NCBI GenBank assembly: GCA_025935675.1
Contig: JAICUU010000001.1
Coordinates: 3,935 to 67,934 of the forward strand
DNA from: Burkholderiales bacterium
GTDB taxonomy: Bacteria; Pseudomonadota; Gammaproteobacteria; Burkholderiales; Casimicrobiaceae
DNA: 64,000 nt
Direction: 5' to 3'
A program made the position numbers and the translations under genes. Below are positions 1 to 64,000 of the stretch, in pieces. How positions within the stretch are numbered: the first letter of the stretch is position 1; each line of letters begins with the position of its first letter. The notes under the pieces are model-generated. The model worked only from the letters and a program-made list of their open reading frames with translations, ran no database searches and had not been told where the DNA came from.

Positions 1-390
1 AAACGCGTCGACGAGCGCAGGCTCGATCGCCTGCTGCATGACGCCGAGGCAACGCGCCGCGAGCGGCAGGAACAGCGCATCGTCGACGACGTGCGCGCGA
101 ACGACGGCGAGCACGGCGTCGGTCGACAGCGGCGCGAGCGCGTCAAGGCGCGCGCACAGCGTCTCGAAGAAGCGCTCGACGTTGCGCTCGTGCAGCGCGA
201 GCAGCAGGTCTTCCTTGCCGGGGAAGTAGAGGTAGACCGTGCCCTTGGCGACGCCCGCGGCGCGCGCGACGTCGGCGACATTGGCGACGCGCCCGGGATC
301 GTCGCGCAAAAGGCGCGCCGCGGCGTCGAGAATCGCGGCACGGCGTGCCGCCTTGTCCTCCGCGCGGATCGCGCGATGGGCGACCGCCAC
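1..390 (-). CDS. TetR/AcrR family transcriptional regulator (C-terminus cut by window edge)
   Basis: Absent from the ORF track (GTG start at 390, runs off the window). Manual minus-strand translation gives VAVAHRAIRAEDKAARRAAILDAAARLLRDDPGRVANVADVARAAGVAKGTVYLYFPGKEDLLLALHERNVERFF..., a canonical TetR N-terminal HTH. Confidence 0.8.
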   Translation of the reverse strand, partial: MAVAHRAIRAEDKAARRAAILDAAARLLRDDPGRVANVADVARAAGVAKGTVYLYFPGKEDLLLALHERNVERFFETLCARLDALAPLSTDAVLAVVRAHVVDDALFLPLAARCLGVMQQAIEPALVDAF

Positions 391-467
391 GACCGCTACC
401 CCTGCAAATGACTATGGTTCATTTGCGGCGAGCGTAGGTGACCTGCGGTCAGCCGTCAATCACCGCC

Positions 468-1370
468 TTATCCGGGCGAAGGATCGAACAGCGCGAGCGT
501 CGCGCGCGTCAGCGCGCTGTCGGCGTCGGTGTAGTCGAACACCACGTCGAAGTGATGGCGCGCGGGAATGCTCAGGTACACGCCGGCGCCGCGCGGCCGC
601 GCCGCCGGCCACGCGTCCCACAGCATCGCCGACTGGCGGCGAAACTCGCTCGTCTCGTCGGCGCCGACGGCGACGAGCAGCGGCGCCGCGACGCGCGACG
701 CCATCAGGACCGGCGACAGTCGCCGCGCCGCGGCGTCGTCGAGGCCCCAGTCGTCGTTGCCGGAAAAGAGCGTCAACGGGCGCAGGTCGTGCACGCCTGA
801 CAGCGACACGCCCGCATGCAACGGCGGCGCCGCGAATCCGGCCCCCGCCCAATCGGTCGCGAACATCATCGCCGTCAGGTGGCCGCCCGCCGAATGGCCG
901 CCGACGACCACCCGCGACGGCTCGGCGCCGTGCGCGGCGCCCTCGCGCGCGACCCACGCAACGGCGCGGCGCGCCTCGTCGACGATGTCGTCGATGCGAA
1001 CCCCGGGACACAGGTCGTAGTTGGCGACGGCGACCGCGTAACCGGCGTCGACGAGCGCCGGCGCGACGAACGAGTGGTCCGACTTGTCGAGCCCGCGCCA
1101 CCAGCCGCCATGCAGGAACAGGAACGTGCCACGCGCGCGGCCCTGCGGCAGGAAGAGATCGAGCGTCTCCTTGGGGCCGGGCCCGAAGCGCAGGTCCATC
1201 GCCGGCCGGCGCTCGGCGCGCACCGCGGCGGAAACCTCCGCCCAGCGCGCGAACCACTGCGGATGTTCGGGAACCGCAGCACGATTGTTGTAGCCCGCCT
1301 CGACGAACGCGCGCGAGTACCGCGGCCCGGCCGCGTGCGTGCCGGTCGCGTCGGCGATCGTACCCGCCAT
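468..1370 (-). CDS. alpha/beta hydrolase (esterase/arylformamidase-like)
   Basis: 300-aa ORF. It has an HGGWW oxyanion-hole type motif and a GGHSAGG nucleophile elbow (GxSxG). Confidence 0.75.
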   Translation of the reverse strand: MAGTIADATGTHAAGPRYSRAFVEAGYNNRAAVPEHPQWFARWAEVSAAVRAERRPAMDLRFGPGPKETLDLFLPQGRARGTFLFLHGGWWRGLDKSDHSFVAPALVDAGYAVAVANYDLCPGVRIDDIVDEARRAVAWVAREGAAHGAEPSRVVVGGHSAGGHLTAMMFATDWAGAGFAAPPLHAGVSLSGVHDLRPLTLFSGNDDWGLDDAAARRLSPVLMASRVAAPLLVAVGADETSEFRRQSAMLWDAWPAARPRGAGVYLSIPARHHFDVVFDYTDADSALTRATLALFDPSPG

Positions 1371-1374
1371 TGGC

Positions 1375-2076
1375 CTACGCGACGATGTCGACCGCGAGCG
1401 GCGTCAGCCCGGCGATGCGGCAGTCGATCCGGTCGCCCGCGACGATCTTGCCGACGCCCGACGGCGTGCCCGAGAAGATGAGATCGCCGGGGAGGAGCTC
1501 GTACATCGTCGTCAGAAACGCGATCATGTGCGGCACGTCCCAGATCATGTCGGCTAGATCGCCGCGCTGGCGCTCGCTGCCGTTGACGGCGAGCGTGATC
1601 GCGCCCTTCGTGGGGTGACCGACATCCTTGACCGCATGGATCGCCGCGATCGGCGCCGCCTGCGCGAACGACTTGCCGATGTCCCACGGCCGCTTCTTCT
1701 CGCGCATCTGGTTCTGCAGGTCGCGGCGCGTCATGTCGATGCCGGTCGCGTAGCCGTACACGAGATCGAGCGCGTTCTCCGCGGTGCGCGCCGTGCCGGC
1801 GCGGCCGATGGCGACGACCATCTCGATCTCGTGATGCAGGTCCGACGTCGCCTGGGGGTAGCGCATGCGCCCGCGCTGCCCCGCGTCGACCGCGAGGATC
1901 GCATCGGCGGCCTTGGTGAAGAAGAACGGCGGCTCCTTGCTCGCGTCGCCGCCCATTTCCTTCGCGTGCTCCGCGTAGTTGCGGCCGACGCAGTAGATGT
2001 GGCGAACGGGAAATCGCTCGGCCGTGCCGTGGATGGGCACCGAGGGCATTTCCCAGGCGGGGATCGCGAAGTTCAT
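1375..2076 (-). CDS. fumarylacetoacetate hydrolase (FAH) family protein, small fumarylpyruvate/acylpyruvate-hydrolase type
   Basis: 233 aa with FAH-family motifs (VGRNYAEHAKEMGG, PWDIGKSF, GDLIFSGTPSGVG). The size fits the roughly 230-aa hydrolases rather than the 430-aa fumarylacetoacetase. Confidence 0.85.
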   Translation of the reverse strand: MNFAIPAWEMPSVPIHGTAERFPVRHIYCVGRNYAEHAKEMGGDASKEPPFFFTKAADAILAVDAGQRGRMRYPQATSDLHHEIEMVVAIGRAGTARTAENALDLVYGYATGIDMTRRDLQNQMREKKRPWDIGKSFAQAAPIAAIHAVKDVGHPTKGAITLAVNGSERQRGDLADMIWDVPHMIAFLTTMYELLPGDLIFSGTPSGVGKIVAGDRIDCRIAGLTPLAVDIVA

Positions 2077-2118
2077 GGGTGGAGGCTCCGTGGCGTGAAA
2101 TCGTTCATCCCGCGTCGC

Positions 2119-2760
2119 TCATTCGGCGTCAGGCTGGCGGGCGGGTGCCGCATCGGTGAACGCAGGCACCGTCTGGCACGCCGCATCGATGCGCGCGAGC
2201 GTCGGCCAGCGCGCCATGTCGAGCCTGGCGCGATGCGCGTTGGCCACTTGCGGCACGACGAAGCAGTCGGCGAGCGTGGGCGCATCGCCGTGGCAGAAGC
2301 GGCCGGTGCGCGCGTCACCGGCGAGGTCGCGCTCGAGCGCGTCGAAGCCGAGCGCGATCCAGTGCGCGTACCACGTCGCGCGCGCGGCGGCGTCCGCCGC
2401 GAACGTCGCCTCGAGGTGCTGCAGCACGCGCAAGTTGTCGATCGGATGGATGTCGGCGGCGATCGCGAGCGCGATCCCGCGCACGCGGGCGCGATCCTCG
2501 GGCGTCGCGGGCAAAAGCGGCGGCGCCGGATGCGTCTCGTCGAGGTACTCGATGATCGCGAGCGACTGCGTGATGACGCGCCCGTCGTCGAGCTCGAGCG
2601 CCGGCACGAGCCCGTGCGGATTGCGCGCGCGATAGTCGGCGTCGTGCTGCATGCCGCGCACGAGATGCACGTGCGCGCGCGACACGGCGATGCCCTTCAG
2701 GTTGAGCGCGATGCGCACGCGGTAGGCGGCGGACGAGCGGAAATAGTCGTAGAGCTTCAT
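2119..2760 (-). CDS. maiA: maleylacetoacetate/maleylpyruvate isomerase (zeta-class GST)
   Basis: 213 aa. The N-terminus MKLYDYFRSSAAYRVRIALNLKGI is the zeta-GST/MaiA signature, and the gene is adjacent to the FAH-family gene. Confidence 0.85.
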   Translation of the reverse strand: MKLYDYFRSSAAYRVRIALNLKGIAVSRAHVHLVRGMQHDADYRARNPHGLVPALELDDGRVITQSLAIIEYLDETHPAPPLLPATPEDRARVRGIALAIAADIHPIDNLRVLQHLEATFAADAAARATWYAHWIALGFDALERDLAGDARTGRFCHGDAPTLADCFVVPQVANAHRARLDMARWPTLARIDAACQTVPAFTDAAPARQPDAE

Positions 2761-2778
2761 GGCGTCGATCCCGCTCGA

Positions 2779-3975
2779 TCAGAACGCCGAGATGCCGGTC
2801 TGCGCGCGGCCGAGGATCAGCGCGTGGATGTCGTGCGTGCCCTCGTACGTGTTGACCGTCTCGAGGTTGAGCAGGTGGCGGATCACGTGGAACTCGTCGA
2901 CGATGCCGTTGCCACCATGCATGTCGCGCGCGGCGCGCGCGATGTCGAGCGCCTTGCCACAGGAGTTGCGCTTGACGATCGACGTGATCTCGGGCGCGGC
3001 GAGGCCCTTGTCCTTGAGCCGGCCGAGGCGCAGGCAGCCCTGCAGGCCGAGCGTGATCTCGGTCTGCATGTCGGCGAGCTTGCGCTGCACGAGCTGGTTG
3101 GCCGCGAGCGGCCGGCCGAACTGCCTGCGGTCGAGCGTGTACTGGCGCGCCGCATGCCAGCACGACTCGGCGGCGCCGAGCGCGCCCCAGGCGATGCCGT
3201 AACGCGCGCTGTTGAGGCAGCCCATCGGACCCTTGAGGCCCTTCACGTTCGGCAGCAGGTGCGCCGCCGGCACGAACACGTCGTCCATCACGATCTCGCC
3301 GGTGATCGACGTGCGCAGGCTGAACTTGCCCTCGATTTTCGGCGCCGACAGCCCTGCCATGCCCTTCTCGAGGACGAAGCCGCGCACGACGCCGTCGTCG
3401 GTCTTCGCCCACACCACGAACACGTCGGCGATCGGCGCGTTGGAGATCCACGTCTTCGCGCCCTGCAGCCGGAAGCCGCCGTCGGCGGCCCGTGCGCGCG
3501 TCACCATCGAGCCGGGGTCGGAGCCGTGGTCGGGCTCGGTCAGGCCGAAGCAGCCGATCCATTCGCCGCTGGCGAGCTTCGGCAGGTACTTGCGCCGCTG
3601 CGCCTCGTCGCCGTAGGTGAAGATCGGGAACATCACGAGCGAGCTCTGCACGCTCATCATCGAGCGGTAGCCCGAGTCGACGCGCTCGACCTCGCGCGCG
3701 ATGAGCCCGTAGCAGACGTAGTTGAGCTCGGCGCCGCCGTAGTCGGCGGGGATCGTCGCGCCGAGGAGCCCGAGCGCGCCCATCTCGCGGAAGATCGCGG
3801 GGTCGCTCTTCTCGTGGCGGAAGGCCTCGATCACGCGCGGCGCGAGCTTGTCCTGCGCATAGGCGCGCGCGGTGTCGCGCACCATCCGCTCGTCGGACGC
3901 GAGCTCCTCTTCGAGAAGCAGCGGATCGTCCCAGTGGAAGACGGGTTTGGCGGCGGCGCGGTCGGGGGCATTCAT
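2779..3975 (-). CDS. gcdH: glutaryl-CoA dehydrogenase
   Basis: 398 aa acyl-CoA dehydrogenase. The N-terminal [43 protein letters not shown]...[16 protein letters not shown] stretch matches GcdH. Confidence 0.9.
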
Positions 3976-4096
3976 CGAGGGGCCTGCGAGCGAGGGCGAC
4001 CGGCATTATCGCGCACCGGCCAAGGCGGTCGGCCCGCGCGCGCAGTCTTCGCGCAGTGAGCCTCTGCGAATCGGCGCGCGCGTTGGCGCGGCGCGC

Positions 4097-5455
4097 TCAG
4101 GCGACCGCGCGATCCTCGCGCACGTCGCCCGCCAGCGCGTGCGGCACGAAATAGCCGTCGGCGTCGACGAACCCGGTGTCGCCGGGATAGTTCCAGCCGT
4201 CGCGCACGTAGGCGCGCTGGCGTGCGTCACCGAGATAGCGGCAGCCGGTGGGGCCCTTGACGGCGAGGCGGCCCGGCACCCCCACCGGCAGCGGTCGCCC
4301 CGCATCGTCCATCACCGCGGTTCGATAGCCGGGCACGCTGCGGCCCGCGGCGCCCGCGCGCGTCTCGTCCTCGCGATGCGAGACGAAGAAATGCAGCATC
4401 TCGGTGGCGCCGATGCCGTCGATGATCTCGAGGCCGGTGGCCGCTTTCCACGTCGCGCGCGACTCGGCGCTCAGCGTCGGCCCGGCCGAAACGCACTTGG
4501 CGAGGCGCGCGCGATCGTTGCCGCCGAGCCACGCCGCCATCGTCCGGTAGCGCGCCGCATCGGCGAACAGCACGCTCGGCCGCCAGCGCGCCACCGCGGC
4601 CAGCAACGCCTCGGCGGTCGTCGATTCGAGCAGCAGCGCCGATGCGCCGATGCGCAGCGGAAAGAACAGCAGCGCGCCGAGGCCGTAGGTGCTCGCGAGC
4701 GACGCGCTGCCGGCGAAGAGGTCGTCGGGCGACGCCTTCAGCACGTGCGCGGGCCAGCAGTCGCACGCGGCGAGGATGTCGCGATGGAAATGCATCGTCG
4801 CGCGCGGCCGGCTGCCGGCGCTGGCGGCGAAAGCGATCATCGCGACGTCGTCGGCGGCGGTCGCGACCGGCTCGAACGCCGCGGTCTTCTGCCGCATCCA
4901 CGTCTCGAGCGCGTCGGGGCTGTCGGTGGCGAAGCGCGCGACGTGCCGCAACACGCTCGACGTCGCGGCTGCTTTATCGAGGTCGGCGGCGAAGCGCGCG
5001 TCGCACAGCGCGTGGCTGATCTGCGCGATGTCGATTGCCGCCGTCAGCTCGTGCTCGCGCCACGACGTCGGCACCGGCACGACGATCGCCCCGGCCTTGA
5101 CGATCGCGAACCAGCACGCGGCCGTCATCGGCGAGTCGGGACCGCGCAGCATGACGCGATTGCCCGGCCGGACGCCGAAATCGCCGGTGAGCACGTGCGC
5201 GATGCGGCTCGCGACGATGCCGAGGTCGGCGTACGTCCAACGCCGCAGCGTGCGTGCCACCGGCGCGTCGTCGGGCCACACGATCGCCGTGCGCTCGCCC
5301 CAGCCGCGCATCAGCGCGGCATCGATCAGTGCGCTCGCGGCATTGAGCCGTGCCGGCCAATCGAGCGCCGGCAGGTCGAACACGAAATCCGGCCATTCGT
5401 CGCGCGGCGGCAGGAGGTCGCGCGCGAAAGTGTCGACGTGCGCACTGGCGGTCAC
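4097..5455 (-). CDS. AMP-dependent (2-aminobenzoate/benzoate-type) CoA-ligase homologue, degenerate and C-terminally truncated; possible pseudogene or pseudoenzyme
   Basis: 452 aa. The N-terminus SAHVDTFARDLLPPRDEWPDF is typical of aminobenzoate-CoA ligases. The P-loop reads FAASAGSRPRATMH instead of FTSGTTGxPKGTMH. The ORF stops right after the hinge motif GDTGFVDADGYF, with only about 120 nt before gcdH. Confidence 0.6.
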   Translation of the reverse strand: MTASAHVDTFARDLLPPRDEWPDFVFDLPALDWPARLNAASALIDAALMRGWGERTAIVWPDDAPVARTLRRWTYADLGIVASRIAHVLTGDFGVRPGNRVMLRGPDSPMTAACWFAIVKAGAIVVPVPTSWREHELTAAIDIAQISHALCDARFAADLDKAAATSSVLRHVARFATDSPDALETWMRQKTAAFEPVATAADDVAMIAFAASAGSRPRATMHFHRDILAACDCWPAHVLKASPDDLFAGSASLASTYGLGALLFFPLRIGASALLLESTTAEALLAAVARWRPSVLFADAARYRTMAAWLGGNDRARLAKCVSAGPTLSAESRATWKAATGLEIIDGIGATEMLHFFVSHREDETRAGAAGRSVPGYRTAVMDDAGRPLPVGVPGRLAVKGPTGCRYLGDARQRAYVRDGWNYPGDTGFVDADGYFVPHALAGDVREDRAVA

Positions 5456-5533
5456 GCCTGCTCCTCTACCACGTCCTGCGTCATGCGTGCGGTGCCGGCG
5501 CGTCGCGCGCCACTGCGCCGGCTTGCCGCACCG

Positions 5534-6382
5534 TCATCCCGCCATCACTTCGCCGCCCGCCACCACGATCGCCTGGCCGGTGATCGACTTCGCCGCCGGC
5601 GTGCACAGCCACGCGACGCTCGCCGCGACCTCGGCGGGCGACACGAGCCGGCCTTGCGGATTGCGCGACGCCAGCGCGCCTCGCGCCTCCTGCTCGCTGC
5701 GGCCGGTGCGCATCACGATGCTCGACACGGCGTCGCGCGCGAGCGCCGTGTCGGTGTAGCCGGGGCACACCGCATTGACGGTGACGCGGCTTGGCGCGAG
5801 CTCCTGGGCGAGCGCGCGCGTGAAGCCGATCAACCCGTGCTTCGCCGCGCAATAGGCGGTGACGTTGGCGTAGCCGACGAGGCCCGCGGTGCTGGCGACG
5901 TTGATCACGCGCGCCCACGGCGCCGCCAGCAGCAGCGGCATCGCCGCCTGCGTGCAAAGGTAGGCGCCCGTCAGGTTGACGCGCAGCATGTCCTCCCACA
6001 GCACGCGGTCGGTGCGGCCGAATTTCGCGCTGCGCGCCGCGCCCGCATTGTTGACGAGGACCGCGAGCGGCCGGCGGTTGCGCGCGACGGCGGCGAATGC
6101 GCGCGCGACGGCGCCCTCGTCGCCGACGTCGCAGACCTGCGTGTCGCAGGTCGCGCCCGGCAGCTCGGAGATGGCCGAGTAGAGACGCTCGCGGTCGCGC
6201 CCGAGCAGCGTCAGCGACGCGCCCAGCCCCGCAAGCGCCTTGGCGACGGCAAAGCCGATGCCGCGGCTGCCGCCGGTCACGACCGCATGCAGCCCGGCCA
6301 GCGGATGCAGGTCGACGGTCGCGGGCGGCTCCTCGCTGCGAGGGGTGGCGAGGCGAACGGTGTCTTCGGTGTCTTCGTTCAT
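5534..6382 (-). CDS. SDR family oxidoreductase
   Basis: 282 aa with a TGGSRGIG Rossmann motif, NNAG, and the catalytic YCAAK (YxxxK). Confidence 0.85.
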   Translation of the reverse strand: MNEDTEDTVRLATPRSEEPPATVDLHPLAGLHAVVTGGSRGIGFAVAKALAGLGASLTLLGRDRERLYSAISELPGATCDTQVCDVGDEGAVARAFAAVARNRRPLAVLVNNAGAARSAKFGRTDRVLWEDMLRVNLTGAYLCTQAAMPLLLAAPWARVINVASTAGLVGYANVTAYCAAKHGLIGFTRALAQELAPSRVTVNAVCPGYTDTALARDAVSSIVMRTGRSEQEARGALASRNPQGRLVSPAEVAASVAWLCTPAAKSITGQAIVVAGGEVMAG

Positions 6383-6580
6383 CGTGCAGGCGGCGGCGGC
6401 GACCGGCGCACGAGCGCGCGCCGGCGATCACGTCATGGGGAGAAGCCGCCCGCGCTTTCGCGAACGGCCGCGGTCGTCACGATACCGCACAGCGACGACG
6501 TGTTGGCGACGCAATCGACTTTCCGGCCTAGGCCATTGGAGTCAGGGCGCGCGGGCGGCAATGGCTTCTAGATTCGGGGC

Positions 6581-7129
6581 ATGGCCAGGCGAGCTTTCCC
6601 ACGCCATCGCGGAACCGGATTCACGTTGCTGGAAGCGCTGTTGGCGCTGACGATCCTGGCCTTCGTGACCGGTCTCGGTGTGCCCGCGTATGGCACGTAC
6701 CTGCGGTCGTACCGGCTGCACCGTGAGGCTCAGTTGCTGGGCTGGGCGCTGCAACTTGCGCGTTCTGAAGCCATCAAGCGCAATTCCCGCGTAAATGTGT
6801 GCAAGTCCTTTGATCGCGTCCACTGCGCCAAATCGGGCGGCTTCGAGGCGGGCTGGCTCGTCCACGCGGACCCCGATCTGAAGGGTCAACCCACGGCGGA
6901 CGACCCGCCGCTGCGCATCGAGGGCCGGGCACCCGAGGGCATCACGATCCGCGGCAACAAGCCGGTCGCCGACGTCGTGTCGTACACGGCCTTCGGCCAC
7001 CCGCGGCTCCTCGGCGGTGGCCTGCAGATGGGCACGTTCACGCTGTGCAGCCCCGGCAGCCGCGCCGTGCACGTCGTGCTCGCCAACAGCGGCCGGATCC
7101 GCATCGAGGATACCGCCGATCCGTGCTAA
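6581..7129 (+). CDS. fimT: type IV pilus minor pilin, GspH/FimT family
   Basis: 182 aa with the prepilin leader ...RGTG/FTLLEALLALTILAF. The stretch EAQLLGWALQLARSEAIKRNSRVNVC is typical of FimT/GspH. Confidence 0.8.
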   Translation: MARRAFPRHRGTGFTLLEALLALTILAFVTGLGVPAYGTYLRSYRLHREAQLLGWALQLARSEAIKRNSRVNVCKSFDRVHCAKSGGFEAGWLVHADPDLKGQPTADDPPLRIEGRAPEGITIRGNKPVADVVSYTAFGHPRLLGGGLQMGTFTLCSPGSRAVHVVLANSGRIRIEDTADPC

Positions 7130-7280
7130 AAAACCGTTCGTAACCCGCTGATTGCATGGGGCGACGCGCTCACAACAAAGCGTCCGCCGTCCATGCCATC
7201 AAAGCGCGCCACTGGTCAGCATGGCCGCCCCCGGCAGCGCGGGATTCTCTACGATGCAGCCGTCGAAATGGGGAGTGACC

Positions 7281-7736
7281 ATGGAACGGTACCCGGGCCG
7301 CGTACGCGGATTCACGCTGATCGAGGTGATGATCGTCGTCATCATCGTCGGCATCCTCGCGGCGATCGCGCTGCCGAGCTATTTCCAGTACATCCAGCGC
7401 TCGAAGATCATCGAGGCGACGACGGGGCTGTCGAACTTCCGCACGAAGATGGAACAGTATTTCCTCGACAACCGCGTCTACAAGGACGACAGCCACGATG
7501 CGTGCACCCAGTTCCTGGCGAGCATCCAGGCACAGGTTCACGCGTTCACGCTGAGTTGCCCGTCGCAGGGCACGAACACGTATTCGCTGAAGGCCGTCGG
7601 AAACACGTCGGACGGCATGGATACGGCCTTCGTCTACACCGTCAACGAATCCGACGTGAAGACCTCGGCCGGCCCATCCGGCTGGCCATCGAGCAGCTCG
7701 TGCTGGGTCACCAAGAAGGACGGCACGTGCAGCTGA
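7281..7736 (+). CDS. pilE: type IV pilin PilE-like (minor pilin)
   Basis: In frame with track ORF 7152..7736. I place the start at ATG 7281, preceded by GGGAG (7271-7275). Translation MERYPGRVRG/FTLIEVMIVVIIVGILAAIALPSYFQYIQRSKIIEAT... matches PilE (COG4968-like). There is a C-terminal Cys pair. Confidence 0.8.
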   Translation: MERYPGRVRGFTLIEVMIVVIIVGILAAIALPSYFQYIQRSKIIEATTGLSNFRTKMEQYFLDNRVYKDDSHDACTQFLASIQAQVHAFTLSCPSQGTNTYSLKAVGNTSDGMDTAFVYTVNESDVKTSAGPSGWPSSSSCWVTKKDGTCS

Positions 7737-8314
7737 TGCCGCCACGCGCCCGCGCGTCGCGCGGCTTCACGCTGGTCGAGCTCCTGATCGCGGTGGCGAT
7801 CTTCACGATCCTCGCGCTGCTGGCCGTGCCGATGTACGGCGAGATGATCGCGAACTCGGAGGTGCGCAATGCCGCGGAGAACATCCTGATGGGCCTGCGT
7901 GACGCACAGGCGCGCGCGGTCAAGAACAATGCCCCGGCCAAGTTCGTCCTCGACAGCACGGGCTGGTCGGTCTCGGTGATGGACCCCGAGAGTAACGCGT
8001 ATTACACAGGCGCCTGCGGCACGACGCAGACGGCGACCAGCGCCCCGCTCTGCGTCAAGAGCTACAAGTTCGCCCAGGGCGCGAGCCGCGCGACGATCTC
8101 GGCGACGGGCGAGGTCACGTTCAACGGCCTCGGGCAGATCCTGCCCAACATCGACGGCTCGGACACGTTGAAGCAGGTCGACGTGTCGACGGGCGCGATC
8201 GCGAGCCCGCACAACCTCACCATCCTCATCGGCACCAAGGACAACGCCACGGCGATGAAGATGTGCGATCCCAGTTTCTCCTCGTCCGATCCGCTCGGCT
8301 GTCCCTCGCTATGA
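7736..8314 (+). CDS. type IV pilus minor pilin, GspH/FimU-like
   Basis: In frame with track ORF 7193..8314. ATG 7736 overlaps the pilE stop (cTGATG). Translation begins MPPRARASRG/FTLVELLIAVAIFTILALLAVPMYGEMIANSEVRNAAENILMGLRDAQARAV. Confidence 0.75.
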   Translation: MPPRARASRGFTLVELLIAVAIFTILALLAVPMYGEMIANSEVRNAAENILMGLRDAQARAVKNNAPAKFVLDSTGWSVSVMDPESNAYYTGACGTTQTATSAPLCVKSYKFAQGASRATISATGEVTFNGLGQILPNIDGSDTLKQVDVSTGAIASPHNLTILIGTKDNATAMKMCDPSFSSSDPLGCPSL

Positions 8315-8793
8315 AATCGCTCCCCGCCGCGGCCCGCCGCCAGCAAGGCGCTTTCCTCCTCGAGGCGCTGATCGCGATCCTCATCTTCTCGCTCGGCGTG
8401 CTCGGGATCGTCGGCCTGCAGGCGCGCTCGCTCAAGGCCGTCGGCGACGCCCAGTACCGCGGCGAGGCGGCGTTCTATGCACAAACGCTCGCGGGCCGCA
8501 TGTGGGCGCACGATCCCACCAGCCTGCAGACCTATTTCGGCACCAGTGGCACCGGCTTCACCAACTGGAGCGACCAGGTCACCGCCGCCGGCAGCGGGCT
8601 GCCCGGCGCGGCCGACCGGCCGCCCGAGATCAGCTTCACCAACCTGAGCTCCAAGCAAGGCGTGATGGCCACGATCAAGATCTACTGGCAGGCGCCCGGC
8701 GAGGCCGACCCGTGCGGCGGCGACACCAGCGACGTCAAGTGCTGGCACCAGTACGTCACCTCGGCGGTCGTCGGCAACAACGTGGGATCGTGA
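8311..8793 (+). CDS. pilV: type IV pilus modification protein PilV
   Basis: ATG 8311 overlaps the upstream stop (ATGA). Translation MKSLPAAARRQQG/AFLLEALIAILIFSLGVLGIVGLQARSL... shows the PilV-type N-terminus. Position +1 is Ala rather than Phe. Confidence 0.75.
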   Translation: MKSLPAAARRQQGAFLLEALIAILIFSLGVLGIVGLQARSLKAVGDAQYRGEAAFYAQTLAGRMWAHDPTSLQTYFGTSGTGFTNWSDQVTAAGSGLPGAADRPPEISFTNLSSKQGVMATIKIYWQAPGEADPCGGDTSDVKCWHQYVTSAVVGNNVGS

Positions 8794-8795
8794 TC

Positions 8796-9959
8796 ATGGC
8801 TGCCCGCCGATGCCACCGTCGCCAGCAGGGCTTCAGCCTCATCGATGTCATGGTCGGCATCGTCGTCGCGCTGATCGCGGTGCTCGTCATCTACCAGGTC
8901 TTCGACGTCGCCGAGGGCATCAAGCGCAATGCCACGGGCGCCGGCGACGCGCAGCAGAACGGCTTGCTGTCGACGTTCATGATGGCGCTGCAGGCCGCCG
9001 ACTCCGGCGCCAACATCGCCGTCGTCGCCGACGAGCTCGACGCCTGCCCGAAGGGAGACGGCTCGAGCCAGTCCGACGTCAAGGCGACGCTGCGCCCGTT
9101 CCCGATCATCATCACCGACAGCGGCGACGACGCCGCGTCGGATTCGTTCGTCGTCAACTACGGCTCGGCCGAGCGCGTCGTGACGTCGGTCAACTTCCGC
9201 TCCGCGCCGACGATCGCCCTCGGCGGCGACGGCGATACGTTCGACGTGCAAAGCCCGCTGGGCTTCCAGAAGGACGACATCATCGTCACGATGAGCCCGG
9301 ACGCCAACGGCACGGGCCAGTGCGCGCAGAGCATCGTCAAGGATGTCTCCGCCGTCGATGCCGACGGTTACGTCACGATCACGCACGGTGCGCAGGCCGT
9401 CGCGCCCTCCGGCACGACGAGCGTCTCGGGCAGCTCGTCGCTGCTGAACCTCGGCCCGACGCCGCGGCGGATCCAGTACAGCGTCGACGGCAACGGCACG
9501 CTGCAGTCGCTCGAGCTCTTCAACGTCGCGGACGGCACGACCTCGGTGCCCATCGCCAACAACGTCGTGCTGATGAAGATCCAGTACGGCATCGCCGACC
9601 CCGCGACCGGCTTCCTGCAGAAGTGGGTCAAGGCCGGCAACGACGGCAGCGAGGACTGGAGCGCCAACCAGATGCTGCAGAAGAGCTACACCGACCTGTC
9701 GCGGATCAAGGCGGTGCGCATCGCGCTGGTCGTGCGCAGCGAGTCCTACGACAAGTGCGCCTACGCGGACACCTGCCCGAACCCGACGTCCAACACCTTC
9801 AGCTACACGCTGTTCGGCCAGTGCGACGGCATCCCCTGCCCCGATGCCATCACCGGGTCGCTCGACCCGACGCCCGGCAAGGGCAACTTCCGCTATCGCG
9901 TCTACGAGACGGTCATCCCGTTGCGCAACGCCGTGTGGAACCTGCACAAGGCCGCCTGA
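8796..9959 (+). CDS. pilW: type IV pilus assembly protein PilW
   Basis: In frame with track ORF 8502..9959, with ATG 8796 lying 2 nt after the pilV stop. Translation begins MAARRCHRRQQG/FSLIDVMVGIVVALIAVLVIYQVF. Size (387 aa) and operon position fit PilW. Confidence 0.75.
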   Translation: MAARRCHRRQQGFSLIDVMVGIVVALIAVLVIYQVFDVAEGIKRNATGAGDAQQNGLLSTFMMALQAADSGANIAVVADELDACPKGDGSSQSDVKATLRPFPIIITDSGDDAASDSFVVNYGSAERVVTSVNFRSAPTIALGGDGDTFDVQSPLGFQKDDIIVTMSPDANGTGQCAQSIVKDVSAVDADGYVTITHGAQAVAPSGTTSVSGSSSLLNLGPTPRRIQYSVDGNGTLQSLELFNVADGTTSVPIANNVVLMKIQYGIADPATGFLQKWVKAGNDGSEDWSANQMLQKSYTDLSRIKAVRIALVVRSESYDKCAYADTCPNPTSNTFSYTLFGQCDGIPCPDAITGSLDPTPGKGNFRYRVYETVIPLRNAVWNLHKAA

Positions 9960-9962
9960 CCC

Positions 9963-10604
9963 ATGACGCGCGCACGCATTCCGAATCGCCGCCCCGCCGC
10001 GCTCCGCGCGCAGCGCGGCATCGTTCTCTTCATCGCGCTCATCGTGATGGTCGCGCTGTCGCTCGCGGGCGTCGCGCTGGTGCGCTCGGTCGAGACCACC
10101 GGATCGGTCACCGGCAACCTCGCGTTCCGGCAGTCGGCGCTGCTGCAGGCCAACTGGGCCGTCGAGGATGCGATCGGCCATGTCTACAAGCTCGACACGA
10201 GCCTCGATCCCTCGTCGCTGATCGACACGACGACGACCGACAACAGCGTGTTCTACAGCGCGATATTCGACCCGACCAAGGACTCGACCAAGTCGGCACA
10301 GCCGGGGCTGCCGTCCGGCGTCCCCGACCTCCTCTGGAAGAAGAGCGCGTTGCCGGCGGCCTACACCGACACCGCGAGCGGCAATGAAGTCAGGTATTTC
10401 ATCCAGCGGATGTGCACCTCCGCGGCCGAAGGCGCGACGGCGAACCAGGCGCAGTGCGACCTGATGCAGCCCAAGCAGGCGCTCGGCACGACGGTTGGCG
10501 ACGAGGCGATCAGCGTCGGCAAGTTCCCGCTTTACCGCGTCACCGTCCGCGTGGACGGCCCCAATAATTCGCTGGCTTTCATTCAAGCCATGATCCGTGG
10601 ATGA
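9963..10604 (+). CDS. pilX: type IV pilus assembly protein PilX
   Basis: 213 aa with a PilX_N-like N-terminus QRGIVLFIALIVMVALSLAGVALVRSVETTGSVTGN. It lies between pilW and pilY1. Confidence 0.75.
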   Translation: MTRARIPNRRPAALRAQRGIVLFIALIVMVALSLAGVALVRSVETTGSVTGNLAFRQSALLQANWAVEDAIGHVYKLDTSLDPSSLIDTTTTDNSVFYSAIFDPTKDSTKSAQPGLPSGVPDLLWKKSALPAAYTDTASGNEVRYFIQRMCTSAAEGATANQAQCDLMQPKQALGTTVGDEAISVGKFPLYRVTVRVDGPNNSLAFIQAMIRG

Positions 10605-10626
10605 CGGCAACCGCCCGGGAATCATC

Positions 10627-13600
10627 ATGAAGACATTCCGCAAGCCGTCCTTGTTCCGCCAGGCGCTCGCCGCCGCGCTGGCCATCCTCGTCGGCCTCGG
10701 GCCGGTGGCGACGCCCGCATACGCGGCGCTGACCGCGCTTTCCGACGAGCCGCTCAACGTCAAGAACTCGTCGAAGCCGAACATCGTGCTGACGATCGAC
10801 GACTCGACGTCGATGCTGTTCGACTTCCTGCCCGACACGGTGATCGACCGCTACTGCCGCGACGGCATGGGCTCGATGAGCTCGGTCTGCGGCGTGCCCG
10901 GCTACCAGGGCGACTTCTCGGCGTTCGGCTTCGGCAAGGACGTGACGCCGGGCTACATCTTCCAGCAATACAACTATCCGTTCACGACGTTCTCGAGCCA
11001 CGACAACACGTCGCCGTCGGTCGTCAACTACGACGTCGCGGGACCCGGCTCGGGATGCGATACGTCGATTCCCCGCTGCTCGCCCGGCGTCGACGTCGGC
11101 ACGAGCCCCGGCCTCCCGGTGTACCCGTCCACGGCGCTCTATTCCGACCAGACCAACCCCAACATCAACAGCGGCACCGCGTACAACGCCTACGGCTACT
11201 GGAAGCTGTGGCCGGCGCCGGCGCACAACAACGCCTTCAACCACCTCTATTACAACCCGATGCTGACGTACGCGCCGCCCGTCCACGCGGATGGCACGAG
11301 CTACGACAGCATGAATGCGACCAATACGACCAGCTGGACCAAGGTGCCGGTGGATCCGTTCGCGTCCACGATCGTCTACGCGGATCTCACCGCGAATGTG
11401 ACGGTGGGCCAGTGGTGCAACTCGGACTGGAGCGTCGGCCACGAGGACGACCCGGCGTATTGCCGCACCAACGGCGTCGGCCCGACGTCGACGAGCGCCG
11501 CGCTCGCCACGAGCGATGGCGACTACCTGTATCCCTACGTGCCGTCGGGCATCAATCCGTTCTACAACCTCGGCTACAAGAACGATAACGTCAACCCCGA
11601 CACGAACAAGTACACGATCGGCATGTCGATCGCGTACTCGAAGGTCAGCTCCACCGACAAGAGCGCCGTCAACGCGAGCGTCTGGAACCTCGGGGACTCG
11701 AGCGGCAGCGCCAAGGATTCCAAGTACTTCTTCGAGAACGACAACGTGCTGTGGTGCGATGCCACCGCGGCAAATTGGCCACATGGCGGCCCCACGCAGT
11801 CGCAAACCTGCACGGGCGCACAGACGCAGACCTGTAACGGCTTCGTCGCCGGCACGTGTACCGGCGGCTCGCAAACCTGCACGGGCACCGCGCAAACGTG
11901 CAAATCGAATTCGCAGACCTGCGTCAACAAGACCGCGACGCAGACCTGCCAGGCGCCCGCCACGCAGACCTGCAACAACATCACCGCACAGACCTGCAAC
12001 GGCTACCAGACGCAGACCTGCACCAACATCCAAGGCCAGTCCTGCAACGGCTACCAGACGCAGACCTGCGGGCTCGCCTCGCAGACCTGCAACGGCTACA
12101 AGACGCAGACCTGCAATCTCAAGAAGACCTGCGCCCAGAGCGGCTCGGCGTGCACGACCAGCGCCGACTGCCCGGACGACAGCACCACGTGCTCGACGCA
12201 ATTCGACCCGCCGGGTTGCAACACCTGCGTGGGCCCGGAATGCGGCACCTGCACGCTGAAGACCGTCTGCCAGAAGCAGGCCTGCAACACGTCGGGCGCC
12301 TGCTCCGTCAGCGGCGCCGGCTGCTCGAGCGACGCGAATTGCCCGGCCATCAACGGCAGCTGCAGCCTCACCGGCGCCGCTTGCGTCGGGAGCGGGGCCG
12401 GTAACTGCACCAACGCCGGCCACTGCAGCGTCAATACCGGCACCGTCTGCACGAGCGACGCCAACTGCGCGGCGATCAACGGCGCCTGCAGCAAGACCAG
12501 CGTCGCCTGCCAGCCCGCCAACGCGGCAACGCAATGCCCGGCCACCGGCAATTGCTCGGTGAATACCGGCACCTCGTGTACGACCAACGCCAATTGCGCG
12601 GCAATCAACGGCAAGTGCAGCGTCAGCAACGCCGCGTGCACGGGCACTGGCGCGGGCAACTGCCCGGCGCTCGGCAAGTGCTCGATCAGCAACGCGCAGT
12701 GCCAGACCAACGCCAACTGCCCGAACGTCGGCGGCACCTGCGACCTGACCGGCAAGGCCTGCGCGTCCGGGACCTGCCCGAAGGCGGGCAATTGCTCGAT
12801 CGTCACGACGACAGTCTGCGACACCAATTCGGATTGCGCCGCGGTCAAGAAGTGCTCGATCACCGGCGCCTCGTGCTCGGTGAATGCCGACTGCCCGGCG
12901 CAGAACCTGAAGTGCAGCATCGACGGCAATGCCTGCGCGACGAGCGCCGACTGCCCGGCGATCGCCAAGACCTGTTCGGCGGGCAACGTCGGTGCGACTT
13001 GCACGACCAACGCGAGCTGCAACGTCGCCGGACATTGCTCGATCCAGACCGGTACGGCGTGCACCACCAACGCCAACTGCCCGGTTGTTGCCGGGGCGTG
13101 CTCGATCAGCGGCGCCGCGTGCACGACCAACGCGAACTGCCCAGGCATCCCGACGGCCAGCGCCTCGGCGGTGTGCTCCGACATGCTGGCGGACGCCTCC
13201 CACACGCTGCGCTACGATGCCGATCATGACGGCGTGGTCTGCCGCCACAACAACAAGGCGTATGCGGACGGCACGTCGGCCGCGGCGTTCAACTATCCGA
13301 ACAGCAAGTACAACACGCCCGTCACTGCCGGCACCGGCGCCGACGCCTGCGTGGCGACGCCACGCTTCAAGGCGGTGCCGCGCCATTACTGGGTGACCAA
13401 CGTCGAGTGGTGCGACGCCGCGAACGCGAGCGGACCGTGGACGGGCTACGGCGACAACTCCACCGGCACGTGCCAGTCGTTCAAGGACAGCACGCACGTG
13501 TACCCGCGCTTCTACCAGTTCGGCGCCGGTCCGGCCGATACGGGTTACGCCAACAACGTCACCACGCCGGCGTTCCAGCGCATCGACCTCATTTCCGGCA

Positions 13601-16551
13601 ACTCGTACACGTTCACGTACAAGTCGGTGGACTGGGCGACCAGCACCGAGCAGGGCACCGACACCGTGACGCGGACGTACGCGCAGGAGATGGAGAATTA
13701 CGCCAACTGGTTCGCCTACTACCGCACCCGCATCCAGGCGGTGAAGACGGTGACGTCGCTGTCGTTCCTCGGCAAGGACCCGACGACGAGCAAGTTCAAC
13801 GTCGACGAGAACTTCCGCGTCGGGCTGCATTCGCTGTCGACCAACGCCTCCGGCGTCGCCACGGCGTTCGTGCCGCCCGATTACTTCGACGACACGCAGA
13901 AGTCGAGCTGGGCGACGAAGCTGTTCGGCATGGTGATCAACATGGCGCAGAACACGCCGAACCTTTCGGCCGTCGAGCGCATCGGCGACTACTACAAGAA
14001 CGGCAGCAGCACGGCGCTCGACACGACGACCGATCCGATCGTGCTCTCCTGCCAGAAGAACTGGCACATGCTGTTCACCGACGGCCTCACGTTCCAGGAC
14101 GCGCTGCCGACGTTCCAGCCCGGCGATCAGGATTTGACGATCAAATCCAACAACACGACGGACACGACGAAGATGCCGTTCTGCCAGAACGTCGTCGACA
14201 ACGTCACCGACTTGAAGCCCGGCGACAAGTGGCCGCACCCCTACCGCGAGGACGAGAGCAACACGATCGAGAACTCGGTAGCCGACTACGCCACGTACTA
14301 CTGGGCCAACGACCTGCGCCCCGACATGGACAACAACGTCGGCAAGAGCGCCCAGGACGAGGCGTGCTGGCAGCACGTCAACTTCGCGGCGATCTCGCTC
14401 GGCACAGAAGGCAAGCTCGCGGCCGGCGACCAGAGCGGCGTCGAGGCGCAGCTGACTGCCGGAGCAATCCAGTGGCCAACGCCGTATCCGTCCACGATCG
14501 CGCCGGACGCGTCCGGCGTCGACGACCTGTGGCATTCGTCGCTCAATTCACGTGGCCGGTTCGTCAACGCCAACAACGCGGACGAGATCAAGGTCGGAAT
14601 GGGCGCGATCCTCGCCGACATCGAGAACCAGGAAGGCTCGCGCGCCGGCGCCGGCTTGCAGTCCGTGAACTTCACGGCGAGCGGCACCAGCGCGTACTCG
14701 GTGACATTCGAGCCGGGCTGGGGCGGCATCGTCTCCAAGAACTCGATCGATCCCGTGACTTTCGCGATCCAGAGCACCTCGTGGACGGTGGGCGGCGGCA
14801 AGACGGGCGACGTGCTGAAGACGCAGCTCACCCCCACGCTGGCCAAGCCGACGCCGTGGGATACCAATCGCAAGATCGTGACGATGCACACCAACGGCAC
14901 CCCGGTCCCGTTCGTGTTCGACCAGCTCTCGTCGACGCAGCAGGATTCGCTGGCGCCCGGCAAGCCGGCGATCGGCAAGCAGGTGCTCGAGTATCTGCGC
15001 GGCAGCAACGTCAACGAGGGCCCGGCGACGCTCAACTTCCGTTCGCGCGCCTCCGCAGGGCCGCTCGGCGACATCGTCAACGCGTCGCCGAGATTCGTCG
15101 GCAAGCCGAACATGCCGTACCAGGATTTCGCGGATCCGGGCTACAGCGCCTTCGCCTCGAGCAACAGCACGCGCGAAGGCATGGTGTACGTGGCCTCGAA
15201 CGACGGCATGCTGCACGGCTTCGTCGACGAGACGGGGAACGAGCTCTTCGCCTACGTCCCGCGCACGATCATCCGTCCGACGGAAACCGACAGCACGAAC
15301 CCGGATCCCGGCATCCCCGCGCTCACGCTCAAGGAAGGCGCGCTGCCGCCGTTCAAGCATCACTTCTACGTCGACACGACGCCCAAGGTCGTCGACGTCG
15401 ACTTCGGCGACAAGGACTGGCACACGATCCTCGTCGGCGGCCTCGGCAAGGGCGGTCACGCGTACTACGCGCTCGACGTCACCGATCCCGACGGCATTCT
15501 CAACGAAAGCGATGCGGCGTCGCGCGTCCTCTGGGAGTTCACCGACGACGACCTCGGTTACACCTACGGGCCTGCGCTGGTCACCAAGACGGCGGCATGG
15601 GACCGCAAATGGGTGGTGATCGTGCCGTCCGGCTACAACAACAAGTCCGGTGTCGGCAAGATCTGGGTGCTGGACGCGAAGACGGGCGAAGTGCTGAAGA
15701 CCCTGTCGACCGGCTTCGGCAGCTCCACCAGCCCCTCGGGCCTCGCGCAGATCGCGGGCTTCACGCAGAACTATCACAACTACCTGTCGGATGAGGTCTA
15801 CGGCGGAGACCAGTACGGCAATGTCTGGCGCTTCGACCTGCGCGACACCAATCCGGACAACTGGACGGTCGGCCTGCTGGCCAAGCTCACCGCGCCCGAC
15901 GGCACGGCGCAGCCGGTCACGACGGCGCCGCAGATCGAGATCGACATCGTCAACGGCGCCGACCGGTGGGTCTTCGTCGGTACCGGCCGCCTGCTCGACA
16001 CCAGCGACCAGGACAACGACCAGATCCAGTCGTTCTACGCGCTGCGCGATGGCACGCAGAAGCTGCCGGGGACGATCGTCAGCGGCTCGCCGGTCGTGCG
16101 CACCGATCTCAACGCGGTCACCGACGAGAACGGCACGGCGGGCATCAACGCAAAGGGCTGGGTCAACGACCTGCCGCAATTCAGCCAGGTGACGACGCCC
16201 TTCCAGGCCGTGTTGTCGATCGTCGTGTACGCGGCCACCAAGCCGCAGACCGATCCGTGCCTGACCGGGCAGGCCGCGGACATCTACGTGCGGTCGTTCG
16301 CGCAGGGCGTGTCGCAGATCGATTCCGCGGCAGCGACGTCGTCGGGGATCACCTGCAGCGCCAACTCGTGCGAATCGGAGAACGGCGCGGTCGGCGCGGA
16401 AATCATCGGCACGACCGCCGACGGGTCGCCCACTGCCGATCTCGCCGTCGCGATCACGCTCGGCAGCTCAGGGCGCATCGCGAAGATTCCGATCAAGCAG
16501 CCGTCGTGGAACTACACGCACCGGCTGTCGTGGCGGATCCTGTCCGAGTAG
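10627..16551 (+). CDS. pilY1: PilY1-like type IV pilus tip adhesin with giant Cys-rich repeat insertion
   Basis: Track ORF 10597..16551; the start is probably ATG 10627 (signal peptide MKTFRKPSLFRQALAAALAILVGLGPVATPAYA). It has a MIDAS-like DDSTS (10798-10812), NYANWFAYYRTR and LFTDG motifs. The C-terminal PilY1/PilC propeller motifs are GMVYVASNDGMLHGF, LVGGLGKGGHAYYALDVTDP and YGGDQYGNVWRFDL. Confidence 0.85.
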   Translation: MKTFRKPSLFRQALAAALAILVGLGPVATPAYAALTALSDEPLNVKNSSKPNIVLTIDDSTSMLFDFLPDTVIDRYCRDGMGSMSSVCGVPGYQGDFSAFGFGKDVTPGYIFQQYNYPFTTFSSHDNTSPSVVNYDVAGPGSGCDTSIPRCSPGVDVGTSPGLPVYPSTALYSDQTNPNINSGTAYNAYGYWKLWPAPAHNNAFNHLYYNPMLTYAPPVHADGTSYDSMNATNTTSWTKVPVDPFASTIVYADLTANVTVGQWCNSDWSVGHEDDPAYCRTNGVGPTSTSAALATSDGDYLYPYVPSGINPFYNLGYKNDNVNPDTNKYTIGMSIAYSKVSSTDKSAVNASVWNLGDSSGSAKDSKYFFENDNVLWCDATAANWPHGGPTQSQTCTGAQTQTCNGFVAGTCTGGSQTCTGTAQTCKSNSQTCVNKTATQTCQAPATQTCNNITAQTCNGYQTQTCTNIQGQSCNGYQTQTCGLASQTCNGYKTQTCNLKKTCAQSGSACTTSADCPDDSTTCSTQFDPPGCNTCVGPECGTCTLKTVCQKQACNTSGACSVSGAGCSSDANCPAINGSCSLTGAACVGSGAGNCTNAGHCSVNTGTVCTSDANCAAINGACSKTSVACQPANAATQCPATGNCSVNTGTSCTTNANCAAINGKCSVSNAACTGTGAGNCPALGKCSISNAQCQTNANCPNVGGTCDLTGKACASGTCPKAGNCSIVTTTVCDTNSDCAAVKKCSITGASCSVNADCPAQNLKCSIDGNACATSADCPAIAKTCSAGNVGATCTTNASCNVAGHCSIQTGTACTTNANCPVVAGACSISGAACTTNANCPGIPTASASAVCSDMLADASHTLRYDADHDGVVCRHNNKAYADGTSAAAFNYPNSKYNTPVTAGTGADACVATPRFKAVPRHYWVTNVEWCDAANASGPWTGYGDNSTGTCQSFKDSTHVYPRFYQFGAGPADTGYANNVTTPAFQRIDLISGNSYTFTYKSVDWATSTEQGTDTVTRTYAQEMENYANWFAYYRTRIQAVKTVTSLSFLGKDPTTSKFNVDENFRVGLHSLSTNASGVATAFVPPDYFDDTQKSSWATKLFGMVINMAQNTPNLSAVERIGDYYKNGSSTALDTTTDPIVLSCQKNWHMLFTDGLTFQDALPTFQPGDQDLTIKSNNTTDTTKMPFCQNVVDNVTDLKPGDKWPHPYREDESNTIENSVADYATYYWANDLRPDMDNNVGKSAQDEACWQHVNFAAISLGTEGKLAAGDQSGVEAQLTAGAIQWPTPYPSTIAPDASGVDDLWHSSLNSRGRFVNANNADEIKVGMGAILADIENQEGSRAGAGLQSVNFTASGTSAYSVTFEPGWGGIVSKNSIDPVTFAIQSTSWTVGGGKTGDVLKTQLTPTLAKPTPWDTNRKIVTMHTNGTPVPFVFDQLSSTQQDSLAPGKPAIGKQVLEYLRGSNVNEGPATLNFRSRASAGPLGDIVNASPRFVGKPNMPYQDFADPGYSAFASSNSTREGMVYVASNDGMLHGFVDETGNELFAYVPRTIIRPTETDSTNPDPGIPALTLKEGALPPFKHHFYVDTTPKVVDVDFGDKDWHTILVGGLGKGGHAYYALDVTDPDGILNESDAASRVLWEFTDDDLGYTYGPALVTKTAAWDRKWVVIVPSGYNNKSGVGKIWVLDAKTGEVLKTLSTGFGSSTSPSGLAQIAGFTQNYHNYLSDEVYGGDQYGNVWRFDLRDTNPDNWTVGLLAKLTAPDGTAQPVTTAPQIEIDIVNGADRWVFVGTGRLLDTSDQDNDQIQSFYALRDGTQKLPGTIVSGSPVVRTDLNAVTDENGTAGINAKGWVNDLPQFSQVTTPFQAVLSIVVYAATKPQTDPCLTGQAADIYVRSFAQGVSQIDSAAATSSGITCSANSCESENGAVGAEIIGTTADGSPTADLAVAITLGSSGRIAKIPIKQPSWNYTHRLSWRILSE
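11809..13176 (+). repeat. in-frame cysteine-rich tandem repeat array inside pilY1 (aa 405-860 of the track ORF)
   Basis: Sub-array A (about 11800-12132) has about 14 copies of (S/T)QTC spaced 6-9 residues apart. Sub-array B (about 12301-13176) has about 14 modules of 18-25 residues with the pattern CS-x5,6-C-x4,7-C-x5,6, for example CSVNTGTSCTTNANCAAINGK. I count 67 Cys by hand. Confidence 0.9.
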
Positions 16552-16572
16552 CCCGATCGACGTGGTTCAATG

Positions 16573-16604
16573 ACGGCCGCGCCGCCTCCAAGCGGCGCGG
16601 CCGT
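16573..16604 (+). terminator. perfect 13-bp stem hairpin downstream of pilY1 (terminator or attenuating structure)
   Basis: ACGGCCGCGCCGC-CTCCAA-GCGGCGCGGCCGT followed by TGTCGTTGTCG, which is only a weak U-tract. It starts 22 nt after the pilY1 stop. Confidence 0.45.
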
Positions 16605-16630
16605 TGTCGTTGTCGAGCCCGCCTTCGCAC

Positions 16631-17374
16631 ATGAACGCCGCCGTGCTCCCCGCCTCGCCGCCGATCGCGCTGCGGTTGCCGGCGTCGCTCGCGGTGTCGC
16701 TCGCGATCCACGTGGTGCTGCTGGTGTCGATCGGCGTGCTGTTGCGCGCCATGCCGGCGACCCTCGGCCCGCAGCGAAACGTCGCACAGGCGCTGACCGC
16801 GGACATCATCACGCTGCCCGAACTGAGCCCCGAGCTGACCGCGCCATTGCCGGCGCTCGCGCCGGTCGAGCCGATCCGTGAAATGATGCCGCCGCCGGTC
16901 GCACCGGTGTCGCGCAACACGCCCGAGCCTGGCCTGTCGACGGCGCCCGCGACGATCCAGGCCAGCGCCGAGTTCGCGCCGGTCGGACGGATCTCGTATC
17001 GTTTCGGCGACGGCGCGCGTCTTTTCGGCGCCGATCTCGCGAAGCGCATGGCGGCGCGGTTTCCCGAAGTGGCCGCGCGCCCGCCGCGCATCGACGGCAG
17101 CCTGTCGGCGATGTACCCGGTGAAGGCGGCGCGCGAGGGGCGCTCGCAGGCGCTGTCGGCGCTCGTGTCGATCGACGCGCAGGGTCACATCACCGATGTC
17201 CGGGTGTTGCCGGACGATCCGGTCTTCGCCGCGGCGGTGATGGCGGCCGTGCGCAACGCGCGCTTCCAGCCGGCACAGATCCTTGGCAAGCCCGCGCCCT
17301 ATTGGGCCGTGCTCGATTTCACGTTCAAGATCGATGGACCTACGGGTCCTGACGGCAAGCTCCTCGACAGATAG
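16631..17374 (+). CDS. TonB family energy transducer
   Basis: In frame with track ORF 16604..17374; ATG 16631 lies outside the hairpin. It has a TM helix with SLAIH (the SxxxH motif), a Pro-rich linker PLPALAPVEPIREMMPPPVAPV, and a TonB C-terminal domain YPVKAAREGRSQALSALVSIDAQGHITDVRVL...AAVRNARFQPA. Confidence 0.75.
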   Translation: MNAAVLPASPPIALRLPASLAVSLAIHVVLLVSIGVLLRAMPATLGPQRNVAQALTADIITLPELSPELTAPLPALAPVEPIREMMPPPVAPVSRNTPEPGLSTAPATIQASAEFAPVGRISYRFGDGARLFGADLAKRMAARFPEVAARPPRIDGSLSAMYPVKAAREGRSQALSALVSIDAQGHITDVRVLPDDPVFAAAVMAAVRNARFQPAQILGKPAPYWAVLDFTFKIDGPTGPDGKLLDR

Positions 17375-17639
17375 CCGTCGCTCACGCGCCGGGCGACCTT
17401 TGCCGCTCTCGCGCGCAACCCTGCGCGGTCATGAGCCATCGGCAGGCATCCCTCCGGCCGATCGCCCGATGGCTATCCGCCGACACGCGGCTCGATCGCA
17501 CCCTCGCGGCACTCTTCCATGCGACCGCACCTGAACGGCACTGCCAGTCGAGTAGCGCGTCGCTCTTCCGGCCGATGGCGCGCGGTGGCCCGCGACCATC
17601 ACCATCGCTTCAGGTTTCACGGCAGCGAAGCGGCGTCAG

Positions 17640-17668
17640 TTGACATCCGGACACAAATGTCCGACAAT
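17640..17668 (+). promoter_or_regulatory. candidate sigma70 promoter of hicAB with embedded inverted repeat
   Basis: TTGACA (17640-17645), a 17-nt spacer, then GACAAT (17663-17668). The inverted repeat CGGACA-caaa-TGTCCG (17648-17663) lies in the spacer. The hicA ATG is 5 nt after the -10, which would imply a leaderless mRNA. Confidence 0.4.
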
Positions 17669-17672
17669 CGCC

Positions 17673-17888
17673 ATGCGGGGAAACGAATTGATCAGGAAGG
17701 TCGCAGTGCTCGCCAAGGAGAAGGGCGTTGACGTTCGCCTCGACAGGAAGCGCGGCAAGGGAAGTCATCAGACGCTCTATTTCGGGGACCGCAAGACAAT
17801 CATTCGCAACCCAAGGGACGAATTGAAGACCGGCACGTACTACGCGATGTTGAAGCAACTCGGCATCGACGAGAAGGACCTGAGGTGA
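17673..17888 (+). CDS. hicA: type II toxin HicA (mRNA interferase)
   Basis: 71 aa from ATG 17673 (the track ORF starts at TTG 17640). Translation is MRGNELIRKVAVLAKEKGVDVRLDRKRGKGSHQTLYFGDRKTIIRNPRDELKTGTYYAMLKQLGI, with the conserved G-S-H. The start is uncertain. Confidence 0.8.
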   Translation: MRGNELIRKVAVLAKEKGVDVRLDRKRGKGSHQTLYFGDRKTIIRNPRDELKTGTYYAMLKQLGIDEKDLR

Positions 17889-17892
17889 CGCG

Positions 17893-18456
17893 ATGAGCTC
17901 ATGCGCAAAATTAGTGGATTCCCCGGAGACGCTGGCGTATGCGGTCCTGATACGGCCGGCGAAGGGAGGCGGTTATGTCGTAACCTGCCGTGACCTGCCG
18001 GAGCTCATCACCCAAGGGGATTGTCTCGAACATGCGCTGGCCGAGGCGGTCGACGCGATGGACGAGGCGATCGCCGCACGGATGGACGACGGTGAGGATC
18101 TTCCCGCCGCGACTGCATCGCGCAAGGGGGAACACTTCGTCACGCCGAGCGCGGAATTGGGCGCAAAGGCGGCGCTCTACCTGGCGATGCGGGAAGCGGG
18201 CATGTCCAAGGCGGAACTCGCACGCAGGCTGCAAGTGGACGAAAAGGAAGTTCGTCGACTTCTCGACCCACGCCACCGGTCCAGGTTGCCGCGGATGGAC
18301 GAAGCGCTTCGCATCCTCGGCAAGCGGCTCGTGCTGAGTCTTTGCCCGATGATCGAGCCGGCCATCGCGGCGGCACATGGCCGCGATAGCCATGCACCGA
18401 CAACCACGCTGCACATCCGACGAACCAGCAAGGGTGCCCCGCTCAGCCGCGGATAG
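17893..18456 (+). CDS. hicB: type II antitoxin HicB with C-terminal HTH
   Basis: 187 aa. The N-terminal HicB fold is YAVLIRPAKGGGYVVTCRDLPELITQGDCLEHALAEAVDAMDEAI and the HTH is MSKAELARRLQVDEKEVRRLLD. There is an unusual tail of about 35 aa after LGKRLVLS. Confidence 0.8.
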   Translation: MSSCAKLVDSPETLAYAVLIRPAKGGGYVVTCRDLPELITQGDCLEHALAEAVDAMDEAIAARMDDGEDLPAATASRKGEHFVTPSAELGAKAALYLAMREAGMSKAELARRLQVDEKEVRRLLDPRHRSRLPRMDEALRILGKRLVLSLCPMIEPAIAAAHGRDSHAPTTTLHIRRTSKGAPLSRG

Positions 18457-18485
18457 GAGAGCCGGCCGGCAGCGCTCCTTCGACG

Positions 18486-19994
18486 TTACCCCATCACCGG
18501 CATGTGGAACCCCGGCGCCGCGCTGCCGTCGTCGGGCCAGCGTCCGGTGACGACCTTGGTGCGCGTATAGAAGCGCACCCCGTCGGTGCCGTGCACGTGC
18601 AGGTCGCCGAACAGCGAGTTGCGCCAGCCGCCGAACGAGAAGAACGCCATCGGCACCGGCACCGGCACGTTGACACCGACCATGCCGATGTCCACCTGCT
18701 GCTGGAAGCGCCGCGCGGCGTAGCCCGAGCGCGTGAAGATCGCCGCGCCGTTGGCGTACGGGTTGGCGTTGATCATCGCGATCGCGGCATCGAGCGACTC
18801 GATGCGCGACACCGCGAGCACCGGGCCGAAGATTTCCTCGCGGTACACGCTCATCTTCGTGTCGACGTTGTCGAACAGCGTCGGGCCGACGAAGAAGCCG
18901 CGCTCGCCGCCCTCGACCGCCGGCTTGCGGCCGTCGACGACCAGGGCCGCGCCCTCCTCGGCGCCCTTGTCGATCAGGCCGTGGATCCGATCGCGCGACG
19001 CGGAGGTGATGATCGGTCCCATCTCGACGCCCGCCTTGTCGCCGGGACCGGTGGTGACCTTGCGCGCGCGCTCCGCGAGCTTCGCCACCAGCGCGTCACC
19101 GACGTCGCCGATCGCGACCACCGCCGAGATCGCCATGCAACGCTCGCCGGCCGAGCCGTAGCCCGCGCCGATGATCGCGTCGGCCGCGTAATCGAGGTCG
19201 GCGTCCGGCATCACCACCGCATGGTTCTTTGCGCCGCCCAGCGCCTGCACGCGCTTGCCATGGCGCGCCGCCGTCTCGTAGATGTACTTGGCGATCGGCG
19301 TCGAGCCGACGAACGACACCGCGTGGATGCCGGGATGCGCGAGGATCGCGTCGACCGACTCCTTGTCGCCGTGCACGACGTTGAACACGCCGTCGGGCAG
19401 TCCCGCCTCCTTGAGGAGCTCGGCCATCCGCAACGCGAGCGTCGGATCGCGCTCCGACGGCTTCAGGATGAACGAGTTGCCGCAGGCGATCGCCACGGGG
19501 AACATCCACATCGGGACCATCGCCGGGAAATTGAACGGCGTGATGCCCGCGCACACGCCCACCGGCTGGCGCAGCGACCAGGTGTCGACGTCGGTGCCGA
19601 CGTTCTCGCCGAACTCGCCCTTGAGAAGATGCGGAATGCCGGTGGCGAACTCGACCACCTCGATGCCGCGCGTGATCGAGCCCTCGGCGTCGGCGAGCGT
19701 CTTGCCATGCTCGGCGGTGACGATCTTGGCGAGGTCTTTCTTGTGCGTGTCCATCAGGTCGCGGAATTTCATCAGCACTCGCGCGCGGCGCAGCGACGGC
19801 CACGCGCGCCAGCCCGGCAGCGCCGCCGCCGCGGCGGTGACTGCCGCGTCGACGTCGGCCGCATTGGCGAGCGGCACGTGGCGAAGCACCTCGCCGGTCG
19901 CGGGGTTGATCACCTCGCCGTAGCGCTTGGTGAGCGCCGGCACGGCGCGGCCGCCGATCCACAGCGGGAGGCGTTCGAGGGTGGTCAGGTCCAT
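18486..19994 (-). CDS. mmsA: CoA-acylating methylmalonate-semialdehyde dehydrogenase
   Basis: 502-aa aldehyde dehydrogenase with FPVAIACGNSFILKPSERDP and the catalytic GERCMA, typical of MmsA. Confidence 0.85.
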   Translation of the reverse strand: MDLTTLERLPLWIGGRAVPALTKRYGEVINPATGEVLRHVPLANAADVDAAVTAAAAALPGWRAWPSLRRARVLMKFRDLMDTHKKDLAKIVTAEHGKTLADAEGSITRGIEVVEFATGIPHLLKGEFGENVGTDVDTWSLRQPVGVCAGITPFNFPAMVPMWMFPVAIACGNSFILKPSERDPTLALRMAELLKEAGLPDGVFNVVHGDKESVDAILAHPGIHAVSFVGSTPIAKYIYETAARHGKRVQALGGAKNHAVVMPDADLDYAADAIIGAGYGSAGERCMAISAVVAIGDVGDALVAKLAERARKVTTGPGDKAGVEMGPIITSASRDRIHGLIDKGAEEGAALVVDGRKPAVEGGERGFFVGPTLFDNVDTKMSVYREEIFGPVLAVSRIESLDAAIAMINANPYANGAAIFTRSGYAARRFQQQVDIGMVGVNVPVPVPMAFFSFGGWRNSLFGDLHVHGTDGVRFYTRTKVVTGRWPDDGSAAPGFHMPVMG

Positions 19995-20072
19995 GGCGTT
20001 GCTCCGGTTACGTCGGCGCGTGGTGACGTCGAATCGGCGTCGCGCCGGCAGCGGGATTGAATCGATGTTGTA

Positions 20073-20690
20073 TCACGTTTGGCCGCCGCCGCGTTCGGCC
20101 TCCAGCAAGCGCGCCGCATAGCGCGCCATCATGTCCACTTCGAGATTGACGCGCGCGCCCGCCGCGAGCTCGCGCAGCGTCGTCACCGCCAGTGTGTGCG
20201 GGATCAGGTTGACGTCGAAGCGCGTGCCGGCGACGCCGTTGACGGTGAGGCTGACGCCGTCGATCGCGATCGAGCCTTTCGGCGCGATGAATCGCGCGAG
20301 CTCGTGCGGCGCGTCGACGTCGAGCCGCCAGTTGCGGCCGTCGTCGCCGGCGACCGGCGCGAACGCGATCACCGTGCCCGTGCCGTCGACGTGGCCTTGC
20401 ACGAGATGGCCGCCGAGCCGATCGGCGAGGCGCAGCGATTTCTCGAGATTGACGTCGGCGCCGAGGCGCAGGCCGGCGATCCGCGCCAGCGACTCGGCGG
20501 AGACGTCGAAGCGCATCAGCGGGCCATCGAGCGCCACGACGGTGAGGCAGCAGCCGTTGACCGCAACGCTGTCGCCGATCGCGATGTCGGCGACGTCGAG
20601 CGCGCGCCCATCGACGGCGATGCGGCGGCCCTCGCCGGCCGGCGCGTCGGCCACCACGCGCCCGACCGCCTGGATGATGCCGGTGAACAT
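20073..20690 (-). CDS. ribE: riboflavin synthase (alpha chain)
   Basis: 205 aa starting MFTGIIQAVGRV, within track ORF 20073..21365. It has two lumazine-binding repeats. The ATG overlaps the ribD stop (ATGA). Confidence 0.9.
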   Translation of the reverse strand: MFTGIIQAVGRVVADAPAGEGRRIAVDGRALDVADIAIGDSVAVNGCCLTVVALDGPLMRFDVSAESLARIAGLRLGADVNLEKSLRLADRLGGHLVQGHVDGTGTVIAFAPVAGDDGRNWRLDVDAPHELARFIAPKGSIAIDGVSLTVNGVAGTRFDVNLIPHTLAVTTLRELAAGARVNLEVDMMARYAARLLEAERGGGQT

Positions 20691-21874
20691 CAGCGTTGCG
20701 CCACGGTCGGCCCGAGCGCAAGCGGGTCGCCCGGCTCGCGCACGACGCGCGCGACGATGCGCAGGGCATCGCCGATCGGCTCGACGCTGCGAAACGCGAG
20801 ACGCACGCGCGCATCGAGTGCTGCGAGCGGCAACGCGCGCTCGGCCATGCCGCGCGCCGGATCGCCGATCAGCGACGGCGCGAGGTAGACGAGGAACTCG
20901 TCCACGAGCCCAGCGTCGACCAGCGCGCCGACGAGCTTGGCGCCCGCCTCGACGTGGATCTCGTTGATGCCGCGCGCGGCGAGCGTGCGCATCATGCCCG
21001 GGAGATCGACCTTGCCGTTGCCGTCCGGCAGCTCGAGCACGTCGACACCCGCCGATGCGCGGTCGCGGCCTCCGGACGCCGTGACCATCAACGCGTTGCC
21101 GCCGGCCAGCACGCGCGCCGACGGCGGCGTCGCGGCATGGCGATCGACGACGATGCGCAGCGGCTGGCGCGGCGTCGGCACGTCGCGCACCGTCAGTTGC
21201 GGGTCGTCTTTCGCCACCGTGCCGACACCCGTGAGGATCGCGCAGGCGCGCGCGCGCCACGCGTGGCCATCGGCACGCGCCGCTGCACCGGTGATCCACT
21301 GGCTCTCGCCGCTCGCGAGCGCGGTGCGGCCATCGAGCGACGCGGCGAGCTTGACACGCACCCACGGCATGCCGCGCACGACACGGGCGATGAAGCCGAC
21401 GTTGAGCTCCTGCGCCGCGTCCTCCGCGATACCCTCGGTGACCGCGATGCCCGCCGCCGCCAACGTCGCGGCGCCGCCGGCGGCCACCGCGTGGGGATCG
21501 CGCATCGCGAACACCACGCGCGCGACGCCGGCGTCGATGAGCGCGCGCGTGCAGGCTCCCGTGCGTCCCTGATGATTGCAGGGCTCGAGGTTGACGTAGA
21601 CGGTCGCGCCGCGCGGGTCATGGCCGCGGGCGCGCGCGTCGTCGAGCGCGGCCACCTCGGCATGCGCTTCGCCGGGCCGGCGGTGGAAGCCCTCGCCGAG
21701 GATCTCACCGCCGCGCGCCACGACGGCGCCGACGCGCGGGTTGGGCGTGGTGGTGTAGATGCCGCGTGCGGCGAGCTCGAGCGCGCGCGCCATGAACGCG
21801 AGGTCCGTGCTGACCTGGTCCTGCGGCGTGGCAGCCGACGCCGCCATGCCGGCGTTCGCTGGCGACGCGGCCAT
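20690..21874 (-). CDS. ribD: bifunctional riboflavin biosynthesis deaminase/reductase RibD
   Basis: 394 aa with deaminase zinc motifs HAEVAAL and PCNHQGRTGAC, plus a reductase domain. The start overlaps the nrdR stop. Confidence 0.9.
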   Translation of the reverse strand: MAASPANAGMAASAATPQDQVSTDLAFMARALELAARGIYTTTPNPRVGAVVARGGEILGEGFHRRPGEAHAEVAALDDARARGHDPRGATVYVNLEPCNHQGRTGACTRALIDAGVARVVFAMRDPHAVAAGGAATLAAAGIAVTEGIAEDAAQELNVGFIARVVRGMPWVRVKLAASLDGRTALASGESQWITGAAARADGHAWRARACAILTGVGTVAKDDPQLTVRDVPTPRQPLRIVVDRHAATPPSARVLAGGNALMVTASGGRDRASAGVDVLELPDGNGKVDLPGMMRTLAARGINEIHVEAGAKLVGALVDAGLVDEFLVYLAPSLIGDPARGMAERALPLAALDARVRLAFRSVEPIGDALRIVARVVREPGDPLALGPTVAQR

Positions 21875-22344
21875 CAGCGCCGCGCGCGGCGTGCCGGCGC
21901 CTCGACTTCCTTGATCGCGTCGCGGAAGTCGGAGACGTCCTCGAACGCGCGGTAGACCGACGCGAAGCGGATGTACGCGACCTTGTCGAGCTTCTTCAGC
22001 TCGTCCATCACGCGCTCGCCGATGTCGCGCGACGGGATCTCGCGCTCGCCGAGCGACAGCACGTGCTGGACGATGCGCTTGATCGACGCGTCGACGTATT
22101 CGGTGGGCACCGGCCGCTTGTGCAGCGCGCGCTGGAAGCCGACGCGGATCTTCGACTCGTCGAAGTCGGCGCGCGAGCCGTCGGACTTGACGACCTGCGG
22201 CAGCCGCAGCTCGGCGTTCTCGTAGGTGGTGAAGCGCTTCTGGCAGCTCGCGCAGCGCCGGCGGCGGCGGATCGCGTCGCCCGCTTCCGACACACGCGAG
22301 TCGATCACCTGGGTGTCGGGGCTGGCGCAGAACGGGCAGTTCAT
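21874..22344 (-). CDS. nrdR: transcriptional repressor NrdR
   Basis: 156 aa with a zinc ribbon [17 protein letters not shown]...CASC and an ATP-cone. Confidence 0.95.
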
Positions 22345-22368
22345 CGCGGGGATGAAGCGCGGCGGGAT

Positions 22369-23616
22369 TCAGCGGTAGACGGGGTGCTTCGACGTGAGCT
22401 CGGCCACCGACTTCTTCGTCGCGCGTGTCACGCCCTCGTCGGCGGGCGCGTCGAGCACGTCGGCGATGAGATGCGCGAGCGCCTCGCTGTCGAGCTCGCC
22501 GAAGCCGCGCGTGGTGATCGCCGGACTGCCGATACGGATGCCCGACGTCACGAACGGCTTCTCGGGATCGTTGGGGATCGCGTTCTTGTTGACGGTGATG
22601 TGCGCGCGCGACAGCGCCGCCTCGGCGTCCTTGCCGGTGATCTTCTTGGCGCGCAGGTCGACGAGGAACATGTGCGAGTCGGTACCGCCCGAGACGATGC
22701 GCAGTCCGCGATCCTGCAGCACGCGCGCCAGCACGCGCGCGTTCTCGAGCACGCGCTCCTGGTAGACGCGGAAGTCGTGCTTCAGCGCCTCGCCCAGCGC
22801 CACCGCCTTGGCCGCGATCACGTGCATCAGCGGGCCGCCCTGCAGGCCCGGAAACACCGCGGAGTTGATCGCCTTCTCGTGGTCGGCGTTGGCGAGGATG
22901 AGGCCGCCGCGCGGGCCGCGCAGCGTCTTGTGGGTGGTCGTCGTCACGTAGTCGGCGATGCCGACCGGCGACGGGTACACACCGGCGGCGACGAGGCCCG
23001 CGTAATGCGCCATGTCAACCATCAGCGGCGCGCCCACCTCGTCGGCGATCGCCTTGAAGCGGCGCCAGTCGATGACCCGCGAGTACGCCGACGCGCCGGC
23101 GATGACGAGCTTGGGCTTGTGCTCGCGCGCGAGGCGCTGCGCCGCGGCATAGTCGATCAGCTCGGTGTCCGGCTCGAGGCCGTACGCGACCACGTTGAAC
23201 CACTTGCCCGACTGGTTGACCGGCGAACCGTGGGTCAGGTGCCCCCCGTGCGGCAGGCTCATGCCGAGCACCGTGTCGCCGGGCTTGAGCGCCGCGAAGA
23301 AGATGGCCTGGTTCGCCTGGGCGCCCGAATGCGGCTGCACGTTGGCGTAGCCGGCGCCGAACAATCGTTTCGCACGGTCGATCGCCAGCGACTCGGCGAT
23401 GTCGACGTATTCGCAGCCGCCGTAGTAGCGCTTGCCGGGATAGCCTTCCGCGTACTTGTTGGTGAGCTGCGAGCCCTGCGCCGCCAGCACCGCGGGCGAC
23501 GCATAGTTCTCCGAGGCGATGAGCTCGATGTGCTCTTCCTGCCGACGGTTCTCGCCGGCGATCGCCTGCCACAGCTCGGGGTCGGCCTTGTCGAGGGTGA
23601 GCGTGCGCGAAAACAT
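22369..23616 (-). CDS. glyA: serine hydroxymethyltransferase
   Basis: 415 aa from ATG 23616 within track ORF 22369..24303. Translation begins [38 protein letters not shown], and the PLP site is [14 protein letters not shown]. Confidence 0.95.
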
Positions 23617-23778
23617 GCGAGGGCGGTTGCCGGAGGGAGCGACGATTCTAGCATTGCAGCGCACCATGGCGCCGTGCGCGGTCCGCGCGGCGTGCCTGAT
23701 TCCCTTATAATCGGCGCGGGCCGAAGACGCGCCCGATCGAGACGGCGCCACGACCGTCGAATCCGGAGGAGCCCTCGC

Positions 23779-24396
23779 TTGAATGCCCTGCTCGGTGTCT
23801 CGCGCGTCATCGACGCGCTGAGCGAACGGATCGGCCGCGTGATCGCGTGGCTCGTGCTCATCACCGTGCTGATCAGCGCGGCGAACGCGACCGTCCGCAA
23901 GCTCTTCGACTACAGCTCGAACTCGTATCTCGAGATCCAGTGGTACCTGTTCTCGGCGGTCTTCCTCGTCGGTGCAGGCTACACGCTGCTGCGCAACGAG
24001 CACGTGCGCATCGACATCATCTCGTCGCGCCTGTCGGCGCGCGCGCGCAACTGGATCGACGTCATCGGACTGGTGTTCTTCCTGTTCCCGATGTGCTTCA
24101 TCGTCATGTGGCTGTCGTGGCCGCTGCTCGAGGACTCGTACGTCCGTCATGAGGTATCGAGCAACGCGGGCGGATTGATCATCTGGCCGGCGCGGCTTCT
24201 GGTGCCCGTCGGCTTCTTCCTGCTGATCCTGCAGGGCGCCTCCGAGCTCATCAAGCGCTGCGCGTTCCTCGCGGGCCGCATACCCGATCCGCTCGAGAAG
24301 CACGCCGGCAAGTCTGCGGAAGAGGAGCTCGCCGAGGAGATCGCGCGCCAGCGCTCCATCGACGTAGGCGACACCGGTGCGGGGGGCAAGCCATGA
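23779..24396 (+). CDS. dctQ: TRAP transporter small permease (DctQ family)
   Basis: TTG start at 23779, preceded by GGAGGA (23765-23770), in frame with track ORF 22063..24396. It is a four-TM protein beginning [37 protein letters not shown]. It overlaps the dctM start. Confidence 0.8.
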
Positions 24397-26201
24397 CCGC
24401 CTTCATCATCGCCAACATGCCGCCACTGATGTTCGTGGCGCTGATCGTCGTGCTGCTGCTGGGCTTCCCGGTGGCGTTCTCGCTCGGCGCGGTCGGCATC
24501 GGCTTCGGCTTTCTCGGCATCCATTTCGGCCTGCTCGACTTCTCGCTCTTCCAGGCGCTGCCCGACCGCGTCTGGGGCGTGATGTCGAACGACACGCTGC
24601 TGGCGGTGCCGTTCTTCACCTTCATGGGGCTGATCCTCGAGCGATCGGGCATGGCCGAGGACCTGCTCGACACCATCGGCCAGCTGTTCGGGCCGATGCG
24701 CGGCGGACTCGCGTACGCGGTGATCTTCGTCGGCGCGCTGCTCGCCGCCACCACCGGCGTCGTCGCCGCGAGCGTGATCTCGATGGGCCTCATCTCGCTG
24801 CCGATCATGCTGCGCTACGGGTACGACCGGCGCGTCGCGAGCGGCGTCATCGCCGCCTCGGGTACGCTCGCGCAGATCATCCCGCCGTCGCTCGTGCTCA
24901 TCATCATGGCCGACCAGCTCGGGCGCTCGGTCGGCGACATGTACGCGGGCGCGTTCATCCCGGGCATCACGCTCGCCGGCCTCTACGCGCTCTACATCGC
25001 CGGCGTCACCGCGTTCCGGCCGTCGTACGCGCCGGCGCTGCCGCCCGAGGCGCGCAAGATGCGCGAGGCGAGCGGCGCGAGCGGCGTCAAGTCGCTGCTC
25101 GTGCTGACGGTCGTCGCGATCGCCAGCGCGGTCCTCTACGCCAAGCTGCGGATGGCCGATCGCGCGCTCGACGAGACGATCGTCGTGTCGACGTCGGTCG
25201 GTGCAGGCGTCGCGTTCTTCGCCGCGGTGATCAATCGCCTGCTCAAGCTCGGCCTGCTGTCGCAGATCGCTGAGCGCGTGACGTTCGTGATGATCCCCCC
25301 GCTGGCGCTGATCTTCCTCGTGCTCGGCACGATCTTCCTCGGCGTCGCGACGCCGACCGAAGGTGGCGCGATGGGCGCATCGGGCGCGCTGATCATGGCG
25401 ATCGCACGCCGCAAGCTCTCGCTGTCGTTGCTGCGCCAGGCGATGGACACGACCGCCAAGCTGTCGACGTTCGTGGTGTTCATCCTGGTCGGCGCGCGCG
25501 TGTTCAGCCTCACGTTCTACGGCGTCAACGGCAACGTCTGGGTCGAGCACCTGCTGACGAGCCTGCCCGGCGGCCAGCTCGGCTTCCTGATCGTCGTCAA
25601 CATCCTGATCTTCGTCCTCGCCTTCTTCCTCGACTTCTTCGAGCTGTCGTTCATCATCATCCCGCTCGTGGGTCCGGTCGCGGACAAGCTCGGCATCGAC
25701 CTGATCTGGTTCGGCGTGCTGCTCGCGGTGAACATGCAGACGTCGTTCATGCACCCGCCGTTCGGCTTCGCGCTGTTCTACCTGCGCAGCGTCGCGGCGA
25801 CCAAGGACTACATCGACAAGCAGACCGGCAAGCTGATCGCGCGCGTGACCACTGGCCAGATCTACTGGGGTGCGATCCCGTTCGTGCTGCTGCAGGTCGT
25901 GATGGTGGGGCTCGTGATCGCGTTCCCGCAGATGGTGCTCGTCTACAAGGCCGGCGAGAGCAAGATCAATCCCAACACCATCCACATCGAGGTGCCGGTC
26001 GACGCGCCGTCGCTGACCGGCAAGGGCAATCCCGCCAACTCCGAGCAGGAGCAGGCCGAGCAGGCGCTCGACAAGATATTCGGCGAGCCGGACAAGGGCG
26101 CCACGCCGTCACCCGGCGGTACGGCATCGCCGAAGCCTGCGCCGGATACCCCTGCCAGCGATGCCGGCGCGCCACAGTCCGGCGCGCCGCCACCCAAGTA
26201 A
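24393..26201 (+). CDS. dctM: TRAP transporter large permease (DctM family, long COG4664-like form)
   Basis: 602 aa; [39 protein letters not shown] is typical of DctM. It has an extra internal TM pair and a low-complexity tail. Confidence 0.9.
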
Positions 26202-26327
26202 ATTCGCGGCGGACGTTGCCCGGCCGGACCAGGCGACATGGGCCGAGCGGCATCGCGCCGAAGCGACGCAGGAGCGGCACGGTCGGCGAGCATCGTCCGC
26301 CGTCCGCCGCACCGTCGGCGACACATG

Positions 26328-26358
26328 AAAAAAGCCCCGCCGAAGCGGGGCTTTTTTT
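26328..26358. terminator. bidirectional Rho-independent terminator between convergent dctM and dctP
   Basis: AAAAAA-GCCCCGC-CGAA-GCGGGGC-TTTTTTT. Confidence 0.8.
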
Positions 26359-26373
26359 CTCGCAAGGGCGCGC

Positions 26374-27474
<1,101 letters not shown>

Positions 27475-27628
27475 TCCTCTCTCCTCCTCGAAAGTAAAGC
27501 GGCCGTCGGAACCGGCCATGCTGTTCGCGTCCGGAAGGCTCGCGTGTCGCGACCCGCCCTGCGAGGACCCGGCGCAAATCGACGCCGATTCTAGCAGGCC
27601 GGTGGCCGCGTCGCGGACCGCCCGGCGG

Positions 27629-29266
27629 TCAGGACGAGAGCTTGCGGACCGCGCTGAAAAGACCCCAGGCCCAGCCGGCCTGGCGCTCGATGATCTCGGT
27701 GAAGCGGATGAGGTAGCGCGCGTTGCCGGTGTCGAGCTCGACCATGCCGGCGTGCGTGAAGCGCTCCTCGGGACCGACGAGGCTGCGCTGCGTGGCCTGG
27801 CGATTCTCGATGTGCGCGGGCAGGTAGATGCCGAAGAACGGGCGGTCGCCGCCCGCGGTGACGCCGACGCTGGTCGGCGGCGACCAGCTTCGCATCAGCA
27901 CGCGCACGAGGCGCCGGGCGATGATCTCGACGCCGACGGTGACCTCGTCGACCTGCTGGCGCTGCATCCGCCGCACGATGCCGAGCAGCCAGTCGTCGCC
28001 GTCGCGCACGCCGATCAGCTCCCCCAGGCGCACCGGCGCCTCGCGCACCGGCGCGATCAGGCGGCAGCCGGATTCGCTGCGATCGGCCACCTTCCACATC
28101 GTGCCGCGGATGCGCCGCATGACGCTCTCGGGGTTGACCTGCGGCGACTCCATCTGCGTCACCTCGTCGTACGCGGCCCTGACGCCCGGCGTGCGTGCCT
28201 CGGCCGGCAGGCGCTCGATCTCGGCGACGGCGCGCGTCAGCGCCTGCAGGCCGACGACGACGCGGACGTCGCCTTCGGAGCGCACGCGCGCGGCGCGCGG
28301 CGCCTGCGCCAGCGCTTCGGGACCGAACAGCGCCGCGAGCCGCATCAGCAGGAGCTTCTGCTCGCGCGCCGGCAATTCGCCCGGCTTCGCCGGCGCGTCG
28401 TCGTCCTGGTCGGGCAACCAGCGCATCTGCTCGACGACCCGCGTATAGACGGGACTGGTGTCGAGGTACTGGACGCGGCCGCCCTGCTGCTGGCGCTCGC
28501 GCCGCCGCAAGCCCTGCATCCCCGAATAGTCGACGCAAAAGCCCGCGCCTTCGCCGGCGGTCGAATGCAGCGCGAGCGACGGCGTCCAGTCCTCGAGCTG
28601 ACGCGACACCCACTCGACCTGGTCCGGCGTGAAGTTGCCGGAATCGAGGCGGCACAGCATCAGCGTCTTGATGTATTCCTGCTCGAACGACACGCTCGAC
28701 TTGGCGAAGCCGCTGGCGCCCAGCACGAGTTGCTCGCGCTGCCAGCCGCGCATCCGCGCGAACTCGGCGAGCTCGTGGTATTCGCGCCATTGCCCCGGGA
28801 TCCAGTGGCTGTAGCGGAACAGCCGGTACTTGGCGTCGAGACCTTTGTAGTGCGCGAGGCGCACGACGACCCACGGCAAAATCGCGCGCCAGCGCTTCTG
28901 CTCGGCACGCGGATAGCCGGCTTTCAGCGCATTCTGGTACGCGGCGATGAACGCCTTGATGAGGTCGAAGCCGGCGTGCCAGAGGCGCGACTCGACAGAC
29001 GAGCTCTTCTGGTAGTTGTCGCAATACTGCTGCGTGAAATGCGCGATCACCGATTCCATCCGCGCATCGACGCGCAGCAGCGCGTCCACCTGGTTGGGCC
29101 CCGCTTCCTTGCGCGCGCCGGGGAAGTTCGCGACGAGCTCGAGCGCCTCCTTCTGCGAGCCCATCGGATCGGCCGGCGCGAGCTGCGCGAGCCAGCGGCC
29201 GGCGAGCTTGGGGTTGCGCAGCGGGTCGTTGAGACCGCGGATCCACTGCATCGTCGGCTCGATCAT
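27629..29266 (-). CDS. conserved hypothetical protein with C-terminal PilZ-like motif
   Basis: 545 aa from ATG 29266 (MIEPTMQWIRGLNDPLRNPK) within track ORF 27629..30067. The C-terminal MRRIRGTMWKVADRSESGCRLIAP resembles the PilZ DxSxxG element, but the RxxxR element and spacing are not canonical. Confidence 0.6.
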   Translation of the reverse strand: MIEPTMQWIRGLNDPLRNPKLAGRWLAQLAPADPMGSQKEALELVANFPGARKEAGPNQVDALLRVDARMESVIAHFTQQYCDNYQKSSSVESRLWHAGFDLIKAFIAAYQNALKAGYPRAEQKRWRAILPWVVVRLAHYKGLDAKYRLFRYSHWIPGQWREYHELAEFARMRGWQREQLVLGASGFAKSSVSFEQEYIKTLMLCRLDSGNFTPDQVEWVSRQLEDWTPSLALHSTAGEGAGFCVDYSGMQGLRRRERQQQGGRVQYLDTSPVYTRVVEQMRWLPDQDDDAPAKPGELPAREQKLLLMRLAALFGPEALAQAPRAARVRSEGDVRVVVGLQALTRAVAEIERLPAEARTPGVRAAYDEVTQMESPQVNPESVMRRIRGTMWKVADRSESGCRLIAPVREAPVRLGELIGVRDGDDWLLGIVRRMQRQQVDEVTVGVEIIARRLVRVLMRSWSPPTSVGVTAGGDRPFFGIYLPAHIENRQATQRSLVGPEERFTHAGMVELDTGNARYLIRFTEIIERQAGWAWGLFSAVRKLSS

Positions 29267-29283
29267 CCGAGGCGATTCCCGGG

Positions 29284-30702
29284 CTAGCGGCCAGCGACGG
29301 TCATGCGGTCGATCAGCATCGAGCCCACGTGGCGCGAGCCGCGCGTGTCGACGTCGGCGCCAATTGCGACGATGCCGCGCAACATGTCGCGCAGGTTGCC
29401 CGCGATCGTGATCTCCTCGACCGGGTAGGCGATGACGCCATCCTCGACCCAGAATCCCGCCGCGCCGCGCGAAAAATCGCCGGTGACCGGGTTGATGCCC
29501 TGCCCGAGCTGCTCGGTGACGAGGAGACCGCGGCCCATCCGTCGCAGCATGCCGGCGAAATCGTCGGCGCCGTGGCTGACGACGAGGTTGTGCGCGCCGC
29601 CGGCGTTGGCGGTCGACGCCATGCCGAGCTTGCGCGCGCTGTAGCTGCCGAGGAAATACCCTTCGACGACACCGTCGCGCACGACGTCGCGCGCCGCAGT
29701 GGCGACGCCTTCCGCGTCGAACGGCGTGCTGCCGCGCGCCCGCGGGATGAACGGCTCCTCGCGAATGGACACATGCGGCGCGAACACCTCGGTGCCGAGC
29801 GAGTCGAGCAGGAACGAGGAGCGCCGATACAGGCTGCCGCCGGACACCGCCTGCACGAACGCACCGACGAGGTCGGCCGCCTCGGGCGCCTCGAACAGCA
29901 CCGGGCATTCGAGCGTGCCGAGCGAGCGCGCATTGAGCCTGCGCGCCGTGCGCTCGCCGGCGATCCGGCCGACCGCCTCGGCGGCAAGCAGATCCTCGGG
30001 CGCGCGCGCCGCCGTGTACCAGAAGTCGCGCTGCATCGCGCCGCGCTCGTCGCCCACCACGGCGCAATCGATGCCGTGCCGCGAGCTGCGATAGCCGCTC
30101 GCGAAGCCGTTGGAATTGCCGTAGACGAACTCGGATTCGCCGGCGGATACCGTCGCGCCGTCACTGTTCGTGATGCGCCGGTCGACGGCGAGCGCCGCCG
30201 CCTCCGTGGCCTTGCCGAGCGCGATCGCCTCGTCGACGCCGATGCGCCACGGGTGATACAGATCGAGCGCACGGATCGTGCGAGCGAGCTGCTCTTCAGT
30301 CGCGAGCCGCGCCGGATCGGCAAGCCCGGCGGCCGGATCGGCCGCGGTGTAGCGCGCGATCGCGAGCGCCTTGCCGACAGCGGCACGCAGCGACGCGGGC
30401 GCGAAATCGGCCGTGCTCGCGCTGCCGCGTTGCTGGCCCAGGTAGACGGTGACGCTGATGCCCTTGTCGCGGTTGTAGGCGATCGTCTCGACGTCGCCCT
30501 TGCGCACCGTCACGCTCTGGCCGACCGCTTGCGACACCTCGGTCTCGGCCGCCGACGCGCCGCCTTCGCGCGCGAAGCGCAGCACGTCCTGCGCGATGCC
30601 CTCGAGCACGCGGGTGGCGACGGGAAATGCCGTCTCGTCCGGGACGTTGCCCGGTGTCGATGCTTCGGCCGCGTGTGACGTGACGTTTAATGACATGGTC
30701 AT
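29284..30702 (-). CDS. pmbA: metalloprotease PmbA (TldE)
   Basis: About 472 aa within track ORF 29284..30735, with PmbA/TldD family similarity throughout (for example GRGLLVTEQLGQGINPVTGDFSRGAAGFWVEDG). It is divergent from yjgA, as in E. coli. The start is 30702 or 30696. Confidence 0.9.
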   Translation of the reverse strand: MTMSLNVTSHAAEASTPGNVPDETAFPVATRVLEGIAQDVLRFAREGGASAAETEVSQAVGQSVTVRKGDVETIAYNRDKGISVTVYLGQQRGSASTADFAPASLRAAVGKALAIARYTAADPAAGLADPARLATEEQLARTIRALDLYHPWRIGVDEAIALGKATEAAALAVDRRITNSDGATVSAGESEFVYGNSNGFASGYRSSRHGIDCAVVGDERGAMQRDFWYTAARAPEDLLAAEAVGRIAGERTARRLNARSLGTLECPVLFEAPEAADLVGAFVQAVSGGSLYRRSSFLLDSLGTEVFAPHVSIREEPFIPRARGSTPFDAEGVATAARDVVRDGVVEGYFLGSYSARKLGMASTANAGGAHNLVVSHGADDFAGMLRRMGRGLLVTEQLGQGINPVTGDFSRGAAGFWVEDGVIAYPVEEITIAGNLRDMLRGIVAIGADVDTRGSRHVGSMLIDRMTVAGR

Positions 30703-30837
30703 CGGATTGCGCGATCGAATGGGCACGAGTTGCACATCGCTTTCGCGCGCGGCCTTTGCGAACGGGGCCCGTCCTCCCGACGGGTCGGGTTATCATAGCA
30801 AAGCCCGCTTCGAGCGCCTATCGGCGCCCCGGAAAAC

Positions 30838-31464
30838 ATGTCGCATGACGCGCAAACCGGCGACACCGCGCCGTCGCCGCCGCGCTCGAAAACGCAGCGC
30901 AAGCGCGAAATGCACGACCTGCAGGCGCTCGGCGCCGCGCTGGCGGCGCTGGATGCCGCGCATCTCGCCGCATTCGACCTGCCCGAGCGGCTTGTCGACG
31001 CGCTCAACGACCTGCGCACGATCACCCGTCACGAGGCGCGCCGTCGGCAGATGCAGTATGTCGGCCGCCTGATGCGCGACGTCGACCCCGAGCCGATCGC
31101 TGCGGCGCTCGCACGGCTGCAGGAAGGCCCGCGCGCCGACAAGGCGCGCTTCGCTGCGGTGGAAGGCTGGCGTGACCGGCTCATCGACGACGACGCCGCG
31201 CTTGCCGAGTTCGTCGCCGCGCATCCCGCGGCGTCCGCCGATGCGCTGCGGCCGCTGATCGCCGCGGCGCGCGACGAGCGTCGCCGCGGCGCGCCACCGC
31301 GCGACTACCGGCGCCTGTTTCGTGCGCTGAAGTCGATCGACGATGCGGCGCACGCGGGAAAGGCGCACGACGGTGCGGCGGGCGCCGAAGCGGCACGGGA
31401 GGACGCCGCGCCTGGCGAAGGCGCGCACGCCGACGGGACGCACGCCGGCGCGAGCACGACATGA
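30838..31464 (+). CDS. yjgA: ribosome-associated protein YjgA/DarP (DUF615)
   Basis: 208 aa with KTQRKREMHDLQALGAALAAL...ITRHEARRRQMQYVGRLMRDVD, typical of DUF615. It keeps the conserved divergent pairing with pmbA. Confidence 0.8.
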   Translation: MSHDAQTGDTAPSPPRSKTQRKREMHDLQALGAALAALDAAHLAAFDLPERLVDALNDLRTITRHEARRRQMQYVGRLMRDVDPEPIAAALARLQEGPRADKARFAAVEGWRDRLIDDDAALAEFVAAHPAASADALRPLIAAARDERRRGAPPRDYRRLFRALKSIDDAAHAGKAHDGAAGAEAAREDAAPGEGAHADGTHAGASTT

Positions 31465-32021
31465 CCGAATCGGCGACCATCGGGCTCGTCTCGGTCAGCG
31501 ACCGCGCATCCGGCGGCGTCTACGTCGACAAGGGCCTGCCGGGACTCAAGGAATGGCTCGCGGCCGCGCTCGCCTCGCCGTATACGCTCGTCGAGCGCCT
31601 CATTCCTGACGAGCAGGCGGTGATCGAGCGCACGCTCGTCGAGCTCTGCGACATTGCGGGCTGCGACCTCGTGCTGACCACCGGCGGCACCGGCCCCGCG
31701 CCGCGCGACGTGACGCCGGAAGCCACGCTCGCGATCGCGCACAAGGTGATGCCCGGATTCGGCGAGGAGATGCGCCGCGTGAGCCTCAAGTACACGCCCA
31801 CGGCGATCCTCTCGCGCCAGGTCGGCGCGATCCGCGGCCGCGCGCTGGTGCTCAACCTGCCGGGCCAGCCGAAGGCCATCAAGGAAACGCTCGACGGCAT
31901 CTTCCCGGCCGTTCCCTATTGCATCGACCTCGCCGGCGGCGCGTACATCGAGACGCGCGACGAGGTCTGCAAGGCATGGCGTCCGAAGAACGCCGTGCGC
32001 CCCCCGCCCGTACCCCGCTGA
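31461..32021 (+). CDS. mog: molybdopterin adenylyltransferase Mog
   Basis: 186 aa with IGLVSVSDRAS and TTGGTGPAPRDVTPEAT motifs. Confidence 0.85.
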   Translation: MTESATIGLVSVSDRASGGVYVDKGLPGLKEWLAAALASPYTLVERLIPDEQAVIERTLVELCDIAGCDLVLTTGGTGPAPRDVTPEATLAIAHKVMPGFGEEMRRVSLKYTPTAILSRQVGAIRGRALVLNLPGQPKAIKETLDGIFPAVPYCIDLAGGAYIETRDEVCKAWRPKNAVRPPPVPR

Positions 32022-32051
32022 CCGCCCGCGCTCGCGAGCGAGGAGCCTTCG

Positions 32052-33563
32052 ATGGACCAGATCCTTCACGTCGCGCAGCTCGGCCTCGGCGTGCTCGTCG
32101 CGCTGATCCTGTTCGGCGCGGTCGTCGTGATGTTCGTGCGCGACGTCACGCAGAAGCAGCACACGGTGCTGCGCAATTTCCCGGTCATCGGCCGCTTCCG
32201 CTACTGGTTCGAGGAGCTCGGCGAATATTTCCGCCAGTACTTCTTCGCCGGCGACCGCGACGAGATGCCGTTCAACCGCGCCACGCGCGGCTGGGTGTAC
32301 CGGCTCGCCAAGAACGAGGGCGGCATCATCGGCTTCGGCTCGACGTACGACCTGCACGCGCCGGGCGCGCTGATCTTCGTCAACGCGCCGTTCCCGGTGC
32401 TCGAGTCCGACCGTCTGCCGACGCCGCCGCTCGCGATCGGCGAAGGCTACTGCCGTACGCCGTTCGTCGCGCAGTCGGTCGTCAACATCAGCGGCATGAG
32501 CTTCGGTGCCATCTCCGAGCCCGCGGTGCGCGCGCTGTCGCGCGGCGCGCACGTCGCCGGCTGCTGGATGGACACCGGCGAAGGCGGCCTGTCGCCCTTC
32601 CACCTCGAGGGCGGCTGCGACGTCATCATGCAGATCGGCACCGCCAAGTACGGCGTGCGCGACGCCGATGGCCACCTCGACGTCAAGCGTCTCGCCGAGC
32701 TCGCGGCGATGGACAGCGTGCGCGCGTTCGAGGTGAAGCTGTCGCAAGGCGCCAAGCCGGGCAAGGGCGGCGTGCTGCCCGGCAGCAAGGTGACGCCGCT
32801 CATCGCAGGGATCCGCGGCATTCCGCCCGGCAAGGACTCGATCAGTCCCAACCGCCATCCCGACATCCCCGACATGAATGCGCTGCTCGACACCGTGATG
32901 AAGATCCGCGACATCACGGGCAAGCCGGTCGGCGTCAAGACGGCGATCGGCGGGCGCTGGTTCGCCGACGAGCTCGCCGAGCGCGTGCTCGCGCGCGGGC
33001 TCGACTGCGCGCCGGACTTCCTCGTGATCGACGGCGGCGAAGGCGGCAGCGGCGCGGCGCCGCAGGCCCTCGCCGATCACGTCGGGCTGTCGATCGACGA
33101 GGCGCTGCCACGCGTCGCCGACTCGCTGATCGCCGCGGGATTGAAGCCGCGCATCCGCCTCGTCGCGTCCGGCAAGCTCGTGACCTCCGCGCGCGCCGCA
33201 TGGGCGCTGTGCTGCGGCGCCGACTTCGTCAACACCGCGCGCGGCTTCATGTTCGCGCTGGGCTGCATCCAGGCGCTGCGTTGCCATACCAACACCTGCC
33301 CGACCGGCGTCACGACGCATAACCCCCGGCTGCAGCGCGGGCTCGTCGTGGAGGACAAGGCGACGCGCGTCGCGCAGTACGCGATGAACATGAACAAGGA
33401 GATCGACATGATCGCGCACAGCTGCGGCGTGCGGCAGGCGCGCGAGCTCGAGCGGCGACACGTCCGCCTGGTGCAGCCGACCGGAGGGTCGATCGCGCTC
33501 GACGTCCTCTACCCGGCGCCGCCGCTGCGCACCGAAGCGGGCGGCACCCTCGCCCGCGCGTAG
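32052..33563 (+). CDS. FMN-binding glutamate synthase family protein
   Basis: 503 aa with an N-terminal TM helix and the GltS FMN-domain motif KLSQGAKPGKGGVLPG. Confidence 0.85.
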   Translation: MDQILHVAQLGLGVLVALILFGAVVVMFVRDVTQKQHTVLRNFPVIGRFRYWFEELGEYFRQYFFAGDRDEMPFNRATRGWVYRLAKNEGGIIGFGSTYDLHAPGALIFVNAPFPVLESDRLPTPPLAIGEGYCRTPFVAQSVVNISGMSFGAISEPAVRALSRGAHVAGCWMDTGEGGLSPFHLEGGCDVIMQIGTAKYGVRDADGHLDVKRLAELAAMDSVRAFEVKLSQGAKPGKGGVLPGSKVTPLIAGIRGIPPGKDSISPNRHPDIPDMNALLDTVMKIRDITGKPVGVKTAIGGRWFADELAERVLARGLDCAPDFLVIDGGEGGSGAAPQALADHVGLSIDEALPRVADSLIAAGLKPRIRLVASGKLVTSARAAWALCCGADFVNTARGFMFALGCIQALRCHTNTCPTGVTTHNPRLQRGLVVEDKATRVAQYAMNMNKEIDMIAHSCGVRQARELERRHVRLVQPTGGSIALDVLYPAPPLRTEAGGTLARA

Positions 33564-33571
33564 CGACCCGC

Positions 33572-33674
33572 CGTCATTCCCGCGCAAGCGGGAATCCAGT
33601 CGTGACGCCGGAAACGATGCGCGGTCCTCGTGCCGCGACGTCGATGCTGGATCCCCGCCTGCGCGGGGATGACG
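33572..33674. repeat. composite palindromic REP-like element (28-nt REP, 47-nt core, inverted 28-nt REP)
   Basis: CGTCATTCCCGCGCAAGCGGGAATCCAG (33572-33599), and its inverted copy CTGGATCCCCGCCTGCGCGGGGATGACG (33647-33674). Each contains an 8-bp stem. The architecture matches 45702-45804. Confidence 0.8.
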
Positions 33675-33734
33675 TCATGTGAAGGCGCGGCGTTTCGTGG
33701 CGAAGCAACGACAAGTTTGCGATGCCGGCGGATC

Positions 33735-33757
33735 AAGATATACTTGACATATATCTT
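33735..33757 (+). promoter_or_regulatory. candidate NsrR operator (11-1-11 inverted repeat) overlapping a TATACT -10
   Basis: AAGATATACTT-G-ACATATATCTT, against the NsrR consensus AAGATGCATTT-n-AAATGCATCTT as I recall it. The outer AAGAT/ATCTT are intact. It lies 13 nt upstream of the GTG start of the globin gene, which precedes nsrR. Confidence 0.55.
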
Positions 33758-33769
33758 TTGGAGGCGGCC

Positions 33770-34174
33770 GTGCGCAATCCCGAGCTTTGTCGCGAGGACG
33801 AGATCGTGACGATGGTCCATCGCTTCTACGCGAGCGTCCGCGACGACCCGTTGATCGGCCACGTGTTCGAGGCGCACGTCGCGGACTGGGACCACCACCT
33901 CGCCAAGATGTGCGACTTCTGGTCGTCGGTGCTGCTCGGCACCACTCGCTACCGCGGCACGCCGATGCCGACGCACGCGAAGCTGCCGGACCTCTCTCCC
34001 GCGCTGTTCCGGCGCTGGCTCCAGCTCTTCCACGCGACGACGCGGACGCTGGGCAACGACGAGCTGCAGCAGAAGGCCGACGCGCTGGCCGAGCGCATCG
34101 CGCAAAGCCTCTGGTACGGCTACCAGCTCTTCAACGTGCCGGGCGAGCTACCGGAGCCGATTCCCGCCGTGTAG
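33770..34174 (+). CDS. group III truncated haemoglobin (Ctb-like globin)
   Basis: In frame with track ORF 33722..34174. I prefer GTG 33770 because of GGAGG (33761-33765) and because the operator lies inside the longer ORF. Motifs are FYASVRDDPLIGHVF, WDHHLAKMCDFWSSVLLGTTRYRGTPMPTHAKL and FRRWLQLF. Confidence 0.75.
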   Translation: MRNPELCREDEIVTMVHRFYASVRDDPLIGHVFEAHVADWDHHLAKMCDFWSSVLLGTTRYRGTPMPTHAKLPDLSPALFRRWLQLFHATTRTLGNDELQQKADALAERIAQSLWYGYQLFNVPGELPEPIPAV

Positions 34175-34186
34175 AGGCGCACGCCG

Positions 34187-34681
34187 ATGCAGCTCACGAC
34201 GATGACCGACTACGGGCTGCGCCTGCTGATGTACGTCGGCACGCGCACCGACCGCCTTTGCACGATCGCGGAGGTCGCGGCCGCGCACGGCATCTCGGAA
34301 GCGCACCTGATGAAGGTGACGCACCGGCTGGCGCTCGCCGGCTATCTCGAGACCATGCGCGGAAAAGGCGGCGGCATGCGCCTCGCGCGCCCCGCCGCCG
34401 CGATCAACCTCGGCGAAGTGGTGCACGAGCTCGAGCCCGATTTCCATCTCGTCGAATGCCTCGGTGGCAGTGCTGCCTGCGCCTTGACCGGGCGCTGCAG
34501 GTTCACCGCGGTGGTGTCGGGCGCGCTCGACGCGTTCGAGCGCGAGCTCGCGCGCTGGAGCCTCGCCGACGTGCTGCCGGGTGCTATGACGTCGGCGCCG
34601 CAGGCGGCGCCGCGGGCCGCGCGGCCGCCCGCGCCAGCGCCGCTTCGGTTCCGTCGCGCGCGCACGCCAGCGCGCCGATGA
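34187..34681 (+). CDS. nsrR: Rrf2-family NO-sensing repressor NsrR
   Basis: 164 aa. The Rrf2 HTH is MQLTTMTDYGLRLLMYVG...IAEVAAAHGISEAHLMKVTHRLALAGYLETMRGKGGGMRL. There are three clustered Cys (ECLGGSAACALTGRC). A low-complexity tail overlaps the convergent gene. Confidence 0.8.
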   Translation: MQLTTMTDYGLRLLMYVGTRTDRLCTIAEVAAAHGISEAHLMKVTHRLALAGYLETMRGKGGGMRLARPAAAINLGEVVHELEPDFHLVECLGGSAACALTGRCRFTAVVSGALDAFERELARWSLADVLPGAMTSAPQAAPRAARPPAPAPLRFRRARTPARR

Positions 34682-35045
34682 CGGTGCCGGCCGCGTCGCG
34701 GACGAGGCCAAACGACATCTCGACGTAGAGCCGCCGCCCGTCCTTGTGCAGCGAGCGGGTCGTCATCGCCTTGCCCGAATGCTTGGTCTTGCCGCTCGCG
34801 AGCGCGGCGTCGAAGCCCGCCCAGTGCGCGGCGCGCAACCGCTCGGGCACCATGAGGTCGAGGTTCTGGCCGAGCGCTTCCGCCTTCGACCATCCGAATA
34901 CCGCCTCGGCGGCGTCGTTCCAGAAGCGGATCACGCCGTCGCGATCGGCGAACACGATCGCATCAGGCGACTGCTCGGCGATGGCCGCGGCGAGCGTGAC
35001 GGCATCGGGTGCATGGGCGGGATCGAATGGCATGGACGACGACAT
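34584..35045 (-). CDS. stand-alone PAS domain protein
   Basis: 153 aa with IAEQSPDAIVFADRDGVIRFWNDAAEAVFGWSKAEALGQNLDLMVPE...HKDGRRLYVEMSFGLV, a typical PAS fold. Confidence 0.75.
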   Translation of the reverse strand: MSSSMPFDPAHAPDAVTLAAAIAEQSPDAIVFADRDGVIRFWNDAAEAVFGWSKAEALGQNLDLMVPERLRAAHWAGFDAALASGKTKHSGKAMTTRSLHKDGRRLYVEMSFGLVRDAAGTVIGALACARDGTEAALARAAARPAAPPAAPTS

Positions 35046-35081
35046 CGTACGCGATGCCGCGCGTCGCCACGTTGCGCGCGA

Positions 35082-35873
35082 TCAGGTGATCTCGTGCACG
35101 AGGCCCGCGCGCGCCGCGGGATCCTGCTGGTAGAACATCGCGAACTGCTGGTAGACCTCGGGATACTCGTGCGCGAGGAGCGCGGGCTCGGCGAAGAACA
35201 CCTCGGAAAGCACCGCGAAGAATTCCGCAGGATTCTCGGACGCGTACGGATCGATCACCGTGTCGTCGCCGCACGCGACGCGCCCGCGGAAATGCTCGAA
35301 GGCCGCGCCGAGCGTCGCCTGCCACATGTCGGCCGGCACGTCCGGCGGCAGCGGCGGGCAGCCGTTGGCCTCGCCGTTGCGCATGTCGAGCTTGTGCGCG
35401 AACTCGTGGATGACGAGGTTCATGCCGGCGGTCTCCCAGTCGGTCGACGCCTCGACGTCCGACCACGACAGCACGACCGGGCCGCCCGGCATCGCCTCGC
35501 CGGCCATCGGGTCGGCGTTGACGTGCACGACGCCCGCCTCGTCCTCCCATTCCCACGCCGGTACGAACTCGCCCTCGTAGACGATGACGTTCTCGAAGTC
35601 GTCGTAGAGCGCGAGGTCGAGGTTCAGCACCAGCACGCACGCCTGGATCGCGATCAGCACGCGCGCGAGCGGCGTCACCTCGTGGTCGTGCGCGCCGACG
35701 ATGCCCTTGGACTCGAGGAACAGCACGACCTTGTCGCGCAGCCGCGCGAGCTCGCCGTCGTCGTAGAGCGCCATGAACGGCAGTCGCTGCAGCGCCTCGT
35801 TCCACAGCGCGTCGGGCAGCGCGTAGCGCTCGAGCACGCGTTGACGTCGCCAGCGCTTCAGCGACTCGAGCAT
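35082..35873 (-). CDS. mtfA: zinc-dependent peptidase MtfA (Mlc titration factor A family)
   Basis: 263 aa with an HEFAH zinc motif and NPAEFFAVLSEVFF, typical of MtfA/DUF980. Confidence 0.8.
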   Translation of the reverse strand: MLESLKRWRRQRVLERYALPDALWNEALQRLPFMALYDDGELARLRDKVVLFLESKGIVGAHDHEVTPLARVLIAIQACVLVLNLDLALYDDFENVIVYEGEFVPAWEWEDEAGVVHVNADPMAGEAMPGGPVVLSWSDVEASTDWETAGMNLVIHEFAHKLDMRNGEANGCPPLPPDVPADMWQATLGAAFEHFRGRVACGDDTVIDPYASENPAEFFAVLSEVFFAEPALLAHEYPEVYQQFAMFYQQDPAARAGLVHEIT

Positions 35874-35878
35874 CCTGG

Positions 35879-37252
35879 CTATCCGGCGTCGCGGGACGGC
35901 GCATCGACGTCGCCGCCCTCGTCAGGTTCGTCGAGCGCCGGGGTCGCGCCAACGCCCAGCAGCCGCTCCGCCTCGGCCGCGGGCAGCGCCTCGACGTTGC
36001 GGAGCTTGCGCTCGATCGTGCGGCTCTTGCGGCTCGCGTCCTCGAGCGTCTCGCCGACCTTGTCGAGCTTCTCCTTCGTTTTCGCGAGGAGGTCGCCGAA
36101 CTTGCCGAAGTCGGTCTTGACGGCGCCGAGCGTGCGCCACACTTCGGCCGACTGCTTCTCGATCGCCAGCGTACGAAAGCCGATCTGCAGGCTGTTGAGG
36201 AGCGCCGCCAGCGTCGTCGGCCCGGCGAGCACGACGCGGTGCTCGCGCTGCAGGCCGTCGGCGAGCCCCGCGCGCGACACCGCCTCGGCGTAGAGACCCT
36301 CGGTCGGCACGAACAGGATCGCGAAGTCGGTCGTGTGCGGCGGCTCGACGTACGACTCGCGGATCGCGCGCGCCTGCGACTTGAAGAACTGGTCGAGCTC
36401 GCGGCGGCTGGTCTCGACACCGGCGGCGTCGGCGCGCTCCTGCGCGTCCTGCAGGCGCTGCCAGGCGTCGAGCGGGAACTTCGAGTCGATCGGCAGCCAG
36501 CACGGCGTGCCGTCGTCGCCACGACCGGGCAGCGCGATCGCGAACTCGACGCGCTCGCCGCGCCCGGGCCGCGTCGCCACGTTGGTCGCGAACTGCGCGG
36601 GCGTCAGAAGCTCTGCGAGCAGCGCGCCGAGCTGCACCTCGCCCCAGCCGCCGCGCATCTTGACGTTCGACATCACGCGCTTGAGATCGCCGACGCCGAC
36701 GGCGAGCTGCTGCATCTCGCCGAGACCCTTGTGCACCTGCTCGAGGCGCTCCGACACCAGCGAGAACGAGTCGCCCAGGCGCTTTTCCAGCGTCGCCTGC
36801 AGCTTCTCGTCGACGGTGGCGCGCATTTGCTCGAGCTTGGCGGTGTTGTCGTTGCGCAGCACCTCGAGCTTTTGCTCGACGGCCGCGGTCAGCGTGCCGA
36901 GGCGCTCGCCGAACTGCGCGAGCTCGCCGCGCTGCGCCTCGCGCGCATCCGCCAGCGCGCGCTGCGTGCCCGCCTGGAACTGCGCGAGGCGCTCGCCGAC
37001 CTCGCGCCGCAGGTTCGCGGCGGTATCGGCCTGCTCGTTGCGCGCCATGGCGAGGTCCCCGCGCATGTCGCGCTCGTGCTCGGCGGCGCCCTTTGCGGCG
37101 GCGTCGAGGCGCGCCATCAGCGCGGCCGCATCGATGGCGCCGCGCTCGCGATCACGCGCGAGCACCGCGAGGCGCGACAGCGCGAGCGCGAGGAGCGCGA
37201 CACAGCCGACCGCCGCGAGCGCGCATACGCCGAGCAGCACCGACTCGATCAT
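35879..37252 (-). CDS. rmuC: DNA recombination protein RmuC
   Basis: 457 aa with an N-terminal TM helix, a long coiled coil, and a C-terminal RmuC nuclease-like domain (FAILFVPTEGLYAEAV). Confidence 0.85.
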   Translation of the reverse strand: MIESVLLGVCALAAVGCVALLALALSRLAVLARDRERGAIDAAALMARLDAAAKGAAEHERDMRGDLAMARNEQADTAANLRREVGERLAQFQAGTQRALADAREAQRGELAQFGERLGTLTAAVEQKLEVLRNDNTAKLEQMRATVDEKLQATLEKRLGDSFSLVSERLEQVHKGLGEMQQLAVGVGDLKRVMSNVKMRGGWGEVQLGALLAELLTPAQFATNVATRPGRGERVEFAIALPGRGDDGTPCWLPIDSKFPLDAWQRLQDAQERADAAGVETSRRELDQFFKSQARAIRESYVEPPHTTDFAILFVPTEGLYAEAVSRAGLADGLQREHRVVLAGPTTLAALLNSLQIGFRTLAIEKQSAEVWRTLGAVKTDFGKFGDLLAKTKEKLDKVGETLEDASRKSRTIERKLRNVEALPAAEAERLLGVGATPALDEPDEGGDVDAPSRDAG

Positions 37253-37301
37253 GGCCGCGAGTCTAGCAAAATCGCGCGCGCGCTCGGCTGCGCGCGGGTC
37301 G

Positions 37302-38345
37302 TCACGCAGGGGCTGCGGCGAGTGTCGCCAGCACCGCGAACGTTACCAGCCAATGGCGGCCGACGTAGGCGTCGCTGTCGATGCCGGCGAGGCCAGCGCT
37401 GCGGTGGCGCGCGGCCGCCGCGGCGAGCGCCGCCGCGCGCGCAGGATCCGCGGCGAGCCCGCGCGCGAGCGCCGCGAGGCACCACGCGCGGGAGAGGTTG
37501 AGGCCGTCGAGATGCACGATCTGGCCGTCGGCTCGATCGGTGACGTGCACCGGCGCAAGGCGCGAGGCGCCATCGCCGGCAGCGATGTCCGGCAGGAAAG
37601 CCGCGAACCAGCGCGTGAATGCCGCCGCGGCGAGCACGCGCTGCATCAATGCCGCCTCCATCAGCGCGGGCGACAGGAAATCGACGCCCGACGGCTCCCA
37701 CGCGATCGGCGCGTCGCGATCGTCGCCGAACCATTCAAGCGCCGTGGCGACGACGAGTGCGCGCAAGTCGCCGTCGCCGCAGGCGTTCGCGTAATCGAAC
37801 GCGAGCGCCAGCGCGAACGCGCTGTTGGCGTGCGTGCCGTGGCGCACCGGGTAGCCGGCGCGCGGCAGGAAGTCGCTAAAGCGCGCGGCGATCGCGGATG
37901 TGAGCGGCGCGAGCGCCGCCGACCCGCGCGCGGCCGCGGCATCGCCGTCGCGTGCCGCGCCGGCGAGCTCGCCGGCGAGCGCGAGGAGCCACGCCCAGCC
38001 GTACGTGCGCTCGAACGTGCCGGTCCCGGGGCGCGCGAAATAGGCGCATTCCGCGGCGATCGGCGCGGGCGCGAGGTGCGCATCGAAGATCGTGTCGATG
38101 GCCGCGCGAGACGGCAGCGCGGAAAACGCGCGTCGCAGCCGCGCCAGCGTCCAGTGCATGTGCACCGACGAATGCCAGTCGAAGCTGCCGTAGAACGCGG
38201 GATGGAGCTCGCGAGGCGTGCGCGTGTCGCCGTCGCTCGTCCACACGTGCTGCGGCTGGCACGGGTACGCGCGGACGACGTTCGCCAACGCGATCCGCGC
38301 GTACGATTCCGCCGTTTCGGCGGCGAGGCTTTCCGTGGACATCAA
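37302..38345 (-). CDS. DUF2891 family protein
   Basis: 347 aa with HPAFYGSFDWHSSVHMHWTLARL and ERTYGWAWLLAL, which I recognise as DUF2891. Confidence 0.7.
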   Translation of the reverse strand: MMSTESLAAETAESYARIALANVVRAYPCQPQHVWTSDGDTRTPRELHPAFYGSFDWHSSVHMHWTLARLRRAFSALPSRAAIDTIFDAHLAPAPIAAECAYFARPGTGTFERTYGWAWLLALAGELAGAARDGDAAAARGSAALAPLTSAIAARFSDFLPRAGYPVRHGTHANSAFALALAFDYANACGDGDLRALVVATALEWFGDDRDAPIAWEPSGVDFLSPALMEAALMQRVLAAAAFTRWFAAFLPDIAAGDGASRLAPVHVTDRADGQIVHLDGLNLSRAWCLAALARGLAADPARAAALAAAAARHRSAGLAGIDSDAYVGRHWLVTFAVLATLAAAPA

Positions 38346-38357
38346 TGCCGGGGGCAG

Positions 38358-38380
38358 GTCATTCCCGCGGAAGCGGGAAC
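38358..38380. repeat. solo REP-like half element
   Basis: GTCATTCCCGCGGAAGCGGGAAC lies between the typA stop and the DUF2891 start. It has the same core as the 33572 and 45702 copies but lacks the TCCAG end. Confidence 0.65.
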
Positions 38381-38391
38381 CGCAGCGACAC

Positions 38392-40263
<1,872 letters not shown>

Positions 40264-40335
40264 GGGTTGGGTTGTTGCGCTCTCGAAAAAAGCCTCACAG
40301 TATAGCTGCCGGCACGCAGGATTGCGAGAAACTTT

Positions 40336-40363
40336 TTGCAAAATCCGTGACTTAGGGTAAAAT
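40336..40363 (+). promoter_or_regulatory. candidate sigma70 promoter of rhlE
   Basis: TTGCAA (40336-40341), a 16-nt spacer, then TAAAAT (40358-40363). This would give a leader of about 155 nt. Confidence 0.45.
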
Positions 40364-40525
40364 GCCGGGTGTGGCTCCCGCGTGGCCCTTCCGGTCACCA
40401 CGCGTCGCCCTGACGAACCGCCCCGCGCACTGCCGAAGGCGGCCCGCCAACCCCATAACCACGAGTACACGTGTGCCTGGACCGGAAACCGGCGAACTGC
40501 CGGTAGGCCGCGCCAGGAGCACCCA

Positions 40526-42010
40526 TTGAACGCAGCGAGCTTCGATACGCTCGGCCTGCGGCCTGAAGTCCTGCGGGCCGTTACCGAAGCGGGTTACACC
40601 ACCCCCACCCCCATCCAATCGCAAGCCATCCCGGTCGTCCTCGCCGGCGAGGACGTGATGGGCGGCGCCCAGACCGGCACCGGCAAGACCGCCGGCTTCG
40701 GCCTCCCCATCCTGTCGCGCCTGATGGCGCACGCCAACACGAGCCCCTCGCCCGCGCGGCACCCGGTGCGCGCGCTGATCCTGACGCCGACGCGCGAGCT
40801 CGCGATCCAGGTCGAGGAGGCGATCCGCGGCTACGGCAAGCACACCGGCCTTCGCTCCACCGTCGTCTACGGCGGCGTCGACATCAAGCAGCAGCTCACG
40901 ATCGTGCGCGCGGGCGTCGAGATCCTGGTGGCGACGCCGGGGCGACTCCTCGACCACATCGAGCAGAAGAGCGTCAACCTGTCGCACGTCGAGATCTTCG
41001 TGCTCGACGAGGCCGACCGGATGCTCGACATGGGCTTCATCCCGGACATCAAGCGCATCATGGCGCTGCTGCCCGCCAAGCGTCAGAACCTCCTCTTCTC
41101 GGCGACGTTCTCCAACGACATCAAGAAGCTCGCCGACGAGCTCCTCAACAAGCCGCGGCTGATCGAGGTCGCGCGCCGCAATACCGCGGCGGAGACGGTG
41201 ACGCAGTCGGCGTACAAGGTGCCGCAGGAAGCGAAGCGCGCGCTGCTCGAGGAGATCGTTCGCTCGCGCAACGTCTGGCAGGTGCTGTGCTTCATGCGCA
41301 CCAAGCACGGCGCCTCGCGCCTCGCGCGCCAGCTCGAGAAGGACGGCCTCGCGACCTCCGCGATTCACGGCGACAAGACGCAGGCCGCGCGCCTGGAGGC
41401 CCTCACCGCGTTCAAGGACGGCAAGCTGCAAGTGCTGGTCGCCACCGACGTCGCCGCGCGCGGCCTCGACATCGACGACCTGCCGCTCGTCGTCAACTAC
41501 GAGCTGCCGCACGTCGCCGAGGACTACATCCACCGCATCGGCCGCACCGGCCGCGCGGGCGCCACGGGTGAGGCGATCTCGTTCGTGGATCCCGTCGAGG
41601 AGAAGTACCTCGCCGAGATCGAGAAGATGCTCAAGAAGAAGATCGACGTCGTCGACTTCGACGACTCGAAGCTCGCGCGCTCCGCAGAGCGCGCGCCCCG
41701 CGAGCGCCACGGCGAAACGCGCGGCCGCGGACGCGCTGCGCCTTCGGCGCATCCGCGCACGAGCGAGCGCTCCGCTGCCCATCGCAGCGCGCCGGCTGCC
41801 CGCGACGAGCGGCCGCGCCGCCCGACCGCGGACGAGCGCGAGGCGTTGTACGCGAAGAACCCCGATCAGCCGCCGGTGCTGCGCGCGATGAACGGCACCG
41901 GCGCGCATGCGAATGCCACGCACGCCCATCCGGCGCACGGACGCCAGGCGACCCGTGAAGTGCCGGTGCTGCTGCGCAAGCGCTCGGCGCCGGAGCCCGA
42001 GAAGGTCTGA
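40526..42010 (+). CDS. rhlE: ATP-dependent DEAD-box RNA helicase RhlE
   Basis: In frame with track ORF 40382..42010. I prefer TTG 40526 with AGGAG (40515-40519), which gives [11 protein letters not shown]..., matching the usual MSFDSLGL start. Motifs are [19 protein letters not shown] and [10 protein letters not shown], and the tail is basic. Confidence 0.9.
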
Positions 42011-42161
42011 CCCCCCGGCGGCGCCGGTCGCGAGCGGCTCCCGCGGCGTTTGGCAGCCGCATGGCATGTGCGGTCGAAGCGCCGCGTGCGGTTGCGGCGC
42101 GGCGCTCGCATGCCGATAATCGACGCGCCGCCGCGCGTCGCGCGGCTCGCCTCGCCGCGCC

Positions 42162-44048
<1,887 letters not shown>

Positions 44049-44128
44049 GGACGGCGGGCGACGGCGCGCGATCCGCATCGCCGCCGGCGCAAGCTCGCGC
44101 CGGCGTCAACCACGCGAGGAGCCGTACG

Positions 44129-45673
44129 ATGAAGTTCCCATTGCATCGATTCGCCGCCGCGCTCGCCGTCGCCGCGGTCGCCGCGCTCGCAGCGCTGCCG
44201 GCGCAGGCCGCGAAGGACGTCGTTTTCGCCGTGGCGTCGACGTTCACGACGACCGACCCCTACGACGCCAACGACACGCTGTCGCAGGCGATGGCCAAGT
44301 CGTTCTACGAGGGCCTGTACGGCTTCGACAAGGACATGAAGATGATCCCGGTGCTCGCCACGTCGTACGAGGTGAGCAGCGACGGGCTGGTCTACACGCT
44401 GCACCTGCGCCACGGCGTCAAGTTCCATGACGGCACCGATTTCAACGCCGAGGCGGTCAAGGTCAATCTCGACCGCGTCACCAATCCCGACAACCACCTC
44501 AAGCGCTATGGCCTTTATAGCGTCATCGCCAAGACCGAGGCGGTGGACCCGTACACCGCGCGCATCACGCTGAAGAACCCGTTCTCGGCGTTCATCAACG
44601 ACCTCGCGCATCCGTCGGGCGTGATGATCAGCCCCGCCGCGATCCAGAAGTACGGCAAGGAGATCGCGTTCCATCCGGTCGGCACCGGGCCGTTCGAGTT
44701 CGTCGAGTGGAAGCAGCCCGACTACCTCAAGGTGAAGAAGTTCGCCGGCTACTGGCAGAAGGGCCTGCCGAAGATCGACACGATCACGTGGCGCAGCGTC
44801 GTCGACAACAACGCGCGCGCGGCGATGATGCAGACCGGCGAGGCGCAGTTCACGTTCCCGGTGCCCTACGAGATCGCCGACGTGCTGAAGAAGAAGCCCG
44901 ACCTCGCGCTCGTCGCCGCGCCGTCGATCGTCATCCGCTACCTGTCGATGAACACGCAGCAGAAGCCGTTCGACAACGTCAAGGTGCGCGAAGCGATCGC
45001 GTACGCGATCAACAAGCAGGCGCTCGCGAAGGTCGCGTTCAACGGCTACGCCGAGCCCGCCGCCGGCGTCGTGCCGCAGGGCGTCGAATACGCGGTCAAG
45101 ATGGCGCCGTGGCCGTACGACCTCGCCAAGGCCAAGGCGCTGATGAAGGAAGCCGGCTACCCCGATGGCTTCGAGACCGAGCTCTGGTCGGCGTACAACC
45201 ATACGACCGCGCAGAAGGTCACGCAATTCATCCAGCAGCAACTCCAGCAGATCGGCATCCGCACCAGGATCACGCTGCTCGAATCGGGGCAGCGCGTGCA
45301 GCGCGTCGAGAGCTGGCAGGATCCGAAGACCGCCGGCGTGCGCCTCTACTACGTCGGCTGGTCGTCGTCGACGGGCGAGGCCGACTGGGCGCTGCGGCCG
45401 CTCCTGTACGGCGAGTCGTGGCCGCCGACGCTGTTCAACACCGCGTATTACAAGAGCGACAAGGTCGACGCCGACATCAAGGGCGCGCTGCTCACCACCG
45501 ACAGCAAGGAGAAGGCGCGCCTCTACAAGGATGCGCAGGAGACGATCTGGCACGACGCGCCGTGGGCGCCGCTGGTCGTCGAGAAGCTGCTGTCGGCCAA
45601 CAGCAAGAAGCTGACCGGCGTCTACGTGATGCCCGACGCGTCGTTCAACTTCACCAACGCCGACCTGAAGTGA
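44129..45673 (+). CDS. gsiB: ABC transporter substrate-binding protein (family 5, GsiB-like)
   Basis: 514 aa with a signal peptide ending [66 protein letters not shown] is typical of SBP family 5. Confidence 0.8.
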
Positions 45674-45679
45674 CGGAAT

Positions 45680-45700
45680 GGTCCGAGGCTTCGGACCTTT
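45680..45700 (+). terminator. small hairpin after gsiB (weak terminator or mRNA stabiliser)
   Basis: GGTCCGA-GGCT-TCGGACC-TTT, 7 nt after the gsiB stop. Confidence 0.4.
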
Positions 45701-45701
45701 C

Positions 45702-45804
45702 CGTCATCCCCGCGAAAGCGGGGATCCAGTACTGACGGCGAACAGGGCGACGGCGAGCGGCATGCGCGCGTCACGGCTGGATTCCCGCATTCGCGGGAAT
45801 GACG
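45702..45804. repeat. composite palindromic REP-like element between gsiB and gsiC
   Basis: CGTCATCCCCGCGAAAGCGGGGATCCAG (45702-45729), a 47-nt core (TACTGACGG...CGCGTCACGG), then the inverted copy CTGGATTCCCGCATTCGCGGGAATGACG (45777-45804). Confidence 0.8.
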
Positions 45805-45838
45805 GCGCGGCCTGCATTCCGATACCGGCCAGCCGCTG

Positions 45839-46759
45839 ATGCTGCAGTACACGGTCAAGCGGCTGTTCGGTCTCTTGCCGACGCTGTTCCTCGTCGGCGT
45901 GCTCGTCTTCCTGTTCGTCCACCTCCTGCCCGGCGACCCGGCGCGCCTCGCCGCCGGGCCCGACGCGACGCCGGAGACGGTGGCGCTGGTGCGCCACGAC
46001 CTCGGCCTCGACCAGTCGCTGCCGCGCCAGTTCGTGCGCTTCGTCACCGGCGTGCTGCACTGGGACTTCGGCCGCTCGCTGTCGACCAAGCGCCCGGTGT
46101 CGGTCGAGATCGGCTCGCGCTTCATGCCGACGTTCTGGCTGACGGTGTGGAGCATGGCGTGGTCGGTGACGCTCGGCATGACGATCGGCATCGTGTCGGC
46201 GGTGTGGCGCAACCGCTGGCCCGACCGGCTCGGCATGACGATCGCGGTGTCCGGCATCTCGTTCCCGGCGTTCGCGCTCGGCATGGTGCTGATGCAGGTG
46301 TTCGCCGTCGATCTCGGATGGCTGCCGACGATCGGCGACGACACCTGGCTTCACTACATCCTGCCGTCGCTGACGCTCGGCGCCGCGGTGGCGGCGATCA
46401 TGGCGCGCTTCACGCGCTCGTCGTTCGTCGAGATCCTCGGCGACGACTTCATCCGCACCGCGCGCGCGAAGGGCCTCGACGAGCGCCAGGTGATCTGGCG
46501 CCACGCGATGCGCAACGCGCTGATCCCGGTGGTGACGATGATGGGCCTGCAGTTCGGCTTCCTGCTCGGCGGCTCGATCGTCGTCGAGAAGGTGTTCAAC
46601 TGGCCCGGGCTCGGGCGGCTCCTCGTCGACGCCGTCGACATGCGCGACTACCCGGTGATCCAGGCGCTCGTGCTGCTCTTCTCGCTCGAGTTCATCGTCA
46701 TCAACCTCGTCGTCGACGTGCTGTACGGGTTCATCAACCCGACGATCCGCTACCGGTGA
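45839..46759 (+). CDS. gsiC: ABC transporter permease (GsiC/DppB-like)
   Basis: 306 aa; [34 protein letters not shown] is the typical DppB/GsiC N-terminus. Confidence 0.85.
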
Positions 46760-47643
46760 ACGATCGCGCGACACTCGTTGCCGACGTTGAGGTGATCCGC
46801 ACGCCGTGGAACGAGTTCTGGCGCAAGTTCAAGCGCCAGAAGATCGGCGTCGTCGCGGGGATCTTCGTCGTCGTGCTGGTGGCGATCGCGATCGCGGCGC
46901 CGTGGATCGCGCCATACGACGCCGAGAACTACTTCGACTACGACCAGCTGAACGCCGCGCCCTCGATGGCGCATTGGTTCGGCGTCGACGCGCTCGGCCG
47001 CGACATCCTGTCGCGCATCCTGATGGGCGCGCGGATCTCGCTCGCCGCGGGCTTCGTGTCGGTGGCGGCCGGCGCCGTGGTCGGCACGCTGCTCGGCCTC
47101 GTCGCCGGCTACTACGAGGGCTGGGCCGATCGCATCATCATGCGCATTGCCGACGTGCTGTTCGCGTTCCCCGGCATCCTGCTGGCGATCGGCATCGTCG
47201 CGATCCTCGGCGGCGGCGAGGCCAACGTCATCGTCGCGGTGGCCATCTTCAGCATCCCGACCTTCGCGCGCCTCGCGCGCGGCACGACGCTCGGATTGAA
47301 GCGACTGACGTTCGTCGAGGCGGTGCGAAGCATCGGCGCCACCAACTGGACGATCATCAGCCGCCACATCTTTCCCGGCACGGTGCCGGCCGTGATCGTC
47401 TACTTCTCGCTGCGCATCGGAACGTCGATCATCACGGCCGCGAGCCTGTCGTTCCTCGGCATGGGCGCGCAGCCGCCGACGCCCGAATGGGGCGCGATGC
47501 TCGACGCGGCGCGCGCCGACATGCTGACCGCGCCGCACGAGGCGATCTTCCCTGCGCTCGCCATCTTCGCCACCGTGCTCGCGTTCAACCTGCTGGGCGA
47601 CGGGCTGCGCGACGCGCTCGATCCGAGGCTCGACCGGCGGTGA
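46756..47643 (+). CDS. gsiD: ABC transporter permease (GsiD/DppC-like)
   Basis: GTG 46756 overlaps the gsiC stop (GTGA), in frame with track ORF 45799..47643. Motifs are [22 protein letters not shown] and [17 protein letters not shown]. Confidence 0.85.
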
Positions 47644-48788
47644 TCGTCGTGGCGTACTGTCGCGCCGGGTTCGAGGGCGAGGCGATGCGCGACATCGAGC
47701 GGCTCGCGGCCGCGGCCGGCGTGCGCGGCGCGAGTGCCGCGCCACGCGGCGAAGCACGAGCAACCGCGTTGGCGCACGACGACGTTATGCCGGGCTCCGG
47801 CTACGTCGTGGCGACGCTCGACGGCCTCGACCTCACGCGCTGGCGCGCGGCGATCGACGAGGCGCCGCCCGTGTTCTGCCGCTCGCTGTTCGTCGGCAGC
47901 GGGCCGCATGCGATCGCGCCGGGGGCGGCAACTCCGGCACGTGGCCGCACCGATCGCGTGACGCCGCTCGCCGAGGCGATCGCCGCGACGGGCGCCCGAG
48001 GCAGCACGCTGTGGGTCGAGTTCGCCGATACCAACGAGGGCAAGGCAATGTCCACGCTCGCACGTGCGATCGAGCCGCGGCTCGCCGCAGCGTTGCGCGA
48101 GCGTGGCATCCTCGAGGCGGCCGACGGCGCGGGCGCCGGTTCTCGGCGCGCGCCTCGCAACCAGCGCCGGCTGCACGTGTTCCTCGCAAGCGGCAGCAAG
48201 GCCTACGTCGGCACCAGCATCGCCGGCACCGGCTCGCCGTGGCCGATGGGGATTCCGCGGCTGCGGATGCCGGGCGGCGCGCCGTCGCGCTCGACGCAGA
48301 AGCTCGCCGAGGCGCTCGTCACGTTCCTCGGCGACGACGAATCGACATTGCTCCGCGCCGGCCAGCGCGCGGTCGACCTGGGCGCCGCGCCGGGCGGCTG
48401 GTCGTGGCAGCTCGCGCATCGCGGCTTGCGCGTCACCGCGGTCGACAACGGCGTGCTGAAGGGCGAGGTGGCGCACGACCCGCTGGTCACGCACGTGCGC
48501 GCCGACGGTTTTCGCTATCGGCCGAAGCGCGCGGTCGACTGGGTCGTCTGCGACATCGTCGAGCAGCCGTCGCGCGTGGCCGCGCTGATGGCGCGCTGGA
48601 TCGGCGGGCGCGACGCGCGGAGAGCGATCTTCAACCTCAAGCTGCCGATGAAGCGACGCTTCGACGCGATCGACGCAGCCGCCGCGACCATCGACGCGGG
48701 CCTTGGCGATACGACGGCAACGCTGCGGCTGCATCAGCTCTACCATGATCGCGAGGAGGTGACCGGCTACCTCGCGCGCCTGGAGTGA
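47640..48788 (+). CDS. rlmM: 23S rRNA (cytidine2498-2'-O)-methyltransferase RlmM
   Basis: GTG 47640 overlaps the gsiD stop (GTGA), in frame with track ORF 46806..48788. It has the N-terminus [20 protein letters not shown], the SAM motif [14 protein letters not shown], and MVCDMVE-like VVCDIVEQP. Confidence 0.8.
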
Positions 48789-48795
48789 TGCGCCG

Positions 48796-51636
<2,841 letters not shown>

Positions 51637-51672
51637 GCTCCGTTGCAGTTTTGGTGAACGTAATTACTTGAA

Positions 51673-51678
51673 ATTATA
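51673..51678 (-). promoter_or_regulatory. candidate -10 box of valS
   Basis: A perfect TATAAT on the minus strand in a locally AT-rich patch, 36 nt upstream of the valS ATG. No convincing -35. Confidence 0.3.
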
Positions 51679-51706
51679 GCGGATTGTGCAGTCGCTCGAC
51701 GACGCA

Positions 51707-52585
51707 TCATGCACACGCCCCTGCTTGGACCCGCGGCGCAAGCATCGCGCGCCGAGGCGTCGCAACGCGCCGGCCGATCGCGCGTGCCACGGCTACGAGC
51801 GTCGCCATCAGCGCCGCGAACGCCTCCGGCGTCAACGCCTGGTCGGCGTCGCACCACGCTTCCGCAGGGCACGGATGCACCTCGATGAGCAGGCCATCGG
51901 CGCCGGCGGCGACCGCCGCGGCGGCGAGTGCCGGCACCATCCACGCCTTGCCGCCCGCGTGCGACGGATCGACGATCACCGGCAGGTGCGTTTCTTTCTT
52001 CATCACCGCGACCGCGGTGACGTCGAGCACGTTGCGGTACGCGGTCTCGAACGTGCGGATGCCGCGCTCGCACAGGATGATCCGCGTGTTGCCGCCGGCG
52101 GCGATGTACTCGGCCGCCATCAGCCACTCGGCGAGGGTCGCGCTCATCCCGCGCTTCAGCACCACCGGCACGTCCACGCGGCCGAGCTCCTTCAGGAGCT
52201 CGAAGTTCTGCATGTTGCGCGTGCCGACCTGGATCGCGTCGACGCCCATCGCGAGGAACGTGTCCAGCATCCGCACGTCCATCAGCTCGGTGACGACCGG
52301 CAGCGCGTGGCGCGACGCCGATTCCTTCAGCATCGCAAGCCCCTCGACGCCTTTGCCCTGGAACGCGTACGGCGAGGTGCGCGGCTTGAACGCGCCGCCG
52401 CGCATCAGCGTCGCGCCCGCCGCGGCGACGGCGTCGGCGGCGGCCGCCATCTGCGGATTCGTCTCGACCGAGCACGGGCCCGCAATGACGGGAATCGCCT
52501 CGCCGCCGAACGCCGCGTCGCCGACGCGCACGACGCTCGCCGACGGATGCCGCTCGCGCGATACGAGCTTGCAATCGTTGTTCAT
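51707..52585 (-). CDS. 3-deoxy-7-phosphoheptulonate (DAHP) synthase, type I-beta
   Basis: Within track ORF 51707..52672; I prefer ATG 52585 with GAGGAG 7 nt upstream. Motifs are VIAGPCSVE, GGAFKPRTSPYAFQG, VGTRNMQNFELLKELG, LKRG, CERGIRTF and VDPSHAGG. Confidence 0.85.
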   Translation of the reverse strand: MNNDCKLVSRERHPSASVVRVGDAAFGGEAIPVIAGPCSVETNPQMAAAADAVAAAGATLMRGGAFKPRTSPYAFQGKGVEGLAMLKESASRHALPVVTELMDVRMLDTFLAMGVDAIQVGTRNMQNFELLKELGRVDVPVVLKRGMSATLAEWLMAAEYIAAGGNTRIILCERGIRTFETAYRNVLDVTAVAVMKKETHLPVIVDPSHAGGKAWMVPALAAAAVAAGADGLLIEVHPCPAEAWCDADQALTPEAFAALMATLVAVARAIGRRVATPRRAMLAPRVQAGACA

Positions 52586-52634
52586 GTCGGTGCTCCTCAT
52601 TGGCCTCGAATCGGTGCGGCGCTCCGAAAGCCGC

Positions 52635-52669
52635 AAAAAAATCGGGCGGTCCTTGCGGAGCCGCCCGAT
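52635..52669 (-). terminator. strong intrinsic terminator in the DAHP synthase leader (attenuator terminator)
   Basis: The minus strand reads ATCGGGCGG-CTCCGCAAGGA-CCGCCCGAT followed by TTTTTT (seven U including the stem end). It lies 49 nt upstream of the DAHP synthase ATG. Confidence 0.7.
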
Positions 52670-52701
52670 CATCGCGTGTGTGTCGAATGCCGATGCGCGC
52701 G

Positions 52702-52818
52702 CTAGGCTCCGTTACCGGATTGGCCGTAGACGTACCAATAGACGAACGCCACGGTCGCGAGCGCTCCGCGCGCGAGGCCTGCGGCGAGGTCGTAACGGGC
52801 GGTGGAGGTGGCGTGCAT
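52702..52818 (-). CDS. candidate aromatic-rich leader peptide (38 codons)
   Basis: Not in the track (under 60 aa). Manual translation gives MHATSTARYDLAAGLARGALATVAFVYWYVYGQSGNGA. Codons 25-31 are TTC GTC TAT TGG TAC GTC TAC (52726-52746). The SD is weak (GAGA). Confidence 0.5.
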   Translation of the reverse strand: MHATSTARYDLAAGLARGALATVAFVYWYVYGQSGNGA

Positions 52819-52850
52819 GGGGTCAGTCTCGCATCATCGGGCGCGGCCCG

Positions 52851-53771
52851 TCAATGGAGGCCCGTGCGCAGGCGCTCGAGCTCGCGCTCGATCGCCTCGG
52901 CGACGAAGCTGCGGAGGAGCTCGCCGACGTGCTGGTTGATCGTCGCGACGAGCTCGGCGCTCGCGCGATCGACGATCGGCTGCAGGCGCTCGCCGAGCTG
53001 CTCGCGCAGGCCGGTGTCGGTGAACATGTCGATCCGCTGCAGCACCTGCATCCGCACTTCGTCGATCAGCTCGTCGGTGGCCTTGGCGACGCTCGCCGCG
53101 TCCGCCTCCGCGGGCGCGGGCGCGCCGCGACCCGGCTGCTCGGCAACGGCGGGACTGTGCGGGATCGCGGCGATCGATTTGGGCGCGGGGCCGAGCACGC
53201 TGTCGTCGCCGCGCATCGCCTCGTCGTTCCAGATCGACGGCTCGCCTTCCTCGGCGGCGGCGATCAGCGCCGCGTCGATCTCGGCGATCGCATCGGTGAG
53301 CACGGGCACGTCGGCAAACGCGTGCTGCTCGGGCGCCGGCGCGGGGCCCGGCCACGCGGCACCCGCCGGCGCGTCGTGCGCGGGCGCAGGAGGCGGCGCC
53401 AGCGTCGGCTCGACCCGCGCTTGCGGCACGTCTCGATCCGGCGCCGCGTAGACCCGCGGGCCGGGGCCCGGCACGTCACGCTGAATGGGGACGTCGGCAC
53501 GCTCGTGCGTCGACGGCGTGCGCATGTCCGGCGCCGGTGCCGTGCCCGCGGGCGATGATGCCGGCGCGGCGGCCGTGTCGGCGCGCGGGGGGTCGGCCGG
53601 CGCCGGCACCGGATCGCGCAGCACCGGGAAATCGCCGGGCGCCGCCGCGGGCCTGCGCAATATCGACGGGCCCATCGTTCGCGGTCCCATCGCCGGCGAG
53701 AGCGTCTCGCGACCGCGATTGCGGCGCATCAGCGCATCGGCCTGTTCGAGAAGCTCTCGCGCAGATGGCAT
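52851..53771 (-). CDS. hypothetical Pro/Ala-rich protein with conserved-looking helical termini
   Basis: 306 aa. The ATG is 1 nt after the holC stop. The N-terminus is MPSARELLEQADALMRRNR, followed by about 180 aa of a low-complexity Pro/Ala region, then a C-terminal helical domain ELIDEVRMQVLQRIDMFTDTGLREQLGERLQPIVDRASAELVATINQHVGELLRSFVAEAIERELERLR. Confidence 0.6.
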   Translation of the reverse strand: MPSARELLEQADALMRRNRGRETLSPAMGPRTMGPSILRRPAAAPGDFPVLRDPVPAPADPPRADTAAAPASSPAGTAPAPDMRTPSTHERADVPIQRDVPGPGPRVYAAPDRDVPQARVEPTLAPPPAPAHDAPAGAAWPGPAPAPEQHAFADVPVLTDAIAEIDAALIAAAEEGEPSIWNDEAMRGDDSVLGPAPKSIAAIPHSPAVAEQPGRGAPAPAEADAASVAKATDELIDEVRMQVLQRIDMFTDTGLREQLGERLQPIVDRASAELVATINQHVGELLRSFVAEAIERELERLRTGLH

Positions 53772-53772
53772 G

Positions 53773-54201
53773 TCAGTCTCCCTGCCCCGCCAGGTTGTGC
53801 GTCCGCAACGCGTAGCCGCGCTCGCGGTAGAAACGATAGCGCTCGCGACCGGCCTCGGTCGACGCCGCGTCCGTGCCGACGATCTCCGCCAGACGCTCGA
53901 AGCGGCTGAAGAACGGCGGCGGCTCCGCGGCGAGGTTGATCAGCACGGCGAGCGGCCCTTCGTGCTCGCGCGCGTCGTCGACGATCACCGGCGTGTCGGC
54001 TGCCTGCAGGCTCGCGAGCCGGCAATGCGGCACGAACGACAGCGCCGGCTGCATCCACAGCATCCGATCGAGCGCATCGGTCGATTCGGCGTCGGCGGTC
54101 AGCACGCGCGCCGAGCCGTGCTGCGCGAGCGCCTTGTGCACGATCCTGCGCGCGACGTCGAGCGGCGACGCAACGTGCGTGTAGAAATCGATCTCGGTCA
54201 T
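53773..54201 (-). CDS. holC: DNA polymerase III subunit chi
   Basis: 142 aa from ATG 54201 within track ORF 53773..54552. MTEIDFYTHVASPLDVARRIVHKALAQHGSARVLTAD...LDRMLW is typical of HolC, and it lies downstream of pepA as in many proteobacteria. Confidence 0.85.
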   Translation of the reverse strand: MTEIDFYTHVASPLDVARRIVHKALAQHGSARVLTADAESTDALDRMLWMQPALSFVPHCRLASLQAADTPVIVDDAREHEGPLAVLINLAAEPPPFFSRFERLAEIVGTDAASTEAGRERYRFYRERGYALRTHNLAGQGD

Positions 54202-54214
54202 CGCGTCCGCGGCG

Positions 54215-55717
54215 TCAGGATGCGACCGGCTCGCCGTGACCGAGCAGCCAGCGCGTGAGGAGCGGCACGGGGCGGCCCGTCGCGCCCTTCTCCTTGCCTT
54301 CCTTGTACGCGATGCCGGCGATGTCGAGGTGGGCCCAATCGTACTTGCGCGTGAAGCGCGAGAGGAACATCGCCGCGGTGATGCTGCCGCCGGCGCGCCC
54401 GGCGACGTTGGCGACGTCGGCGAAATTGCTCGCGAGGCCCTCGGCGTAGTCGTCCCACAGCGGCAACTGCCAGCCGCGATCGTAGGCGTCGTCGCCCGCC
54501 TGAAGCAGTGCGCGCGCCAGCGTGTCGCTGTTGCTGAAGACGCCGCAGGCAATGTGGCCGAGCGCGATGACCATCGCGCCGGTCAAGGTCGCCACGTCGA
54601 CGACCGCCTCGGGCTCGAAGCGCTCGGCGTAGGTGAGCGCGTCGGCGAGGATCAGCCGCCCCTCGGCGTCGGTGTTCAGCACCTCGATCGTCTGGCCCGA
54701 CATGCTGGTGACGACGTCGCCGGGCTTGGTCGCGCGCCCCGACGGCATGTTCTCGCAGGTGGGCACCAGCACGACGAGGTTGATCGGCGCGTTGATCTCG
54801 GCGATCGCGCGCATCGTGCCGAGCACCGTCGCGGCGCCGCACATGTCGTACTTCATGTGGTCCATGTCGAGCGCCGGCTTGAGCGAGATGCCGCCGGTGT
54901 CGAAGGTGATGCCCTTGCCGACCAGCACGAACGGCTTGGCCTTGCGCGGCGAGTTCTGGTATTCGAGCACGAGGAAGCGCGGCGGCTCGTCGCTGCCGCG
55001 CGTGACCGACAGGAACGAGCCCATGCCGAGCGCCTCGATCTCGGCGCGCTCGAGCGCCTGCACCTTCACCGCCGGGAAATCCTCGCCGAGCTTCTGCGCC
55101 TCGGCGGCGAGGAACGACGGCGTGCAGACGTTGGCGGGCGTGTTGCCGAGGTCGCGCGCGAAGTCCATCCCGTGCGCGATCGCGAGGCCCTGCGCCGCGG
55201 CGCGCTCGCCGTCCGCCAAGTCGGAGCGCTGCGGCACCGACAGCGTGAGCTTGCGCAACGGCCGGCGCACCTCGGTGGGCTCGCTCTTCATCCGCTCGTA
55301 GCGGTAGACGGCGTCCATCGCCACGACGACGGCGTGCTCGATCCGCCACGCCACCTCGCGGCGCTTGACCTTCTCCTCGGTGAGGTAGATGACCGCCTCG
55401 TACGAGCCGGTCTCGTTGAGGAGCTTCACCGCGGCGCGGATCGCCGCGCGGAACTCCTTGTCGCGGAAGTCGCGCTCCTTGCCGAGCCCGACCAGCAGCA
55501 CGCGGTCGGCCAGCGTGCCGCGCACGTTGTGCAGGAGGAGCGTGGCGCCGAGCTTCCCTTCCATGTCGCCGCGGCGGATGATCTCGCTGACGTAGCCGTT
55601 GGAGGCGCGGTCGATCAGCTCGGCCGAGAGTGACAGCTTGCGGTTGTCGAACACGCCGACGACGACGCAGGCGCTGCGCTGCTTCTCGGGGCTGCCGCTT
55701 TTTATGGTAAATTCCAT
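54215..55717 (-). CDS. pepA: leucyl aminopeptidase
   Basis: 500 aa with VGKGITFDTGGISLKP and NTDAEGRLILADAL motifs. Confidence 0.95.
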   Translation of the reverse strand: MEFTIKSGSPEKQRSACVVVGVFDNRKLSLSAELIDRASNGYVSEIIRRGDMEGKLGATLLLHNVRGTLADRVLLVGLGKERDFRDKEFRAAIRAAVKLLNETGSYEAVIYLTEEKVKRREVAWRIEHAVVVAMDAVYRYERMKSEPTEVRRPLRKLTLSVPQRSDLADGERAAAQGLAIAHGMDFARDLGNTPANVCTPSFLAAEAQKLGEDFPAVKVQALERAEIEALGMGSFLSVTRGSDEPPRFLVLEYQNSPRKAKPFVLVGKGITFDTGGISLKPALDMDHMKYDMCGAATVLGTMRAIAEINAPINLVVLVPTCENMPSGRATKPGDVVTSMSGQTIEVLNTDAEGRLILADALTYAERFEPEAVVDVATLTGAMVIALGHIACGVFSNSDTLARALLQAGDDAYDRGWQLPLWDDYAEGLASNFADVANVAGRAGGSITAAMFLSRFTRKYDWAHLDIAGIAYKEGKEKGATGRPVPLLTRWLLGHGEPVAS

Positions 55718-55773
55718 TACGCTCCCTTCTCGTCCACCCCGCGGTTTTGTTGCGGTTAGGCCGCTTGCCGCGA

Positions 55774-55803
55774 ATTATCGGTAACAAGTGGCCAAAAAGT
55801 CAA
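55774..55803 (-). promoter_or_regulatory. candidate sigma70 promoter of pepA
   Basis: Minus strand: TTGACT (55803-55798), an 18-nt spacer, then GATAAT (55779-55774), in the AT-rich pepA/lptF divergent region. Confidence 0.35.
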
Positions 55804-55919
55804 AATATTTGCAAGCGTCATGACAGGCGCGCGAACCTCCGCGGGATGCGCGTTTTCGTGAGCTACAACGGCGGGTGGCGGCGCGCCCGCGCCGCGGCCG
55901 GCGCCGGGATCGCGCCGCG

Positions 55920-57023
55920 ATGATCTACCGGCGCACGCTGGTCCGCGAGCTCACTGCGACGGCCTTCGGGCTGTTCATCATCCTGCTCGCGATCCTGTTC
56001 ACCAACCTCGTGCTGCGCCTGCTGCAGCGCGCCGCCGGCGGCAGCGTCGCGCCCGAGGGCATCGTCGCGCTGCTGGGCTTCAACGCCGTCTTCTACCTCA
56101 ACATCCTGCTGTCGGTCGCGCTGTTCCTGACCGTCGTGCTGACGCTGTCGCGCTGGTACCGCGACAGCGAGATGGTCGTGTGGTTCACGTCGGGTCAGGC
56201 GCTCACCGCGTCGCTGCGGCCGATCCTGCTGTTCGCGGTGCCGTTCCTCATTGCGATCGTCGCGCTGTCGCTGTTCCTGTCGCCGTGGGCCGAGCGGCGC
56301 AAGCAGGAATACGAGCAGCAGCTCGAGCGCCGCGACGAGGTCTCGCTGATCGCGCCGGGGCTCTTCAAGGAATTCACGCGCACGCATCCGCCGTTCGTGC
56401 TGTTCGTCGAGAGCATCGACACGTTCAACGGCACGGTGCGCAACGTGTTCATGCACTCGACCAACGGCGCGCAGGACGAGACCACCGTCGCAAGCATCGG
56501 CCGCCTCGAGCAGGACAAGAACGGCGACCGGTTCATCGTCCTCGAGCGCGGGCGGCGCTACGAAGGCAAGCCCGGCACGCCCGAGTACCGCGTCATCGAG
56601 TTCGAGAAGCTCGCCAAGCGCGTCGAGGCGGCCGAGGCGCGCGCGGTGACGCTGTCGCGCAAGGCGATTCCCACCGAGGACCTCGCGCTCCTTCCCGACG
56701 ATCCCGAGCGCGCCGAGCTGTTCTGGCGCCTGTCCGTGCCGCTCGAAGCGCTGGTGCTCGTGCTGCTGGCGATCCCGATCGCCTATGTCAACCCGCGCGT
56801 CGGCCGCTCGCTCAACCTGTTCACCGCGCTGTTCGTCTACATGCTCTATTCGAACTGCCTCAACATCGTGCAGAGCATGATCGCGCAGGGTCGCCTCAAC
56901 TTCTGGGTCGGGCTCGCGCTGCCGCATGTCGCAGCACTCGTGCTCGCGCTGCTGCTGTTCCGCCACCAGCTCTCGATAACCGGGCTGCTCGGCGGGTGGC
57001 GCCGCCGCCGCGAGACGGCCTGA
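55920..57023 (+). CDS. lptF: LPS export ABC transporter permease LptF
   Basis: ATG 55920 within track ORF 55875..57023. MIYRRTLVRELTATAFGLFIILLAILF is typical of LptF. It is divergent from pepA. Confidence 0.9.
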   Translation: MIYRRTLVRELTATAFGLFIILLAILFTNLVLRLLQRAAGGSVAPEGIVALLGFNAVFYLNILLSVALFLTVVLTLSRWYRDSEMVVWFTSGQALTASLRPILLFAVPFLIAIVALSLFLSPWAERRKQEYEQQLERRDEVSLIAPGLFKEFTRTHPPFVLFVESIDTFNGTVRNVFMHSTNGAQDETTVASIGRLEQDKNGDRFIVLERGRRYEGKPGTPEYRVIEFEKLAKRVEAAEARAVTLSRKAIPTEDLALLPDDPERAELFWRLSVPLEALVLVLLAIPIAYVNPRVGRSLNLFTALFVYMLYSNCLNIVQSMIAQGRLNFWVGLALPHVAALVLALLLFRHQLSITGLLGGWRRRRETA

Positions 57024-57027
57024 GCCG

Positions 57028-58113
57028 ATGCGCCTGATTCGCCGCTACCTCGGCCGCGAAGTGCTGCTCGCGACGCTCCTGATCTTCGTCGCGCTGGTGC
57101 TGCTGTTCGGCTTCTTCGACCTGATCCAGGAGCTGTCCGACGTCGGCCGCGGCGGCTACACGATGTCGGCGGCGCTCCTGTACGTGGCGCTGCACCTGCC
57201 GTCGCGGATGTACGAGCTCTTCCCCGTGGCGGCGCTGATCGGCACGCTGTTCGGCATCTCGCAGCTCGTCGCCAACTCGGAGTACACGGTGATGCGCGCC
57301 TCCGGCGCGTCGATGCTGCAGGTGACGTGGTCGGTGGTGCGCATCGGCATCCCGCTCGCGCTCGCCACGTTCCTCGCCGGCGAGTTCGTCGCGCCGCCGG
57401 CCGAGCGCCTTGCGCAGACGCTTCGCGCGAGCTCGCGCGGCAGCGCCACGCAGGTCGTCGCGCAGCAGTTCCAGAGCGGCTTCTGGTTCAAGCAGGATCG
57501 CACCTACGCGAACATCCGCACGGTGCTCGCCGACATGACGCTGGTCGGCGTGCGCATCTACGAATTCGACGCCAACTCGCGCCTGGTGCGCGTGCGCAGC
57601 GCCGAGTCGGGGCGCTTCGATCCCGCGCACAACCAGTGGGCGCTTTCCAATGTCAGCACCACCGAGATCGGTGCCGCGTCGACGTCGGTGACCACGGCGC
57701 CGTCGTGGATGTGGGATACGGTGCTGCGGCCGTCCATCCTGACCGTGTACACGGTGGCGCCGGAGCGCCTCGAGCTCGACGCGCTCTACGACAACATCAG
57801 GCTCTTGACGCAGAGCGCGCAGAAGGCGTCGCGCTTCGAGATCGCGTTCTGGACCAAGCTGCTCTATCCGCTGACGGTCGTCACGATGATGGTACTGGCG
57901 CTGCCGTTCGCGCAATTCCAGCGGCGCACGTCGGGAGTGGGCTTTCGCATCTTCGTCGGCACGATGTTGGGCCTCGCGTTCTTCCTGGTCGGACGGCTTT
58001 TTTCCAACCTCGGCGTGCTCAACGACTGGCCCCCGCTGTTCAGCGCGGTGACACCGCTCGTGTTCTTCATGCTGGTGGCGGCGGCGATGCTCTACTGGAC
58101 CGAGCGGCGGTAG
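57028..58113 (+). CDS. lptG: LPS export ABC transporter permease LptG
   Basis: 361 aa; MRLIRRYLGREVLLATLLIFVALVLLFGFFDLIQEL is typical of LptG. Confidence 0.9.
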   Translation: MRLIRRYLGREVLLATLLIFVALVLLFGFFDLIQELSDVGRGGYTMSAALLYVALHLPSRMYELFPVAALIGTLFGISQLVANSEYTVMRASGASMLQVTWSVVRIGIPLALATFLAGEFVAPPAERLAQTLRASSRGSATQVVAQQFQSGFWFKQDRTYANIRTVLADMTLVGVRIYEFDANSRLVRVRSAESGRFDPAHNQWALSNVSTTEIGAASTSVTTAPSWMWDTVLRPSILTVYTVAPERLELDALYDNIRLLTQSAQKASRFEIAFWTKLLYPLTVVTMMVLALPFAQFQRRTSGVGFRIFVGTMLGLAFFLVGRLFSNLGVLNDWPPLFSAVTPLVFFMLVAAAMLYWTERR

Positions 58114-58187
58114 CCGCGCGGCGACGCTGCCGTTCTCGCACGGCCAAGACGGGGCGACGGACGCGGCCATCGCGCGGCGCTGCCATG

Positions 58188-58217
58188 AAAAAAGCCGGCG
58201 CGATGGCCGGCTTTTTT
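58188..58217. terminator. bidirectional Rho-independent terminator between lptG and rpmA
   Basis: AAAAAA-GCCGGC-gcgatg-GCCGGC-TTTTTT. Confidence 0.8.
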
Positions 58218-58252
58218 GCGCCGCGTGCCTTGGCACGCAATCCTGCGAATGA

Positions 58253-58531
58253 CTACGCCGTCGCGGCGACGGCCTCGGCCGGGACGACATTCGCGTACTT
58301 GTCCTGCTTCGCGCCCTTGACGGTGAACTTCACCGTGCCGTCGACCAGCGCGAACAGCGTGAAGTCCTTGCCGACGCCGACATTGACGCCCGCATGGATC
58401 GGCGTGCCGCGCTGGCGCACGATGATGCCGCCCGCACGGATCGCCTCGCCGCCGTAGACCTTGGTGCCCAACCGCTTGGCGTGCGAGTCGCGCCCGTTGC
58501 GCGAGCTGCCGCCGGCCTTTTTGTGTGCCAT
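58253..58531 (-). CDS. rpmA: 50S ribosomal protein L27
   Basis: 92 aa starting [29 protein letters not shown]. Confidence 0.97.
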
Positions 58532-58561
58532 TCCGTTGTTCCTTCCGCTGCCGCCGGCGTG

Positions 58562-58610
58562 GCCGGCGATGGCTTTCGCCGGCTAGCCGGCGATGGCTCC
58601 CGCCGGCTTA
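58562..58610. repeat. tandem 24/25-nt hairpin repeat in the rplU-rpmA spacer
   Basis: GCCGGCGATGGCTTTCGCCGGCTA then GCCGGCGATGGCTCCCGCCGGCTTA. Each unit folds as GCCGGCG-8 nt-CGCCGGC. A third partial copy (TCCGGCGATCG, 58611-58621) forms the last rplU codons. Confidence 0.7.
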
Positions 58611-58919
58611 TCCGGCGATCGTTTCGATCTTGAGCTCGGTGTAGTTCTGCCGATGTCCCTGGTGCTTCTGGTAGTGCTTGCGACGACGCATCTTGAAGAT
58701 CTTCACCTTGTCGCCGCGGCCGTGCGAGACCACCGTCGCCGTGACGCTCGCGCCGGCGACGACGGGCTGGCCGAGGCGCACGCTGTCGCCCTCGCCGACC
58801 AGCAGCACCTGGTCGAGCACGACGCTCGCGCCGACTTCGGCGGCGAGCTGCTCGACCTTGAGTTTCTCGCCGGGCGCAACCTTGTACTGCTTGCCGCCGG
58901 ACTTGATCACCGCATACAT
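58608..58919 (-). CDS. rplU: 50S ribosomal protein L21
   Basis: 103 aa from ATG 58919 within track ORF 58608..58964, starting [23 protein letters not shown]. Confidence 0.97.
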
Positions 58920-59025
58920 GTCAACGCTCCCGAATCTTCGCGCCGGATCGCGCGTCATGCGCAACCGCGGCGAGCCTGCCGAACCGATGCCCGCCGAATG
59001 CAGGGCCGGCCCGGAAAAGTCTTGA

Positions 59026-59055
59026 AGTATAACGGGTTTTGCGATCGTGCGTCAA
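59026..59055 (-). promoter_or_regulatory. candidate sigma70 promoter of rplU-rpmA
   Basis: Minus strand: TTGACG (59055-59050), an 18-nt spacer, then TATACT (59031-59026), about 105 nt upstream of the rplU ATG. Confidence 0.45.
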
Positions 59056-59221
59056 ATTGCGCGGCGCCGTCGCGCGCCGCCCCGGCCGGGGCGGCGGCGT
59101 CGGGTAGAATCCACGTCCGCCGGCGCAGTGCCGTGGCCGGATGTGCCGGCCCGGGCCCGGTGATCCGAAGCGGCGCCCCCCGGCCGTCATCCCGGACGTC
59201 GTCATCCTTCGCCGCGCGCCC

Positions 59222-60196
59222 TTGAGTCCCGCGTTCCTCTCCGAAGCCGTCGCCGCCGACATGGCAGCCGTCGATGCCGTGCTCCGCGAGAGCCTCGATT
59301 CCGACGTCGCGCTGGTGCGCCGCATCGCCGACTACATCGTCGCCGGCGGCGGCAAGCGGCTGCGGCCGATCGTGCTGCTGCTCGCGGCCACCGCGCTCGG
59401 CTACCGCGGCACCGATCACCACCGGCTCGCCGCCGTCATCGAGATGATCCACACCGCGACGCTGCTGCACGACGACGTCGTCGACGAGTCGACGCAGCGG
59501 CGCGGCCGCGCCACCGCCAACGCCGCGTTCGGCAACGCCGCGGCGGTGCTGGTCGGCGACTTCCTCTATTCGCGCGCGTTCCAGCTGATGGTGACCGCCG
59601 GGCGGATGCGCGTGTTGTCGATCCTCGCCGACGCGACCAACGAGATCGCGCAGGGCGAGGTGCTGCAACTGATGAATGTCGGCAACACCGACGTCGACGA
59701 GGCGGCGTACCTCGCCGTCGTCCAGCGCAAGACCGCCAAGCTCTTCGAGGCGGCCGCGCGCATCGGCGCGGTGCTCGGCGACGCGGCACCCGCGCAGGAG
59801 GACGCGCTCGCGCGCTACGGCATGCACCTCGGCATCGCGTTCCAGATCCAGGACGACGTGCTCGACTACGAGGGCGACGCGGCCAAGCTCGGCAAGAACC
59901 TCGGCGACGACCTCGCCGAAGGCAAGATGACGCTGCCGCTGATCCGCGCATTGCAGGCGGCGACGCCGGCCGAAGCGACGTTCGTGCGCGGCGGCATGGG
60001 CGAGCACGCCGGCGCGTCGATCGACTTCGCGCGCGTGCGCGCGCTGCTGACGTCGACCGGCGCGCTCGACTACGCGCACGCTTGCGCACGGCGCGAGGCC
60101 GACGCCGCGGCCGCGTGCCTCGCCGGGGTCGCGCCGTCGCCCGCGACGGAGACTCTGCTACAATTGGCGGCTTTCGCGGCGAACCGGGATTTCTAG
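59222..60196 (+). CDS. ispB: octaprenyl-diphosphate synthase
   Basis: In frame with track ORF 59141..60196. The start is uncertain (TTG 59222 or ATG 59261). Motifs are GGKRLRP and the DDxxD pair LLHDDVVDES and QIQDDVLDY. Confidence 0.9.
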   Translation: MSPAFLSEAVAADMAAVDAVLRESLDSDVALVRRIADYIVAGGGKRLRPIVLLLAATALGYRGTDHHRLAAVIEMIHTATLLHDDVVDESTQRRGRATANAAFGNAAAVLVGDFLYSRAFQLMVTAGRMRVLSILADATNEIAQGEVLQLMNVGNTDVDEAAYLAVVQRKTAKLFEAAARIGAVLGDAAPAQEDALARYGMHLGIAFQIQDDVLDYEGDAAKLGKNLGDDLAEGKMTLPLIRALQAATPAEATFVRGGMGEHAGASIDFARVRALLTSTGALDYAHACARREADAAAACLAGVAPSPATETLLQLAAFAANRDF

Positions 60197-60338
60197 GTCC
60201 TGCTTGGAATTTCCCGCGTCGAATCACCCGCACCGGTGCGCGAGCGCCGGCTCTCGAGGCGGGATTCGCCGCGATTTCGGACATGCGAGCTTGCGTCGCC
60301 GCAACCAGCGGCCGGTGCCGGTCGCGCCGGAAACACAT

Positions 60339-60415
60339 CGGGGTGTAGCTTAGCCTGGTAGAGCGCTACGTTCGGGACGTAGAGGCCGGAGGTTCGAATC
60401 CTCTCACCCCGACCA
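60339..60415 (+). tRNA. tRNA-Pro (anticodon CGG)
   Basis: A 77-nt cloverleaf drawn by hand: acceptor CGGGGTG/CACCCCG, anticodon stem CTACG/CGTAG with loop TTCGGGA, T-loop GGTTCGAATCC, and an encoded CCA. Confidence 0.9.
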
Positions 60416-60571
60416 GTTCCTCCTCGCGGCGTCCTTTGTCGCGCTTTCGAATGGCAGATTCGTCCGCTCAGGATTCCTTGCGGCAGTCGACTTTTACCGC
60501 CCATCGCCGCGGCCTATAATCGCCGCGACACGGCCGCGTCTTCATCGCGGGCCGCCCCACAGGAGAAACTC

Positions 60572-61672
60572 ATGCTCAAGCATCTCGCCGGCCTCGGCGC
60601 CGCGCTCGTTGCCGCGTCGGCGCTCGCGCAAGGCGTTCCCGCCGGCTATCCCGCCGATTACGCGAAAGTTCTCGACGCGGCGAAGAAGGAAGGCAAGGTC
60701 GTCATTTACAGCGCGCTCGACACCAAGGCCGCGCAGCCGCTGATCCGCGATTTCGAATCCGCGTTCCCCGGCATCAAGGTCGAGTACAACGACATGAACT
60801 CGACCGAGATGTACAACCGCTTCATCGCCGAATCGGCGTCGGGCCAGGGTGGCGCCGACGTGATGTGGAGCTCGGCGATGGATTTGCAGGTGAAGCTCGT
60901 CGACGAGGGCAAGGCGATGGCGTACGCGTCGCCCGAGGCGTCGAAGCTGCCGTCGTGGGCGGTCTACAAGGGCGAGGCCTGGGGCACGACGTACGAGCCC
61001 GCCGTGTTCATCTACAACAAGCGCCTCGTCGCCGCCGACGAGGTGCCGCACGACCACGCCGCGTTCGCGAAGCTCCTCGAATCCAAGACCGCCAAGTTCA
61101 AGGGCAAGGTCAACACCTACGACATCGAGAAGAGCGGCGTCGGCTTCATGTTCGTCGTGCAGGACACCAAGTACTTCCAGGGCATGAAGGACCTCGAGAA
61201 GGCGTTCGGCAAGGCCGAGTACAAGGTCTTCTCGAGCACGGGCAACATGCTCGAGAAGGTGTCGTCGGGCGAGCACCTGCTGGGCTACAACGTGCTCGGC
61301 TCGTACGCGCTGGTGCGCGCCAAGAAGGACCCGTCGCTCGGCGTCGTGCTGCCGAAGGACTTCACGCTGGTGCTGTCGCGCGTGATGTTCATCGCCAAGC
61401 AGGCGAAGAATCCCAACGCCGCGAAGGTGTGGACCGACTACATCCTGTCGCAGCGCGGCCAGAAGATGATCGGAGGGCCGGTCGAGCTCTTCGCGGTGCG
61501 CTCCGACGTCGACGCCGAGTACACGGCCGCGAGCCTCAACAAGGAGCTTGGCGCGAACGCCAAGCCGATCCCCGTGAGCTCGGAGATCGTAGGCTACCTC
61601 GACCCGAAGAAGCGTCTCGACTTCATCAGCGCGTGGAAGAGCGAGATCGCCGCCGGCGCCGCCGGCAAGTAG
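60572..61672 (+). CDS. ABC transporter substrate-binding protein (family 1, iron(III)/AfuA-FbpA-like)
   Basis: 366 aa with a signal peptide ending ASALAQG; GKVVIYSALDTKAAQPLIRDFESAFPGIKVEYNDMNSTEMYNRF is typical of the family. The substrate is inferred only. Confidence 0.7.
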   Translation: MLKHLAGLGAALVAASALAQGVPAGYPADYAKVLDAAKKEGKVVIYSALDTKAAQPLIRDFESAFPGIKVEYNDMNSTEMYNRFIAESASGQGGADVMWSSAMDLQVKLVDEGKAMAYASPEASKLPSWAVYKGEAWGTTYEPAVFIYNKRLVAADEVPHDHAAFAKLLESKTAKFKGKVNTYDIEKSGVGFMFVVQDTKYFQGMKDLEKAFGKAEYKVFSSTGNMLEKVSSGEHLLGYNVLGSYALVRAKKDPSLGVVLPKDFTLVLSRVMFIAKQAKNPNAAKVWTDYILSQRGQKMIGGPVELFAVRSDVDAEYTAASLNKELGANAKPIPVSSEIVGYLDPKKRLDFISAWKSEIAAGAAGK

Positions 61673-61718
61673 CCTTCGCGGCGGCGCCGCGTGCCCGCGC
61701 GGCGCCGCCCTCCCCGAC

Positions 61719-63434
61719 ATGTCGACCGTTCCCGCCGCGGTTGCACCGGTCGCGCCCAACACGCTCCTCGCGCGCTTCCCGCGCGCGCTGACGATCCTCG
61801 TCACCGCCTCGGCGGTGCTCGCGCCGCTCGCGCTGATCCTCTACCAGAGCTTCCTCACCGCGCCGTTCTTCGACGCGAGCAAGAAGGTCGGCCTCGGCGC
61901 CTACCGGTTCGTCTTCGCCGATCCCGATTTCTGGCAGGCGTTCCTCAATTCGTTCACCTTGGCGGTCGGCATGACGCTGATCGCCGTGCCGCTCGGCGCG
62001 CTGCTCGCGTTCGTGATGGAGCGCACCGACCTGCCGTGGAAGCGCGTGCTCGAGCCGATGATCCTCGTGCCGAGCTTCGTGTCGCCGATGGTGCTGTCGT
62101 TCGGCTACGTCGTCGCCGCCGGCCCGGTCGGCTTCTACTCGGTGTGGGCGCAGGACCTGATCGGCACCGCCCCGTGGGGCATCTACTCGATCCCGGCGAT
62201 GGCGGTGATTGCGGGCCTGACGCACGTGCCGAACGTCTACGTGTACGCGACCTCCGCGCTGAAGAGCCTCGGCTCCGACGTCGAGGAGGCGGCGCGCACG
62301 GCCGGCGCGAGCCCGTTCCGTGTCGCCGCGACGGTGAGCCTGCCGCTGATCGCACCCGCGCTGCTGTTCTCGGCGGTGCTGGTGTTCTTCCTCGGCTTCG
62401 AGCTCTTCGGCCTGCCGCTGGTGCTCGGCGACCCGGAAGGCCATCTCGTGCTGTCGACGTACCTCTACAAGCTCACCAATAAGCTCGGCGTCCCCTCGTA
62501 CCACCTGATGGCGGCGGTGGCGATCTGCATCGTCGCGGTGACGTTCCCGCTGGTGTTGCTGCAGCGGCGGCTGCTGCAGAACGCGCGCCGCTTCGCGACG
62601 ATCAAGGGCAAGGCCGGCCGCATGAAGGCGCTGCCGCTCGGGCGCTGGAAGCCGCTCGCGATGGCGCTGCTGCTCGCGTGGCTGTTCCTCGCCGTGATCG
62701 TGCCGGTGTCGGGCATCGCGCTGCGCGCATTCGTCACCAACTGGGGCATCGGCGTTTCGCTGCTCGACGCGTTCACGCTCGACAACTTCCGCGCGGTGTT
62801 CGAGGAGCCGACGCACACGCGCGCGATCGTCAACACCATCCTGATCGGCACCATCGGCGGCGCGATCGCGGTGGCGTGCTACACGGCGATCGGCTTCGCG
62901 ACGCACCGCCGCAACGACGGCTGGTCGCGCTTCGTCGACTACCTCGTGCTCGTGCCGCGCGCGGTGCCCGGCCTCCTCGCCGGCCTCGCGTTCCTGTGGG
63001 TGTTCCTGTTCGTGCCGCTGCTCGCGCCACTGCGCGCGACGCTCTTCAGCATGTGGCTCGCCTACACGGTCGTGTGGCTCGCGTACGGCATGCGCCTCAT
63101 CTCGACGTCGCTGTTCCAGGTGTCGACCGAGCTCGAGGAGGCGGCGCGCACGATCGGCGCGTCGCGCGGCCGCATCTCGCGCGAGATCACGCTGCCGCTG
63201 ATCCGCCACGGGCTGCTCGGCTCGTGGCTCCTCGTGTTCATGATCTTCGAGCGCGAGTACTCGACCGGCGTCTACCTGCTCGCTCCCGGCAACGAGGTGA
63301 TCGGCGCCGAGCTCGTGTCGCTCTGGCAGGGCGGCGCGATCGACGTCGTCGCCGCGCTGTCGCTCGTCAACATCGTGCTGGTCGCCATCGGCCTCGCGAT
63401 CGCGCTGCGCTTCGGCGTGCGGCTGCGCGACTGA
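61719..63434 (+). CDS. ABC transporter permease, two-domain (FbpB-like)
   Basis: 571 aa with a duplicated MalF/G-type permease domain and two EAA-like loops (DVEEAARTAGAS, ELEEAARTIGAS). Confidence 0.8.
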   Translation: MSTVPAAVAPVAPNTLLARFPRALTILVTASAVLAPLALILYQSFLTAPFFDASKKVGLGAYRFVFADPDFWQAFLNSFTLAVGMTLIAVPLGALLAFVMERTDLPWKRVLEPMILVPSFVSPMVLSFGYVVAAGPVGFYSVWAQDLIGTAPWGIYSIPAMAVIAGLTHVPNVYVYATSALKSLGSDVEEAARTAGASPFRVAATVSLPLIAPALLFSAVLVFFLGFELFGLPLVLGDPEGHLVLSTYLYKLTNKLGVPSYHLMAAVAICIVAVTFPLVLLQRRLLQNARRFATIKGKAGRMKALPLGRWKPLAMALLLAWLFLAVIVPVSGIALRAFVTNWGIGVSLLDAFTLDNFRAVFEEPTHTRAIVNTILIGTIGGAIAVACYTAIGFATHRRNDGWSRFVDYLVLVPRAVPGLLAGLAFLWVFLFVPLLAPLRATLFSMWLAYTVVWLAYGMRLISTSLFQVSTELEEAARTIGASRGRISREITLPLIRHGLLGSWLLVFMIFEREYSTGVYLLAPGNEVIGAELVSLWQGGAIDVVAALSLVNIVLVAIGLAIALRFGVRLRD

Positions 63435-63455
63435 CCTTTTCGCGGAGACTTCCGT

Positions 63456-64000
63456 CATGGCCGAGCTCACCGTCGACGACCTGCACATGCGCTACGGCGA
63501 CACGCCGATCCTCAACGGCGTCGCGCTGACGCTCGAGCGCGGCCAAGTGGTGTCGCTGCTCGGGCCGTCGGGCAGCGGCAAGACGACGCTCTTGCGCGCG
63601 GTCGCGGGCCTCGAGACGCCCTACCAGGGCACGATCCGCATCGGCGACCAGGTCGTGTTCGACGGCGCCAGGGCGCTCGACGTGCCCGCCGAGCGTCGCA
63701 ATTTGGGCCTCGTGTTTCAGTCGTACGCGCTGTGGCCCCACAAGACGATCTTCGACAACGTCGCGTACGGGCTCAAGCTGCGCGGGCATTCCGCCGCGGA
63801 CATCAAGACGAGCGTCACGCGCGCGCTCGAGCAGCTCTCGCTCGGGCATCTCGGCCAGCGCTACCCGCACCAGCTCTCGGGCGGCCAGCAGCAGCGCGTC
63901 GCGCTGGCGCGCGCGCTGGTCTACAACCCGCCGGTGATCCTGCTCGACGAGCCGTTGTCCAACCTCGACGCCAAACTGCGCGAGGAGGCACGTGCGTGGC
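63456..64000 (+). CDS. ABC transporter ATP-binding protein (partial, runs off window)
   Basis: ATG 63456 after GGAGA. Translation begins MAELTVDDLHMRYGDTPILNGVALTLERGQVVSLLGPSGSGKTTLLR, followed by LSGGQQQRVALARAL and ILLDEPLSNLD. Confidence 0.9.

Follow-up and report, generated by a model that had tools for sequence, protein, structure and literature searches.

The PilY1 protein encoded in the 64,000-nucleotide stretch of Casimicrobiaceae DNA analyzed here (hereafter the window), which comes from an uncultured soil betaproteobacterium, carries in its N-terminal part a cysteine-rich array made of two separate series of repeats with coupled copy numbers. In type IV pili, PilY1 serves as the tip adhesin and is a candidate sensor of force. 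The array is a real, conserved domain under purifying selection. The copy numbers of its two limbs change together, their amplified blocks lie in mirrored register, and the parity of their cysteine count does not vary. Within the PilY1 head it is probably built, as a secreted domain, into an antiparallel two-limbed disulfide stalk with a knot at the tip. We infer the antiparallel hairpin, the disulfide map, the rigidity and the spacer or adhesin role set out below.

The pilY1 Gene and Its Operon

The open reading frame runs rightwards from 10597 to 16551. The ATG at 10627, preceded by GGGAA 7–11 nt upstream, is most likely the start; public gene calls use the same one, giving 1974 aa, and NCBI has an entry for the identical protein. 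As judged from sequence, the gene encodes PilY1: it matches the family in the C-terminal beta-propeller (133 bits for PF05567 against a cut-off of 28.1, Table 1), it matches the P. aeruginosa PilY1 structure 3HX6, and it is the final gene of a fimT-pilE-fimU-pilV-pilW-pilX operon. The same gene order surrounds the homologue P0003, as seen by contig synteny. The protein is about 750 aa longer than ordinary PilY1s. The surplus, about 765 residues, follows the DxSxS motif and precedes the NYANWFAYYRTR (NYANW) helix. An initial annotation had correctly named both the protein and its unusual length. The landmarks that it listed are present, but its residue numbers were shifted by +10 because they were counted from a GTG start; in the 1974-aa numbering, DDSTS begins at 58, YYNP at 208, NYANWFAYYRTR at 1024 and LFTDG at 1149. 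A predicted signal peptide, probably cleaved after AYA, implies export to the oxidizing periplasm.

Table 1. Features of the minor-pilin operon and of pilY1 in the window.
Feature	Coordinates	Strand	Remarks
Minor-pilin operon 5' of pilY1	6581..10604	+	Pfam GspH, N_methyl, ComP_DUS, PilW, PilX_N matches
fimT-like gene	6581-7129	+	minor-pilin operon
ComP_DUS-type pilin gene	7152-7736	+	minor-pilin operon
fimU-like gene	within 7193-8314	+	minor-pilin operon
pilV-like gene	8263-8793	+	minor-pilin operon
pilW	within 8502-9959	+	minor-pilin operon
pilX	9963-10604	+	minor-pilin operon
pilY1 coding sequence	10627..16551	+	1974 aa plus stop; ORF list, translation, PF05567 and 3HX6 matches
Predicted Sec signal peptide, MKTFRKPSLFRQALAAALAILVGLGPVATPAYA	10627..10725	+	by eye from sequence
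DDSTS, MIDAS-type DxSxS, aa 58-62	10798..10812	+	invariant in 49 aligned homologues
Cys377 (...NVLWC anchor), proposed to clasp Cys850 at the base	11755..11757	+	100% conserved column
Tier 1 (limb 1), aa 395-501	11809..12129	+	14 single-Cys repeats, 6-9 residues, xQTC type
Central 10-Cys knot, aa 502-558, contains FDPPGCNTCVGPECGTC	12130..12300	+	conserved (Y/F)xPPGC...C core
Tier 2 (limb 2), aa 559-849	12301..13173	+	14 three-Cys modules, 18-25 residues, most 20-22
Cys850, last Cys of array	13174..13176	+	100% conserved column
Lineage-specific flank 3' of array, aa 851-1023	13177..13695	+	conserved Cys872, 908, 929, 949; part of ~765-aa surplus
NYANWFAYYRTR helix, aa 1024-1035, with candidate MIDAS Thr	13696..13731	+	invariant columns; in ordinary PilY1s lines up with aa ~203-215
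LFTDG, aa 1149-1153, candidate MIDAS Asp	14071..14085	+	F-T-D-G invariant in homologues
C-terminal beta-propeller, aa 1480-1812	15064..16062	+	PF05567 E 1.7e-38; 3HX6 E 3.4e-39

The array had been described as inserted in a vWA-like head, and at the level of motifs this stands. The elements of a MIDAS, DxSxS...T...D (the DxSxS motif as defined in PMC8806160), can be read in DDSTS, in the Thr of YYRTR (aa 1034), which is the candidate MIDAS Thr, and in the Asp of LFTDG (aa 1152), and all three are invariant in 49 homologues. At the level of fold, none of the searches gave a clear match. Pfam VWA does not match the array flanks or a spliced N-domain, and a PDB search with a family profile of the array-less N-domain gave no match. 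The AlphaFold2 (AF2) model of aa 30–1229 has a pLDDT of 66, and its best vWA-type Foldseek match, TRAP (4hqo_A), has an E value of 7.3.

Architecture of the Array

The array spans nt 11809–13176, which is exactly aa 395–850, and it contains 67 of the protein's 84 cysteines, in line with the ~67 first reported for it. This is 14.7% of its 456 aa, as compared to 17 cysteines in the 1518 aa elsewhere (1.1%; binomial p ~6e-52). The spacing from one cysteine to the next is 3–12 residues with a mean of 6.9, and CxC or CxxC clusters are absent except within the knot. The residues C/T/S/N/A/G/Q make up 80% of the composition; the further claim that there are no hydrophobic core residues was slightly overstated, since V/I/L/F/Y account for 10%.

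Tier 1, first described as about 14 copies of (S/T)QTC, does consist of 14 one-cysteine repeats, but the strict (S/T)Q(T/S)C signature is found in only 9, and Q(T/S)C is found in 12. Its DNA has a period of 24/48 at 63–76% identity. In tier 2 the count of three-cysteine modules, originally put at about 14, is exactly that. Their consensus is C-S-x5-7-C-(T/S)(T/S)(N/D)A(N/D)-C-P-x3-G-x, with a super-period of two modules in the knot-proximal half, and their DNA copies are 60–84% identical. Over the whole array the DNA repeats share only 60–90% identity, and no exact repeat exceeds 18 nt. Slipped-strand phase variation was considered for these repeats and rejected, because they are too diverged.

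Conservation, Selection and Distribution

Relatives of the array were found at 69 loci in GTDB species genomes, on contigs of up to 4.3 Mb, and nearly all of those genomes are labeled as Casimicrobiaceae or as betaproteobacterial MAGs. The initial annotation had proposed looking for other carriers, and it had presented the array as a possible extreme elaboration of the pilus tip. The array is no isolated case but the normal state throughout a family-level clade, and cysteine content among the relatives reaches 136 per protein versus 84 in the window PilY1. Independent NCBI, ENA and JGI assemblies encode proteins with over 90% identity, and the 67-cysteine array is shared both with independent assemblies and with homologues that are only 60–80% identical.

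The cysteine columns of the array are 94–100% conserved in 77 homologues, while overall array identity is ~35–45%. Within the knot, Cys531 and Cys542 are 100% conserved, and the pairs 534/539, 502/515 and 522/548 are each lost jointly in homologues. The dN/dS ratio is 0.15–0.19 in the array versus 0.075–0.09 elsewhere in the protein, and it is 0.21 for the non-cysteine positions.

The Two Limbs Change Copy Number in Step

Copy numbers before and after the knot were taken from a MAFFT alignment of the repeats, with the invariant columns of Cys531 and Cys542 as anchors; alignment-free counting by regular expression does not reliably locate the knot, as knot-like motifs recur in tier 1. For pre-knot counts (n1) of 11–30, there are about three times as many post-knot cysteines (16/49, 20/61, 22/67, 24/73, 26/77 and 30/89; raw r = 0.91). 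With phylogenetically independent contrasts r is 0.90 and the slope 2.8, with 37 contrasts of the same sign and 4 of opposite sign. Independent deletions have taken as many repeats from tier 1 as modules from tier 2 (1:1, 1:1, 2:2, 2:2 and 4:4).

Amplifications are matched as well, as can be followed in one sublineage, to which the evidence from P0054, P0063 and P0023 is confined. In P0054 a unit of two repeats has been amplified 8–9 times in tier 1 and a unit of two modules 8 times in tier 2; in P0063 the corresponding units have each been amplified 6 times. When both limbs are numbered from the base, these recently amplified blocks fall on rungs 5–19 and ~6–20 in P0054 and on rungs 5–15 and ~6–16 in P0063. 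When both are instead counted from N to C, the blocks are offset by 6. The window protein has its near-identical units at a lag of 2 in the same register from the base, being tier-1 repeats 9/11/13 and tier-2 modules 10/12/14. The tiers were originally read as two nested periodicities. They are instead two separate arrays. Their 1:1 coupling and their mirroring from the base imply that they form the limbs of a single hairpin.

There are exceptions to the coupling. In P0030, 20 cysteines precede the knot and 41 follow it, and in one group of homologues the counts are 16 and 53. The near-identical variant P0167 is missing two tier-1 repeats with tier 2 unchanged, a difference of a 48-nt repeat unit. 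Relatives with short arrays, such as P0077, fit n2 = 3*n1 + 1 poorly.

The parity of the cysteine count is fixed. The arrays of the homologues all contain an odd number (61, 63 and so on up to 121). The counts before and after the knot are each odd or even depending on the homologue, and it is only the parity of their sum that is constant. Fixed parity is a prediction of disulfide pairing and not of metal clusters.

Structure Prediction and a Proposed Hairpin Stalk

The AF2 model of the array has a mean pLDDT of 83.3 and a pTM of 0.33, with a regular pattern of strands and turns. Tier 1 is modeled as 4-residue strands every 7–8 residues, and each tier-2 module as a short hairpin with a helix of a single turn. 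Nothing significant was found by Foldseek with this model against the PDB (best E 3.1), and the two AF2 models together yielded only chance-level matches to flavivirus E and TRAP. Taking the conserved cysteine parity, the near-invariant cysteine columns and this model together, the best reading is that the array is a fully disulfide-bonded nonglobular stalk, as had been suggested at the outset.

In the arrangement we propose, the chain would exit the head through limb 1, contributing one 8-residue one-cysteine repeat per rung. It would turn at the far end through the 10-cysteine knot, the putative distal tip of the stalk, and return through limb 2 with one ~21-residue three-cysteine module, a hairpin plus a turn, per rung. 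The limbs would then be antiparallel, so that both ends of the insert would meet at the base. Each rung would hold four cysteines, or two disulfides. The simplest map would join C1 to C3 within each module and C2 to the cysteine of limb 1, the latter standing in for the fourth cysteine of a free-standing module described below, CSxTTxTxCxxDxDCPxxETC. For the window protein, 14 rungs, the knot and a clasp at the base would use 68 cysteines in 34 disulfides, leaving none unpaired. The clasp would be Cys377–Cys850, a pairing suggested solely by the cysteine arithmetic (14 + 42 + 10 + 2 = 68).

The product would be a stiff, cross-braced covalent rod that may resist opening under the force of pilus retraction. 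Its length would be set in evolution by gain and loss of rungs, from ~4 to 30 among the relatives, with ~4 in P0077, 26 in P0063 and 30 in P0054. It might hold a polar surface rich in T/S/N/Q, together with the conserved knot, out from the pilus tip, where these could reach or bind substrata. More tentatively, with the chances somewhat on the side of doubt, the array may represent an undescribed architecture, with two noncontiguous repeat arrays (8 aa with one cysteine and 21 aa with three) paired rung by rung in antiparallel fashion as a "disulfide zipper." Selection would then force their matched expansion, and the rod would be tuned from a few to ~30 rungs, with lengths differing between paralogues of one genome.

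Relationship to Known Proteins and Modules

No named family accounts for the array, in keeping with the initial impression. When Pfam and NCBIfam were searched with double modules, with four large homologues and with the array and its flanking regions, the matches were only sub-threshold WAP, EGF_3, DPY, DUF7107 and TIGR04201, and PDB sequence searches with the array and a module profile gave nothing significant, the only match being scytovirin (E 5.2). WAP reaches E 0.016 on the array (15.9 bits against a cut-off of 20.8). EGF_3 touches 8 and WAP 7 of the 23 double modules, all below threshold.

With the PilY1/PilC proteins, of which P. aeruginosa PilY1 is the example in the PDB, the window protein has in common the C-terminal beta-propeller, the minor-pilin operon and the N-terminal DxSxS...T...D. 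In this family a calcium-binding site of the propeller governs extension and retraction. The family includes the cysteine-rich myxobacterial clades 1.5–1.7, and the window protein is like them in having its cysteines concentrated N-terminally, with length and cysteine content variable by clade. The PilY1s described so far have 7–41 cysteines (PMC13190605) as compared to 84 here, and none has two repeat arrays coupled in copy number.

The closest relationship of the tier-2 module is to the free-standing four-cysteine module, with which it shares a CS-hairpin-C-xx(D/N)x(D/N)-CP core. Among 1.84 billion representatives, the tier-2 profile retrieves proteins with that module at E 1e-6 to 7e-12. 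It occurs in other secreted proteins; related modules are present in one that is pilin-like and in other PilY1-like proteins. The free-standing modules are single and have four cysteines, whereas those of tier 2 have three, follow one another in a head-to-tail fusion, and have a separate one-cysteine array as their counterpart. The nearest curated model is NCBIfam TIGR04201, Myxo_Cys_RPT, which touches 10 of the 23 double modules (best E 0.014, below the 25-bit cut-off) and gives no match at E <= 10 to the whole protein or the whole array.

The DPY module of Drosophila Dumpy (PF21164, PDB 1OIG) and CREMP / Sp185 are likewise disulfide mini-modules of ~21 residues with a ...DCP... core, and long tandem arrays of disulfide modules occur in extracellular tension-bearing fibers (PMC12723725). 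PF21164 touches 6 of the 23 double modules (best E 0.018, under 27 bits), and related bacterial proteins are also below threshold. DPY has the pattern Cx5Cx5Cx4C, with four cysteines in two internal disulfides, and is strung linearly between EGF modules. The tier-2 modules differ in having three cysteines, spaced x6-8 / x5 / x5-6, and a partner limb, and convergence may account for the resemblance.

An analogy with the solenoid of beetle antifreeze proteins had also been suggested. The Tenebrio molitor protein (PF02420) is alike in its short Thr/Cys-rich repeats and regular cysteine ladder, but it is a beta-helix of 12-residue TCTxSxxCxxAx units, each with two cysteines and an intra-coil disulfide. 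The tier-1 period of 8 residues with one cysteine is too short for a coil. The suggestion was dropped; PF02420 touches only 1 of the 23 double modules, at E 0.055, and Foldseek with the array model found no beta-helix.

Alternative Explanations

The tiers might instead be consecutive runs of independent disulfide modules, like beads on a string, in the manner of EGF/DPY in Dumpy or of CREMP, with bonds made within modules or between neighbors and no pairing of the limbs. The combination of high pLDDT with a low pTM would suit such a chain, as would the sub-threshold resemblances to DPY, EGF_3 and WAP, the copy number changes confined to tier 1 in P0030 and P0167, and the precedent of inter-module disulfides in Chironomus Sp185 (PMC12723725). 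We nevertheless regard it as unlikely. It leaves unexplained the 1:3 coupling of cysteines, with its contrast slope of 2.8, the matched deletions, the equal amplification numbers in mirrored register from the base, and the constancy of a parity that neither limb shows separately. In addition, a linear insert of 456 aa would part its own ends widely, which is awkward inside a folded domain.

Less likely again is that the array serves mainly as a ligand-binding surface rather than a spacer. Its flat arrays of Thr, Asn, Ser and Gln would then attach to polysaccharide or crystal faces in the manner of antifreeze proteins or small disulfide-rich lectins, with a glycan, a mineral or ice as the ligand. 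The predominance of polar or small residues and the TxT-like QTQTC motifs agree with this, PilY1 is an adhesin in the species studied (PMC8806160), and the similarities noted to the lectin scytovirin and to the insect antifreeze family point the same way. Every one of those similarities is nonsignificant, however, and the non-cysteine residues are only moderately conserved, which is more in keeping with a scaffold than with an exact binding face. A binding surface is in any case compatible with the hairpin-stalk fold and competes with it on function only.

A reduced thiolate array for metal binding or redox chemistry, similar to metallothionein, is very improbable. The cysteine content is certainly very high, and Pfam Metallothio picks up one double module (E 0.65). 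Against this are a signal peptide and pilus-tip location that place the array in an oxidizing compartment, the even spacing of ~7 residues without clusters outside the knot, the strictly conserved parity, and the beta-hairpins of the AF2 model.

That the array is an assembly artifact, a pseudogene or a noncoding low-complexity stretch, as its repetitiveness, the metagenomic origin of all sources, frameshifts in some long-read loci and the 48-nt difference in P0167 might lead one to suspect, is effectively refuted by a reading frame unbroken over 5.9 kb, the recurrence of the array in independent assemblies and diverged homologues, DNA repeats too diverged for collapse, and dN/dS well below 1.

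Significance

One cysteine in the PilY1 N-terminal domain alters adhesion force and surface signaling in P. aeruginosa (PMC8806160). Since the array and the free-standing four-cysteine module both fall below the Pfam and NCBIfam curated cut-offs, a family definition is missing for them. It is unusual for two separate repeat arrays to expand in step, and if the rung model is true, it would provide a covalently braced rod that is simple and open to design. Also at issue is the Dsb capacity of these organisms, which would have to fold upwards of 30 ordered disulfides in the periplasm. With its proposed 34-disulfide stalk of variable length, this clade of soil and sludge bacteria would offer a natural experiment on the reach and stiffness of the pilus tip.

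The Gene and Its Cysteine Array

The start of pilY1 is likely the ATG at 10627, giving 1974 aa, because a GGGAA lies 7–11 nt upstream and public gene calls use the same start. The initial annotation had counted from a GTG instead, making its residue numbers 10 too high. The protein begins with a predicted Sec-type signal peptide and ends with the PilY1 beta-propeller (PF05567, aa 1480–1812, E 1.7e-38; 3HX6 match, E 3.4e-39). The pilY1–tonB_C linkage is conserved, since the contig encoding the homologous protein P0003 has the same two downstream neighbours (TonB_C, HicB-like). The 1318-aa antisense frame has a translation rich in Arg, Ala and Gly and looks like a by-product of the 65% G+C content and the repeat rather than a gene.

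Features of the pilY1 region (nucleotide positions are those of the window; residues are counted from the ATG at 10627)
Feature	Position	Strand	Description
Minor-pilin operon	before the long ORF		fimT-like, ComP_DUS-type pilin, fimU-like, pilV-like, pilW, pilX (Pfam matches)
Long ORF (pilY1)	10597..16551	+	directly after the minor-pilin genes
Array	11809-13176 (aa 395-850)		Cys-rich insert
Tier 1 (limb 1)	aa 395-501		14 single-Cys repeats 6-9 residues long, most of them xQTC
Knot	aa 502-558		10 Cys; conserved FDPPGC...C core
Tier 2 (limb 2)	aa 559-849		14 modules of 18-25 residues (mostly 20-22), three Cys each
Cys850	aa 850		last array Cys; closes the array
Antisense ORF	10579-14535	-	overlies pilY1
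TonB_C-domain protein	16604-17374		immediately downstream of pilY1
HicB-like antitoxin	17893-18456		beyond the TonB_C gene

The two-tier, Cys-rich array of the initial annotation is confirmed at exactly its nucleotide coordinates, with 14 repeats and 14 modules. It holds 67 of the 84 Cys of the protein (14.7% Cys vs 1.1% elsewhere; binomial p ~6e-52). The tier-2 consensus is C-S-x5-7-C-(T/S)(T/S)(N/D)A(N/D)-C-P-x3-G-x, and the composition of the array is 80% C/T/S/N/A/G/Q and 10% V/I/L/F/Y. At the DNA level, the repeat copies are old. TRF reports only tier 1 (period 24/48, 63–76% match); the repeat families are 60–90% identical, with no exact repeat longer than 18 nt.

When compared to ordinary PilY1s of 1200–1300 aa, residues 1–76, 200–255 and 1021–1153 of the window protein align to their residues 1–76, 86–139 and ~203–325; there are therefore ~765 extra residues. 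DxSxS and NYANW are 966 residues apart, vs 135–150 in the ordinary proteins. The proposed insertion in a vWA head stands only at the level of the MIDAS motif: every aligned homologue retains DDSTS, the YYRTR Thr and the LFTDG TDG, which match the pattern reported for the Pseudomonas aeruginosa PilY1 vWA domain (PMC8806160). Neither Pfam VWA nor a PDB profile search matched the N-terminal region. A model of aa 30–1229 has a pLDDT of 66, and its best vWA-type Foldseek match is TRAP (E 7.3).

Distribution and Conservation

Other carriers, which the initial annotation had proposed to look for, do exist. A full-length homologue search gave ~85 protein clusters of 1850–2430 aa with the same architecture, from Casimicrobiaceae or Betaproteobacteria MAGs wherever a source is named. 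Every one has a Cys-dense array (47–121 Cys, most commonly 67). Among the relatives from that search, a few of 1520–1580 aa have a short version with 15–20 Cys, and ordinary Ramlibacter and Rhodanobacter PilY1s have none. Across GTDB, with each species represented by a single genome, there were 69 array loci, many on contigs of 0.1–4.3 Mb, and nearly all in Casimicrobiaceae or uncultured betaproteobacterial MAGs. The remainder are an Aromatoleum MAG, a few with no label finer than Pseudomonadota/Proteobacteria or Burkholderiales, and one "Anaerolineae" contig. The window has a single array-bearing pilY1, but several MAGs have two or three paralogs (loci L003/L005, L008/L012, L016/L036 and L006/L009/L058), sometimes far apart in Cys count (116 vs 78 in CAVZQQ).

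A protein identical to the window PilY1 is encoded on a 70.7-kb NCBI contig, and >90%-identical copies occur in independent JGI, ENA and NCBI assemblies. In a 77-sequence alignment, nearly all array Cys columns are 94–100% conserved, while the overall identity of the array is only ~35–45%. Against an 80%-identical ortholog (L070), dN/dS is 0.15–0.19 in the array, 0.21 in its non-Cys codons and 0.075–0.09 elsewhere, which are rough values with dS near 1. For practical purposes, an assembly artefact and a pseudogene are excluded.

Two short contigs with array-bearing pilY1 carry distant labels: Anaerolineae (L035, JALOOB010000192.1) and Gemmatimonadaceae (P0162, HXD48000.1). Both labels look like binning errors; L035 is probably mis-binned, and P0162 is >90% identical to the betaproteobacterial gene. 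In several MFD-labelled MAGs, the pilY1 frame is in pieces, with just a 640-aa ORF over the array at locus L002. These are probably long-read assemblies, and sequencing indels would explain the broken frames better than pseudogenes. Three homologs (P0009, P0122 and P0123) have an extra domain of ~170 residues (…NGxFExPxxxxYxYxPxGxxWxF…GSYRIxFxAAxR…) that follows the last array Cys and precedes the LxxDAxxxGxVCR(R/H)NN segment, equivalent to window ~13180–13230. It is therefore on the C-terminal side of the proposed stalk base, the end of the insert at the PilY1 head. No Pfam match covers it in P0122 or P0123 at E <= 0.01, and P0009 matches PF05567 alone at E <= 1.

Coupled Copy Number of the Two Tiers

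The main new result is that the two tiers are coupled. Array Cys counts among the homologs are all odd (61, 63, 65, 67, 69, 71, 73, 77, 79, 85, 97, 99, 101, 103 and 121), the sole exception being a protein with an array starting unusually near the N-terminus. When split at the invariant knot columns Cys531 and Cys542, the counts on either side of the knot vary between odd and even from homolog to homolog, but the parity of the sum is constant. Full disulfide pairing predicts this, provided that some or more of the bonds span the knot. Cys after the knot also outnumber those before it about threefold (11/32, 14/43, 16/49, 20/61, 22/67, 24/73, 26/77 and 30/89; raw r = 0.91). Independent contrasts on a neighbor-joining tree built from the non-array parts, regressed through the origin, give r = 0.90 and a slope of 2.8. 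The informative contrasts have the same sign in 37 cases and the opposite sign in 4, and many sister contrasts are exactly 1:3 (2/6, 4/12, -5/-15, -6/-18). In five cases, deletions placed by alignment took out as many repeats from tier 1 as modules from tier 2 (1:1, 1:1, 2:2, 2:2 and 4:4). Exceptions to the coupling are P0030, with 20 pre-knot and 41 post-knot Cys, one group of homologs with 16 and 53, and P0167 (below).

The matching has a mirrored register. In the sublineage of P0054 and P0063, the amplified unit is a pair of repeats (CNTGNGT + CxGxxAGx) in tier 1 and a pair of modules marked by CGPINK in tier 2; the marker counts in three proteins are 9:8, 6:6 and 3:3. If rungs (one tier-1 repeat plus one tier-2 module) are counted from the base, the amplified block spans rungs 5–19 in tier 1 and ~6–20 in tier 2 of P0054, and 5–15 and ~6–16 in P0063. 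Counted from N to C in both tiers, the blocks are six units out of step. The window protein is an independent case: its near-identical lag-2 units, again counted from the base, are repeats 9/11/13 of tier 1 and modules 10/12/14 of tier 2. Because a single duplication cannot add units to two non-adjacent arrays, selection must maintain the matching. Packing of each limb-1 repeat i on module i of limb 2 would be the simplest cause.

One public protein, P0167, is nearly the same as the window PilY1 but lacks 16 residues, TNIQGQSCNGYQTQTC, with tier 2 unchanged. The gap comprises two tier-1 repeats between identical CNGYQTQTC units (aa 465–480, window ~12016–12063). It could reflect true variation within the population, or the 48-nt period may have collapsed in a short contig.

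Relation to Known Families and Folds

That the array belongs to no named repeat family, as initially annotated, holds. No Pfam or NCBIfam model reached its cut-off with the array, the large homologs or individual double modules. Sub-threshold matches spread over WAP, EGF_3, DPY, DUF7107 and, most frequently, NCBIfam TIGR04201 Myxo_Cys_RPT (10/23 double modules, best E 0.014). Sequence searches of the PDB, using the array or a module profile as query, found nothing beyond scytovirin at E 5.2.

A tier-2 double-module profile matched 42 of 1.84 billion representative proteins at E <= 0.001. This is a lower bound, as are HMMER-based carrier counts generally: a query with tier 2 by itself (aa 559–849) recovered a single fragment and not the identical protein, which we attribute to the HMMER composition filter. 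The 42 comprise the family itself, whole or in fragments, further PilY1-like proteins (P0126, P0144 and P0135, with Cys-module arrays immediately after the MIDAS motif) and unrelated secreted proteins. A free-standing four-Cys module, CSxTTxTxCxxDxDCPxxETC, recurs in several of the unrelated secreted bacterial proteins and in other PilY1-like proteins. The secreted and PilY1-like proteins of this set are P0127, P0128, P0135, P0137, P0143, P0154, P0155, P0126 and P0144; P0155 has an N-terminal pilin methylation motif and looser variants of the module, none matching the strict pattern. No Pfam or NCBIfam model reached cut-off on them, with TIGR04201 and Dumpy_DPY sub-threshold only. Since such modules stand free elsewhere, tier 2 would most simply be a head-to-tail fusion of them, with the boundary Cys shared to leave three per unit.

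A Proposed Hairpin Stalk

We propose that the insert is an antiparallel hairpin, with limb 1 running outward, the knot at the tip and limb 2 running back. This geometry would bring the ends of the 456-residue insert together, which is convenient for insertion in a folded domain. In the window protein, 14 Cys in limb 1, 42 in limb 2, 10 in the knot and the invariant Cys377 and Cys850 sum to 68, which if all paired would make 34 disulfides. A plausible map would join C1 to C3 within each module and C2 to a limb-1 Cys. Judging from spacing, the outer Cys could pair locally (77/88, 144/151, 264/279 and among 872/908/929/949).

An AlphaFold2 model of aa 350–900 built with 38 homologs has a mean pLDDT of 83.3 and a pTM of 0.33. 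Tier 1 is modeled as 4-residue strands, one per 7–8 residues, and each tier-2 module as a short hairpin that leads into a one-turn helix. Foldseek found no neighbor of the model in the PDB (best E 3.1). The initial analogy to the beetle antifreeze solenoid is not borne out, but a disulfide-stapled stalk in PilY1 is supported as the probable fold. That two repeat limbs coupled in copy number constitute a new architecture we hold tentatively, at a little under an even chance.

PilY1 is located at the pilus tip, where it is under retraction forces. In P. aeruginosa, adhesion forces of ~130–210 pN have been measured, and one vWA Cys alters force behavior and signaling (PMC8806160). Described PilY1s have 7–41 Cys (PMC13190605), as opposed to 84 in the window protein. 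The length of the array differs between lineages and between paralogs of one genome. Given the strength of disulfide bonds, a rod with two of them per rung would stay folded at ~130–210 pN. The array may act mechanically, as a spacer or as an adhesin face; direct binding of a ligand is a less likely alternative. From the tip forces, the proposed disulfide bracing and the length variation, we read the array as a stiff stalk, tuned in length, which would present its knot and a polar T/S/N/Q surface at a distance from the tip complex.

Follow-up and report, generated by a model that had tools for sequence, protein, structure and literature searches.

DAHP synthase sets the flow of carbon into the shikimate pathway, and its textbook controls are allosteric inhibition and repressor proteins; the enzyme encoded by aroF of Corynebacterium glutamicum is of type I-alpha. 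Attenuation at this step is documented in C. glutamicum (PMC11802643). The aroR-aroF attenuator of this actinobacterium, first noted in PMC4046766 and described by Neshat et al. 2014, has according to the summary in PMC11802643 an aromatic-codon leader with three regulatory codons (Phe-Tyr-Phe) in front of an operon headed by the DAHP synthase gene, and is there reported to respond to Phe, not to Tyr. The better known leaders of E. coli (pheL-pheA, trpL-trpEDCBA and pheM-pheST) combine end-product codons, a terminator and a competing antiterminator, with the position of the ribosome as sensor (PMC11802643). Each of these senses a single amino acid and precedes terminal-branch or synthetase genes, with a Shine-Dalgarno-led ORF and a defined 1:2 pairing. 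In mycobacteria, leaderless polycysteine short ORFs at the 5' end of the transcript tie biosynthetic expression to the supply of cysteine, as outlined in bioRxiv 10.1101/834739. In the type I-beta enzymes of the Thermotoga maritima type the known control is post-translational, Phe or Tyr binding to an N-terminal ferredoxin-like domain (PMC5526877; PDB 1RZM, 3PG9).

Here we consider a stretch of 64,000 nucleotides (the window) in which, on the evidence of sequence comparison and RNA folding, the gene of a type I-beta DAHP synthase is very probably controlled by a ribosome-mediated transcription attenuator. The parts of this element, their conservation, their mutually exclusive folds and their spacing are established by sequence and computation. 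An initial annotation of the same DNA had proposed such a switch and had pointed to the Corynebacterium aroR-aroF precedent, which the literature confirms (PMC11802643, PMC4046766).

Layout of the locus in the window

The source organism is uncultured and known from metagenomes only. From upstream to downstream, the locus comprises the following features.

52849 to 52854, minus strand: −35-like hexamer TTGACG, read from the sequence, overlapping the TGA stop of the upstream 306-aa ORF
52825 to 52833, minus strand: predicted extended −10 box TGC-GAGACT, 6 nt 5' of the leader ATG
52702 to 52818, minus strand: leader ORF MHATSTARYDLAAGLARGALATVAFVYWYVYGQSGNGA, 38 codons plus stop
52726 to 52746, minus strand: putative regulatory codon cluster TTC GTC TAT TGG TAC GTC TAC
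52691 to 52711, minus strand: predicted antiterminator 5' strand (region 2), CGGAGCC-UAG-CGCGCGCAUCG, comprising the last leader codons, the stop codon and 11 nt past the stop
52656 to 52674, minus strand: predicted antiterminator 3' strand (region 3), CGAUGAUCGGGCGGCUCCG, which is the terminator 5' flank plus 5' arm
52635 to 52670, minus strand: predicted intrinsic terminator GAUCGGGCGGC.UCC-GCAA-GGACCGCCCGAU followed by U7, −23.2 kcal/mol
52593 to 52598, minus strand: GAGGAG, Shine-Dalgarno sequence of the synthase gene, read from the sequence
51707 to 52585, minus strand: type I-beta DAHP synthase, 292 aa (Pfam PF00793, NCBIfam PRK08673, TIGR01361)

Reading of the sequence bore out the architecture described in the initial annotation, that is, the 38-codon ORF on the minus strand (52818..52702), the F-V-Y-W-Y-V-Y run at 52746-52726, where codons 25-31 carry one Phe, three Tyr and one Trp codon, and the hairpin formed by AUCGGGCGG (52669-52661), an 11-nt loop and CCGCCCGAU (52649-52641), followed by a U7 run whose last position is 52635. 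The distances agree likewise (32 nt from the stop codon to the hairpin and 49 nt from the U-run to the synthase ATG at 52585), as do the GAGGAG at 52598-52593, the complementarity of CGGAGCC (52711-52705) to GGCUCCG (52662-52656), the presence of both CAUCG and CGAUG, and the duplication of ACCGCCCG within leader codons 6-8. The downstream gene had been correctly named as a type I-beta DAHP synthase (PRK08673, 407 bits; TIGR01361, 354 bits). The pepA-holC context stands in part: a co-directional gene cluster does lie upstream, but holC is separated from the leader by the 306-aa ORF (52851-53771), to which no function was assigned.

Conservation of the module and its promoter

The comparison set consists of 29 loci, namely the window and 28 further Casimicrobiaceae-like betaproteobacterial loci, one of them labelled Aromatoleum sp.; most tabulations and folds cover 27 of these, and L024 and L026 were inspected additionally. 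In all 29 of these loci, which belong to one betaproteobacterial clade, a five-part module stands in front of the gene of the type I-beta DAHP synthase, comprising an extended −10 box, a short ORF, an aromatic cluster within it, a conserved ORF-end segment that pairs with the terminator 5' arm, and a near-invariant GC hairpin with U-run, situated 21-58 nt 5' of the synthase ATG. Where the synthase gene forms part of an operon with pheA or a hisC-like gene, the module is absent; such loci are found in Gallionellaceae, Nitrosomonadales and gamma-proteobacteria. A terminator-like U-run found 41 nt 5' of the synthase ATG in Gallionellaceae and Nitrosomonadales was rejected as K-F-L coding sequence of the upstream hisC-like gene. 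In three related loci (L032, L052 and L057) the leader is lost or degraded, and it is thus dispensable in some lineages.

A covariance model of the element matches these upstream sites only, in 508 kb searched. It returns no second copy of the hairpin in the window, where the pattern GGGCGGC-N3-14-GCCGCCC likewise has no match, so that the hairpin is not a repeated element. No description of a betaproteobacterial DAHP synthase leader was found in the literature searched, the coverage of which was incomplete.

The putative promoter is conserved as well. A sequence TG(C/A)-[T/G]A(G/C/T)(A/G)CT stands 6-8 nt 5' of the leader ATG or GTG in 27/27 tabulated loci, and also in L024 and L026, and over the 29 loci is summarised as an extended TGnTAnACT box; the window hexamer GAGACT matches less well than the TAGACT present in most relatives. 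Many orthologous loci also have a TTGnnn element 5' of the −10 box, with a spacing, counted by eye, of ~16-19 nt in some, and in the window TTGACG would serve as the corresponding promoter element. Elsewhere in the window the same −10-to-start arrangement has one match only, before a 457-aa RmuC-family ORF. No Shine-Dalgarno sequence precedes the leader start in any of the 29 loci. Transcription is predicted to start on the A of the leader ATG (52818) or directly beside it, so that the leader ORF, judged solely from this −10-to-AUG spacing, is probably translated as a leaderless mRNA. Leaderless initiation is uncommon in Proteobacteria.

A simple promoter and terminator scanner returned nothing in 51500-54000, including no promoter between the terminator and the synthase ATG. 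For the terminator this blank result is not contrary evidence, because the scanner accepts only ungapped stems with loops of 3-8 nt, and hairpins with an 11-nt loop or a bulge escape it.

Competing folds and the proposed mechanism

Two predicted structures compete for the same RNA. The terminator hairpin has 97.5% of its alignment cells paired, with compensatory changes at two basal pairs among the orthologs, and in 26/27 loci it forms the ground state of the complete untranslated leader. When its 3' arm is withheld from the folding, the leader tail pairs with the terminator 5' arm in the minimum-energy folds of 27/27 loci. In the window this antiterminator joins 52711-52691 to 52674-52656 by 16 bp (−28.1 kcal/mol, 3' arm withheld) and incorporates both the CGGAGCC/GGCUCCG and the CAUCG/CGAUG pairings which had earlier been spotted by eye. 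The antiterminator helix is 91.5% paired and, like the terminator, has two compensatory pairs; classical covariation support is thin because there is next to no variation in the terminator core and the outer antiterminator helix. Applied to the alignment, RNAalifold returned the terminator only and not the antiterminator, which was assessed as a named structure and by per-locus folding.

The specificity of the pairing can be gauged against shuffled and exchanged sequences. The tail-arm duplex of the window (−27.9 kcal/mol) compares with −18.5 kcal/mol for dinucleotide shuffles (p = 0.012), and over the loci the duplexes are stronger than those with dinucleotide-shuffled tails (mean z = −2.0; p <= 0.05 in 15/27 loci). 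In a swap test the window tail reaches −27.9 kcal/mol with its own arm, but only −14.6 to −19.2 with the arms of other loci. Each of the two sequence variants, CGGAGCC with GGCUCCG in the window and L001, and GGGCCGC with GCGGCCC in the majority, favours its own arm. The whole 265-nt segment of the window folds no better than its shuffles (z = −0.93, an unremarkable value); at 69% GC global stability is uninformative. A conserved region 1:2 pairing, such as an anti-antiterminator or pause hairpin, was sought across 27 loci but not found; the upstream partner of region 2 in the ground-state folds differs by locus and is the aromatic zone in 10/27.

The distances between these elements are themselves conserved. 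The last aromatic codon precedes region 2 by a median of 17 nt, and by exactly 17 nt in 13/25 loci, while 9 nt (in the window 0 nt) separate the end of region 2 from the stop codon. Judged against general ribosome dimensions, this spacing fits the footprint of a ribosome that would leave region 2 free when stalled and cover it when at the stop codon.

From this arrangement we infer a transcription start, a stalling ribosome and a response to amino-acid supply. Transcription would begin at the dedicated extended −10 promoter, at or within 1-2 nt of the leader AUG, and a ribosome would read the 38-codon leader, meeting the aromatic codons at positions 25-31. With ample charged aromatic tRNAs it would proceed to the UAG and mask the CGGAGCC...CAUCG segment that abuts and spans the stop codon, whereupon the GAUCGGGCGG...CCGCCCGAU-U7 hairpin would form and RNA polymerase would terminate, yielding a leader transcript of ~184 nt and no synthase mRNA. 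On scarcity of Tyr-, Phe- or Trp-tRNA the ribosome would instead stall within the aromatic cluster, 17-35 nt 5' of region 2, leaving region 2 free to form, in the window, 16 bp with the terminator 5' flank and 5' arm; this antiterminator would block the terminator, and the polymerase would continue into the synthase gene 49 nt downstream.

Whether it is a ribosome that operates the switch deserves separate consideration. No single leader codon is as strongly conserved as the switch elements, and a small hairpin directly 5' of region 2, to which no role is assigned, recurs in ~20/27 loci and is weak in the window. Both observations would suit a real switch set by an RNA-binding protein, a small-molecule-binding fold or an uncharged tRNA (T-box), with the aromatic codons secondary. 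We regard this as very unlikely, since there is no Rfam family match in 51500-54000 even at E <= 10, amino-acid leader families included (cmscan gave two weak unrelated matches, AS-traI and BjrC68, the latter at 22.6 bits, below its gathering score of 39), the stop-to-terminator spacer is variable, A/C-rich and unstructured and holds nothing of aptamer or T-box size, and the conserved 17-nt and 9-nt spacings count from codons and match the ribosome footprint.

In the leader ORF itself it is the class of residue that is kept. The orthologous ORFs, of which the 38-aa ones of L001 and L003 were also called by the JGI gene callers, range from 23 to 45 codons, and over the 29 loci neither the N-terminus nor the length is conserved. 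What all orthologs share is the residue class of the cluster (Y, then F, then W), with 3-7 F/Y/W codons per leader, the flanking peptide varying. Among 27 leaders the share of F/Y/W is 26% in the last 20 codons as against 3.3% in the N-terminal parts, with counts in the former of Y 71, F 55 and W 16 of 540. The rare codons are nearly as frequent there as their synonyms (TTT/TTC 31/34 and TAT/TAC 32/42, in comparison with 3/64 and 2/31 in four genes of the window). At 69% GC the aromatic run of the window is rarer than chance: at least five aromatic codons in seven occur at only three places among ~128,000 seven-codon windows in the six frames. The other two places (~26761-26784 on the minus strand and 32226-32246 on the plus strand) lie inside long ORFs and were not taken as leaders.

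Such a pattern could also reflect a functional aromatic-rich small protein, a membrane or regulatory micropeptide whose own transcript ends at the hairpin, any effect on the synthase being incidental. The window stretch LAAGLARGALATVAFVYWYVY is moderately hydrophobic, and most relatives share a C-terminal EGRA(R/H) peptide tail. This explanation is nevertheless more improbable again than the preceding one, given that only the F/Y/W class is kept in peptides of such variable length and N-terminus, that the peptide has no Pfam or NCBIfam family match, and that the ORF always lies directly 5' of the synthase gene, too close to it for a second promoter to fit. Moreover, the tails of the window (GQSGNGA) and L001 (GQSADGA) differ from that of most relatives, yet their RNA retains complementarity to a terminator arm that has changed as well, which places the constraint on the RNA rather than on the peptide.

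Least probable of all is that the hairpin is a plain terminator of a pepA-holC-306aa operon, the ORF a chance occurrence in GC-rich DNA and the synthase dependent on leaky read-through or on some unrecognised promoter. In favour of this stand the position of the window hairpin, 3' of co-directional genes, the abundance of long spurious ORFs in this DNA, and L032, where a similar hairpin comes after a Fur-like gene without a leader ORF. Against it, the ORF, aromatic cluster, −10 box and hairpin are conserved jointly in 29 loci, an equally dense aromatic run is as scarce in the window as noted above, the spacings from aromatic codons to region 2 and from region 2 to the stop are conserved to the nucleotide, and the module is intact beside the synthase even where the gene upstream is divergent and RidA-like (L009) or codes for an unrelated MFS transporter (L008).

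The trpL/pheL-type attenuation proposed initially is strongly supported by the comparative evidence, each of the four points examined by computation having come out in its favour. The aromatic-cluster ORF and the terminator are kept in 28 further loci, the remainder of the peptide not being kept; a mutually exclusive antiterminator is predicted in 27/27 loci, with the terminator 3' arm withheld from folding; the gap of 21-58 nt between terminator and ATG, together with the negative promoter scan, argues for the claimed absence of a separate promoter there; and the terminator is not merely the end of pepA-holC, the module having its own conserved putative promoter and keeping to the synthase when the upstream neighbour differs.

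Comparison with described systems

The synthase of the window is N-terminally shortened to 292 aa and lacks the ferredoxin-like regulatory domain, whereas close homologs of ~350 aa carry PF18152. This account of a domain deletion rests on protein comparison and on inspection of the 5' UTRs; when the window was aligned with L001 by pairwise MAFFT across the missing domain, the terminator came out misplaced, and that alignment was not used. Most attenuator-bearing loci also encode the N-terminal domain, and control there would be two-layered. Two lineages without the allosteric domain retain the attenuator, and at the window locus it is the only recognisable control element left. RNA-level and allosteric control would accordingly stack, yet could be uncoupled. 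The T. maritima-type enzymes belong to the same family, and Tyr and Phe, their effectors, are also the residues most represented in the leaders here; their control acts on the finished protein, through the domain that the window enzyme has lost.

We tentatively suggest that these loci of an uncultivated betaproteobacterial clade form an undescribed family, in which a leaderless, extended −10-driven leader would sense Tyr, Phe and Trp together and gate the entry step of aromatic biosynthesis, in the window lineage without an allosteric domain; the sequence evidence leaves us slightly short of favouring so broad a description. To our knowledge, no leaderless ribosome-mediated attenuator has previously been described in Proteobacteria. 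If the proposal is true, a single leader can integrate three amino acids, and the regular 17-nt/9-nt spacing with the apparent leaderless start would offer a natural test case for ribosome-footprint models of attenuation. The element could also serve as a compact aromatic-responsive part in high-GC hosts, and its covariance model could be used to annotate metagenome-assembled Burkholderiales genomes.

With the E. coli leaders the element shares end-product codons, terminator, antiterminator and presumptive ribosomal sensor, but three amino acids are represented in place of one, the gene concerned is that of the common first step, no conserved 1:2 partner was found and the ORF is apparently leaderless. 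In this last respect, and in tying biosynthetic expression to amino-acid supply, it would resemble the mycobacterial polycysteine ORFs, which belong to Actinobacteria, where leaderless mRNAs are common. The closest counterpart remains aroR-aroF, with the same regulatory logic at the same pathway step; the element here differs in belonging to Betaproteobacteria, in its type I-beta enzyme and in its 3-7 mixed Tyr/Phe/Trp codons. The different phylum and enzyme class point to an independent origin and make common descent implausible; the resemblance would be a functional one. Most likely, then, the locus represents a known kind of switch, newly seen in this lineage and on this class of enzyme, and, as a second independent example beside aroR-aroF, it would imply that leader-peptide attenuation has been recruited to the entry of this pathway more than once.

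The leader locus, its conservation and its attachment to the synthase gene

On the minus strand of the window, a gap of 265 nt separates a 306-aa ORF from the ATG (52585) of a DAHP synthase gene. Within it the initial annotation had placed a leader ORF rich in aromatic codons, a hairpin with a U-run and a GAGGAG motif, and all of these, with the distances between them (32 nt from stop codon to hairpin, 49 nt from U-run to synthase ATG), are present in the sequence.

Features of the window locus
54215-55717, minus: pepA
53773-54552, minus: holC (Pfam match inside the ORF 53773-54552)
52851-53771, minus: 306-aa ORF without family match
52854-52849, minus: TTGACG, -35-like element that overlaps the 306-aa ORF's stop codon
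52833-52825, minus: TGC-GAGACT, extended -10 box, 6 nt before the leader ATG
52818-52702, minus: leader ORF, 38 codons, C-terminus AFVYWYVYGQSGNGA before the stop
52746-52726, minus: aromatic run F-V-Y-W-Y-V-Y
52669-52635, minus: terminator hairpin, AUCGGGCGG / 11-nt loop / CCGCCCGAU plus U7
52598-52593, minus: GAGGAG before the synthase ATG
51707-52585, minus: DAHP synthase
48796-51636, minus: valS

The arrangement of aromatic run and leader is no chance feature. The GC content of the window is 69%, and across its six frames at least five aromatic codons in seven occur at just three places, the two outside the leader both lying inside long ORFs. Neither Pfam nor NCBIfam gives a match for the 306-aa ORF that follows holC; a C-terminal part of ~60 residues (...AEAIERELERLR...) is kept in all 32 related loci, every carrier of the leader among them. 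A weak Rfam match inside this ORF to BjrC68, a Bradyrhizobiaceae sRNA (52862-52935, minus; 22.6 bits against a gathering score of 39), is most likely a chance likeness of GC-rich hairpins.

Conservation of the hairpin was first indicated by one homolog, in which the over-extended N-terminus, MIGRLRKDRPIFLR, is terminator sequence read as protein. The comparison covered the contigs of three close homologs and 80 loci taken from species-representative genomes. The conservation that the initial annotation asked to be checked holds in 29 loci including the window, where the hairpin and a short ORF bearing an aromatic cluster again lie upstream of the synthase (besides the window, L001, L005-L011, L016, L017, L020, L023-L027, L029-L031, L038, L040, L041, L047, L061, L067, L070, L079 and L081). 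Where a carrier has a family label, it is Casimicrobiaceae; one carrier is an Aromatoleum MAG, and many belong to unclassified MAGs of Betaproteobacteria or Burkholderiales. The leaders differ in length (23-45 codons) and at the N-terminus but keep the aromatic class, as in the C-termini TTWYVGYFYFTDFSEGRARA, AAWWAFAYFYSTQAKGRTRP, RYGYVYTYGFYFGMTAEGRSHR and GVYFYGYVYPCQSRRVARA, each followed by the stop codon. Aromatic residues make up 26% of the last 20 codons (Y 71, F 55, W 16 of 540), compared with 3.3% in the preceding part of the ORF, and TTT/TAT, almost missing from four window genes, are nearly as frequent in the leaders as TTC/TAC.

Gallionellaceae, Nitrosomonadales and gamma-proteobacterial loci (L012-L015, L018-L022, L033-L037 and others) have no leader of their own, and there the synthase belongs to an aromatic operon, directly after pheA or a gene for a hisC-like aminotransferase. 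Within the carrier clade the leader ORF or promoter is lost or degraded in L032 (hairpin retained after a Fur-like gene, about 2190-2285), L052 (hairpin degenerate and without a U-run, about 2200-2290) and L057, so that the attenuator is evidently dispensable in some lineages. In several loci an extra gene lies between the homolog of the 306-aa ORF and the leader, for example a divergent RidA-like gene in L009 and an MFS transporter gene in L008, and promoter, leader and terminator nevertheless remain beside the synthase. Gene order thus assigns the module to the synthase gene and not to the upstream operon. It is very improbable that the hairpin is a plain operon terminator preceded by a chance ORF. 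Run on 508 kb, a covariance model of the 29 elements matched only the carrier sites and the degenerate L032 copy, besides reverse-strand echoes of the palindromic hairpin.

Predicted promoter, alternative RNA folds and spacing

In every tabulated locus the leader ATG or GTG is preceded, at a distance of 6-8 nt, by TG(C/A)-[T/G]A(G/C/T)(A/G)CT, and no Shine-Dalgarno sequence lies between this -10 box and the start codon; the same box is shared by L024 and L026. Many loci also have TTGnnn further upstream, at about 16-19 nt in those counted by eye. This position predicts a transcription start on or beside the A of the leader AUG, so that the leader ORF is probably leaderless. The window contains just one further match, TGCTAGACT-N7-ATG (N7 = cgcggcc; 37250-37270, minus), with the -10 box at an equal distance and likewise no Shine-Dalgarno sequence. 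It starts a 457-aa RmuC-family ORF (35879-37252, minus), a candidate second leaderless gene, which would fit the motif being a promoter that gives leaderless mRNAs in this organism.

The initial annotation had called for mutually exclusive structures, and predicted folds bear this out. In 26 of 27 loci the complete untranslated leader has the terminator (about -20 to -28 kcal/mol across loci) in its ground-state fold. The terminator is 97.5% paired across 27 sequences, with compensatory changes at two basal pairs and an invariant core. Folding without the 3' arm pairs the terminator 5' arm with the end of the leader ORF (region 2, the 5' antiterminator strand) in all 27. In the majority, GGGCCGC (codons E-G-R) pairs with GCGGCCC, and a variable inner helix connects the stop-codon region with the arm base and its 5' flank. 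The window and L001 differ in both partners, CGGAGCC-UA-GC-G-CG-CG-CAUCG pairing with CGAUG-AU-CG-G-GC-GGCUCCG, and the window antiterminator comprises 16 bp (-28.1 kcal/mol for the truncated RNA).

These tail-arm duplexes are stronger than those of dinucleotide-shuffled tails (mean z = -2.0; p <= 0.05 in 15 of 27 loci; window p = 0.012). On exchanging partners, the window tail gave -27.9 kcal/mol with its own arm against -14.6 to -19.2 with other arms, and the L016 tail -29.0 with its own against -20.6 with that of the window. The outer antiterminator helix is 91.5% paired with two compensatory pairs, and column-wise covariation is thin because the helix is nearly invariant. Since the peptide tail shifts from EGRAR to GNGA while complementarity is kept, the constraint would appear to act on the RNA; for the same reason a functional micropeptide encoded by the leader ORF is scarcely credible.

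The spacing is consistent with control by ribosome position. A ribosome covers roughly 12-15 nt on each side of the decoding centre. From the start of the last aromatic codon to region 2 the median is 17 nt (exactly 17 in 13 of 25 loci), from the start of the first such codon there are ~38 nt, and from the end of region 2 to the stop codon there are 9 nt in most loci, the two abutting in the window and L001. With these distances a stall at any aromatic codon would expose region 2 and a ribosome at the stop codon would cover it, which is classical attenuation logic. No conserved region 1:2 partner was found among the loci folded, and equilibrium folds of the untranslated leader favour the terminator despite this. 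A small hairpin of variable sequence (UCGGCA..UGCCGA, GGGAG..CUCCC or CGGA..UCCG, within 26 nt before region 2) abuts region 2 on its 5' side in about 20 of 27 loci (L008, L016, L020, L027, L067, L079, L081 and others) and is weak in the window; it might conceivably act as a pause signal or by stacking.

Leader codons 6-8 of the window contain ACCGCCCG (52796-52803, minus), which repeats 8 nt of the terminator 3' arm. In the untranslated window leader, the minimum-energy fold joins the adjoining CCGUUAC to GUAACGG, which directly precedes region 2; CCGCCCG is found also in L001, with no counterpart seen in other loci.

A synthase without its regulatory domain

The window synthase is of the type I-beta group (NCBIfam PRK08673, 407 bits; TIGR01361, 354 bits), with scores well above those for KDO8P synthase. 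In a protein search nearly all close homologs were ~350 aa long with an N-terminal ferredoxin-like domain (PF18152) of ~64 residues (MIIVMQ...VKPYRLVAREWH); the window enzyme has 292 aa, starts with MNNDCKLVSRERH... and is without it, and a 97% identical metagenomic protein, P0001, is also short. Compared by eye, the start region and 5' UTR remain similar to their L001 counterparts (the MAFFT alignment is unreliable there), which suggests that the domain was lost by in-frame internal deletion. The synthase of L024, a Burkholderiales MAG (gene at about 2460-3320), also has no such domain and has a different short N-terminus; the attenuator is kept in both domain-less loci examined. In L026 a frameshift breaks the domain (about 2300-2500), probably an assembly error and not a pseudogene.

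In the Thermotoga maritima enzyme, which has relatives in the PDB, the domain serves as the binding site for Phe or Tyr and as a gate to the active site (PMC5526877). These ligands are also the dominant amino acids of the leaders. Most carriers would therefore combine allosteric control with attenuation. In the window lineage the attenuator appears as the only recognisable control element remaining at this locus.

Proposed mechanism and relation to known systems

Conservation, exclusive folds and spacing together uphold the interpretation of the initial annotation, and the element very probably operates by ribosome-mediated attenuation that responds to Tyr and Phe and, to a lesser degree, to Trp. 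When charged tRNA is abundant, the ribosome would reach the stop codon and mask region 2, and the terminator would form, yielding a leader RNA some 184 nt long; when charged tRNA is scarce, the ribosome would stall at codons 25-31, allowing the antiterminator to form and the polymerase to read through into the synthase gene. That a protein, a ligand or a tRNA sets the switch instead of the ribosome is highly unlikely. More tentatively, and with slightly more doubt than confidence, the element may represent a proteobacterial family of leaderless attenuators that sense three amino acids, one that provides the sole recognisable control remaining at the locus of a domain-less synthase.

End-product codons, a terminator without an intervening promoter, an exclusive antiterminator and ribosome-compatible spacing, four defining features that sequence can test, place the element by these marks among leader-peptide attenuators. 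It is real, conserved and apparently undescribed, and its mechanistic kind is familiar. No Rfam family matches it, and in the literature searched we found no description of such a leader for Betaproteobacteria or type I-beta enzymes. A mycobacterial study describes leaderless short ORFs acting as attenuators (bioRxiv 10.1101/834739), and a table in PMC2659441 points to an old report that E. coli aroF has an attenuator sensing Tyr-tRNA. The same logic is followed by pheL, trpL and pheM of E. coli (PMC11802643). The nearest functional precedent is aroR-aroF of Corynebacterium glutamicum, in which a leader with Phe-Tyr-Phe precedes an operon for DAHP synthase, and ribosomes that stall when Phe is limiting increase its transcription (PMC11802643; PMC4046766). 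The present element stands outside the existing Rfam families and, judged by enzyme class and carrier phylum, most probably outside the aroR lineage as well.
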